Assembly: GCA_024704765.1 (NCBI GenBank)
Contig: JAKMXF010000299.1
Coordinates: 751,368 to 815,367 of the forward strand
Direction: 5' to 3'
Length of the DNA stretch: 64,000 bases
DNA from: Oopsacas minuta
Lineage: Eukaryota > Animalia > Porifera
Part shown: piece after piece, positions 1 to 64,000 of the stretch
Position numbering within the stretch: the first letter of the stretch is position 1
How the letters are laid out: each line of letters starts with the position of its first letter
Program-made: the position numbers and the translations under genes
Notes under the pieces: generated by a model
Databases searched by the model: none
What the model was told of the DNA's origin: nothing
The model's input: the letters and a program-made list of their open reading frames with translations, nothing else

Positions 1-275
1 AAACATTTGTTGCCCATCTGTCTACAAATACAATTTCTATTGGCAACATAAAAGTTTTTTGGCACCTATTTTTGTTTTGAGGCTAGTTATTCAACTGTAA
101 GCAGAACATCATTTGACAAATCATGTCACTTTTTCAAAAAATATGAATTTTGTGCAAAAAAATTAAAAATCTAGAGCTTGCGGAAAAAAACTAAGGTCGG
201 ATTCGGATTCAGCGCCCCAATATTAGGTAAAAACAAGTGTTGGTAGAAATGCAACAAAATTTTTGTTGAGCAGTG
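1..275. mobile_element. Terminus of a Chapaev3/CMC-like DNA transposon, cut by the window edge and abutting the mariner relic
   Basis: Ends ...TTTTGTTGAGCAGTG (271-275 = CAGTG) followed by TTA. CACTG termini with a TWA target fit Chapaev3. Internal GGATTCGGATTCAGCGCCCC motif. The other end is not visible. Confidence 0.45.
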
Positions 276-280
276 TTATC

Positions 281-1064
281 ATTGAAGATCTGGAAATGTC
301 GAAGGTAACTGCGCGTTGTGTCCCAAAAGTTCTTTCAAAAGAACAAAAACCCGAAAGGGTCAGAGTTAGCAAAGAATTACTTTCAAGATACTAGGCAGAA
401 GAAGACTTTTTGGATCATATTGTAACGGGGGATGAAACTTGGTTTCATTATTATGAACCAGAGAGCAAAACTCAATCGAAGCAGTGGAAGAGACGTGATG
501 AACCTCTACCCATCAAGGCAAAGGCTACAAAATCAGCAGGGAAGAGAATGGCAACAGTATTTTTGGATAGGGAAGGAATTATACACCTCGACTGGTTGCT
601 TGAGAAGACAACCATAAACAGTGACTATTACGTTGACGAATTGAAAGAATTGCGTCAAGCGATTAAACGTGAGAGGCGAGGCAAGTAGACACGTGGCGTA
701 TTGCTGCAACATGACAACGCAAGGCCCCATGTAAGCTCCAAGACAAGGCTGCAATTGACGACTTAGGATTCAAATACCTCCCTCATCCTCCGTATAGTCC
801 AGACCTGGATCCCAGCGACTAGTGGCTGTTTGGAGAGATGAAGAGATTTGAGGATTCAAACGGCTGGAGTATGAAATAAAACAGTGAGAAAAGGGACCCC
901 TAAAGAATTCTATACTACTGGGCTGGAAAAGTTACCAGAACGATGGAAACGATGTATAATTTTAAAGGGGGAATTTATCGAAACATTTGATGATCAATTA
1001 TGATAAGTATAGGTTTACTATCTGAATTATGAAGAAAAGTCTCATTATTCATTGAACAACCCTG
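281..1064 (+). mobile_element. Mariner (DD34D) element, 3' half, transposase pseudogene
   Basis: Frames give VTARCVPKVL, IVTGDETWFHYYEPE, LLQHDNARPH and HPPYSPDLDPSD, with stops, frameshifts and a deletion. The 3' end TTATTCATTGAACAACCCTG is followed by TA (1065-1066). Confidence 0.9.
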
Positions 1065-1132
1065 TATATTGACTATACTGATTTAACAATAATTTCTACG
1101 ATTATCGAGTTATACTTGGATATTCTCATAAA

Positions 1133-1465
1133 GGCGCGCATGCATTAGGCCAAATTCGTCTGTATAAATTAGTCCATATTTCATATGTTTGCGTTAGTCC
1201 AAATATCAAAACCGGTAATAGTCCAAATTCGTGGTGATCGAATGCATGTATTCACGAGGAAACTTCGTCGCGAGGAAATATAGTCATTTACTTTTGTTGT
1301 TTTGAATATTCCAAATACACTCAGCAACTCACAACCTGCTCCAGATCCAACTCCCGCAAACATCACCAAAAATTTGGGCTAATGCCGATTTTGATATTTG
1401 GACTATCGCAAACATATGAAATTTGGACTAATGCATACATACGAATTTGGACTAATGACGCGTCC
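1133..1465. mobile_element. MULE-type foldback MITE
   Basis: ~95-bp imperfect TIRs built of ATTAGTCCAAAT(T/A) subrepeats, GG...CC ends. Flanks TCTCATAAA / CCTGATAAA match 7 of 9 (9-bp TSD). Confidence 0.75.
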
Positions 1466-1546
1466 CCTGATAAATGTGTCATCCCTGGTCTCTCCTGTAA
1501 CTTAAGAATGAGTGAACTTTCTACTATGCCGACTATATTGAACTAC

Positions 1547-1714
1547 TTAACTTATGCTCAACTTTGATTTGCATTGAGAGCAAATGTAATCTCTAGGGGA
1601 GTTGTTGTAATGTATATTTGAGGGGTTCTCGATCCCCTCAAATTAGCCTTATTTATTCTGCGATCATCACAATTCAAGACCGCTCCTCCTCTCTCAAGCT
1701 TCCGCCGGGCCTGT
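1547..1714 (+). mobile_element. 3' internal end, polypurine tract and partial short LTR of an LTR element (second copy at 19465-19663)
   Basis: AGGGGAG purine tract followed by TGTTGTAATG. Aligns with 19465-19630. Confidence 0.55.
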
Positions 1715-1901
1715 CACCTGTATAGTTTTATCATCAATTCTTCTTCTTTTGAGTCAAAGATAAGTGGGTGCGCTTGCTTGTTGTTGTTGTTGTTGAATAA
1801 TAGGATGAGCATCCAAGATTTCCTCTTGGTAATACCCAATCATGAAATTTCTCTTTGAATCGTAAAAATATGTACAGTCATAAATAAGGTAGTATTTAAT
1901 A

Positions 1902-2897
1902 CAGATAACCTCGCTAACCGAGAACAGGGGAATATTTCCTTGATTGTACCGGGGGCGCAGAATTTGTTAGAATTTTGAAGTAGTCATTTGTTAGAATTTC
2001 TACAGTTTGCACTTGTTAGAATGGTTTTTTCATATGTTTTCACTTGTTAGAATTTTTCTTTTTCATCTGTTTGCACTTGTTAGAGTGAGTTTTTTATGTT
2101 TGCATTTGTTAGAATGGTTCATTCTTGATGTAGTGTTGAATGCACAACTCCAACGCTGTGAGTTGATGAGAGTATTTAGAAGTGACGTGAGCGTGTGCTA
2201 GAATTGGCACTTTCATGGATTATCTAGCTAGCTTGGCTTGAGCTGAGAAGATGAGCATTTGACTACACTCGTTCGGATAACTGGTGTGGTATTTGATTGG
2301 ACTATTGTATCCCTGCAGATGAGGAAGCGCTTGAAAATTGCGACAAATGAAGACAGATTATAATGATTCTAACAAGTGAAGCTTTGCATGATTCTAACGA
2401 ATGACAACTTCTAAATTCTAACAAATGCATGCGCCCCATATTAAACTCATTCATATTCATTTAGTAAGGAGCCCCATTCTAACAAGTGCAAATATATGAA
2501 AAACTCATTCTAACAAGTGAAGCTTTGCATGATTCTAACGAATGACAACTTCTAAATTCTAACAAATGCATGCGCCCCATATTAAACTCATTCATATTCA
2601 TTTAGTAAGGAGCCCCATTCTAACAAGGAGCCCCATTCTAACAAGTGAAGCTTTGCATGATTCTAACGAATGACAACTTCTAAATTCTAACAAATGCATG
2701 CGCCCCATATTAAACTCATTCATATTCATTTAGTAAGGAGCCCCATTCTAACAAGTGCAAATATATGAAAAACTCATTCTAACAAGTTCAAACTGTAGAA
2801 ATTCGAATAAATGACTACTTCTAATTTCTAACAAATTCATGCATCCCGATTGCACCAAATTGCATACAAATGAACCTTGCTAACCGAGGTTTATTTG
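1902..2897. mobile_element. pogo/Tigger-like MITE interrupted by the MULE at 1951-2847
   Basis: TA-CAGATAACCTCG ... CGAGGTTTATTTG-TA ends. Confidence 0.55.
1951..2847. mobile_element. Non-autonomous MULE/foldback element with internal tandem repeats
   Basis: >100-bp imperfect TIRs made of TTGTTAGAAT subrepeats. 9-bp TSD GATTGTACC (1942-1950) / GATTGCACC (2848-2856). Three ~130-140-bp tandem units at about 2367-2780. Confidence 0.85.
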
Positions 2898-3199
2898 TAT
2901 GCAATGAGAACATTATAGGAGCGGGACCTGGAGCTCGCTCCATTAATGAATCTGGAGCGGGAACATCGGACCTCACGTTCCAATTTCATTGCCAAAATTA
3001 CAAGTAAAATCAACGAAATGTCGTATTCTATTATAGCTTATTAGAAATCCAGTAGATCCCAATTTATTAGTCAACCTGGGTTATCTGATCGCATCTTCAG
3101 AAACAGAACCATACAAGTAGTGTTATCTGATAGCGCTTAATCGGATCAAAACGGTCTGGTCAGTTATAATACTTTTAAACGGAGTCAATTATGTGCATC

Positions 3200-4700
3200 A
3201 TGTGTCTAGATATTACAAATTTACATTCCTAAATAAAGTTCATAATAATAAATGACAACTTTCTACAAAAATAGTTCTTTAAATTAATTACAAGTTTCTG
3301 CAGATTGTAATAGTGCCGAACATTCAGCTGCCATTTTAGGTTTAACAACTCTTCTTATTTTTCTCGATTGCCAAGCAATTGGAGCTGACTTTCCAAGGTC
3401 ATTATATCAAAATATGATATAACTTCCTTTTGAGCTTTGTCCAGGTAGATTACAAATGATGCATCACTGAAGCACATTTTCGTATTTCTCAAGGAAGTAA
3501 ATAAGACTTTCATTTCATTGTCACAGATCAGAAAATTCCATAAAAAAATTTTCTGGCTTTGAAATTCTAATTATTTATTCACGTAACAATATCTCGTATT
3601 GTAGCTCCATTACTGAGACGCTAGCCCGACAGGTATCGAAAATAATATCAGGTCGTGTTTCTGTAGTCACCTAATTTAATTGTCCAATTGCAGTCCGCAG
3701 TTGTTGTTTTTCTTTGTTATTTACTGCTTAATCTTTGTTGGTTTCCTCTCTCCAAAGTCCAAACTCTAATAAACACAATCTCCTTGATATTTTGAATATA
3801 AGCGTTATGATCAATTGTTATGATCTTAGCGAAATGATCAACTTGCAATCCTAGATAATTATATGGAATTCTAACACGTATTCATCGCTATGATGAATAA
3901 TAATCGTTGGGATTCTCAGAAGAATAATTACATTTTTTCATCATCAACCAACAACCATTGTAGATAATATGATAATTAAATATCATCCAAAAAACATTCG
4001 TTGGAGGAAATGGCTATACATAATGGGGAATGGGTGTTATCAGGAGATTCGCCGTCTCGACCTCCTTCACTTATAGAGTTTCTACTGTATCTTGCTAAAA
4101 ATTCATAAACAGCTCAAGTTAGACAAAGAGATATGTACTACGATTGAAGGCGAAGTTGTGCAAGTGGAGTCAATGACCCACTTGGCCTATCCATAGCATT
4201 CCATATACTAATGCAATGAGTTCATTGAATTTCTGGACCAGGGACAGCAATATATTAAAATATATTGATATAGGGAATCCTAATATTCTTATAGTATCAA
4301 AATGGTACGTTTTGGCCGACTAAATGTATTAGTGGTATTAAACTATACACACAATCCACATAAAAAATATTCAGGAAGAAATGATGTTACCAGATTGCTT
4401 ACTAGACAATTTTATTACCCAAAATGCCCCATTTGGAAGCTTTGTAAAGAGCCAATTTTTGCGTATACAATTGCAACATTTTGACAGTGAGATCTCAGGA
4501 TGTTTTCTTCCATAATCTCAAAATTCTGTCATGATAATAAAGGTAGCACTTTCCAGAGTTATAGTAGTGACCATGGATGACACTATTTGCCAATATTAAT
4601 CAATAACTTGACAACCATCAACATTATGATCAAATCATCCTGCAAACTTATAGTTTACACCTGACTTCTCATACCCTGATAATACCTTTTGAGATGATAT
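3200..4700 (-). pseudogene. Ty1/copia (GalEa-like) RT-RNase H relic
   Basis: Manual minus-strand translation: YLGLQVDH...IDHNAYIQNIK, QLRTAIGQLN*VTTETRPDIIFD, FSDASF-NLPGQSSKGSYIIF, APIAWQSRKIRRVVKPKMAAECSAL. Many stops and frameshifts. The upstream limit is approximate. Confidence 0.75.
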
Positions 4701-5319
4701 CTCTGAAGATTATGACGCAATTTTGAAAATAACTATATATGGCATTATTGATGACTATGCAATTTTCTTTGTAGATAGCATTTTAAAATATATTTCAGGA
4801 TATGGGAAGTCAGGTATACTATATGTTATTAATTGTTATCAAGTTATTAGTGAATATTGGCCAAAATATGCCAGCTGTTTACGAATATTAGCAATATACC
4901 ATATATATACATATAATAAGGTGTGATAACCGCAAAAACTCAAATTAAGGAATTTTTGAATTATGCCACTATATGTAATACACTCCTAAGAGAGAGAGAG
5001 ATATATACTTTAATTGATATACTTTGACTATGCAAATTCTGATTCAACGTACTTGATTACATGTCTATTATAATATGCTGAAACCCAATCTCTAGCATTC
5101 TTTGGTGATTAATCATAATTCCAAAAACTTGTATTTTACATAGAATTTTTGGGAATACGATTAATCACAAAATACGTGTGAAATTATACACATCAGCAGA
5201 TTTCAAATACCATTTCTCTACTACTATACATGCCAAATTTCTGCTATTCAGCGGTAATCAAGTATGTAGATTTCAAATTTCATACTTTCAAATCTATATC
5301 TAAATGATTTATCTTATGA

Positions 5320-5885
5320 CGAGCCTTTTGCTCGTCACTTCGCGATGAACTCTGCGCATTGTGGCTCGAGGTATTCATTATTCTCCAAATTGACGGCCAC
5401 TTTGAGTATTACATATATATAGAACAATGTAATTCACAAATATATGTATATGGCATTTACGTTATTGAATTATTTTGTAAGATTAATCCACCTTTGTAGT
5501 CGTTGAGGGCAGTATCTATGTAAATTTTGAGATTTTGCTAATTTGTTTACCGTATATTCATAAACATAACAATAAATTTACATATGAGACACTTCAAACA
5601 AATGCCAAATTCTGGTCCAACATGCTGTGTTACTCCTAGGTAACCGTTCAGAGCAAACATGTATTTATATTTTGAAATTTGGCTAATTCTTTTACTTTAT
5701 TTTCATAAAAGCAACAAATCGTATTCAGTATGTTTGATATATATATATTTAGTGTATTGAATTCTATTTACTTCCTTGATAAACACGATAAATATATATT
5801 TATGCGACAATTTCTAAATTGCTTACCGTATTTCCTTTCCTTGACAACGGACAAACAAACAACAATTGAGATTCAATAATATAGA
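5320..5885 (-). mobile_element. Non-autonomous Helitron, copy 1
   Basis: On the minus strand: A|TCTATATTATT start, (TTTG)n tract, subterminal hairpin region, end CTCG|T. Homologous to the other four copies. Confidence 0.8.
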
Positions 5886-6728
5886 TTTATCATAATTTGA
5901 CACATTTTTGTCTATTTTAAATCATGCTAGATATTTCGTTTTAACTGCTATTCAGGGGTAGTCGAGCATGTAGGTTCTAATTTCGACATTTACAAATCTG
6001 TATCTGTATGATTTATCATATAATTAATCATTTTGCACCTTTGTATATTTGTCAAATTATCTCAGAAATTTTGGATTAAGTTCACCTGAAGAATCTATCT
6101 CCTGTAAACCTAGATTATCTGGAATTTGGCGTTGCATACATTTGTACGACCCTGGTTGAAATTATAATTAACACATTATTTTTGTTATAGAAAAAACGGA
6201 GGTCACATTTCTTTAACTAAAATAACCCTCCATTTATTTTCGTTACTCTCATTACCACGATGTTTCCACATTTTTGTTATGAAACAAACAAATCCGCGAA
6301 GAAACATAAATATCCACCATACAGTTGACTTCACAGCAATATAATCGGGATGAGAATGGTAGCTTTGGAACCTTGGGCTAATACAGGTAATGGTCAAATT
6401 TTCTTCAAGAGCATATTTAAATATAATGCAAGATAAGCTGTTACGAATTTGTTATAGATACTTAATCGCATATTATTTGTTTGTTTCCATCACTATGGAC
6501 AATTGTGCAAATTATGAAAAGTAGAAGCAGAATGTGCATGTTTTGCACTTCTTTATTTGATTTACTGCCAACCAGTGACTAAAATATGATACTTTTGTAA
6601 CCAGGAACAATTTGAAGGAATCACATCAATTACTTATCGAAATTTACACTCCCTTATGATAGCATAATAACTTCTTCTTTACATCAGCATGTCAAACAGC
6701 TGTTAGATAATCCAATTTACATTTAAAA

Positions 6729-7171
6729 CGAGCCTTTGGCTCGTCGCTTTGCGATGAACTCGGCGCATTGCGCCTCAAGGTATTCAACGGACAAACAAAC
6801 AGACAAACAACAATTGAGATTCAATAATATTGATGTTGTTTACAATATTCAGACTCAGCATACTCGAGTAACCCAGTATAGTCGTTGAAAGCATGATTCT
6901 ACCTCTATTTTGAAATTTGTTTACTTTGTTTCATGAAAACAACAAAAAATACATATGATTAATCCATAAGTGTGAAAATCGGATTCAGCATGTTCGATAT
7001 ATTTTAGTGAAGTTTTAGTGAATTCTATATACTTCCTTGATAAACATGATCAATACATAGTTGTGCGACAATTTCAAAATTGCATACCCTAAATCCTTTC
7101 CTTGAAAACGGACAAACAACACAGGCAGACAGACAGACAGACAGACAATCATTGAGTTTTAATAATATAGA
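6729..7171 (-). mobile_element. Non-autonomous Helitron, copy 2 (internal second 5' end)
   Basis: Same termini as copy 1, (CTGT)n/(TTTG)n tracts. Internal ATCAATATTATTGAATCTC-type start near 6790-6835. Confidence 0.8.
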
Positions 7172-10052
7172 TTAGTGGCACTAATTCCTGGATTCAAGAT
7201 CCCGAAATCCCAGCATTGAGAACTCTATATTTGATACTTTGCACTTCTTAATTATACAAAGCAAGTTAGAATGGTGCAAACCTTTTGTCTATAGATAAGA
7301 TGCATTGAGGATAGATTGAATATCATCTAAATTTTAGCCTAAAATAGGTGTTTATGTATATGATAATAACTCTGATAACAATTTAGTTCAATTAATAAAG
7401 CTTCAGTTTAAACCAAATGATAGATTCGAATCTTAACTTTTCGGTAGCCAGAGCCACTTAGCCTGAAATAAATGAATCTCAAAAATTTGCAGCAAAATAT
7501 GTACGCAACTTGTTCATAATCTATTGATATATCATCTCAATATCCGATGACAATCATACTTACTGTCTTCTATTAACTTGACAACAACTATTGCGAGTTG
7601 AAGAATTTGTGACAAAAATATGTATATTTAGATTATCAATACATTCCAACTATGTATATAATGCTATAGTTCTGGTTCCTAGTGAAATACATGCAATATT
7701 CTTTCCTACTTATCCCACATGAGTGAATTCGAAAACAGTTGAAATTTTATCAAAGAATACCTATTTCCCCAATTGACACACTGTGAAATCTTTTTGATGA
7801 GCTTTATTTTCGGGTAATTAATTTTTCTGACCTTGGAAACAGCTCATCAATCTTGATGATTATTCTTTATACCCATATCGTCCAAAATCGTCCAAGATAG
7901 TGCAAAATGTGGTCCTTATCTGAATATCGTAATGTGTCTATTATTCATTTTATTACCATGAATCGTAAAAATTTTTCTTTCTAATGAATTTGATACTTAG
8001 TGCTTCTTAGTTTGCCAAAACTGCTAAAATATATATCCAATTCAGTGTTTTCGGCAAAATGTCTTTTGCCAAAATATCATTCAGCAAGATGTGTTTCAGC
8101 GAGGTGTATTTTGGAATGGTGCCTAGTACCTATACGGTTCACCTTCTACTTGTTTATAATAATTACAATGCACACGAATATATAATCTATATTCACCGAA
8201 GATATCTGCACGATACATATATCTGATGAATACATTAAGTTTAAAAATTTGATGACCTCCTCTTTTGCTGCATCAAATTGATGAACTCCTTGAAGGTCAT
8301 CATCTATCATAGATAATGAATATGTATGTTTGTGGTTTGAATACAATTATATTTTAATGCTGATCTACAATGCTATCATATAACCGACACAGCAAAATCA
8401 GGGATAAATGGTGAGTCATATATACGAAGGGTGACTATATCTCCTTTTACATAGTCCTATATTATTGCTGTCCTTTTTTCCTGGCTTCAAACCGAGACTA
8501 GCACTCAATAAATAAGTTTTTATTGGATAAGACGATCCTCTCGGGACTCGAATAATAATACTTACTATCCGAAAGTAAGTCTTAAGCCGAGTACTTACTA
8601 ACCGCATTCTACTGTACTAGTATTTGCAGAGAATTTCAGCCAATTTTGAGCGTTATAAATGTTTGCTATGACCTTTGAATCATATTTTATGTGAATTGTA
8701 CGGAATTTGTCCCATTTTGTCCAATTATATATGTGTTCATCCAATATCCAAATTTATTGCTATTATCATTACGTATTTCTAGAACATCCCAATAGGTATT
8801 TGGATCTAATTGTCACTATTTGCTACAATAGTGTCATTTCCTACATTTCAATAAAATAATGCCTCTATTATTAACCGAATACTGCCCAGAAAATGTGAGA
8901 TTTTATGACGTCAAAAAGATGGTAAATCTCGCTTTTGGTGTGGGAATTAGTGTTTAATGTAACTTTTTATTACGTACGTGAACTATAAATTCTTTATCAT
9001 TAAATGTCCTTTTTTCAATGAGGAGATGGTCACACAATGTATAGTATACATTTTTTATGATTAAATGTAGAATTAAATTTGATAACCTCCTACTTAAATG
9101 CATCAAATTGATGAACCTGGATATGGATGTCTTCAACAACATGTATGTTATATATTGAATCTCTGGTGAATCAATTGCCGGAACACACACATCGCTTACT
9201 ACTTTGTTTCCATTATCGTTTTCATTCATTTGTGATATTAATCCCATAAGACATAGCGATAACGCATTTAACCTCGGTAATGGTTCTAGATTTATTCAAG
9301 GTTGAACTCATTAACGGAATGCTAACTTAACAGTATTATGGTCAAACTAAATAATCTGGTCAATCGAATGATTTATTCAACCTAATAATTCGGTCAACCA
9401 GATAATCACATTTATAGAATCCAGTATACATAAAGATACAGTCAACATCCGGTAACTCGAATCTCAGGGAATCAAAATCTGTTCGAGTTAACGGATGGAC
9501 TATATTTAAGAATTCTTGTGATATTTCATAAATGAAATAAGAACATTCCTAACAAAAGTATTCAAAAATTCTATTGTTATTTTAATATGCTATACAGTTA
9601 ACATCCAATAACTCAAACCCTGAAAATCTGTTCGAAAAATCGACTGATCGAGTTACCGTATGCGAATAGACTAAGAGTACAGCGAAGGGAAGTTAATATT
9701 TTTTCGAGCTAACAAATGTTCGAGTTACCAGATGTTGGCTGAATAATATTTGTTTGAGTTTAAATCACCTCACGTGAGAAGTTGTGATTGTAGAAATAAA
9801 TAATTCAGTTGACCAAATTATTCGGTTAACCAAATTATTTGGTTCCAAACTGAATATCAACTATTTACCAATATTATTTGGCTAACTCGAATATTAAATA
9901 TTCGGTTTCTAATGCTTTTATCCCATTTTCACCAACATTTGGAGACAGGTAATTATACCTGACTAGAGATCTGACTTGGATTTGAGTTGTTTGAGTGTGG
10001 ATTTATATCGGCCAATAATGCATTTTGACAAACAATGATGTGCCATTTAGAG

Positions 10053-10469
10053 TAGGGGGCAACCTTTTGAGCCTGCGAGCCACATTAAGTGATTAATCAT
10101 TACCTGTGCCACATTGAGTGATTAATCACATTATTCGTCCTCTGGTTCAAATCTTACTTGCAAAGTTCCTTAAAAAGTATGTTAAAAACAACGATGCAAT
10201 ACTAATACTAATTTTATTATGTATTCGCAGCGTGTGATGTGTTAAAGTATAATGTACACTCACAATTAACACTATATATATTGAGCGAGGTTTTGAACGA
10301 ATATATTGACCATGGAATATTTTCGAAAAGTATTATTTGTTCTAATGAATATAAATTTATTAGTCAACTATAAGGTCACAATGTGACTTTGTATAGGGAG
10401 ACCCGCGGGCCGGATAATCTCACTCCGCTGTCCAGATCTGGCCTGCGGCCAGGAGGTTGTTGGCTCTTG
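10053..10469. mobile_element. Degenerate hAT (Charlie-like) MITE
   Basis: GGGGGCAACCTTTTGAGCC left end and CCCGCGGGCCG / GGCCTGCGGCC...GGTTG right end. TSD is degenerate. Confidence 0.45.
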
Positions 10470-10613
10470 GTTTAGCAGATAGATGTGATACACGTTTGCT
10501 CTAAGGAAGTTAATTTACCAAAAAAGTAAGGTTTATAGTAAATACAACAATGATAGTTTGGCATAAACTGTTCCAATGACTATATCTGGGAAATCATTCT
10601 ACCAACCTACCTT

Positions 10614-11675
10614 TCAGCATAAATACTTTCTACATTTGGTTGATTCACATAAACAAGGTACACCCTTGAACTTTTTAGTTGATTGAAAATCTTTGTACAT
10701 TCGATAATCAAAAGTTAACTCTGATCCAGCTATGATATGCTTCTTTGAGAATAATGCGATATGAGGTAAATTGACATCTAAATTGTCAATCCAAACCGGA
10801 AATACTTCAAGATTAGGTTCACATGAGTGGTTTACGAAATGCGATATATTTCCAAAGTTTTTTGCATCAATAGTATACACATTATCTACGTCATTAAAAT
10901 CCAAATCAAATAGATAAGTTGCACCCTCGTTATCGTAATACTTCCCCCTCAATTCTGCTTCACGTGAAGTTATAACTTCGCCCAGATATTCCATCACAAA
11001 CCTTCCACTTTCTATTGCAAATTCTGTCTTTACTCCCCAACCCTTTCCATTAACAGTAGTAAACAAGCATAAAGGAACCTTTCGCAAATGTTGTACAATA
11101 CGATTGGAACAATTTTCTTTGCACGAACAGGCTGAATTGCATTCAAAAATCGGTTTTCTTTGGGTATGCTTGAGTGTACCATATTGGTTGTAAGCATTTG
11201 TTACTCCTGATAACCTGGGACAACAATAGTCAGTATTGAGACAGTTTGAGGAGTATATAGAGGTACCTTTCTTCTCACAATTACATCCAATTGGTGGAGG
11301 TGCTATTGGTCTTTCTATATTCAACCCAAAGATATTTTCTCTAACATAAGTGAAATTTGGGATTTCACTCACCCTATCTTTGACTACTTTTATGGGGGCC
11401 TCACCATACGGTAAACTTAAATTTATGTAATGTTCGAATAAAGTAAGTTTCAGATGCATAAAGTGTTCATTCTTGCTTGATAATATCCGAGATACTTCCA
11501 GACTTCTAGGTAGCTCAACGATATCAGCTGAGTAGAACTTTTCTATAATGTTTCTATCATCAATAGACCCCAGTAGTGCTGATAATGATTTTAGACATGG
11601 AATTCTACAGTTTGAAAATTTAAATACACTTGAGATATCTGGCGGGTTGTGGGCGTCATTAGAATGTATATCCAT
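10614..11675 (-). CDS. SUV39H: SUV39H/Clr4-family histone H3K9 methyltransferase (pre-SET, SET, post-SET), no chromodomain, 353 aa from the first ATG
   Basis: Pre-SET GCNC...CCP...IFECNSACSCKENCSNRIVQ. SET GKGWGV, FVMEYLGEVIT, GATYLFDLDF, GNISHFVNHSCEPNL, ELTFDY. Post-SET CLCESTKCRKYL. GATYLFDLD and GNISHFVNHSC match SUV39H1/2. The track start at 11681 is TTG; the first ATG is at 11675. Confidence 0.95.
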   Translation of the reverse strand: MDIHSNDAHNPPDISSVFKFSNCRIPCLKSLSALLGSIDDRNIIEKFYSADIVELPRSLEVSRILSSKNEHFMHLKLTLFEHYINLSLPYGEAPIKVVKDRVSEIPNFTYVRENIFGLNIERPIAPPPIGCNCEKKGTSIYSSNCLNTDYCCPRLSGVTNAYNQYGTLKHTQRKPIFECNSACSCKENCSNRIVQHLRKVPLCLFTTVNGKGWGVKTEFAIESGRFVMEYLGEVITSREAELRGKYYDNEGATYLFDLDFNDVDNVYTIDAKNFGNISHFVNHSCEPNLEVFPVWIDNLDVNLPHIALFSKKHIIAGSELTFDYRMYKDFQSTKKFKGVPCLCESTKCRKYLC

Positions 11676-13889
11676 CTCCAAAATTTAGTCGTATTTATGA
11701 CCCAGTAGAATTAAGTTTGATCGTTGAAATCTTGTATTTAATTATCATTTTATATTTTGAAACTGTGGTTTACTTATAATATTCTGAATGCATACAACCT
11801 TGGCTAAAGTACTGAATAAATTAGTAAATTATACTGATCTATTCAATAAAATTATGTTGGAATTCATCAATATTTTAGCTGTTCGTTTACGTGAACATGT
11901 TGATATTATACATACGTAGTCAGAGCTCTGCCGTTGTGTGTAACATTTCGAAGTAGGTGCGACCCCTCCTCATTTAGGTCCAATTTCATTGAAAATTTGG
12001 GATGCTATAGAACAGTGATGGGCAGAAATTTATCTTTCGAGATCAGTGAAATTTCAAGATAACTTGGCGTGCTAAACTTGTATATTTGTAATAACATGAT
12101 AATATCCTTGCTTGCGGCATGATAAGGATTGCTAGATCGAATGTTTTTTGGAATGAATTATCAGGTTAAAATATGTATCTACGTATACTTAAAACGCAAT
12201 TAATCTGGTATATATGTTCATTCTGGATGCTCAACCTGTATGGATACATAACCCGAGTGCGGTTGCGAAACTTGCCGCCTAGTCAGTCCGTTAAGTAACG
12301 GGACGACCGGTTATCCATCTGGACGTCCTGTTACGTTATGGGACGGTTGGTCGCGCATTCGGTCAACCAGTTAACTAACATGATGTGAGAATTTAAATAT
12401 GGATGATCAATTATATACAGAAAGCATAGATATGTAATCCATCATAAGTTCGGTAACTATGGCATTAAGAACTTGCGATCACAGATTTTGATCCAGATTG
12501 TAATCTCTCTTTTGAGAGATCAGAAGGGGAGTCGTCGAACCGTTTAAAAAGCAGCAGCGTGAACTTGATCGGCTAAACAGGACCAATTAAAATATACGTT
12601 ACTATTTTTTGAAATGATTTGCAGCCCATGTATGAAAATAAGTTCTTGTACATAACGTATATTCCAGAGATGGAACCGGTCAGGACAGACCGGACGGTCG
12701 AGTTTTAACTGGCAGGCCGAGTTGGGCTGGCTGATTTTGTGTAACCGCTGAATGAGTTAGAAGTCAAATTGTGTTACTATAATTCTAGATATTTTTGAAC
12801 CCTAATGAATTTATGAGAGTTTCCTACACGAATTTTTGTACTAGTTGTGTCGTTTGAATGACCGGACCGGTTCCAGAAATGGAACTGGCTGGGCCGGGCC
12901 GGGTCGGGTTGGGTACTGGTTTGAATCTTGACCAGTCGGCCGATATCTCCATATGATCTTTCAATATGGTTTATGGCCGTAATATATAATAAATACCTTC
13001 ATTAGGGCTGAAGTCGGTAAACCAGTTAACCGCTATGAGAAATATATTCGGTTAGCCGAATAGTGTCATTTTAACCATTATGTTCACAGTGTTCCTAAGG
13101 TTTGAGAGGTACGAAATTATATATACACGAATTCCGCTAGTTAGGTATTTATGAGAAGTTGATTTTTAGATCCATATTCCTAAATTTCAATAGTTTTTGT
13201 AAGTTACAATCATATCAAGAATGCATATGTAAGGCTATGTATATTAATTACTTGTATCTCATCTGGAATTTCTTCGGAAACTGGCACGGCGGGCGGTATT
13301 TTATTTATTTTTTATAGGCCAGTTAATATATAAAATATTTCACTCTTAGATTATCTCGCCATTTCTCTGGACACTAAACATACTGAACTTTTCAACTGTA
13401 CAACTAATAAAATGTGGATTGCACACTCCGTGGCCAAAGAATTATCCATACATTTGGAAAACATGTAAAGAAATCTTTCCGGACAGGGGATGGAATTTGG
13501 TGCGGCGGGGATGAGAAACAATTATATTACTTTACATGGCCTAATGATATGTATTGATATTTTCAAATTTAGTTAACAAACTTCGTTGTTTAGATTAAGG
13601 AAAATTGTAACGGTTAACCGCTATTTTTCGAAAAGGTTTTAACAACCCACATAAGTTCTACCTGGATACATATTAATACGTAATGTATGTTTAAGTTATT
13701 GATCTTCTGTTTTTCAATAAATTGATGAATACCTTTCACACATTCTAAAGGTCTTTGCCATATACGTTGTTGATGGCTTCCAAGGAGTTCAGCAATTTTG
13801 ATACATCAAAATCTAAGATAATCAAACTTTAACCCTCATCAAATATTTGTCTATATGATTCACTTTATATCTTTGCGTTTTTAAATATA

Positions 13890-14063
13890 CAGTAGAGTCT
13901 CGTTGATACGTACACCAGGGAACTGGGAAAAATTCCTACTCCTTATCCGGAGTAGGTATTATCCAAACAAATATACATTGAAAAGACATCAAAAGGGACT
14001 GATAAGTTTATTCCTTACCCGGAGTTACGTCTTAACCGTGTTCGTGTTAAGGGGATTCTACTG
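13890..14063. mobile_element. pogo/Tigger-like MITE (similar ends near 8620 and 20715)
   Basis: TA-CAGTAGAGTCTC ... GGGATTCTACTG-TA. Confidence 0.75.
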
Positions 14064-16149
14064 TACATGCACAAATATACTATACAGTGTAACAGTGACC
14101 CAACATTGGCCAGACTACTGGCCCACGTACGGGGGCGCATGAGTGGGGGAGGTGGCGCAAGTATGTGGAATGTGGTGGCGGCTTAACCTGGCCCAAAGAT
14201 GTTAGCATGATTTTTGTTTGTTTTTGTTCAACAATAGACTCCTTTAAATGAGGACTGTAGGCGCTTGAACTCGGTCATGAAACTTGGGTCCATTAGAATA
14301 AATTTGAAGTTCTATATTTCAAAGTACCACGTTTTTGTCCGAATACATGTATTACATAGTTATAAATATATTTCATCAATCACAAAATGGAATAATTTTG
14401 ACGAAACGTGTGAAATTTCTGCTTAGCAGCATTTTTGGGCATAGATGTGTCCATCTTTGATACACCGTAGAACGCTAAATACTACAAATATGATTTCAGA
14501 ATTCATACTCTATGATCTATTGATATTTTTATACAAAATATTCAATTTAAAACTCTATATTAATACATTGGGCTATTTAACACCCTATCAAATTATTGCT
14601 TCCGACGCCGCGCTACCGTGGCACTTGGGCCAAGTGTCCCAGGAGTTCTTTTAAACTGGACGCTTGATCCACTCTGTACACACCACATAATGGTAATGTT
14701 GCCACATATTTTTCACTATTATTGCGTCTGCGCATCTGGAGTTGCCTAATTCCTATCTTATCATTCATATAATCACAAAAGTTCAGTGGAAACCGCCTAT
14801 TAGCAATTCTTACTTTGCAAGAATTCTCCTTGCTAAAACTTGAATTTTTCTATATGCACACTTATACCATGCAAAATTGGATTTTACGCAAGTCCTTGAA
14901 ATATGTTGCTAATAAGCGAATTTTGCTATTAGACGAGTAGCTAATAGGCTGATTCCACTATATTTGTTTTATTAGTTCTATAATACGGGTGACCATTAGT
15001 CCTTTATTTCAAAGTGCATTCCGTTTATTTCTGCCTGTTCTTTTGTCTTGTTTTCCCTTATTAAATCGAGGATGTCTAATCCGAGTTATATTGTATATTA
15101 TAAATAATTATTTGCAGAGAATTTCAGACAAGTCTGAGCTCAAAAATGTTTCTCTGACTCGTGATTAATAATTTATTTAATTTGACTGAAGTTCGTCACG
15201 ATTTGGTCCATTATCCAATTTGGTTGATATTATCACTACGTTTTCTATAACATCCCTATGGGTATTTGTATCTATGCAGGCCGGCTCAACTAGGGCTGCG
15301 ATCCCTGTATTTGGCCCCGGAAAAAGTGCTCCCAAATAATAGGTCCCCACATAAACTGTCTGAAAACCTTCAAATTTTAGAGAAGGTTAGACAATGAAGT
15401 CCTAACAAGTGTTGTCAGCTCCAACACTCCAATGACAATAATCCGAAAAGGAAATATATGATATTCTAATTTTATTAAGTTATACTCATCTGAAATTTTG
15501 GTTGCGACTACTCTGTTCAAGCTATTTCTTCATTTCATTTAGATTTTTCCCATCATAGCCTATTTTTGATTTGGGCAGCAATTTCCATCAAACTGAGAGG
15601 GCTAGGTTCTCTCACTTTGAAAAAGAGGATGACATAGCCGGAGCTTCTCTTTGTTTTGGCAACGCAGCAAAATGCGGTCTAAAAGGCCTAAATTAGCTGC
15701 ATCACGACACAGAAATATTCACAATTACTCTACTATAACCTATTACAGCAGAAGTTTTACGTTGGCAATGAAACGAAACTCAAAAATTTTACCACTTCGT
15801 TTTAACCAATTCCTGCACCATAAACGAGATTTTAGCACCTTTTTGAAGTCTTAAAATGCATGTAGAGTACGAATATAGTCCTAAAATACGTTATTATACT
15901 CATTAATGATGATTTATAAACATCAGGCGACATATTGGTTGAATTTCGGTTCGGTCGACACGTGCCTCCAAGGTACAAACTCCGTGGGATGTCGCCATGG
16001 AGTTGGGCATTGGTGACAAATTGGCAATAAAGTCCCCTGGTATGCTCGTGTCTGGGCATGCCCAGTGCAGCAACCCTGGAGATAGGCTGAAAGGGGGATA
16101 TAACCCCGCGGGATAATACACATGATATAGGTTGATTGTGGAGTTTTTG

Positions 16150-16202
16150 AGCTAAACATTTCAGTGCGTAACCATTATGTTAACGCACTGAAATGTTTAG
16201 CT
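16150..16202. repeat. Hairpin with a perfect 20-bp stem
   Basis: AGCTAAACATTTCAGTGCGT-AACCATTATGTTA-ACGCACTGAAATGTTTAGCT. Confidence 0.9.
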
Positions 16203-17530
16203 ACACCGTAGACTCCTCAAGAAGAGTTACAGGGCCAGCAAGATGGTTGAAGTCAGAGATTATTTGATCTGCCACTGGGGCATACTTCCTGATAAATCCA
16301 AGCAACATAACTTGTCCTTGTTAACCTGTGTTTTCTTTGCATACCTTAATTGATGAATCCTGGCGACGTCTCTGCCGCCGAAATGGGGCCCTAAATAAGG
16401 CAATTACATTGGCTCCAAAATAATCCAGCCAGCAATGCATCTATATGACAATATTTGTTACAATACGGTCATTTCATATATTTCCTTAATAGAATGCCTC
16501 TATGAACAAGGCCAAATATTGATTGCTGTACTAGTCATTGTATAAACTATAAATATATGTATTTATCACTCAGTGTCATTATTTTTAAGAATGAGAAGAT
16601 GCCCTGTCTATAATTAATTAGGCCGGCTAACGTTAAGAAAGTAAAAATAGGTTAATGTTCCTCGAAAAATCGAACTTGTACGAGCCAGGCCAAAAATACC
16701 TCTGCATGCCAAAAATTAGTTCTGTAGATCTTCCAGTTCTTCAATCAATTGCAAACATACAAACAAATTTAAGTTGAAAACAGGGGGTAGCTAGGACACC
16801 AAAGGGGTGCGGCATAGGTGTAACAAAGAAGCGGCAGAAGTTTGGCGATGCAGCACCCCTTAATAGATTTCTATGTAAATTTGCTAGGTCGCTGCACAAC
16901 TTAGTGCTCCAGGTTAGCTTAAGTATTAAACCGGTAAATTTTGTGGTGTTATTGGTCGCTGGGCAACAGAATATACTCGGCAATATGTGCCTCGAATTCA
17001 TAAAATAGTTAAAATTTTAAGATTGTATTATCCATGGACCATCCAAATTATATTCAATGTCCTTCTGTGGTGACACTGGAAATTCTATGTCATTTTTGGT
17101 TAGTAATCTTGGCACTTTGTACTACGGTTATTAAGAAATTATGAAATTTTGATTTTTTGTACAGTTATGATGACATAATAACCCAATGATGAGTTAGCAT
17201 TTGGTCAAAACATGACGTCAGGACATTTGTCACAAAGGGGTACATGTGATTCAAATATCAAACATCTATCATGTATATTTGGCTGAGCGGCGCTCGCCGC
17301 ACCAATCATTGGCAGTTTCTGTTATCGCAGATGGGGAGAGCAGGCCCGGCGGAGCAGGGGCGGCTGTGGCGGCCTCAGCCACCCCCATTTTTTACGTGAA
17401 TCTTTTGGTACATAAAATTACGCGTGCATGTTTCGCGATAATATTTTTGTGATCTTTTGATATAATTCAGTTTTTTTTATATTTGAGTAATATGTTTGGC
17501 ACCGAGTTTAAACTGAAGGATCTTCTATAG

Positions 17531-18572
17531 CAGTGGTTCTCAAACTGGGTCTGCGACCCACCAGGGGGGCGGGAGGAGGTTTTAAGGGGGCTGCGGAACG
17601 GTTATCAAAAGTGATTTACGAAAACTTTTTTACGTAGAGCGTTAAATGCAACAATCATACTATGTTGAGATTAGGTAGAACTTCAATTCATATTTTTTTA
17701 AATAGATTGTACCTTTGCTAATGAGAGAGCTGCATTTGTCCGAATTTTATAGAATGCATCTGTCCGACTGAAATATGCATTGTCCGAATTTTGAAGTATG
17801 CATTGCTTGACAGAAGTAAGCATTGTTATTCATATGATATTTTGTCTCTAATAATTGATAGGTGACATATACTCAAGGTGTCTCCAGTATACCAGAAATA
17901 TGTCGGTTCAGTATTTCAACTCACATTGCTCTCAGGATGGACTATTTCTCGTATAAGTGATTATTCCTGTTGTAAATTGGGAAATGGGATTTTTTCGCAT
18001 TTTTCCTGGGGGAATTGACTTCCCGTCCCAATGTTGTAAATATCGCCCTGATTAAGGAGATTTTCATCACTACAAATCACAGGATAGGATTTACTGTTAT
18101 TAGATTCTAGTATTCTTGTCGTACAAGTTTTGGCTTTCATTCTCACTTAATACTGAGCCAAAGGCTTTTACCTGCTACTAGTTTGTTCCTGTTTCCTTCA
18201 TTCAGGCCTTACATTAGTCGGACAAATAATACTTCAGTCGGCCTGATGTATACTATAAAATTCGGACAATTGCTTGTATCCCTTTCTAATATCGATTATT
18301 ATTTTAGTTATTAATTTGGTATCGTTGAAAAAGAAATTTATGGCCAAACGAAAGCAAGGACAATTGGATACTTACCTAACTAAGAGTAATAGACTCTATA
18401 CAGATTGTCAAGACAATTCGGGTTCGAATGAAGATGAGTTTATTGATAACACTCATATAATACAATAATAATAACAAATTATATTTACTAAAATTCGACC
18501 AAAATGCAGAGGTCCGTGGAATTGTGATGAAGAAATTTGGGGCCGCGGCATAGAAAAATTTGAGAAGTACTG
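17531..18572. mobile_element. Non-autonomous hAT (Charlie-type) element
   Basis: TIRs CAGTGGTTCTCAAA / TTTGAGAAGTACTG. 8-bp TSD TTCTATAG / TTCTATAA. Internal MAKRKQGQLDTYL resembles a hAT transposase N-terminus. Confidence 0.8.
17723..18282. mobile_element. MULE-type MITE nested in the hAT element
   Basis: ~65-bp TIRs with TGTCCGAA subrepeats. Degenerate TSD TTTGCTAAT / TTTCTAAT. Confidence 0.6.
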
Positions 18573-18609
18573 TTCTATAATATATTTACAATTTTGTTAT
18601 AAATTACTA

Positions 18610-19418
18610 CAAGCCTTTGGCTCGTCGCTTCGCGATGAATTCCCCGCATTACGCCACGAGGCATCCATTATTCTCCAAATTGACGACCCCTTTGAGTATT
18701 ATAATATAGATATATTTAACACAATGTAATTCACAAATATTAGTATATGGCACATATATTATTGAAATATTTAGTAAGATCAACTCCCTTTGTAGCCGTT
18801 GAGAGCAAGTATCTAAGTAAATTTTGAGATATTTCTAATTGATTCCTGTATATTCCTAAAAACAACAATATATTTACATATCAACTGACAAACAAACAAA
18901 CAAACAACAATTGAGAGTTAATATTATAGATGTTATTTACAATACCATATTCAGACTCAGCACACTTGATTACCTCAGTATAGCAGTTGAAAGTATGATC
19001 CACCTCAATTTTGAAATTTGTTTACTTTATATTCATAAAATCAACAATAAATTTACATATGAGAAACTTGAAAATGCGAAATTCGGATTCAGGTTACTTA
19101 GTTACTCCTGGTAGCCGTTTTGAGCAAGCATGTACTTATATTTGAGATTTGGATAATTTGTTTACTTTATAGATTCATAAAAACAGCACTAAATTTACAT
19201 ATGATTCATCCAAAAGTGTCAAAATCGGATTCAGCATGTTCGATATATTAGTTAAGTATTATTTGATTTATATTTACTTCCTTGATAAACACGATAATAC
19301 ATAGTTATGTGAAAATTTCAATAATGCATACCGTAAATTCTTTCTTTAACAACGGACAAACAAACAAACAAACAAACAAACAAACAAACAGACAACTATT
19401 GAGACTTTATTATATAGA
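18610..19418 (-). mobile_element. Non-autonomous Helitron, copy 3 (longest, two modules)
   Basis: A|TCTATATAAT 5' end, (TTTG)n, a second internal A|TCTATAATATT start near 18930, GCGAAGC hairpin, end CTTG|T. Confidence 0.8.
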
Positions 19419-19464
19419 TTACAGAATTAGATATATTTATTTGATAACTTACTTTGAACTGCCA

Positions 19465-19663
19465 TAACCTATGCTCAACTTTGATTTGCATTGAGAAAAA
19501 TGTAATCTCTAGGGAGTTGTTGTCGTAATGTATATTTGAGGGGTTCTCGATCCCCTCAAATTAACTTTATTTATTCTGCGATCATTACAATTCAAGGCCA
19601 CCCCTTCTCTCTCGAGCTTCCGTCGGGCCTGAGGAGAGTGATGAATACCGCGCCATTACAATA
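19465..19663 (+). mobile_element. Polypurine tract plus complete 143-bp LTR (19521-19663)
   Basis: TGTCGTAATG ... CATTACAATA terminal inverted repeat, preceded by AGGGAG. Homologous to 1547-1714. Confidence 0.55.
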
Positions 19664-20413
19664 TACCCCACCGCACCAATAATTTCTTGCTTATACACAG
19701 ATTATATTCATTGCGTTTTAATTGTATAGTTTTCTTGAATAACGCAATGTGTTCAAAAATATACACATATAAATGCCAGGTTTCAATGAGTAAATCTGGG
19801 GGGGACAATGTTGCGACCCCTGAATACTATGCTTATTGTCGTACAACAACAAAATTAAACATTTAGTTTTAGGATGTGTTCATACAAAATATAAAATATT
19901 TCATGATAAATATGGCACGTTCTAGAGTTATTATATGTAGTATTACAAGGTTTCATACAGGATTTGCATGCAAGGGGACAATTTGGGATATGTAAATTTT
20001 AAGGGGGGGGTGGGGGGGGCAGGTACTAAATCACATCTCTGCACTTTATCCATCAAGTGAAAACTTATTATTGTGTTTTTATTGTAAAGAAGGTTACTTT
20101 TGTGATACTTGGTTGATCATGAAATTACCTGCTGGATGTGTAGCTAAACAGTGTGTAACCGTGTATAATGGCCACTCAATATAATTTCGGTTAACAGCAC
20201 GTACTCAAACTGTCACTAGAATTTCTGCTTAGCCTTAAACTACTCTTTACGTTTATATTCACTATATTAGCCTCATGGCACATTATTAGGGGATTTTTTG
20301 TTCATCTCATGTAACATGTAGACTGACACAGCCTCTAGCTCTAGTGGCAATGAAGATGATAGGACTGATGTATCTCATCCTAAAGGGATTCAACTTGATT
20401 CAGAAATAAATGT

Positions 20414-20506
20414 GCTGAGAAGAAAGGCAAAAAGAAGTACAATAAACAGTGGGAAAACGTATATGTATGGTTAGAATATAGTGAAGAGGATCAGGGTGCC
20501 TTTCGC
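20414..20506 (+). pseudogene. hAT transposase TTF-type zinc-finger fragment
   Basis: Manual translation KKYNKQWENVYVWLEYSEEDQGAF. Confidence 0.55.
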
Positions 20507-22442
20507 ATAATAAGTTCTTTGGATATATTCAAATTAATACTGGACAGTAAAACTTGGATAAGACTTACTCGGCTTAAGTTAATGCGTACTTTCGGTTGGT
20601 GCGTACTTTTCTCACAAAGGGATCTTCGATTTTGTACAATGGTAAAGGAAAAATATTCGGATAAGACGTATTATTGTTGTTTCCCCAAGGAGTACGTCTT
20701 ATGCGAGTTCTACTGTATTTTGGAGATTCTAAACCCATATATATGACACCCCTCGTTCATTCGGACCCCTAGACCCCTAGAGTATTTATCAAATATTCTA
20801 TGCTTGAATCATGTAGATATACTGATAAATATCATTAATTATGATCAAATTTACACAAACAACACTGTGTGATAAATACAATAATTGTCAGTATAATAAA
20901 TTGGAATTCCTAATAATTTACTATATGAGAAGTTTAAGTTTCAATGTCTCTAAGAATAGATACTGCAACATAAGATGAAAAGCTAATCAAAAGAAAAGTA
21001 ATTTTATTCATGAAACGTCATATAAAGTAAATTAATGATTCCTTGACAGCCAATTGTAAATTCCATATCTTTAGACTAGTATAACGAATTGATGCCAAAA
21101 TAGTATACATCAGTACACAATACTTTGATGAGATCTTTGCGGTAATATTCAGAATAAACACAACACAAAATATTTTTATGTGAAATATTTTAAGAAACAC
21201 AGTATAAATGAAATACCATCTCCACCATAAATGTCTAACTGTGAGGGTTGTAGACAATTTAGCCTCTATGAATTAGTTACTACCCAATAGAGTTAGAATA
21301 ATTTTGTGTGTCCCACTACATCACCTCATCAGTCAAAAATTAGAGAGTTTGGCACATCCGATCTCGTAGTAAACTGTAGTTATATAGGGTGGAAACGAGA
21401 TTAGAAAACATCCAATGTCTGTATTGGTTCCTTAGAATGTTTGATGAGTGGTGGAAGAGAATTTTAGTCTGCAATTATATATTTGGTCCCATAGTTCCAT
21501 TTTCCAAACATGCTCACTCTAAATGACAAATAGAAAGGTAAATTTATACATTAATCGCTTTGCGAATATAATTACTCTTACAAGGCCTTCGAAGTAAGTA
21601 CATGTGATATCAATCAGGATCATATCTTTCTTTTCAACTGTAGTTTCGATATGATAAATTAATGTGACTATCAGTAGAAATCCTGTTCATTATCTTTAAA
21701 TAAATAATTTAAGTTGTTCTTAGCTTTGCGTAACATAACGCTATGACCTGTTATTTGATGTCCATTATAATATTCACCAGTTTAATTCACTTGAATTTTC
21801 GTGACATTTCCAAAAATGACCTTTCAACATTTTACATAGTGTGTATTTGAGGATGATTCATTTAGTCATGAGCATATCGTAATTTCCCTCTGTCTCACTT
21901 TAGACCACATGTTGCGAAACCAATTTGACAACTCAATTTAGATAATATATATTGATACATGTCGTAACAAGCAGTGTTCAATTGGTCAAGTTGACCTAAA
22001 AATTACATGAGCCACCACCCAGTAGAGCTGGTCCGCGTCCGGTTGATTAATATTGTCTGTATAACCAGTCCAAATGTTTTTCTGGCTGAAACCTGCCCAA
22101 CCAGACTGTCTTCTAGCCCATACTTGCCAACTATCCTGTTTTTGGTGGGACGTCCCGATTTTTCGTACATGTGTTCGTTGTGTTGTGGGTGGACCAAATA
22201 TAGCATGATAGCATTAATTCAACTCGTCCTACCCATTGCTATATAATCAGAGTTTTTATTTGTCCTATTTTGTTTTTTATTGTTGCTCATAGGCTAGTTT
22301 GTTCATTCAGTCCTTTTTGTCATTTAGTAAGCCAATGCCTCAATTAATAAGACAAAATACGTAGTAATAGCCATATAGCTACACTCTACAAATGTAAATT
22401 CTTTATCATTTAATTAATGTCCTGTTTTTAACTAATGAGGAG

Positions 22443-24210
22443 ATGGCCACCCTGAATTCCTTAGATCATAATACTTATTATATTGATAGATTTGAATTTG
22501 TTTTTAACACTTTAAAGTATAACACGTCTACTAACAGGACTTTCAGTATCGATGATAGAGATTCTTTAGAAATAGATGATGAAACAAAGTTCACATTTCC
22601 GGATTTGACTCCTGAAGATTATGCCGACTTAAATGTAGAATCTAGTTTTCATCTGGTGATTCTTTCTAAATGGTCACTCTCCAACCACCAGAGTGCATAC
22701 AAAAGAAGACTCTTTAGAAGATGATGATCCGGTTGATCCCTCTAATACTATTACTTCAATGGAACCACTAAATGATTTTGAAATTGTGAGAACTGGGAGT
22801 CAGAGAGGTAGTGCATTGTTAATTGATAGCCGTAGTTACAAGTACACTATTAAATTTAAGGGAAAGCTTTCTACCCGCTGGACTTGTTGTAAAAGGAGCA
22901 AACTATTTACTTGCAAAGCCACTGTTATCCAAACAGGCAGCACATTCAAACCGGGTTTGTTATTTCAATCTATCAATTAGGGTAATATGATTACTGACAA
23001 ACTACTTCACTATTTGTAATCCTTCTAGACACAGAGGCACATACACATCCATCTTTATCAGAACTCTTAACAAGTAGCAACGTTAGAGTAGAGATAAAAG
23101 AAAAGGCTACTTCTCATGTATTCACATCTCCACAAGCTATTACCAATGGTGTATAAATAAATCGATTTGAACCTACTAGACATCCATCGAGTCCTTAACA
23201 CAATCTATAGCTTTAGCCAGATCAGCAAATCACGATCGCCAACGATTCCGCCCAGATATCCTTCAACATTTGATTCGCAATCTCTCACAACCATTTACCA
23301 GCAGGATTCTTAATAAGAGATCTTTTGGCTTTGATTATGGACATATATTTGCAACTGCTCCTATACTTGAACTTTTTGTTCGTGCTAGAGTTTGGCATTT
23401 TGATACTACTTTTAAGTTAGTTTAGAAGCGTTTTAGTCAATTGTTTTCGATTCATGCATTTGTAAAACATGGAACTGCATGTAAATAGGTTCCCCCAGCC
23501 TCCGCTCTTATGTCATAACGCAGAAATAGTGATTATATATTGGTTCAGAATGAAATTCAAAATATTTCACATGCTAATACATCTGTTGCAAAAATGGTGT
23601 TGGATTTTGAAATAAATATGTAGGCCGCTATTCCAGCTGTATTTCCTGATGTGTATTTTATGGGGTGTCCGTTTCATTGGAAGCAGGATATATGGAGAAA
23701 ATACAAGAATTGGGACTTGTGATAGCATACAGGTAATTGATTATTTTCTGTAGTTGATGAATGTAACATTATCGACAGCATATTTATATTTAGACAAGAT
23801 GATTCCCATTGGAAATACATCAAACGACTGATGTCACTGCCATAATTACCAGCTGAACACATTGTAGAAATCTTAAGCTAATTTCATCGTTTCAATGAAC
23901 GTGGAGTTATTATATGATTACTGATATTTAATTATTTTCTCGTTATAATACTGAATTGATTTGGTTTATAGCTTACATTCTTGGTCGATTACGTCAAAAG
24001 GCGAATACACCACAATTAACAGACCTAACTAACTATATTTATCAAAAGTGGAGAATAAACAGCATTTTGGAAAACAATATTCTGGAGTGTATACAATCAG
24101 TTAATTAGGACAAATAATGATGTCGAAGGTTGGTACTCCACTTTGAATCGAGCCGCAGCAAGAAATAATTTGGAATTCTATCAGCTTGTCGGGTTACTCT
24201 CAAGCTAAGT
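22443..24210 (+). pseudogene. Degraded MULE transposase
   Basis: FLYWCH-like SQRGSALLIDSRSYKY...RWTCCKR..TCKATV, then HFDTTFK, MVLDFE, GCPFHWKQDIWRKIQELGL and TNNDVEGW in broken frames. Confidence 0.8.
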
Positions 24211-24526
24211 TGTGTAGTATGCCTTCCAATGAAGACGTATTACGTTTAATACATATTATACGTTCAATCTACTATTTTTGGTGACGTAACTTATATAAGC
24301 ATAAATATTTTGCATCAAAATAGTAGTTCTCGAATTGTTAATGAGAAATCTCAGTATATTTAGCCAAATTATATATTACTTGATAATGATGTGACTTATA
24401 CATTTATGACACTGTCAAAATCTCATATTTCGTGATTAACTTAGAGGTATAATACGTTCAAATACATCACGTATAACGTATTATACGTAATACGTTATAC
24501 GCGTATTATACAACTTTGCTCTAAAG

Positions 24527-25137
24527 CAAGTGTGCTCAAATTGTAGCCCGCGAGACCATTCGCTGTCGCCCGCGGATAATTCGCTTGTTTTCATTATTCA
24601 TATATGTACAGTAGATTGACGTGCTACAAATGTCAGATAAAATTGTTTTTTATAAACACCATATAGAAATAATTATAGATACTCTATAAAGGTATCAATG
24701 TTGCAAGTATGAATACAGTATTTGGTAAATATTGTTTGCATTTACGAAATATAATCAATTGTTAGAGCTTCACGAGTATGACGTAGGATATTGGTATATT
24801 AGTTAAACCAAGCAATATAATCACTCTCATTAGCTCAATTTCGTAGTTTAGGTAGACTTTTCTGCAATGTTATTCTACTATGAACAGTACATGGTATACC
24901 CCAAAGCTAGGTTAGTACTATTGTGTACTTGCTGGAAAACAAGCTGAGTTCAAAAGATACATCAAATGATTCGAATCCATTTAAGAGATTATAATTTAAG
25001 TCAATAACCTGAATATACAAGTAGAATCCATTGTTAATGCAATATGAAGTCAAATAGTATAGCTTGAAAATTGATTAAACTAAAGCCAGAGGCAATCTAT
25101 GATTTGTGGCCCGTAGATTTAAAGTTGAGCACCCCTG
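24527..25137. mobile_element. hAT MITE
   Basis: Perfect 8-bp TSD CTCTAAAG on both sides. TIRs CAAGTGTGCTCAA / TTGAGCACCCCTG. Confidence 0.85.
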
Positions 25138-25769
25138 CTCTAAAGAGATGTAAATTTGCGTCTAATTAATTTGTTCTAGGGCTGAAACAAATATTCTAGT
25201 TTTATTGGATATATTCGTTTTTGCCCTAAAATATTTATTTCGTGTATGTATGTATACAATTGGTTACTATATAATTGTTAATGTTAAATTTAGGCTAAAT
25301 TAGTTAATATACAACTCAGTCTTGTGTATGCTGAAACTTTACGAGACACCAAAGGCTGCGTTATCGATGGTGTCAAGGACTGATACGCCAAGCATGGGAG
25401 GACTATGAGGCAACACTAATGACTTTTATTTACTCAAAGTGAATAATGGACATGGTCATATGATAAGCCCAACAGAATAATACATTATTTCCAGATAGTC
25501 TTTATGCAATATATGTAAAATACTATTAGTCATGAGTATATTCTTCAGTCTTTTTGGTTAAACACATAATCAATATGATTTTTCTTTGTAGTAATTGAAG
25601 TATTCGTCCATTGTTATTTTAGGTTTAAAGTTTAATGGGTGTGCAATTGTCAATTCAAAGAAACCAATTTACTATTCATCGTATTTAGGTAATAAAGAGC
25701 AGTGTTCTGAACCTTCTTTCACCCGCGGATCCCAAAATTCATTAATATCAGCCTAATTTAATACTGATA

Positions 25770-26339
25770 CGAGCCTTTGGCTCGTCGCTTCGCGATGAAT
25801 TCCGCATTGTGCCTCGAGTTATTCAACGGAAAAATATTAGACGAACAACAATTGAGATTTAATAATATTGATGTTGTTTACAATATTCAGACTCAACATA
25901 CTCGATTACCTCAGTATAGTCGTTGAAAGTATGATTCTACCTCAATTTTGAAATTTGTTTACTTCATATTCATAAAAGCAACAATAAATTTATGAGAAAC
26001 TTGAAAATGCGAAATTCGGATTCAGCGTACTTAATTACCCCTGGGTAGCCGTTTAGAGCATGGCTGTACGTGTATTTTGAGATTTGTATAATTTGTTTAC
26101 TTTATATTCATAAAAACAACAGTAAATTTACATACGATTAATCCAAAAGTGTGAGAATCTGATTCAGCATGTTCGATATATTTTAGTGAAGTTTTATTGA
26201 ATTCTATTTACTTCCTTGATAAACACGATAAATACATAATTATGCGACAATTTCAAATAGCAAGCCGTAAATCCTTTCCTTGACAACGGAAAATAAACAA
26301 ACAAACAAACAGACAACAATTGTGATTTAACAATATAGA
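25770..26339 (-). mobile_element. Non-autonomous Helitron, copy 4
   Basis: Same structure as copy 2. Ends ACGAGCCTTTGGCTCGTCGCTTCGCG ... CAATATAGA on the plus strand. Confidence 0.8.
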
Positions 26340-26449
26340 TTAGTTTGTTAAATAAACCGAATACTACTTATAATATTCGGTTTTGACCACCAAATACTGA
26401 TATTCGATTAGCAAACGAATATTGAACAATTCGCCACGGCTGAAAAAAA

Positions 26450-27168
26450 AGGATTTGGTAACTGATATGAGTTGACTTGTCCCTGAATATCCTAATTATC
26501 TCCATATATCAATGCCAAACAAAATTGAAGCTGTGAAAAGTTATAGATCTGTTCACCAAACTCCTGCTACTGTCATCCTTGATTATTTACATATCGTGTC
26601 GAATTTATTTTCGTATTAAACCCCAAGGTAGAAGCTGACACTTCTGGTTTGGGGTTTAAACAAGTAGCTAAAAAGTTATGCCTATTGGAAACCAATGCGA
26701 GCTATCCCTGACCATCATGAATGTCAGGAATGTATATTTGGTATAATTATAAAATCATACAATTTTGAGGTGGTAGTAACAATATTTAAATGTCTTCGTA
26801 ATTATAGTAGACAACTATTTTAAGCCAGAGTAGTAGAAGATATTGCACCACTTGAGAGCTATGTAAAGGGGGAAGTAATAGACACAGACCTCTCTCTTTC
26901 TCTCTGATAATAATTTTCCTTTCCTTCTGTACTAAAGTATGTAATTAGATATTATATGCAAATTCTTCCGTAATGGAGTAATTTGGTGTTTAATAGTTTT
27001 GTGAATCATCCATTAATACGTAGCAATGCAGTCGTAGAGAATTGGAATAGAATTGTAAAACAATTCTATTCCAATCTCTGTGACTGCCTTAACTTATTAG
27101 CTGATTATTTTGAAATCAGCTAATAAGTTAAGACAGAAAAATGTAGCCAAATATAACAACGAGAGTGA
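26450..27168 (+). pseudogene. Possible degraded DDE transposase (MULE/NOF-like)
   Basis: Only WSNLVFN and RSNAVVENWNRIVK (about 26975-27060) resemble the catalytic-Glu segment of MULE/NOF-type transposases. Limits approximate. Confidence 0.35.
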
Positions 27169-27897
27169 TCGTTAGAGACGAGTGTTATCTTAGCAGCCGA
27201 TTCAAATCCCCACTAAAGTACCTTTTTCTCAAAAAGTATGGGTTCTATTTTGAAAAGAACCATACCAGTGTCAAGAAGAAAGTTGGTACGTTTCATATCA
27301 TCACTCATAATCGCCAAATTTTGCATGATGAGTAAGCAATTTTGCATTACATTTTGGTCGAGGTTTTTTATTAATATCTCCTGAAATAATTGTGATAATA
27401 ACTTCTCATTTTAATCATATTTACATTTCACTTGGTACATTGTGTATATTCAATTTGAAATTAAAATAATTATTTTTGAAAAAGTTATGAACGCTCAAAC
27501 TTTACACAGGAATTACATAGACAACCAGTTTTTGCTTGATGATTTGTATGCTTTGTAGCTATGTATTGATTACTTGAATATTCTTAGTGTAAATTTACTT
27601 AAGATGACTAAATTCTTAAGGTCAAATGTATTTCTTCTCAATTATTAGGACCAGTTATGTCAGTTTAGATTTTTGAACTTAGCATTAAATTAAGAATGTA
27701 ATATCAATCAACAAAGCATTTGTAACACTGTAATTGATTTATTTCGTTTCTCACAACCTTAATACTTTTGATATTCTTCAATTTCATTTTATTTCAACTT
27801 CATTCTTCCACAAATTTTCTTCATACAACGGTCCTACTAAATTTCATTTCAATTCAATCATGTGAGTATCTTTCTTAATTCATTTTGTAATGTTACA

Positions 27898-28078
27898 CAG
27901 TCAGCTCTCGGTATATCGAACATGGATAATTAGAAATCCTCGCTATATCGAAGTCTGAGATTATACAATATAGTCACAAATCGTTAAAGAAACATAAATG
28001 TCATCAGTTATATTGAAATCCGCGTATTTAGAAGTGATTATTGCGGTTCTTTGTTTCCGATATAAGGGGAGTTGACTG
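27898..28078. mobile_element. pogo-like MITE inside the foldback element
   Basis: CAGTCAGCTCTCGGTATATCG ... CGATATAAGGGGAGTTGACTG-TA. Confidence 0.7.
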
Positions 28079-28147
28079 TAGTTATATGCAAATGTGTCAG
28101 AAAATTAGTCGTTCTTTTTGGTATAGATTGTGTTCTTACTTCCAACC

Positions 28148-28998
28148 ATGACATCTCTGGAACAATTTGTAACTGCAATTACCCAACTGGGCTACAATGA
28201 TTTTGATAAACTTAAGGTAGCCTTGGATAACGGAGACAGGCGAAGGGCGAAGTCAGTATGGGGAAAGTTATCCATTCTCATATTCAATAAGAATAAGCCA
28301 AACACACGTGCTCCTCTCTACTTAAAATGGAAACTAAATCGCAATCATTTTCAGGATTATATAAAACAAAGTATGGAAGGTAACAGCCGTAAGTTGAATA
28401 GCGATTCTGGTACTGATATATTCCAGTTGGCTGTAGAACACGTTAGCACCAGGTTAGATTCAGATAGTATTTATGTTAATAGTTTAGATCCTAGTAATAT
28501 TAGTAGTAGTCAATTAGATACAGATTTTAGTGTAGATAGCTTGGAGCGGGAAGTGTCAAATAGCAAATTCTTAGGCTATTGACATCTGGTTGCGAACAAC
28601 CTGAACTATATAGTTTGAAGAGTACCCTGTCTTCTTCTCCTCCTCAGACTGAGGTCACCGATACCCTCTTTTGGACGTACATTGATTGTGATAATCTTCT
28701 ATGGTTAGACGCACTGAAATTTTTAGGGTCAGAATGTCCTCTTATTAGTGGCGAATTCATGCTCATTAATGGGATAATCTATGAGGAGTGCAAAAAATGT
28801 AATGAGTTTCTATATGAGCAACTAAGAAACTTCAGGCTTGTTAAGAGAGATAGTTGCTTATTAGAAGCATGGATATTAGTTGGCAACATCAACGGTCGAA
28901 TTTGGATTTGTTTGGAAGTGCTTATCTCATTATCACAGTTGCACAACTCGTGGAATTTCTTAACTTTGCTTTATCCATTCGAGAAAATATGGATCTAA
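28148..28998 (+). pseudogene. Unidentified ORF (~280 aa if one frameshift near 28580 is corrected) carried by the foldback element
   Basis: ORFs 28130-28582 (first ATG 28148) and 28579-28998 overlap by 4 nt. Protein-like composition, no recognised motif. Confidence 0.4.
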
Positions 28999-31849
28999 TA
29001 TTTTCATTTCATTCAACTCTATCAGAAAACTAGGCACGGTTAAGTCTTCAAAAATTCCGTTGTTGGTTGATTCACATCCAAACATGTTATCTAAACTTGC
29101 ACTTGATATTGGTCACTCAGAAACTAGTGTTGTCATCGATAAATATAACGTTAATCATGTGTCACTTGTCCCAATCCTAGATGATGGTGATATTCTGAAT
29201 GAGGTAATCATTACCAGCCCATACTATCTCTAATTTATTATTAAAAGCAACCTAATCATTGGTTTCAATTTATGGCAGCGAAAATTATATATTTACCAAC
29301 AAGATTATTAGTGAAACAATAAATATTTTGTATAAATGAATTTTGAATATTTTGTGAGATCTCATCTAAATATATAAATTGATTGTGACAAAAATCACAA
29401 ATGTAAGTATATACGTATATGTATCGACAGTTGGATTATATGGAACTATTTTATGACCTTTTCTCTAACCAAGATACGTTTAAAAGCTGGATTATATTAC
29501 GCAGGATTTGGAAACTAACACAACACCAATATGCAAAGTTCTGGAAGATATATTCAGAGTAAAGTAAACAATGAACATGAAAATCTATATTCTTATCCTT
29601 ACAATTATCTTAATCAATCTAGGAATTATATCTACAAATCTCTCTTACAAACATTAATTTTACAATTTGTACAAATTTGAATTAGAAAGAAGTTACTATC
29701 TATTTTTGGAGCATTCATTTGCAAACCCATGTCCTGGAGTTAACTCTCGATTATCTTACCATTCTGGCATTAATAATTACAAATCGAAGTGTTGATCGTC
29801 TCTTCAAATCTTATCTGCTCAAGATATTTGTTACTCTTCCTTATATAGCTGTAAAGATTTTGCATAATAGTACCACCTGTTTTAGGTTTAGCCTGTTCTA
29901 ATAGACAAGGGAAATTCAATCAGTATTTCTCATTAGTTCATCAATCAGTTCAATACAGAAAAGATAGACAGACAAACTATAATATCTGGTTAATTAGTAT
30001 CTTGTAATACTTTTCGATTTGCTTACTCTTTTCTATTCAAAAAGTAATGTTTTGTATAATGTATGGTAACTGTAATTACAATGGTGTTGTGTTATTTATT
30101 ATATTTCAAATATCTTCTGATTATTATCTAGAAACCACAATAGAATTGGAACTATAGAATTGAAAATGATACTAAATCCTTATCAAAATTTACGTACACT
30201 GTAATGTCATACATACTTCATTATTGATAGTACAAACTGGTAGTCTATGTAATTCCTATGTAAAGTTTGGGCGTTCATAACTTTTCAAAAATAATTATTT
30301 TAATTTCAAATTGAATATACACAATGTACCAAGTGAGATGTAAATATGATTAAAATGAGAAGTTATTATCACAATTATTTCAGGAGATATTAATAAAAAA
30401 CCTCGACCAAAATGTAATGCAAAATTGCTTACTCATCATGCAAAATTTGGCGATTATGAGTGATGATATGAAACGTACCAACTTTCTTCTTGACACTGGT
30501 ATGGTTCTTTTCAAAATAGAACCCATACTTTTTGAGAAAAAGGTATTTTAGTGGGGATTTGAATCGGCTGCTGAATCGGCTGCTAAGATACACTCGTTCG
30601 TTAGAGCAATTCATTTCACAAGATGTCATAAGGACAAGTTGTATCTCGGCAAGTTATAGTTACTGCCCTCACATTGAGCAACATTTTCTTTAGCTATAGA
30701 AGCTAAATCTTGATATACATCGGTATCAGTTAAAGCTGATGCCCAGGTTGTGAACCTTTCATTATCGACAAGCTCATTCAAACACTGGTGGTTATTAGCT
30801 GAGCTCCAAGCTGGTTTTATCACTTACGTATAATTGGTGATTGAGAAACTAATGATTCTTTAACTGTTCCTAGAGCCTCCTTAGTGAACAGAAATAATTT
30901 AGTATCGAAAAAAATGTCTGATAAATTGACACTAATAGATAGATTTGTTGTTACAAGGAATGAATGGCCGGAAACCGATAAGGGAGATTCCTGGATAATT
31001 GAATATAAATTTCCCTCTACAAGGAGCTGAGTAGATAAATCAGAACGTACTAAAGTCGATGCTTATGAATTCAAAGCAACGGATTGGATATCTTTCACAT
31101 TTCTCAGCCATGAATTTTACAATTTGTCCCTGTTCCCCTGAAGATTGTTACCGTAGACTAGTTACTTAACCCATATACGTATATTTTGGATTCCTACAGG
31201 AAGAAGCACCAAGAGTGCCTGGGAGAAGTTCTTTGGTAATACCAATGGATTTTAGAGTGAGATAAACTGCTGTAACTCCACTGGCAAAGACAAATCTAAA
31301 ATAGGGGTTTGGTGGCACAAGCCCATCATACACGATGAAAAAAAGTTGCATAGTTGAATAGTGTGGGTCACAAAATAAACTAATATAGATTGGTCTTTAC
31401 TTCTGTTCTACCCTACAATTCAGAAATTCTTGTTTACCCTGCGAGTCTAACAAACATGTCTTCATTTCAATGTACGTAATATCACAAATTTGTATAGAAC
31501 ATTTTGAATTTTGTTGAGCCCACCATGCACGATGCAACTTTGTTGCATGGAAATTTCAAATTGAAATGAATTTATTTTGGAATTGATATAAGTTGAAATT
31601 CAAATATACGAATAGAGAAGCATTATGTGATTGGTCTAAAAATGACTTTATTATATAGGAATAATTATTGTTTAGAACTGTGGACTGAGAAACGATTGTA
31701 GATACAGTTGTCTGGTTTATTGTAGCAAGAAAACAAGTCGTAAATCAGTTGGTTTTTCAAAATGTAATATTTCGAAAAGAAAATTTTTTAAAAGAAATTT
31801 AAAAGCATAATTTAACAACCCTCAATAGTATTCAGAAAAATTATATCAA

Positions 31850-34599
31850 AAGAATAATGAGAAGCCGTATAATAACACATTAGAGTTGACACGTTTGGAA
31901 AAATGTTGAAAACCATCACACATTTGAGATTTCTGATGACATTTTTCGTAATCCAACAACGCTATACTTTCGAATAACAGCAAGTTTTCTCTAGCAATAC
32001 GGAAAGTTGGCCAAATACACGATTGAAGTGAACACGTTTGTTTGATTCGAATTGGCTGCTAACTTTTTCTCCGTATGCGCCTGAAGGTGTACTAACATTG
32101 AATATTTTCCGTATAGTAACAAGGATTCTAACCATCGTAGAGGTATTATTACGATATCCTTCACAACATTTTCATTTTGAATCTCAAGAGCGGATAATGT
32201 TAGAGCATTAAAAACCTTTAGAACCAATCTGACATTCTGTCTTTCTATGCTAGAAGGAAAACAAGCTTTCAATGTTAATTGAGGAGCCAATTTCGCTAGA
32301 CTTCCTCTTTCAGAGCTGGATAGTATGCGTAAATCTTGAAAAGAAGCTGAATTGAGACAATGGGGTACAGGCATTTATCAATCTCAAAATCTTCAAACTT
32401 GGGGAAATAAATTCTTCTGATTCGACCAATTATTACGTATACTGTTTAAAATATGACTAAATCAAATGTGAGAAAGACAAATCTGGTAGGATCAAATGGG
32501 TGAGGCACCCTAGTTTCAAATTTGCCACTCAGAGAAAATAGTCCGAAATATTTACATTCAAAGGATAGTTGTCAGTTGAAATTACCCGTATACGTAAACC
32601 ACAATTCTCAATATCAATGATACACTCTTTGATGATGGGAAATATCTTACAGCGGAAATAGACATGCTAGTAAACTTGAAATACTAAACCATTTCTATAT
32701 ATCATTATCGCGAACACAGTTACGGTTGGCGCCTCTTGGTCCCAATTATGAGCTAAGTATTTCATCCTTTTATAAGTAATATAAGATTTAACGTATATTT
32801 CATCCATTTGAACTATAACATTTCTCTCCAGTGAACTGAAGCAAGAAGTAGCTTGGGTGAGATATGTAGAGAAATTATTTTCAATGCCAAACGAAGAATA
32901 CAATATATTTAACGTCTGAACATGCGGTAGAGAAAGATACTCTCCTGGAGATATACATAACATGCTGGAGAGATGAGATGAGTCATAATTGACATGACTT
33001 GAGTAATGATATTGTACCATCGCCTGTTCTTTGGAATAAATATATTATCTAATTCACAGAGGATAAATTGCAGCTTAGCTATAACTGAGGAAGAATAGTT
33101 CTCACTATCCTCTATGCTAGTTAAATCAACAACCTTCTCTTTGGCACAAGGAATAAGAAATGTATGTGATTTAGTATAATGACCATCAAATACAGAGGAA
33201 ATTGATGTAATAATGACTACCAAATGACTCCCAAAGTATTTACATTTTAGGCTATTTCTATATATATGTGCCTAAATTATGTAATTATATATCTATTGGA
33301 TGTTTTGGCCTGTACTCGAATTTATTCACACAACTAAAAATCTTAGAAATTTACACCACTCAATCAAACAGTTTCGTACCCAAGTGTAACAAATTTCAGC
33401 GGTTTGTGCAAATATACAATAAACGATTCCAAAGATTCATTACTTTGAGAGAATAATATGGAGCATAAACTAGAATTTTCTGCTCGATTATAGATACGTC
33501 GTTTTTCGTCAACCGTTAGTAGTGTTCTTAAATACTTGTTCAAGCGTAATTCTATATACAAAAAGGTTTCATTGATCGTGTGTCGTACATGTCTATGCTA
33601 CATTCTTGGGCTTTTCGGATTGCTATATATAATATTACTAATATTTTCAAGGTTGTGGCAGGGTACGTGTATATTTCCCGAAATTGACGAATACATGCCA
33701 CAATGAATACTAAACCTGGCCCAATATGGTGATGTAAGTTTTAACTTCCAGGAACAATAATAAGGTGTGAATTATGACGTCAAAATGATGTGAAAGGGCC
33801 AAAAAATTAGTTTTCAGTATAAAACTGGGAATTTATTGAATGTGAACTTGGTGAAATTCGTAAGACATTTGCACATTAAGTAATGAAAGCATAGTGTCTG
33901 AGGAGTATATCCTGAAATTGTAAAAAATTAGAGAAAAAATAACATGGTGTTGATGACGCTGCATGTGTAAAATACGTGAGATGAATGAAAGTTTTGGAAA
34001 ATATTGTCAAAGAAGATAATTCTTCAGCTAATTACATAAGTTGATATTTGTTTTTGAAAAAATTCCAAATTTACTCCAAATTTTCCAGATCTACAAGTAT
34101 TACAACATCGTTAGCTTTCAGATCCTCTAAATTTCTGATGATAAATTGGTGTTTGGTCTCAATCTCAGATTTAGGACTAAGCAGAATGGTTTGATTCAAC
34201 ATTTCTTTCTCTCTTGATTCATAAGACAAAAGAATGCGTTTGCTTGTCGATGTTGATGAATAATATGAGGTACAACCAGGGAGTAAACAGTGAGCTGCTT
34301 TTTCACCTTAAGTTTATCGCGAGGTACACTAGTGAAAGTACCTTATCTATTGGGAACCTTATGAAATACTCAACACCTTATTCACGGAAATACTTAATAC
34401 ATATATTAACATACTTGAGACGATCAATATCTTCACGGTGAAGAGCGGGTATCCAGGCCTGTTTAAGTTCACGTGGATACTCTGGCATTCTAAATATGTA
34501 GTACTCTGTCATCTGGGTAATAATTTCTTGTGCAACCAGGGGCAGAACAGGTACGGCATCGGAGAGATACAACATACAAGCTAATAGTGAAAGAAGCAT
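31850..34599 (-). pseudogene. THAP-domain P-element/THAP9-like transposase relic
   Basis: THAP-like FRMPEYPRELKQAWIPALHR...VNICIKYF (34378-34599), LSLPHVQTL...VIVQMDEIYVK (32667-33020), AKLAPQLTLKACFPSSIERQNVRLVLKVFN (31991-32374). The 3' limit is uncertain. Confidence 0.85.
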
Positions 34600-34688
34600 A
34601 AATGACTCATAAAATGAAAATAGGAATGCGATGAACTATCATTACTAGTAACTAGAGTATGTCAGTGAAAAAATTATTTTTGTATATA

Positions 34689-35151
34689 CAGTGGAACCCC
34701 ACTTAACGGCCACCCCAGAATAGCTGCCACCTCGATATACCGGCCACTGTTTAAAGTCCCGTTTAATATACTATAGACATTAACATTAATTTATTTCAGA
34801 ATTCCGGCTACTCCGCTATTCCGAATTACGGCCATACTTTTAGAACGAAACCCTATTTTAACCTCAGAATTATGGCCAATCTTAACAATAGGAATCACTA
34901 TTGGATGTTTGAAAAAGAAAACAATTTCTGGACAATTAAATAACAATACATTGGATAGTATACATATAAATGCAAAGCAGATTAATGAGACAGTAATTCA
35001 TACTTTATTAATGGCATCGAGCAACGCAATGAGCTGGATCTCAAATTATAGTATGGTAAATATTAATAGAATATGGTTTATTTCAAAAAGTTTCACAATT
35101 ACGGCCATTTTTCTCGGTCCCGTGGGTGACCGTATTTCTGGGGTTCCACTG
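34689..35151. mobile_element. pogo/Tigger-like MITE
   Basis: TA-CAGTGGAACCCC ... GGGGTTCCACTG-TA with ACGGCCA subrepeats. Confidence 0.85.
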
Positions 35152-35344
35152 TATATCAATTATGTTGAAGTTAAACTTGGTTGATATAATCAGCTGATGA
35201 ATTATCCTGGTACAAAAAACTTAAGTTACTATTAGCACACATCCTAAGTGACCAGCATTAATTACAATAACTTGTATTACGAAATTTTAAAAATTCGAAT
35301 TCTTCTTATAAATAATGCTAATTATCCACTCAATGTTATGTTAG

Positions 35345-38172
35345 TGTAGGAACCTAGATGCTGGTAAACATAGATCAGTAGATTTGTTGTGTTTGATATT
35401 TAGTAACCTTAGAACATTTAGTTACTAATAGATATATTCTATTAGTTTTAGATAGGCATTCAATAAAATTTGTATAAAGATAGAAATATGGTCGGGAAAC
35501 ATGGTATCCTGAATGAATTTGAGGCCAGTAAAGAGGACTGGACTTCATATACAGAACGCTTACAACATTACTTTGCAACTAATGAAGTTGACTCTGTTGA
35601 AAAGCAGCGGGCAATATTCCTGAGTATATGTGGGGCACAAACCTGTGGGCTTTTGAAGAACTTACTAGCACCTGAGAAGCCAACGGAAAGGAGCTTTTCA
35701 GAACTGGAGGAGTTGATGAGGAATCACATACCACCAAGCCTATCGGGAATGTTGAAAGATTTATATTTTACTCGAAAAATCGCAAAGAAGGGGAATCAGT
35801 TTCTGAACACGTTGCTGAGTTGAATAAATTGTCGGAGCACTGTGGTTTCGGGGATGCTGTCAATGATATACTACGGGATAGACTTGTGTTCGGACTAAAT
35901 GACGTGGGGATACAACGTCGGTTGCTGTCTGAAGAAGAGTTGACATATAAATAGTCATTAGAACTGGCACAAGGGATTGAAGCCGCTGAGCGTAATTTGC
36001 AAGAATTACAGTTTTCAAAAACTGTCTGATGACAAAGTGTTCAATGTTAAGTGGGCCGCACAGAAAACGCAAAACTGTAAATGCAATCGTTGTGGGGAGG
36101 ACCACATTGCGACTGACTGCCGATTCAAAGGAGCGTCTTGTCACAACTTCGGGAAGCAGGGTCACATCGCCCGAGCTTGGAAGAGCAAATCGAAGCGGCT
36201 TTCACCTAAGTATACTCAACCAAAAGACACACATCAAATGCAGAGCGAGGAAAAACAATCAAAGTCGAAGGATAATCAGGATTCCGGAGAATACTCTCTT
36301 TTTAATGTTCAGGAAAAGGACAATTTTCCTAGCAGGTCCCTGTGTCGATCAATGGGGCGGAATTGACCATGGAAGTGGACACCGGTGCTACTTTATCAAT
36401 TATCAGTTACGGAACATACCAACGGTTATAGAGCAAAGAAACCGATCCAAGAGTAGAACCATCCAAGGCTCGCCATAGGACATAACTGGAGAAGTTAATG
36501 AGGTACTGTAAGGTTCAGGTTGAGATGATTTTTGGCAGCCAACGAGTGCTTGTCGTGTGATAGTCGTCCAAAGAAATGGTCCTGAGCCTTCTCGGGCGGA
36601 ATTGGTTGAAGAACTAGACTGGTCCTAACTTTACCAAATTCGTACTTCAAGAAATGTCACTGACGTTTTAGACCACTATAAATCGTTATTTTCAGATAAG
36701 CTTGGGAGAGTAGAAAGTATTGTTGCGAGGAATGTATAGACTCAAGTGCTAAGCCAAGATTCTTCCGTGCTAGGGCGGTACCTTTTTGCGTTATGAGGAA
36801 AGGTTGAGGAGGAACAAAACCCCTAGAGAGCCAAGGTATCATCGAAACTGTTCGCTTTGCTAATTAAGCAGCCCCAATAGTACCTACTGTCAAACCTGAC
36901 AGTTCAGTTCGCTTATGCGGTGACTACAAAGTAACAGTTAATCGGGCAGCAAGAGTTGATACCTACCCCCTGCCGCGCATTGATGACTTGCTTAACTTCC
37001 CTGTCTGGTTGCCAGTCATTCACTAAGTTAGACCTAGCACATGCTTACCTACAGATTCCGTTGGAAGAACAATCTAAGATATAGACCACAGTTAACACTC
37101 ATAAAGGGTTGTTCCAATATACTCATCTACCTTTTGGTCTATCAAGAGCAGCTGCTATTTTCAGAAGGCGAGAATTACTACGGGAAGTTTCTGCCAAACC
37201 TTTCAACCTTGTTGGCGCCATTGCACAAGTTACTTAACAAACAATCTTCGTGGAGTTGGAAAGAGGAATAAAGGGAAGCTTTCATAAAGGCTAAAGAATT
37301 GCTGATTTCTCCTAAACTACTTGTACATTTTGATCCCAAGAGGGATCTAGTGGTGACTTGTGATGCGTCACCTAACGGGATTGGAGCAGTACTATCTCAT
37401 ATTTGGGAGGACGGTAGTGAGAAACCCATTTACTATGCATCTCGTTCACTAGCAGCTGCTGAAAAAGAATTACTCTCAACTGGATAAGGAAGGATTGGCA
37501 ATTTTATTTGTAGTCAAGAAATTCCATCAATATTTATATGGTCGGGTATTACAATAAAATCAGATCATAAGCCCGTTCAGTATATTTTGGACATGAACAT
37601 CCTGTTCCTTCGATGGCATCAGCTAGGATACAAAAGTGGGCCCTCACCTTAGCGGCATACAATTATAGAGTAATGTACAAACCAGGACCAGAGATAGGTC
37701 ATGCAGACGGATTGAGCCGTCTTCCGCTTCCGGACGCTTCACCAACAACAGCCCCCCCCATACTAGGCGAGATTATCCATTCTAGTTAAAGGCCACCCAA
37801 CCATCACAAATCTTTGAATACGCGACATTATCGGATGCGTTTTGCCCATTTGGCAATCTGCTAAGCGTTTAGTTGTGATCGGTCCATACTCTCGTTTGAG
37901 ATCAATGCCCCAGAGAACATCGAACACAGGTTTGCACCTGCGCTACGGCGATCTGCAAGGATTAGACGCCCGCCTGATAGGTACGAACCAGAAATTTAGT
38001 TGCGGTTACTGACTTCGATTAATGGAAAGGGGTGTAGTAACCTAGATACTTATAAACATAGATCAGTAGTTTGTTGTGTTTTGGTATTTAGTAATCTTAG
38101 AAACGTTTAGTTACTAATATATTTATTCTATTAGTTTTAGATAGGCATTCATTAAAACTGTAACTTCCAGCA
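35345..38172 (+). mobile_element. Internally deleted, degenerate Ty3/gypsy LTR retrotransposon
   Basis: Short LTRs start TGTAG(G/T)AACCTAGAT at 35345 and 38033, the second after a PPT (GGAAAGGGG). gag (EDWTSYTERLQHYF, CCHC knuckles), protease MEVDTGA, RT YPLPRIDDL, RNase H TCDASPNGIGAVL. The integrase core is missing but its C-terminal LRRSARIRRPPDRY is kept. The right end is approximate. Confidence 0.9.
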
Positions 38173-41100
38173 TATTTGCGTACTTTCACTTTATATCAGT
38201 TAGGGGAATAATTTATAGAAACTATTTTCATTGGAATCTCCAAACTACATACTTAATTTGATATAGTACATAAGAACAGATTTTCAAATATTTTATAGTA
38301 GGTTCAATTTTAGAAAAATCGTTCTAATCATCAATATATTAATCGAACCAAATTTCTACCGTCGAATACCAAAAGAAGATTGGACAGTTGGGATAATATC
38401 ATTCAGCAATGTATAATTAAATAATAAATTATATTCTTTGAATGGATGTCGTAATACATATATAATTACCCGCAGTTAGAACACTGTTTTATGACCTCAT
38501 TTGATTATCCGAGCAAAATTTAAATAGTCGGCTAACCTAAATTAGCTTATGTATATCTGATGACATGAAAAGACAGTTCAATTCTCCCTATGAAAATAGT
38601 GCATACTAATATCTACAAACTTTCCTAGGGTGAGAGAAATTTACTTTTGAAACAAACCCAACAACTAAAAGTTGACAATGGAATTAGATATAAAAACTGT
38701 TGCATATCGAAGCGGGTCCTACAATTGGAATTTTTAGATTATATAACTTTAACGTAAACCAGATGAATTTTCTAATTGGTCAAAGAAAAAGTAATAACAT
38801 TCACACCTAAGAATGTGAATTTTATTAATTTTCCTGACCACAAATTATATCTGAAAAAATGGGAACTTTCATCATACTTTGACAATTTAAATTATGTACT
38901 TTTAGGGTCTTGTTCGACTCAATATTTTGCATAAATATTATTCAGGCAATTATAAACAAAAGAAATTAATCTTTATGAAGCAATGAATTTTTACACTTAT
39001 AAGTGCCCAAACCTGTGTGCATAGTCAATCGGAAATTTCTAAACTAAATGTGTCTTAAACAGTTTAGAATATATTTCAAGACTCGAAGTTAATTGACTGT
39101 AGAAAGGTGATGTTAGAAATTATATAGGCTACGCTCTAGATCCGACTTGAGACTTAATGCTCGACAACGACCCCAGCCGATTGTTATCCCCAAAGCCCCA
39201 ACCAGAGATAAAATGATCCACCCTAGTGCATGCTTCCTGATAAACCCGGGAGAAAGGCTTGCTCCGATCATGCCGAATTTGCCTCTTTCTTTGCACACCC
39301 TAGATGAAAAATCCTGCTACATCCCTTCCCAGAAAATGGCCCCCAAATAATGCAATTGCAGGGTACCCCAAAATTCTCCAGCTGACCCTGAAATTTTGTG
39401 AATGAATAGAATACGTAACAATATCTTTAGCTATTTCGATTGTCAAGAAATAGGTAAAGATATTGATAAGTAAATTTAGTTCAAAAAGAGAGGAAAGATA
39501 TACATAGGCTCCTTTTGCCGTGATTTGAGATATATGTATTTGTAGATATTATATACGTATATAATTATATAATTTGTTAATATTGACAACCCACGAGTTT
39601 GAAAAAGTTTTCAAACATGAGGGAATTTTGAAAATTTTCCAGGCAGAAATTCCAGCCTAATCTATTGTATTAAGTTAAAATTAGTTATGAAACGATCTAC
39701 TTTTTCACAAGCCATCAATTCCAATTATGCTTAGCAAAATAAGCTATTAGGGTCAATGAATGCCAATTGTCAAATCGCCCAATTTGGAATAAAATCCCCT
39801 GGTAGCTATTCCAGTTTTGACTGTAATTTCATCAAACCACTTCCTCATTGAATTAAGGATATCTTTCAGGATATTAATGATTCTCTCGTCACGTTTCCTA
39901 AATACACCCCTCGAAATTTCCCGTTATTCCATCATATTTTACCTATCATATTTTGAAAATTATGTGTGGTTCATATTTTTGTATTCCGGAATGATGTGAG
40001 GCTAAAAAGTGGCATACTGGGTATTTGCTACCCTAGCTTTTCGAATTTCTCTGAAAATCAGTGTAACATTCTTCATTTACAAACAATGGATGGCTCATAA
40101 GTCAATTTTCGCCAAAAAGTTAAATTTTCCAATTTTGACAGCCCCCTAGCGTTAAGGTTATTGATTTATATAGACCTAACTGGTTGTGTACTATCTATGT
40201 TCAGGTGTATCATCACAATTAATTTTAGCAATATTCAGTACAGGACACAGATGAAATGGGTGTACAAGTGAGTGTTCTGTCAAAAACACGACAATACTCC
40301 ATCTTTGGATTAATGGATGACCATGTGGGCAATTGTCTAATTATTTAAAACTTGTATCAACGAAACATATACAACAGATCTATGAATGTACCAAATTTAA
40401 ATTTGTATCTCAACAAGTTCATTGTCTTTGGCCATGGCCTTTGAGCCATTTTAAACTTTTATACATTATTCTCTGTGATAGTATGTGGTTATAATAAATT
40501 CGGAGTGGGATCAGGTCGAAAATATAGGCATGTCGCGATCATATGACCTCTAGGTTATACCATAGCCTACTATACAGTAAGCTAAATAGCAATTTGTAGA
40601 TTTTGGGCTAGGGATAGGTTAGCCGATATAGCAACTGAGAAGTTATTCTTAAATTGTAGAAACCGCGTATTTTTGGCAGAATAAATGTGTGGCATATTTG
40701 TAGGGCAACAAATTATCAATCATTATATACTTGGATATTTCAGAAATGTGTCAAAATAAGTGTCTAGTAAGTATTTATTTAGTAAAATATGTTATTTTTT
40801 GGTTCCCTTATTGAGCATAAACTATTGCGTCTTTCATTTCACAGATAATATCTGAATGATCCATAGACTTTACACAAAATGGTATAACTTTGTAATACAA
40901 ACCTCGTTTTTGTTTTACAGTAGATACCAGGGATGACACATTTTATGAATATCCAATTATAACTCTATAATCGTTAACATTAAAGGATAGCCAATTTGTA
41001 ATAAATAACCGACTTCACATGCACTGTTAATATATTTTGATGTGTAAATCTTAATCTTACCAATGGGAGATATTATTGAATATGCTTATTTCATTATTAT

Positions 41101-41621
41101 ATGGTAATTTTTCAATCTGAAGCAATTATCTTCAAAGATATTTCTATCATTCATATTGGGGGATCTTTTTGATCAGAACAATCCCTCAATAGTCCATATG
41201 ATAGGGCAAGAGTCCCCAAAGTGTAACTCGCGAGTCAGATGTGACTCGTTGAGTACCTACCTTTTTACTCTTTAACCGAGATAATTCATTATTTAGAAAT
41301 TATGATTACTTAAGAGGGTCAAAATTGATTAGGCGGTGGACCACACAAAGTAGTTACGGTACTGTCTAGAGCAGAGTGTAATTCCTTAATCGTAGAGCAT
41401 ATGTATTTTATATTGAGGACAAGAATTATTTAAATAATCGTATAGTGGTCAAGTTTTTTTCTGAAGGATCTCTTTCAACTCATCATACAGTGGGTGCTTA
41501 TAGTAGTAATTTATCTTGCAGCGAGCGCAGAAATATGGGAAGAATGTTAGATAATTATTCGGAGAGCAAAATATTCAAAAAGCAACTAAATGGATTATTA
41601 TGAATATTTTATGTTTATGTA

Positions 41622-42933
41622 CAGGGTGTCTAATAAGTTCTGTTATACAATTTCGCGCCTTAGACAGTAGCTCTTAATATACTTATAAAGTAATCTTCTA
41701 GATTTTCTTGTACCATTTTTGGCGCTCTTTCAAATTATACCAAGTATATATCATTCAAGTTGATGATTTACCAGAAAATCATGTTAGAAGAAATTCGTCC
41801 AAAAATTGTCACTTTTCATGAATCTGGGTTTAGCAACAGTGAAATTCTAAAAAGGCTAAAAAATGATAAAGTCAATCCCATGCTGATCTATCGCACAATA
41901 AAACGCTATATAGAGACTGGGAGTGTGTCTGACAGGAAACGAGTTGGTCGTCCAAGATCCGCTCGCACACCAGCCCTGAAGAATAGTGTTAGATGTCGAA
42001 TCCTGAGAAATCCCCGGCGTTCAATGCGAAAAATGTCTCGTGAATTCTGTGTCAATCACAAAATGATGCGGAAATTGGTTGTAGAGGACCTAGGAATGAA
42101 GTCCTATAAGCGGAAAAACGTACACCATCTTAATGACTCCATACGTCGTAAGCGACTCGAAAGATGCATACAACTAAAAGCCCGATTCGCTCCTGGGACT
42201 GAAGATCAGATTTTCTTCTCAGATGAGAAGCTGTTCACGGTTGAGGAGGCAAGCAATCGTCAAAACGACCGTATACTTGCTTCTCGAAGTCAGGATATCC
42301 CAGATAGCATCAAGTACATTGATAGAGTCTAGAAGCCTCTTTCTCTGATGGTATGGGCGGGTGTGTCGGCAGACTCACGGACAAACCTGATTTTTGTCCC
42401 CCAAGGAGTGAAAATAAACTCCCAGACGTACAGAGAGCTGGTCTTGGAGCCTGATATTGCGTCTGCTGGTGAGAAGCTCTTTCAAAACCATCCTTAGACT
42501 TACCAACAAGACTCTGCGCCTGCACATGCTTCAAAAGTATCCCAGGGTTGGTTCCGAGAGCAAAATATCGATTTCATAAGTAAGGATGAATGGCCACCAT
42601 CAAGCCCAGATTTAAACCTACTCGACTATTCTGTTTGAGCAAACTTGGAGAGCAGGGCCTGTGCGAAATCTCACAAGAGTTTGGAGTCCCTCAAAGTTAG
42701 TTTGTTGAGTGAATGGCAGAAAATCCCACAGGAGGAGCTGCGAAAAGCTGTCCATCAGTTTCGGAGCAGACTAACTTCCGTAATTCATAAAAAGGGAGGC
42801 TATATTGAATGATATTTGTAATGTGTAATTAGGAACATAAGTCCTAAGAAAATAGAAGGTTTCATGGCTTTACAATGGATACATTTGAAATCTTTGGGGA
42901 ATTGATATATAACAGAACTTATTAGACACCCTG
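41622..42933 (+). mobile_element. Full-length DD37D (maT/mori-type) Tc1/mariner element; transposase 41781-42812 with three in-frame stops
   Basis: Perfect 26-bp TIRs CAGGGTGTCTAATAAGTTCTGTTATA, TA on the left. FFSDEK, QQDSAPAH-(37 residues)-D (WPPSSPDLNLLD). No frameshifts. Confidence 0.95.
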
Positions 42934-44528
42934 GACTGGTTCCTGGATCCCCTATGCCTATTACAAGTAGTATGTGTAGTACATATATACACGTATATTC
43001 AGGTGTTTAGACAATAGTAATAATCATACAGGGCAATATATGTTTCTGACTATGTAATATTCTCAGACACGAAGAGGGAATTTTCATACAGCATAAATTG
43101 GAATCATTCATTGCAGAATTTATACTGATATTTGTAAATTGCTTTAGTGATAAATGATAAAATGGCTATGAATACTATCTCTAAATTTATCTCTTTGGGC
43201 CATCTTGAGAAAGAAATTCTATAGTAAGAGAGTGCTATACTATAATATTAATCATCTGTGATATTACACAACAAGTAATGTATATTAATTCTTCTTATGT
43301 GTAGTTTAACTACATCGAAGTCCCTAAATTTAAGTATTTGTTGAAAAAATTTGTAATGAAAACTATAGCAAGTATGACAATATGACTTCTATACGTACTA
43401 ATGATATTAGCAAGTGTTGTATAGTCTTACAGGTATAGTCTATGCAATAATTATAGTGGAGCAATTGAGGAAATTAAGAAACAACAAATAAACATAAATA
43501 TAAAAATCCTAGAAATTTTTTAAGGAAATTGAATTATAAGTTACGAAAGAAGGTATCCATAAATATTGAAGGGGTTCTGAAGAGAAACAACTTCAAGAAA
43601 TGATGTCAAAGTTAGAATTCGTATTATACAAAACACCTGAGAATTTATCGATTTTGCTGGCCTTGCTGTTGATAATTTTTAGCGTTTCACAAAAGTATTG
43701 ATATTGTTAGAAACGTCTATATCTCAACTATCGAGTAGCATAAAAATAATTGAAATTCAGTCGGATTTATGGTAAGAAACATGAGTTTGAACTGACCCAA
43801 CTTTATGTAGAATATGATTCATTCGCTACCACTCTCACTCCCGGCTTAAAATTTGAATTCCCATAGCTCCGCGAGTTGTTAATATTTTTTAATGAAATTT
43901 AATATTCATAAATGTCCATATCACTAAAGTATGCATCTATAATTTCAGAATCGAATTCTGACTCTTAGGTGAGTAAATTCAAGGTAGTCAAAATTTTTAA
44001 CCAAACCTAAAAGAAAAGACCAAACGTAGCAATATAAAACCTCCGATTTAAACATTTCAAAGGCATTTGAAAGTATTAAATCGAATAATAAACCATTATA
44101 AATTCCTCAAAAGCAGTTAGCAAATACAGAAATAAATGTACCAGTTAAGTTTGTGTGAACAGGATAATGACGCAGAGGAAGTTCAAAATGTTAGCTTACC
44201 AGGTAAGGAAGTATAAATAATTTCCAATTTAGACCTTATAGAGTTGTGTAACATAGATTATAAACCACGATCAGTAAATAATTACAAAAATGTAAATGAT
44301 TATAGGATCAAAACGAATATGCGTAACATACCCCAATGAAAAAGGTCTTATTTCAATATGTATTGTTATTCGGATCATGGATACTGAAGGGGATTAATAG
44401 GTCCACAAGTACATCTAATGAGGGTCAGAATATCAGAATCGGAGAATCTGTGTTTTCATATGGTTAGTTATAGAATGTTTAATATATCTTCAAGTGTTGG
44501 GTGGCTAGAATTACAGTTCTTAATTAAA

Positions 44529-45115
44529 TCTATATTAATAAATATCAGTTGTTGTTTGTTTGTCCGTTGGCAAGGAATGGACTTCCGGTATGCAATTCTG
44601 AAATTGTCGCATAACAATGTATTTATTGTTTTTATCAAGGAAGTAAATAGAATTCAGTAAAACTTCACTAAATATCCGATTTTCACATTTTTGAATTAAT
44701 CATATGTAGATTTATTATTGTTTTTATGACTATAAAGTAAACAAGTTTCAAAATTGAGGTAGAATAATTCTTTCAACGACTATACTAGGGTAATCGAGTA
44801 TGTTGAGGCTGAATATGGCATTGTTTGTTTGTTTGTTTGTCCGTTGATATGTATATTTATTGTTGTATTTACGAATATAAAGTAAACAAATTAGCAAAAT
44901 CTCAAAATTTACATAGATACTTGCCCTCAACGACTACAAAGGGGGATTAATCCTACAAAATAATTCAATAACGTAAATACCATATACATATATTTGTGAA
45001 TTACATTGTTCTATATATATATATAATACTCAAAGTGGCCGTCAATTTGGAGAATAATGAATACCTCGAGCCACAATGCGCAGAGTTCATCACGAAGCGA
45101 CGGACCAAATGCTAG
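44529..45115 (+). mobile_element. Non-autonomous Helitron, copy 5 (canonical termini)
   Basis: A|TCTATATT 5' end. 3' end ...CACGAAGCGACGGACCAAATG-CTAG|T. Internal second (TTTG)n module start near 44820. Confidence 0.85.
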
Positions 45116-46064
45116 TAATATATTAAAGTGATATATAACGTAACCTTTTCTAGTATTTAAGGGAGGGGGCTTAAAAATGTATAATAGTGTGGATGAGTTA
45201 TGTTCCTAACGGGGATACGCTATGTTTCTATCGTGCATCCGCTATTCACATTTGATTATAGGCAATATCCACAAGCATATATTGCTGTATATTCACCAGT
45301 GGATCGTTTCCTGAAACTGAAGATGAAATAATCATTTCCTAGCATTGTACTCTAAGAATTCTGATAAATTTCACTCATATATTGATTATATAAATATGTA
45401 AAGATATTCCAAAATATCCTCTACATGAATTTATCATATTTACTTATAAAATAATCAAAAGAGGATACGATTCGAAATATTGTTTAGAATGGTCCCAGGA
45501 TAATTGCCATCCCTGGTCCTAAGATTTGAATAGAAGACTATTTCCCTAGTGTAATGAGAGCTATGATCTATCATAATTCTCTAATAGTACCCATTGCATA
45601 TTTGTTTAATAGATTCATATACAGATAGTGCAGGATCGGCGCCACTGGTCCGGTTAAAACCGGACGACTTTTTGGCGCTGTTACAGTAAACTTCGGATTT
45701 AACGACATCTGTTTTAACGGAAATCGCTGATAACGACACCTTTCTCTAGCCCCGACATCTCCAGCAGAATTTCATGCACACAATACTCCGGGTATAACAA
45801 CATGTTAGATGACGACACTTCGAATATAACGACACTTTTTCAATGCCTGATGCAGCAGAATCACATCGGATATTAAGACTTGGGGGCATTTTGTAGTGCA
45901 GAAAAAGGTCTGTATATGCAGGGACGTTAGCAAAATTAGTCTACTTTGTGAATAAATATGTTACTTGATGCTTTGGATGAAAGCGGTTTATCTAGCTGTG
46001 CCAAATTGCCATGTAGGGAAATAATTGAGTTGTACAAAATTATTCTAGCAGTATAAGAAAAATA

Positions 46065-47371
46065 CAAGGTGGCCAATAAGTTCTGACCAAATTTAAAAAC
46101 TGACCATAATGTAAGATATGTAAGTATTCGCTATTTCTAATGAATTATATCTTGAGTAGACCATTTATCTACCATCATCTAACACCTTGATTGCATATTA
46201 GCCCACACAAGAGTTATTTCACCATGAATCAGGAAAGAGCAGCAATAATTGAATTATTTTCTAATGGAAAACGTCCAGGAGGAAATTTTGAAACTGCTCC
46301 TATCCCTAAATCGGGAAGGAAAATCATTTATCGCACTATCCAACGTTAGAATAAGACTGGGGGCATAAAAGATATGCCAAGAAGCGGTCGACCAAAGTTG
46401 GTAACAACTCCGAGGCTGAAAAAAGTTGTGATCGATAGAATACGGCGAAATCCTCGACGATCCCTCCCGGAAAATGGCCTCTGAGCTCAAAGTTTCGCAT
46501 GGATCGATGCAAAACCTTGTGAAAAACGACTTGCACTTCAAATCTTTTAAAAGAAGAACAATTCACTTCCTTTCTGAGAAATTGTGAAAAAGAGACTTGC
46601 CAGAAGCAAGAGCATGCTGACTCGGCTCGCAACTCAACCCCTGGAAATATCATATTTTCTGACGAGAAAGTATTTACCATAGAAGAAGCGACTAACAGCA
46701 GAATGATCGAATATTAGCCCACACGTCTTCGAGCATCACAGAAAAGACTCTATATGTCAAACGGACTCAAAAACCTCAGTCGGTGATGGTTTGGGCGGGA
46801 ATCTCAGTAAAGGGCCGTACTCCATTGGTTTTTGTCCCAGTAGGGGTAAAAATAAATTCGTCAACATATCAAAAGTTGATTCTGAAGCTTGTGGTGAAAG
46901 ATTTGAGCAAAACGATGTTTAACAAAGAGCCATTTCTATTCCAGCAAGACGGCGCACCGGCTCACACATCAAACATCTCCCAAAATTGGTTACGAGAAAA
47001 CATTCCAGATTTCATTACCAAGGAGGAATGGCCTCCATCAAGCCCAGATTTGAATCCAATGGACTTCTCAATCTGGTCCATATTGGAGAAAAATGCCTGT
47101 GCAAAGTCACAGTCAAGCGTGGAAGCTCTGAATAAGTCTTTGCACCGTGAGTGGGAAAAATTCTACAAGATAACCTACGAGCCACCGTTGAGGCGTTCCC
47201 CCAACGTTTGAAGAGGGTAGTCGAAAAGAAAGGCGGTTACATTGAGTAACTACTATCGAATGTATTGATATAGTTATCTAATAGAACTGGAATAAATCTC
47301 AGTGAATATAGTTTGATAATTTTTTGAATTATGAATTTTTAACAATGGGTGAGAACTTATTGGCCACCCTG
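46065..47371 (+). mobile_element. Second DD37D element (different family), frameshifted transposase
   Basis: TA-CAAGGTGGCCAATAAGTTCT ... AGAACTTATTGGCCACCCTG-TA. FSDEKVF, QQDGAPAH-(37)-D (WPPSSPDLNPMD). Confidence 0.93.
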
Positions 47372-47658
47372 TATATTCAAATACAGTATAACACCAAAGG
47401 CCTTATAAACTGAGCAAGAAACAAGATTTTCGGGGAATTAAGGCGGAATATTGGTAAAGAGGCATCTAGAAAAATAATTCTACGAAAACATGTAGGTATC
47501 AACTAAGCACATTCCGAAACCAAACAAAACCAAGCAGAAACAATTTCGGTCACAAATTTTAGAGAGAAAAATGCTGCTTTTCAAGCTGTGTTTACGCCAT
47601 GTGTCAGTGTTTTTAATGCATAACAGTTGTATATATTGACAAAGGCGAAAACGAACTA

Positions 47659-49694
47659 CAGTAGAACCTCCCTAAGTGGGGTGTCTGGGAAGCACTGCTA
47701 AAATTTTGCACCCCACTTTGGGAAATACCCCACTTCTGACAATAATTAAAAAAAATTTCATTAAGTGTTGTTCTAGATTTTATATGATTTATGGCTACTG
47801 TTCATAAAACTCAACTAAGTTTAAAGAGGAAGGTCGAAATTGCACAGGATCTATCCAAAGGAATGACCCAGTTAGATGCTGTAAAAAAGTACAAGGCCTC
47901 CAAAGGTACTGTGTCTAGGATTGGCAAGGAAAAGGAACGATGGGTAGCTATTAATTTTGAAACACTAGATAGTGCTCCTCGCAAAGGTACGGAAAGAAAG
48001 CGTATAGTCAAGGTTAAGACTATTGATCTGGATGACAAACTTGTTGAGTATATCGTGAGAGCCCGAGATTTAAATGCTATTGTAACTGGTCCAATTATAC
48101 AAAATATTGCCACAATGATTTCGAAGAAGCTGCCCAATTTAGATGGTTTTAGTGCCTCTAATGGCTAGTTAGAAAGGTTCCGAAGCCGCAATAGAATTGT
48201 AAGTAGAGCTCTCCAAGGAGAAAGAGCGTCAGCTCCCATGAATGCTGTTGAGGAATTCAAGAGGGTATTACCTACTCTCCTTAAAGGTTATGACAAAAAA
48301 GATGTTCTAAATGGTGACGAGGTTGGTCTTTATTGGGAACAAAGTGGAAAAAGAACATTGCTTCAGCAAGGCACAGACCCTGCAGGAAGTAAAGTCAGCA
48401 AGAAGAGGATTACTGTGTTCATTGTTGCTGCTATGGATGGACATATGGAGCAAATGATTGTTATTAATCAGTATTCAAAACCAAGAGCATTCTCTAGAAT
48501 TCACTACGACACTAATAAACTCCCGGCATGCATGCAATGGAAAGCGACTCCCAAAGGATGGATGAATTCTACTATTTTCAAGGAGTGGCTTTTATATTTA
48601 AATACAACAATTGAAACACAGAAACGGAATGTCTTGCTCTTTCTTGATAATTTTTCCGGTCATGAATGTGGATTCGAATTAGCAAAGGAACATCTAACCC
48701 ATGTCCGTGTTGAATGGTTACCACCGAATTGTACATCTCTGTTACAACCTATCGATCAAGGGATCGGTAACGCTTTGAAAATTAGATATCGTAAATACCT
48801 CCATGAACACATGTCTAAGATGATTTTCATCGATAAACATCCCATGGAAGGCGTCGATATGTTGCGTGCATGTGTATGGCTTGGTAGGGTTTGGAATTCT
48901 TTACACAATACATCCACTGTTTCTCGTTGTTTTGAGAAAGCTGGTTTCCGCTTTGAATCAGATAATGAAATCATTCCAGATCTAATTTCAGATGTTGTAA
49001 ATCATGATGAGCAGGATATCCTAGATCAAGAAGTTTTAATAGCTGGTCCACCTGCAGTTGTAGACGCTGATCAAGTTCTAGAAATGATTGAGTTGTTCGA
49101 TGCTAAAGAAATCAAGTTAGAAATGCCGAAGAACAGGATGACAGTGGTGCTAAACCTGAAATTGAAATAAATGAAGAACAGGTAGACCTAGAACTAGGTA
49201 GTCGTCCAATAAGTACAAAAGAAGCCATGTTGCGTTTATCTGAACTCGAAAAGTATTTTGAACACAAAGGAATGGATGATGAAGTAGCATGGGTTATCTC
49301 AGTTCAAGACAAAATCCTGGAAAGGGTACAGGCTAATCTGATTCAACCATCAATTGACGTTTATCTGTTGAAGAAGAATAATGAAAATTAAGTGGTATAG
49401 GAAGGATACTATCCAAGTATTGAATTACTTTTAGCATATAGTAGTGATATTTTATGATATATATTCACCCCACTTAGGTACCCCGCTTTGGGAAATACCC
49501 CATTTTGGATACCCCACTTTGGGAATACAAAATGTAAATTTTGTATACAATATTGTTTAAAATTTCAGCAGGCGCACCCCACACCCCACTTCAGACAAAA
49601 ACCCCACTTTGGGAGGTTCATTTAGTGTAGTTTACTAAACACACCAATTGTACACCCCACTTTAGGCAGCACCCCACTTTGGGAGGTTCTACTG
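47659..49694 (+). mobile_element. Full-length pogo/Tigger element; transposase 47791-49391 with one in-frame stop and one frameshift
   Basis: TA-CAGTAGAACCTCCC(T/A)AAGTGGGG TIRs. CENP-B-type HTH N-terminus, LNGDEVGLYW, FLDNFSGH-(35)-D (QPIDQG). CCCCACTTTGGG subterminal repeats. Confidence 0.95.
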
Positions 49695-50324
49695 TACCTT
49701 CGACCAGGATCCACTATTAAAGGAATGTTCGCTGCGATTCTTAAATAATTATCGAAAATAACGATATTAGAAATTCTCAAAAAAATACCGTGATATGTTT
49801 TAGAAGTATCGGAATTTTTTCTGATATTTCAATATTTTCAATATTTCAAAAAAATATCAGGATAATTTTCGATATCGAACAATTTCACGATATATCGTAG
49901 CGATCTAGGAGATTTTTCCCGATATCGTTAAAAGTAAAACCTTGTACATTTTCCAACACACTCAACTATTTTGCACCATTTCCACCGTTTTGCACCATCC
50001 AGTCTGACACAAATAGCATATAGGAACTGTTTGTGGAAGAGCAAAAATAGTAAATTGAATTACAAATCTATAGGTCCAAATAAACCTGTAACAATTTTTA
50101 ACCGTGCGCCGCTTCAGTAATATAGAAATCACATAATTTGTTGTATGGGCTAACGTATCCTAGCCCAAAATCCACAAGTCACTGTTAGGCCTTATGTATA
50201 GTAGGCTATGTAAATATATATATATACTATATTTAGGGAAGAACCCCAGTAACAAGCATATTTGATTGACTGACAAAGGGCCATATGCCCAGAGGAAAAG
50301 AAATTAAGTGAGTATGATAAATAA

Positions 50325-50564
50325 TTAAGAACTATGATGTTCTTGATAATCTTGTATTCGAAGTCCAATTCTTGTATAGACTTTCAGAGATTTGGAGAAA
50401 CAATTGTGTATACACTGGACTTCTTCTGTTGGGATAGTTCTCATTGAAAAGTTATCAACACAATATGAAAAACAACAATCAGCCAATTTGTTATACGACA
50501 TCATAAAATCTTTTATTTGTATTGTTTGAAATGATGAGGTATCCATTTGATTAGGTAAAGACAT
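50325..50564 (-). CDS. TIMM9: Small TIM chaperone of the mitochondrial intermembrane space, TIM9-like (twin CX3C)
   Basis: IKDFMMSYNKLADCCFSYCVDNF...EEVQCIHNCFSKSLKVYTRIGLRIQDY parallels TIM9 (FKEFLGTYNKLTETCFLDC...C...C...RISMRFQEY). ATGs at 50564 and 50546. TIM9 versus TIM10B is not fully certain. Confidence 0.85.
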   Translation of the reverse strand: MSLPNQMDTSSFQTIQIKDFMMSYNKLADCCFSYCVDNFSMRTIPTEEVQCIHNCFSKSLKVYTRIGLRIQDYQEHHSS

Positions 50565-52523
50565 GAGTAGTCTTTGAAAGCATGGTTTGAAAATTAGAAA
50601 AGGAATTAAGGGAAAGTACAAAACATGATACAGTGCAAATAGACAACAATTATCATTGGCACAAGATATAGCTATTCCTCAGGATAACCAGGGCTTGTCA
50701 AAAGGTCCTACATAGTCAGGTCAGGTCTCAATATTAATCAGGTCATGTTTGACGCACTGTTAATTTAGCTTAAAACTCAGAATTATCCATCTGAATGTGA
50801 CAGGGGGCATGGCGCCCCTTGAACCGCCCCTGAGCGAAACTAGTTGATCGTCGTATAGAAGTGATTCAATTCAATTTATGAGGTAAGTGACGAGATTAGC
50901 AAGGTAAGAGTATTAGAGAAGAAATAATACTGGAAATTCCCTGAAACCTGAAAATACACGAAATGACCCGAAATGACTTCGAAAAGAACTGTAATAACCT
51001 GAAAATGGCTTGAAATGACATTAAAATGACTGATTCAAGTCGCTCAAAATTTGGACAGAGCACCTAAAGGTCAGGTCAGGTCAGGTTAGGTTATGATCTC
51101 ACCTTTGACAAGCCTGGTCACAATGTTCTGAGATATTACATCAAAATGTATTATCAGGGTATGTGAAGCTGGGTATATAGGACCTGTTTGCTCGACGATA
51201 TGATCATATCTATAAAGGTTGGCAAAGATTGGCCATGGATGGCATATTTTGGTCAATAGATAAAGATTGACCAAAATATGTCATCCATGGTCACTAGCCT
51301 AGACCATGCCAACTTTATCATGACATTTTTAATATTTTGTATGAACACATCCTTAGAACAAAATGTGCATATTTTGTAGAGGTAAAGGCACTAGTTATTT
51401 CATTACAGTGCATATAACTGGAGTACTTGTTAACAAAATTGTATCGTAATCATTCAGATGACTTCATTTCGTCCGGAAATAATTTGTATGTATAGACAGT
51501 GTGTTGTTAAGAAAATGCACCATTTTGATAGTATCGAAACAAATAGACTTCCCTCTACAAATATATTGATCAACTATTTTATCCCTAGTCAAAAATTATT
51601 AAACGCGCCATTGACTTAAGTACAGAATGCTATGCTAATACATATCACAAGATGAATACAAATTTGAATGTACAGGTAAACGTCCCAAATTCTGAGATGC
51701 GACACTCAACAAGATACGTTGATTTTCTCATACAAATAGTACTTCTTGAACCTCGGAGATAGGACACCTCAGAAATGCGACAACCTCCGAGATTCGGCAA
51801 TATACTTATTATTGCTAAAATCTGATATTTCGTCCCTAAATAGTATATTAAACATACTTTTATCTTGACCGTGAAGCTTATGAACGAATTCAAACGAAAC
51901 TAGCATAAAATTTGAAAAATATTAGAGAAAATTTTATAACCGTCATCGCATAAATGGGGTCTAAACGGGATGGAAGATGGCCGTTTCAACTTTGTGGGTA
52001 GTCTTAATGGGGACAGCTCGGGAGTCAATGTTTTGACACGAATACCAGATCATGATTTAATTTAGAATTTAAACTATTTTTCATGTCCTCATAACCAGAA
52101 ATATTAATCAACCACTACTCAGTCCTGGCTATAGGGCCTAGTAGAGATGAGTCTTTGTAGTATGCGTATAAAAGTTATGGTTGTAGTATGCGTATAAAGG
52201 TTATGGTTGTAGTACTTGTATATAATATGCAAACTCCTACTTTCAAAAATCTGTAATCGGGATAAAAGCCCAGAATAAGCGAGGATATTAAGTTAATCGG
52301 GATAAAAATTCCGATAAACCGATTCGATGTCTCTTATATACGAAAAGTTTTGTAAGTAAAAAATCTGCCCCAAATATATTATCGCGTTTAAGCAGATATC
52401 TCGATTATCCGAGTCACGATAAAGCGGCTTACTTTGTACAATGCTCCCTATAAAAATACGATCAAAGATAATATTTTTAGCTCCTTCGACCTAATGAATA
52501 TATTATTGTCAATTGAATATAGC

Positions 52524-52997
52524 TCATTTCGAAATAGGAATAGTCAAAATGCTTTCAAGGTAAAATCCCAAACGACTAGATGAAGGTTTGACATTTACGA
52601 ATTTTCGAATGTATTTTCTTTCTCTTTTAGCAAATTGAGCATATTTAGAAGGAGGTCTGGGTTCTCTAGAAATTTCCATGATTCCAGCAACGATAGAATA
52701 TAGAGTGAAATCAGGAGCCATTCTGACATTAAGGCCAGGGTGAAACTTGGTGCCCCTCTGACGACAAAGAATGATGTTAGATCTAACAAGTTCTCCATCA
52801 GATACCTTAAGACCAAGGTGCTGTCCTGGACTCCCACGATTGGCAATTGTTTGAGCACGGTTCGAGAAAGAACAAACGTAAATTTGAAATAAAGAGTGAG
52901 TGCGAAGATTCATTGCATGACTTAACATTGAACAAAACAATATTCTAAAAGAGTGAGGATGCATAATAAGTATGGAAATCAGTTTAGTCAAAATCAT
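52524..52997 (-). CDS. MRPL27: Mitochondrial ribosomal protein bL27m; true start uncertain (52997, 52964, 52928 or 52913)
   Basis: SPGQHLGLKVSDGELV...IILCRQRGTKFHPGLNV...DFTLYS matches the bL27 signature. The N-terminal extension is plausible as a targeting peptide. C-terminal RKFVNVKP. Confidence 0.9.
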   Translation of the reverse strand: MILTKLISILIMHPHSFRILFCSMLSHAMNLRTHSLFQIYVCSFSNRAQTIANRGSPGQHLGLKVSDGELVRSNIILCRQRGTKFHPGLNVRMAPDFTLYSIVAGIMEISREPRPPSKYAQFAKRERKYIRKFVNVKPSSSRLGFYLESILTIPISK

Positions 52998-53940
52998 AGA
53001 CGGTAATCGGACACATCGTCACCGTACATTTAGTCGTCCGGGCAATTCTTCGCCTGGATATTTAGTGAGGAAATTCATCATAAGAATGTTTCCTGAAATT
53101 TTAAACAATAAACAAACTTATACGATCATAAAATTGAATATATGTTGTATTATATTTGAAAGACAAAAATAAATGTATTATATGAAATAGATAAATAAGT
53201 AATTATATTTCTGAAATGAGTAGTTAAAATTGAAAGTTGTACACGATTCTCTTAAATAAGAGAGAGTTCCTCTATTGTCAGAATTTGTGTAAGACTCCAA
53301 ATCCTTTCATTTCTCGCAGCACTAAGTTATAAAGTATTGGGAATTTCTTATGTATCCCTCTTGACTAATATAGCTTCCTGCAATGATTGTTCTCTTCGTA
53401 AATACATTGATAGCTTCAAAAAACTTGGATAGTGACAATTAATTCCTGATTTTAACGCGTTATGCCATCCTTCTATTAGGTTGGTGGTTCTTGCGAATTT
53501 AGAAGAGACTCGATGCATAATCCATATCCTTATTGGAAAAGGCACCACCGACAATTCGCACCTAATTTGATTGGTCAATTTGATATGATATTAGTTAATT
53601 AATTTAATCTAAGTACACGTAAATAATCAATTTTCTAATAATTATATCTGCACACGGAAAGTCTTGATTGGATAGATAATTCTAATTTAAGATGACATGA
53701 TTCCATGAATCCATTTAATGATATAAATTCCAAAGATTGCTATAGTAAGTATTAAGTAAACACACACGAAGAAATACTCTTAGGGCTGTATTTGTAAAGA
53801 GGAATGTAGTAAACAGGATGTGATCACCTGTGATATTTGCAATCCTCGGACATAAATAGAAAATGATCTAGTTCAAACTCAGATTCGTTTTCTCATTACC
53901 AATCAACACATTTCGTCTTTGAAATTTTATAACTTTACTA

Positions 53941-55387
53941 ATGGCGGAACCTCTTGATTAGCCGACCTTTAGGCTGATCAAGTCACAAAGAGGAGGAGAC
54001 AAGCTGTCGGAGGATGGATATTAATTTAGAGTGCAGAGGAGAGTTGGAGATGTGACGGATTGGTTGTGTGAGCAAAGAGGGGTCTGCAAAGCTAGAGTTT
54101 ATACCAAAGGGATGGTGATAGTCAAGCGCACGAATGAGCACTCCCATGGGCCCGACGATCAGGCAGCGGACTGTTATGAAGCGAAGGCAGGCATGAAGAG
54201 GAAAGCACGGGAGTCCCAGGATAGCACACACCACATAATGGGCGAGAGTTTGCAAACAGCATCAGAGGGTACTGCTGCTAAACTCCCCAAACTGGACAGC
54301 CTGGAGCGGACGATACAACGCCAACGTGCTAGTTTACTTGCAGCTCCAGCACAGTCTACCACTCTAGCAGAGCTAGCTCTACCAGCAGTCTACCATCAGA
54401 CAGCCAAGGGAGAACAGTTCTTACTATACGACTCTGGTGTAGACGATGTACACAGATTCCTCATCTTCGCGACACAACACAACCTCGGGATGCTGCAGCG
54501 CAGCAAGATCTGTCTAGCTGATGGCACCTTCAAGACGGCACCGCCCCTCTTCGCCCAGGTGTATGTGGGCATGGACTCCGTGGAGGAGATGATCCTATGA
54601 AAACCGGTCATCTGTTACCGAGCCTGTTCGTGCTACTGCCCAACAAGACGAGGCTGCCTACCTGAGGATGTGGGAACAGATCCGCCTACTGTGTCCACTT
54701 GTCCAGCCTCAACAGATGCTCCTGGACTTTGAGAAGGGCGCGATTACCAGCTTTGAGCATGTCTGGCCTAGCACAGTAGTGAAGTGCTGCTTCTTCCACC
54801 TCACACAGAATATCTGGCGACATGTGCAGTCTGTAGGGCTGCAGTCTGCCTACACACATGACGAAGAGTTGGCTATGCGCATCCGGAGGATACCAGCCCT
54901 TGCTTTTGCCCGACCAGCAGACGTACCCGATCTGTTTGATCAAGTGGCAATGGACCTCCCCCTTACGCCTGAAATAGGCGAACTAGTCGACTACTTTGAG
55001 AGGACGTATATCGGCCGCACAGTTGCCAGCGGATACCATGTAGCGGCTACGTACCCTATTCACCTGTGGAACAACCACATCGGCACGCCCTTAGGACTCC
55101 CCCGTACAACCAACGCCGTAGAGGCATGGCACCGCAGCTTCAATGCCACTGTCGGCTGCCATCACCCTACCATATGGAAGTTCATCCTCTCCCTCAAGCG
55201 TGAGCAGGGCCTAGTGGAGGTGCGGCATACCAACTACCTTGTTGGCAAGCCGCCAACCAAGCGGAGGCGGTCCCAACAGAGTGAGAAAGCGTTGAAGACT
55301 CTAGTTCGTGAATATTATTCTCCAGATCGTTCTAAAATGGAGTTCTTGCAGGGTGTAGCACATCATTTCAGTCTGGGAGCCGATTAA
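53941..55387 (+). pseudogene. MULE transposase pseudogene (FLYWCH-like domain plus MULE DDE domain)
   Basis: ATG at 53941. QRGGDKL..DGY, WLC...C...HSH, DGTF, LLDFE, CCFFH, NAVEAWH. Two in-frame stops before 54031 and single-base frameshifts near 54568 and 54650. Confidence 0.93.
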
Positions 55388-56710
55388 TATGTTAATCTAA
55401 AGTATTATCTAGCCCTCAAATACATTGATTGGACATAATCCTTTAGATTAACATATTAATCGGCTCCCAGACTGAAATGATGTGCTACACCCTGCAAGAA
55501 CTCCATTTTAGAACGATCTGGAGAATAATATTCACGAACTAGAGTCTTCAACGCTTCCTCACTCTGTTGGGACCGCCTCCGCTTGGTTGGCGGCTTGCCA
55601 ACAAGGTAGTTAGTATGCCGCACCTCCACTAGGCCCTGCTCACGCTTGAGGGAGAGGATGAACTTCCATATGGTGGGGTGATGGCAGCCGACAGTGGCAT
55701 TGAAGCTGCGGTGCCATGCCTCTACGGCGTTGGTTGTACGGGGGAGTCCTAAGGGCGTGCCGATGTGGTTGTTCCACAGGTGAATAGGGTACGTAGCCGC
55801 TACATGGTATCCGCTGGCAACTGTGCGGCCGATATACGTCCTCTCAAAGTAGTCGACTAGTTCGCCTATTTCAGGCGTAAGGGGGAGGTCCATTGCCACT
55901 TGATCAAACAGATCGGGTACGTCTGCTGGTCGGGCAAAAGCAAGGGCTGGTATCCTCCGGATGCGCATAGCCAACTCTTCGTCATGTGTGTAGGCAGACT
56001 GCAGCCCTACAGACTGCACATGTCGCCAGATATTCTGTGTGAGGTGGAAGAAGCAGCACTTCACTACTGTGCTAGGCCAGACATGCTCAAAGCTGGTAAT
56101 CGCGCCCTTCTCAAAGTCCAGGAGCATCTGTTGAGGCTGGACAAGTGGACACAGTAGGCGGATCTGTTCCCACATCCTCAGGTAGGCAGCCTCGTCTTGT
56201 TGGGCAGTAGCACGAACAGGCTCGGTAACAGATGACCGGTTTTCATAGGATCATCTCCTCCACGGAGTCCATGCCCACATACACCTGGGCGAAGAGGGGC
56301 GGTGCCGTCTTGAAGGTGCCATCAGCTAGACAGATCTTGCTGCGCTGCAGCATCCCGAGGTTGTGTTGTGTCGCGAAGATGAGGAATCTGTGTACATCGT
56401 CTACACCAGAGTCGTATAGTAAGAACTGTTCTCCCTTGGCTGTCTGATGGTAGACTGCTGGTAGAGCTAGCTCTGCTAGAGTGGTAGACTGTGCTGGAGC
56501 TGCAAGTAAACTAGCACGTTGGCGTTGTATCGTCCGCTCCAGGCTGTCCAGTTTGGGGAGTTTAGCAGCAGTACCCTCTGATGCTGTTTGCAAACTCTCG
56601 CCCATTATGTGGTGTGTGCTATCCTGGGACTCCCGTGCTTTCCTCTTCATGCCTGCCTTCGCTTCATAACAGTCCGCTGCCTGATCGTCGGGCCCATGGG
56701 AGTGCTCATT
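54133..56710. repeat. Long palindrome: 1270-bp arms (54133-55402, 55441-56710) with a 38-bp spacer
   Basis: Line-by-line comparison found only three mismatches (55168/55675, 55231/55612, 55286/55557). Confidence 0.97.
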
Positions 56711-56878
56711 TGTTGATTCATCTGACTTGTTATCGAATAGAAACCTAAGGGTTAATTTCCTGGCACGAACGGGGTGGTTCAAACTTTACGTAACTCTTAA
56801 TGCCTGAATTGGATATCCTACTGGCAAGTATTCTCATGTCCCCATTTTGTAGGATAATTGTGTAGGGGTATAACTAAT

Positions 56879-56932
56879 ACTTCATACCACCCTATCTTTA
56901 GAAGTACTTCTAAGGATAGGGTGGTATGAAGT
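56879..56932. repeat. 54-bp loopless palindrome
   Basis: ACTTCATACCACCCTATCTTTAGAAGT|ACTTCTAAGGATAGGGTGGTATGAAGT, with one T:G mismatch. Confidence 0.95.
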
Positions 56933-57524
56933 TCATTTAATCATGACCTACGTGATATCATGATTATAAGTTAAATGAACAAAATATCTGTTACAGATAT
57001 CATTCCGATCTATCCCAACAAGGCCATTATTTAAAAGTGGATGGCTAGTTTACTTAACCGAAACAGTACCCATCCAGAGATTAAATTATCACCTATATTT
57101 GCTGGATAAAGGTGTTGGCCAGATTAACCGGTGGCTCTATTAAGCGGAGTTCACCGTATTATTAAAGGAATTCAAGTAGCAATTTTGAATTAGGCCAGCT
57201 CAATGTGGGGAAATATACGAAAGATTTTCCATAGAAGAACAGCTTCAAATTGTATTATGATAAATCCGGAATTATTTTATTTACATTTTTTCCAAATGTA
57301 TGGTTAAATTCTTTGATCACAGATTGTGCAATCCATACTTCACTACTTGTATAGTTCAAAAATTCAACATATACTAGTAAGTTACTCTTCCTTGCGGTAC
57401 GCGGTTGCGGACACGAAGCGTCCTCATTAGGCACCTTTCGGGAGCCTAGGTTACTCCTAATCAACCGATAATTTGAGTTATGTATCACTAAGTATCCTAT
57501 GTATGCTTTGAAAGTCACTCTCTA

Positions 57525-58836
57525 CCAGGTTGTCCAAAAAGTTCGCGGAATTGCAAATATATGTTATTTATCGATGATCATACTCAACTAATTAGTGTTC
57601 ATAGTTTTCAATAAATTCACCCTTAACCTCGATACATTTCTTCCATTTTGATGGGAGTTTATTTATTCCTGTGGTGAAGAATTTTTCGGGGGTACCTTGA
57701 ATCCATGAATTTACAGCGGACCTAGGTGCTCAAAATCGCTGAAACGTTTACCTCTAAGTGGTCTTTTCATTTCTGAAAAAAGCCAGTAGTCGCTGGGCGC
57801 TAGATCTGGGCTGTATGGGGGAAGTGGGAGTAATTCGAACCCTAAATGTTGAATTTCATCTAAAGTTCGCCTGCTGGTATGGGCTGGAGCATTATCATGC
57901 TGAAGCAAAACATGAGAACTCAACTTGCCACGCCTCTTAGACTTGATAGCTTCGCGCAATTTCTTCAGAACTTGAACATAGTATTCAGTATTTATTGTTA
58001 CTTTGTTAGGTCACCAATCAATCATGATTATTCCCTTTGTGTCCCAAAAAACTGTTGCCATCCGTTTACCTGCTGATGCGACGGCTCTGGGTCTAATTGG
58101 AGTTGCTTCATGCCTACGCTTCCATTGACTCGTCTGTAAACTTGTTTTAGGCTCATAAAAATGTATCCAAGTCTCGTCTCCTGTGACTAAACGATCAAAG
58201 AACCTTGGCTCCTTCTTAGAAATCCGTAAGAGCTGGCGACAAACACGAACCCTTTCAATCCTTTGAGATTCAGATAACAATTGGGAACCCAACGAGAAAG
58301 AACTCTCGACATTCCCAATTGTTCAGTTAGAATCTTATCAAGTATTGATTTTGACATCCCCAATTCTTCCTCTAACTGCTGCAGAGTCACACGTCTATCT
58401 TTATCAAGAATGTTTGATATAATTTTGATATTTTCTTGGTTGGAACATGTTTTCGGACGACCAGGTCTTGGGTTATCATCAACAGTTGAATGCCCATCAT
58501 TAAATCTGTCAATCCATTTGTAAACCATCGATTTACCAGGGCATTTATTACCATAAACCTTTTCTATCTCGTAGAGAATCTCGCTTTCACTTTTATTTTG
58601 TTTCCAGAGAAACCAAATGATACATCGTTTCCCATCTTCTGAGTTTTCCATTTTAGAAAAAAATACGACAATCGTAAATGATGCTAAAAGAATACCTAAA
58701 CCAAACTTTTTGATTACAAAAGTTAGGATAATTGAGATAAGGTATATTAGAATTAATCGAAACAATAGGCTAATTGATAGAGTGTATATAACACAAACTA
58801 AGGATAAAATTCCGCTGAACTTTTTGGACAACCTAG
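57525..58836 (-). mobile_element. Full-length DD34D mariner (inner layer), frameshifted transposase starting at ATG 58651
   Basis: TA-C(C/T)AGGTTGTCCAAAAAGTTC TIRs, 1312 bp. SRWVP, VTGDETW, QHDNAPAH-(34)-D (YSPDLAPSD). Confidence 0.95.
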
Positions 58837-60249
58837 TAAGTTGAATATTCACGATATGCTATTCGAACACTCGATTACCTCTGTAGCCGTTAAAAGTATA
58901 CGAACTTTTTGAAATTTCGTTACTTTATGTACATATTTAACCACAAAAATTGATCATACAATGCTAAAAATCATATTCGGAATCAATTGACCAATCAAAT
59001 TAGGTGCGAATTGTTGGTATTCCTTGGAAAAGGTGGTAATCTTGGGCTCTGATTAGGAAAGTCTTTGAACAAGGTAATAAACTTAAATTGACGCGATTTC
59101 TATTGCTGAATCTGGAAAATCTGCCATAAATATCAAAAAACAATCAATTACGTCATTTTCGGGACGTACGCATTTCGCATGGCTTGGTAAGGTTTTCACC
59201 CAGATTGAGAATTCTTCATCTTCTAGATTAGATATCTTGCTACTAATCCTATTGGCTGGATTTGGCGGTATATATTTTGCATTAAGTAAGAAGCAACCAG
59301 AAATTGTAGAAATGAAGTTTTCTTCAAATGCATTGAGTGCAGCTTTTACAAAATGGAACCATATGAGATGGGTTTAGGGCTGGTTCTATGTCATCAGAGA
59401 GCTAAAGAGTTGCCTATATGTTGTTTCCATTTTATTTGTCAAAAGTTCATATATACAGGGTATTATATAACTATCTTTGTCGAAGTGAATGGTGTAGAGT
59501 TGAAAGAATTGACTTGGCACAACACTAAATACGCCATCGGCGAACTAATTGCTCGAATCACACAAAAGTGAAAGCATTTGACGATTACAAAAAACTAAGA
59601 TTCTCTTCATTTCGCCAATCTCAGAATTATAGAAATGATTGTCATTTCAGTGATAATTATCCTGAATTTTTCAGGGATAGCTATATCTTCCAGCAGACGT
59701 TGAGATATTAAAATTTTCGTTAACATTTTTTGATGACGGATTGGCCGTTTTAGAGAATAAATTTAACTAGACTAGAAAAGGTTGAATCGGTCATTCTTCA
59801 ATCTCACTTGCTAGTACTTTCTTCACGAACAGAAAATATTGCAATCTTATAAGTAGATGTTTCGTTAACAGTTATTATTTTTGAAATCATAACAGGTCTT
59901 CAAAATGAATCTAATATGGTTTCACAACCAAATGAACCAATGAACTTTAAATGGATAAAATTTCTTACGAAAAATCGTCTGACAACGAATTGTCCCAGTG
60001 AGGAAATCTCTGGCGAAGATGTGTTCGCCATTTATCATAGACTACTATATATAAGGCTTGTAGCGTAGGATATTGACCGGTAATACAAAATCTTAATAGC
60101 ATTTCAATACTTCGGATCAAATGCATTGCAGCCACAGCCGAAGGACTCTACACATATATAAATGTATTAAATAGGATTTTGACCCACATAAAATGTAATA
60201 TAGTATTAGGATTTTGAGCCGCATATCTATCTTATTAAAGCTCAAAAAT

Positions 60250-60274
60250 TGTGTGTGTGTGTGTGTGTGTGTGT
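60250..60274. repeat. (GT)12 microsatellite
   Basis: Direct reading. Confidence 0.95.
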
Positions 60275-60442
60275 TATAGGAGATGTTGGCGATTTGATGG
60301 TATATGGCTTCAATACAGTTTTAAGTGAATTGTGTGACTTCAACATATTATAACTGACATGCTTCGATCGTCGTACAATCGTAGGATAGCACGATTCCAC
60401 AAATAAATAGTAAACCAAAGTGTTATTTTATTGATACTTAAA

Positions 60443-62500
60443 ATGACTGAAAATTACCACAGAAAGAAATTCGATGAAGTAGTTAAGTTAAAGATGAAGA
60501 ATCCACAATGTCGTGTCTGTACTAAGTTCGAAATACAAGAAGATCGACATATTGGATTCTGGCCCTAAGGCGAAAAGAGATGAGCGTTCAGTGCAAAGGT
60601 TCCATCTTATAGAGGTAAGCAATGTAAAAGAACTACGATACATTAACCCATACTCGAAAGTAACTACAAACCGATCACTTATAGTAGTTCCGTTTGAGAA
60701 CTTATTTGATAAAATTAATTGGTGGTGGAAGCAAACTGGCTATGGAGGATGGAATTCCTTACATACCAAAATCAGAGAACAAGGGTATTTCATAAATATT
60801 GAATTGATAAAGATATTTCTTTCGCAAAGTCTCACACATCAAGGCAGAATAATGAAAAATCACAGAAGTCACTGGTAACCAAACCAATCTTGTTTGACGA
60901 ATTTGGAGCTAGAGGTCAAGTTGATCTCATTGATATTAGAATGTAATCCTGATGGTGAATATAATTGGATACTCAACTATCAAGTTCATTTACAAAATGG
61001 ATAGTGTTACGCCCATTGAAGAGAAAATGTGCTGTAGAAGTAGCTTCTACTTTGGTAAGTGTTTTCTATACGTTGGGTGCTCCGTGTATTTTACAAAGTG
61101 ACAACGGAAAAGAAATTGATAACCATCAGTTGTTAGTTACTCTAAATCAATTATAGCCATCAACAAAAATAATTCACGGAAAACCACGACTCCCACAATC
61201 GCAAGGCTCTGTTGAGAGTGCTAACAAGCGGGTGGAAAATATTCTCACAAGTTTGCATGATAAATTTCAACATTCAAATTGGATAAGTGAATTAGAAAAA
61301 GTCGCCTACAAGAAAACACTACTGTACACAGCGTTCGTAAGAACAGTCCCTATAGAATCCTATATAACAGAGATCCCTAGAGGATTACGTGATTTCCATT
61401 TGCCAGAAGAATTACACCGTTCTATTAACGACGTCGAAGATATTAAAGTATTGAATCCTGATTTCGGCAATGAACCAGGTGATCAATTAGAGAACAATCT
61501 CGAACCATCTGGAATCTCATAGTGACACAAGTATTATGAAAGAGGAGTTGAGACTGAATCTGACTCGGATGAGTATGACATTGAAATGAATATTGATGCG
61601 AAGAGTTTAGGAGTAAGTGTTTATACGCTTCCTGATAGTAGAACGTGCAAAGTTTGTAAGTTATCAGTTGGAGGAGAAAGAGTGTTTTGTGATGGGTGCA
61701 GTTTAATCGGGCACAAACATTGCTTCAACACACTATCATTGCAAAGAGGACAGTCTCGTAAGTATACCTATTGGGAGAAGTTACAATGTACAGGGAAATT
61801 ACAGGATAAACAAACTCAGCTTGCTGTGCAACGAGCACAAAAGGTTCAGGCAGACAAGATGCTTCTTAACACAGCTCTAACGCTTCCTCTACTGAGTATT
61901 GGGCATAATGTAGGGTACCTATCCCTAAAGTAGATTTCGGAAAACTAGGTCCAAATCATATTTTAGGCGTGATAACCAAAGTGTCAAAAAACTCATACCG
62001 TGTAGGAACTGAAAAGGGAATTTTAGAACGGAATTATTCGAGGGGCGAGATCGCACTTTGGACAGACTCATCCTATCCAAGAGTTCAAGATATACCTACA
62101 ACAGAAATCAAAATGCATACAATTGCTAATCTTCTTTCTCGTGGTAGAAAAACAAATGTCTATCTAGAGGAAATTGGCAACGAAACACTGTCCTTGTAAA
62201 GTCAGTGGTTGCTATTGCACTTCTGAGTGTCATCCAAAATCTAATTCCACGTGTAAAAATTCTGATAATAAGAAAGCTTTACTAGGATCACATAAGTTGA
62301 AATCTAAAGTAACATCTACAATTCGTAAAAAGTCTCCGAAAATGTCACATTCATCCTCAATCCCACTCAGTGAAGTAATAAACAAGAATAGTCTAGAGAA
62401 ATCATCTCATTGCTATTCCCTAAACGTTTACTTAGGTGAAATACCTGATCTTGCTCCATCTCTTTCTCAATTAGAAACTCTGTGTTATGTGGGGAGGTGA
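60443..62500 (+). pseudogene. Ginger2/TDD-like (KRBA2/SCAND3-type) DDE integrase relic
   Basis: Broken frames: RGQVDLID, LRPLKRK..VEVA, GAPCILQSDNGKE, HGKPR.PQSQGSVESAN, then CKVC...CDGC...HKHC, VDFGKLGPNHILGVI and a CPCK...CYCTSECH C-terminus. No TIRs identified. Confidence 0.75.
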
Positions 62501-64000
62501 ATATAACGGAACACAATTAATAAATACATGTCCTATTGACAATTTTCTCACTCTAATTAGCTTGCAGATCGATCCTATTAGGTCAACATTCGGATACCTA
62601 CAGAAAGAGCTGGGTTCAAATACACAAGTTCTTAACGAAAATACAGCTTGGAAAATTTGATTTATTACGTTATAGCCTATCAAAAGAGATGGGATTCTGA
62701 AAACTTCTTTGCAGTTGACTTTTATGGATCGGAGTATACAATGGTAAAATATCAACTAACATTGGATTAAGTTGCATGAAGTATCAATATCAGATGAAGT
62801 GTTCGTACTGTTCTCAAGAAGTATCTAAGAGAATTAACGTCACCACATTCGATAAATTCACAAACAGCTATTAAATTACCATCGAAAATAAGATTACCAC
62901 TCTCTTTTGTAAATATGCGAGCGTCAAAATGAAGTTATACAATTACAAGGAGATTTTATCCAATTGTCTCCATTACTAATTTTAAAATTGGGCAACCTTA
63001 AAGTTCTGGAAGAGAAAATTGAGTAGAAAATTCAGATAATTCATCAAGACAAACTCTAATACTTTAATCTCTTTCGGTATACACTTCTTTTTGGTAATCA
63101 TTTTACCTTAAAACTGTTATTGGAAAAAATCATTACCATTACGATGGAATGGAAAACAAGAAAATACTATCTGAAGAAGATTCAAATCTACCACGAAACA
63201 TGAAAGTCAATTTTGCAGTATACTTGGCTATTCCTTGTTAGTTGACCTCAAACGCAAGCATTGAGGGCGTTTAGTACGTAGCATCCACAGTGTGGCAAAA
63301 TGGCCATAATGGGGAAATAGGTAAATGAATCTGTAATATCACCACAATTATACTTACATATACTAAATCGACACTGTAGATTTCAAAAATAGCAATGACT
63401 TTTTAGTAGCACGACTATAAACCTAGTTATGACATAATTACTGACATTTTCTAATTTTTAACGCCTGTGGTTCATTAGGGAGGATATTATGAAAATTGAT
63501 AGTACATGCATGTCATGGTCTCTATTCTGCTATTTGTTAACGTACAATTTAAAGATCCTTAATTATGTTGACTATTGGATATACTCTAAGTGGACAAAAG
63601 TATTTCAAAACACAAATATATTGTCATAAATTGATACTCTTTCCCGTTCCTATATATTGTGTAGTCTATATTCGTAGCTGCTATGTAGTAATTTGTATAG
63701 AATAACATATGTTTTTCAAGAATTTCAAAAAAATAATTTCGATTTACACTTTTGGAAGGTGTTAATTATTAATAATTATTAGATAATTATTGATAATCAA
63801 AATATGTGGTAATTCAAAGCCTATTAAGAATCTATAATTTCTGACTTGATATTTGAATTCTACGTAGGCGAGTTACCCCAGATTGAAATTTCCAATCGGA
63901 TTGAACAATTTTTACCAGAGTTATAGATGAATTTCAATTTGTGCCATTTGTGCCACCTTTTGCCCAAGGTGGCACAAGTGGCCGCTACCAAGAGGTTATT

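Follow-up and report, generated by a model that had tools for sequence, protein, structure and literature searches.

Introduction

In the H3K9 methyltransferases of the SUV39H/Clr4 family, the chromodomain is the textbook element through which H3K9 methylation spreads by read-write coupling and is inherited epigenetically, and H3K9me is also bound by the chromodomain of HP1. Neurospora DIM-5 and C. elegans SET-25, which belong to the same SET subfamily, are H3K9 methyltransferases that possess no chromodomain and depend on partners for their targeting. To our knowledge, neither of them carries the SUV39H N-terminal motif, and we know of no glass-sponge counterpart of the DIM-5 partner complex DCDC (DIM-7/DIM-9/CUL4/DDB1). 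In mouse Suv39h1, residues 1-41 bind HP1 and chromatin, and their deletion nearly abolishes pericentric H3K9me3 (PMC5538823); binding of the same segment to chromatin also occurs independently of HP1 (PMC5538823).

In this study, we analyzed a SUV39-type gene in a 64-kb stretch of genomic DNA (hereafter, the window) from the glass sponge Oopsacas minuta. Its product shares the Pre-SET/SET/post-SET arrangement with vertebrate SUV39H1/SUV39H2 (KMT1A/B) and Drosophila Su(var)3-9 (43% identity to the catalytic domain of human SUV39H2). It also has the linker helix that precedes the Pre-SET domain and, at the level of a pattern, the C-x-[IV]-P-C-L-x-S motif at its N-terminus. Unlike these enzymes, however, it is devoid of the N-terminal chromodomain that defines the canonical SUV39H/Su(var)3-9/Clr4 architecture, and is smaller (353 aa) and intronless, and cis read-write coupling cannot exist in it. 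The similarity to DIM-5 was much more distant (134 bits, versus 230 bits for SUV39H2).

Results

Gene organization and catalytic module

The longest ORF of the window was found at 10614-11681 on the minus strand. Its first ATG, at 11675, gives a protein of 353 aa, and the stop codon lies at 10614-10616. The features assigned to this locus were as follows.

10614-11675, minus strand: complete single-exon coding sequence (353 aa plus stop) of a chromodomain-less SUV39-type H3K9 methyltransferase, assigned from the ORF, Pfam, structure matches and orthologues
10604-11698, minus strand: 1095-nt contig of run X4, read as an unspliced transcript, with a 23-nt 5' leader and 10 nt past the stop
11613-11675, minus strand: residues 1-21, variable and nearly neutral N-terminal tail (dN/dS about 0.3-1.5; pLDDT <50)
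11556-11612, minus strand: residues 22-40, conserved N-terminal motif CRIPCLKSLSALLG, aligned to the SUV39H N-terminus (dN/dS 0-0.29)
11460-11555, minus strand: residues 41-72, short helical/disordered spacer at the chromodomain position of canonical SUV39H (helices only, no strands)
11400-11459, minus strand: residues 73-92, linker helix LTLFEHYIN, counterpart of W-E-x-x-L-N, packing on the catalytic domain (model helix 70-86; pLDDT 75-91 by 10-residue block)
11100-11399, minus strand: residues 93-192, Pre-SET with nine cysteines (Pfam, alignment)
10704-11042, minus strand: residues 212-324, SET with GWGV, NHSC, ELTFDY and Phe309 (Pfam, dN/dS 0.02-0.06, fold)
10617-10655, minus strand: residues 341-353, post-SET C-x-C-x4-C (alignment)

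Pfam searches of the 353-aa protein detected a Pre-SET domain (PF05033) at residues 93-192 (4e-13) and a SET domain (PF00856) at residues 212-324 (8e-21). In alignments of 15 and 40 homologues, the nine Pre-SET Cys residues (131/133/145/151/152/179/183/185/189) and the motifs GWGV, NHSC and ELTFDY were all located at invariant or nearly invariant columns, while the post-SET Cys341/343/348 (C-x-C-x4-C) were invariant across the aligned homologues and the switch position was occupied by the invariant Phe309 within IALFS. The description of the catalytic motifs as intact, with Phe at the switch position, in a first-pass annotation made from the DNA letters was thus borne out. Since the Pre-SET/SET/post-SET module is intact, the enzyme most likely methylates histone H3K9, and the Phe at the Phe/Tyr switch would allow trimethylation.

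When sequences in the PDB were ranked against the protein, the catalytic domain of human SUV39H2 was placed first (230 bits, 4e-67), with weaker matches to S. pombe Clr4 (162 bits), EHMT1/2 (about 135), DIM-5 (134) and SETMAR (103), a lead of about 70-130 bits for SUV39H2. In addition, the AlphaFold2 model of the 353-aa protein (pLDDT 76.7) gave SUV39H2 (2r3a) as the top Foldseek match, with a TM score of 0.90 by target.

N-terminal motif and linker

In the MAFFT alignment, CRIPCLKSL shared columns with the C-x-[IV]-P-C-L-x-S found near the N-terminus of SUV39H2 in vertebrates and of the amphioxus and Ciona proteins, LTLFEHYIN was matched to the W-E-x-x-L-N linker of SUV39H, and the chromodomain columns formed a single clean gap in the glass-sponge protein. 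The interval between the motif and the linker was 48-49 aa in six glass-sponge proteins. Vertebrate SUV39H2 proteins have 117-121 aa in its place, and those of amphioxus and the bivalve Pinctada about 200 aa. Both correspondences, as well as the shortened interval, had been proposed in the first-pass annotation and held in the alignment, the likeness of the motif being at the level of a pattern only.

The pattern [IV]PC[LVIM].[SP] was found in 46 of the 195 SUV39H homologues, and was located upstream of the linker wherever a linker was found; its background frequency was two matches in 148,332 residues of six-frame translation. An N-terminal profile built from 125 chromodomain-bearing SUV39H sequences picked out the right glass-sponge residues, but at a non-significant E of about 3, and a profile of 28 cnidarian motif-to-linker segments gave no significant glass-sponge match, yielding just a 12-aa motif stretch (P0006, E about 0.2-1). 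The N-terminal profiles missed significance because the motif is too short. Searches of the ESM Atlas with residues 1-95 returned sub-threshold matches only and no meaningful neighbour. Segment 22-40 was shown to be constrained (dN/dS 0-0.29) and correctly placed relative to the linker. Taken as a comparison of sequences, the N-terminal likeness to SUV39H is real but pattern-level, and the presumed homology rests on a short pattern.

Absence of a chromodomain

The Pfam Chromo model (PF00385) gave no match in the 353-aa protein even at E<=10. No beta strand was present in residues 1-92 of the AlphaFold model, which contained helices at 31-34, 41-49, 58-66 and 70-86 together with low-confidence coil. 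We further built an HMM from 94 SUV39H chromodomains and searched six frames of the window and of loci L001-L007 (270,594 residues). The best hit across the window and the seven loci, at an E of 0.19, was on the wrong strand and downstream of a relative's gene, whereas as a control the same HMM detected half-chromodomains of 18-29 aa at 1e-7 to 1e-13. A previous version of this HMM, contaminated by two misaligned chromodomain-less rows, had been discarded and rebuilt.

The claim of the first-pass annotation that the protein has no chromodomain was thus substantiated by Pfam at E<=10, the AlphaFold model, the ESM Atlas and our own HMM, and the scan for Chromo found nothing in the ORF, the 64-kb window or the relatives' flanks. 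The 353-aa enzyme has no built-in H3K9me reader and, because the chromodomain is absent, is unable to read H3K9me by itself.

Gene model and apparent transcription

Reading upstream from the annotated start, an in-frame stop codon was reached after 3-30 codons in each of the six genomes, and at two of the six loci the call starts further upstream, with the homologue of the 11675 ATG being an internal Met. The 1095-nt contig of run X4 matched positions 10604-11698 over its entire length, passing through the AG before the ATG without a joint or loose end. Its depth was 247, as compared with 0-3 on both flanks (~100x the flank depth), whereas the DNA runs X1 and X2, derived from the same sample as X4, showed flat single-copy depth over the region. 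X4, which is not recorded as RNA, was taken as RNA or cDNA from the shape of this coverage; on that reading, the intronless gene appears to be transcribed. The gene was also present, at about 98% identity, in a fifth run from a different organism.

As for a spliced upstream exon, which the first-pass annotation had considered in view of the AG, the collinear X4 contig and the in-frame stops in the six genomes leave little room for one. Moreover, such an exon could not restore the usual order of the domains, because the chromodomain of canonical proteins sits between the motif and the linker, a stretch that is here an uninterrupted ORF. The genomes of glass sponges are intron-poor, with 1.59 introns per gene in O. 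minuta (PMC10280926), and many genes of the glass sponge A. vastus consist of a single exon (PMC10282587); the intronless state is thus no argument for a retrogene.

Two further observations were made at the 3' end of the gene. The contigs of X2 and X4 both break at 10604-10634 with a 30-nt overlap, which suggests a heterozygous site near 10604. The AAG followed by GTAGGT after the stop codon (10605-10613, minus strand) resembles a strong 5' splice site, at which no joint was seen.

Relatives, selection and phylogeny

The orthologues found in five related assemblies were 346-388 aa long and 63-76% identical, and all consisted of Pre-SET and SET only. The dN/dS values (Nei-Gojobori) were 0.08-0.18 for the whole gene; by region, they were 0.02-0.06 in SET, 0-0.2 in the linker and 0-0.29 in motif residues 22-40, and the first 21 residues were about neutral. 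Based on the low dN/dS and on dS values exceeding 1 between most pairs of orthologues, the gene was judged to be old, functional and kept by purifying selection. Within the glass-sponge group, the chromodomain-less state reads as old and fixed.

In a careful maximum-likelihood tree of 85 catalytic domains (unrooted), the six glass-sponge proteins formed a 100/100 clade with a stem of 1.05 changes/site, joined with other non-bilaterian sequences at 61/81. A quick tree to which cnidarians had been added grouped this clade with a tick sequence, a placement that was flagged as a long-branch artefact, and the tick was removed. Without it, the careful tree, again unrooted, placed the glass-sponge clade next to that of demosponge SUV39 (90/82), in line with the species tree; forcing the clade to group with the cnidarians cost 3.3 lnL units and was not rejected (p-AU 0.23). 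Across the trees, the stem measured 1.05-1.5 changes/site. All trees were unrooted, containing no EHMT, SETDB1, SETMAR, Clr4 or DIM-5 outgroup, and the named top database matches were nearly all SUV39H1/2 or Su(var)3-9. Membership in the SUV39H lineage is hence supported by score ranking, the naming of the matches and the N-terminal features rather than by a rooted tree.

The first-pass annotation had called the protein a SUV39H orthologue that has lost its chromodomain. Of this, the lineage was supported (SUV39H2 at 230 bits; 2r3a at TM 0.90) and the absence was confirmed, but the term orthologue and the polarity of the loss both rest on unrooted trees; the SET-domain phylogeny proposed with that claim gave, as an unrooted tree, the position beside demosponge SUV39.

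Other family members without a chromodomain

The demosponge SUV39 proteins, the clade nearest to the glass-sponge gene (90/82, unrooted), also include some chromodomain-less members: no Chromo was found in the models of Halichondria panicea (468 aa) and Amphimedon queenslandica (695 aa), whereas SUV39 of Dysidea avara carries Chromo at residues 15-66. They differ from the glass-sponge protein in their length (470-810 aa) and in that the chromodomain, where present, occupies the very N-terminus and is followed by a long linker; the PCL motif was not seen in them. Eight demosponge-like ORFs of 667-810 aa (P0146, P0147, P0148, P0163, P0170, P0185, P0188 and P0190) have their first residues partway through a chromodomain (LKWKGY, NTWEP), which suggests that a conserved intron splits the chromodomain of these genes. 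A linker of ~450 aa then leads to Pre-SET, and ORF-based calls of an absent chromodomain among the relatives of these ORFs may be artefacts.

In cnidarians, no Chromo was detected by Pfam at E<=1 in SUV39H2 of Hydra vulgaris (327 aa; P0221), the SUV39H2-like protein of Actinia tenebrosa (444 aa; P0198), or the Actinostola (P0199) and Desmophyllum (P0197) proteins, the latter two being annotated as 'hypothetical protein', and all 17 cnidarian-clade sequences in the tree were without a chromodomain. Three chromodomain-less transcripts carrying the same N-terminal motif (P0012, P0156 and P0175) had been candidates for sponge sequences; this was rejected, their nearest named relatives in a protein search being cnidarian, and they are most likely from coral. 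In a separate observation, the cnidarian-clade SUV39-type model P0211 (eukprot, 604 aa) had a C-terminal C-type lectin domain (6e-12), and is probably a fused gene model.

The cnidarian proteins share the layout without a chromodomain with the glass-sponge enzyme, but the catalytic domain of the latter is just about 40-43% identical to theirs. In anthozoans, about 45 aa separate [IV]PCL from W-E-x-x-L-N, and a short N-terminal motif kept without the chromodomain was thus seen in two groups, the glass sponges and the anthozoan cnidarians. A profile search detected no homology between the cnidarian and glass-sponge spacers separating the motif from the linker. Because the spacers are not detectably homologous and the best tree separates the two groups, the chromodomain losses in glass sponges and cnidarians were probably independent. 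The chromodomain-less layout is, on the sequences compared here, real but not unique to the glass sponge. We found no description in the literature of chromodomain-less SUV39 in sponges or cnidarians; family proteins of this type are already public and have passed without comment, under the names SUV39H2 in Hydra and SUV39H2-like in Actinia and Halichondria, and under an unrelated name in Amphimedon.

Genomic surroundings

Transposon-derived sequences were recognized in the window as follows.

41760-42332, 46783-47211, 48238-49170 and 58187-58852: transposase remnants with DDE_1 (1.6e-30), DDE_3 and HTH_32/HTH_48 Mos1-type DNA-binding domains (Pfam)
54668-55387, plus strand, and 55456-56175, minus strand: mirror-image ORFs of 239 aa, each with a partial MULE match (residues 13-48, 22.2 bits), in a region of 52% G+C

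The latter pair, 54668-56175, represents a transposase fragment duplicated in inverted orientation. High-copy repeats at 12700-14100 reached a depth of up to about 7x the single-copy level; in run X1, the summed contig depths there were about 1400-1750, as compared with about 229 for single-copy sequence, with many joints and variant contigs, and the RNA-like run X4 was also deep (360-580). Of the ten larger ORFs scanned, just one other gave a Pfam match unrelated to transposons: a 157-aa ORF at 52524-52997 on the minus strand contains a Ribosomal_L27 domain (6.7e-19) and is probably mitochondrial ribosomal protein L27. The first-pass annotation had regarded the TE-dense setting of a chromodomain-less enzyme as notable. 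The density itself was evident from the transposase ORFs (DDE_1, DDE_3, MULE, HTH) and the repeats, but the layout proved not to be special to a TE-rich genome, occurring also in cnidarians, Amphimedon and Halichondria.

Discussion

The structural claims on the glass-sponge SUV39 enzyme are made with high confidence. As a whole, the reading that we favour, and consider fairly probable, is that of a glass-sponge enzyme of the SUV39H lineage without a cis reader, in which catalysis is predicted to be intact and H3K9me would be read in trans, likely via HP1. The retained motif (residues 22-40) would anchor the enzyme, either through HP1 or by direct contact with chromatin, and H3K9me would be read by the chromodomain of HP1, its most likely supplier; as for the de novo targeting of transposons, other H3K9 pathways may contribute. 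While the first-pass annotation had suggested a different recruiter, HP1 would be the simplest one, because the retained N-terminus corresponds to the HP1/chromatin-binding segment of mouse Suv39h1. The HP1 step in itself is put forward tentatively, its chances being somewhat short of even.

Recruitment might instead depend on a partner other than HP1, in which case the role of the motif would be to bind that partner, or chromatin itself. A DIM-5-like CUL4/DDB1-type complex, small RNA/PIWI, readers of DNA methylation or sequence-specific factors could each take this part: DIM-5 is an established case of a chromodomain-less enzyme working through a partner complex, the likeness of the motif to the vertebrate N-terminus is pattern-level only, and the mouse segment can bind chromatin independently of HP1 (PMC5538823). 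We nevertheless consider this unlikely, as the match to SUV39H2 (230 bits) far exceeds that to DIM-5 (134 bits) and nothing that we found spoke positively for a partner of this sort. Distinctly unlikely, too, is that the gene represents an additional copy peculiar to this lineage, such as an old retrogene from a chromodomain-less transcript, with a canonical chromodomain-bearing SUV39H elsewhere doing the main job. The lack of introns and the very long stem in the trees would fit such a history, but single-exon genes are common in glass sponges, and the best careful trees place the clade beside demosponge SUV39, where the species tree predicts it. Among the best 120 database matches, moreover, no second SUV39-like ORF (194-618 aa) came from the five related assemblies, the depth in the DNA runs was that of a single copy, and the gene is old (dS >1 between most pairs) and strongly constrained.

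An incomplete gene model, with the chromodomain encoded in a spliced or trans-spliced upstream exon, was considered in view of the AG directly before the ATG and the trans-spliced leaders mentioned for A. vastus (PMC10282587). Against this, the X4 contig extends collinearly for 23 nt across the AG, showing neither a joint nor a loose end, the frame is closed by upstream stops in six of six genomes, no chromodomain-like ORF was present in the 64 kb or in the relatives' flanks (5-8 kb), and a chromodomain so encoded would fall on the wrong side of the N-terminal motif, making this explanation very improbable. Scarcely credible, finally, is a decaying or catalytically dead copy: the stem branch is fast-evolving and the surroundings are TE-rich, but the invariant SUV39H columns are kept, including the Zn-binding Cys residues, NHSC and the Tyr of FDY, the dN/dS of SET is 0.02-0.06, the ORF is intact in six genomes, and the depth of the X4 contig is high.

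A wider proposal, which is offered as doubtful, is that SUV39H has shed its chromodomain several times independently in non-bilaterians, namely in glass sponges, cnidarians, Halichondria-type demosponges and Amphimedon, with both the spreading and the inheritance of H3K9me there proceeding entirely via a trans reader through HP1 bridging. If this were true, these lineages would be natural experiments on the need for cis read-write coupling in animal heterochromatin, with the 353-aa protein of the glass sponge representing a naturally minimal SUV39H.

Returning to the glass-sponge enzyme read in trans, these proteins constitute no new kind of system but, being compact and naturally occurring, would be suited to comparing HP1-bridged spreading with cis read-write spreading, with the retained N-terminal motif as a candidate handle for the trans reader. 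The presence of a conserved and apparently expressed chromodomain-less enzyme of the SUV39H lineage would imply that some animals can do without the cis reader.
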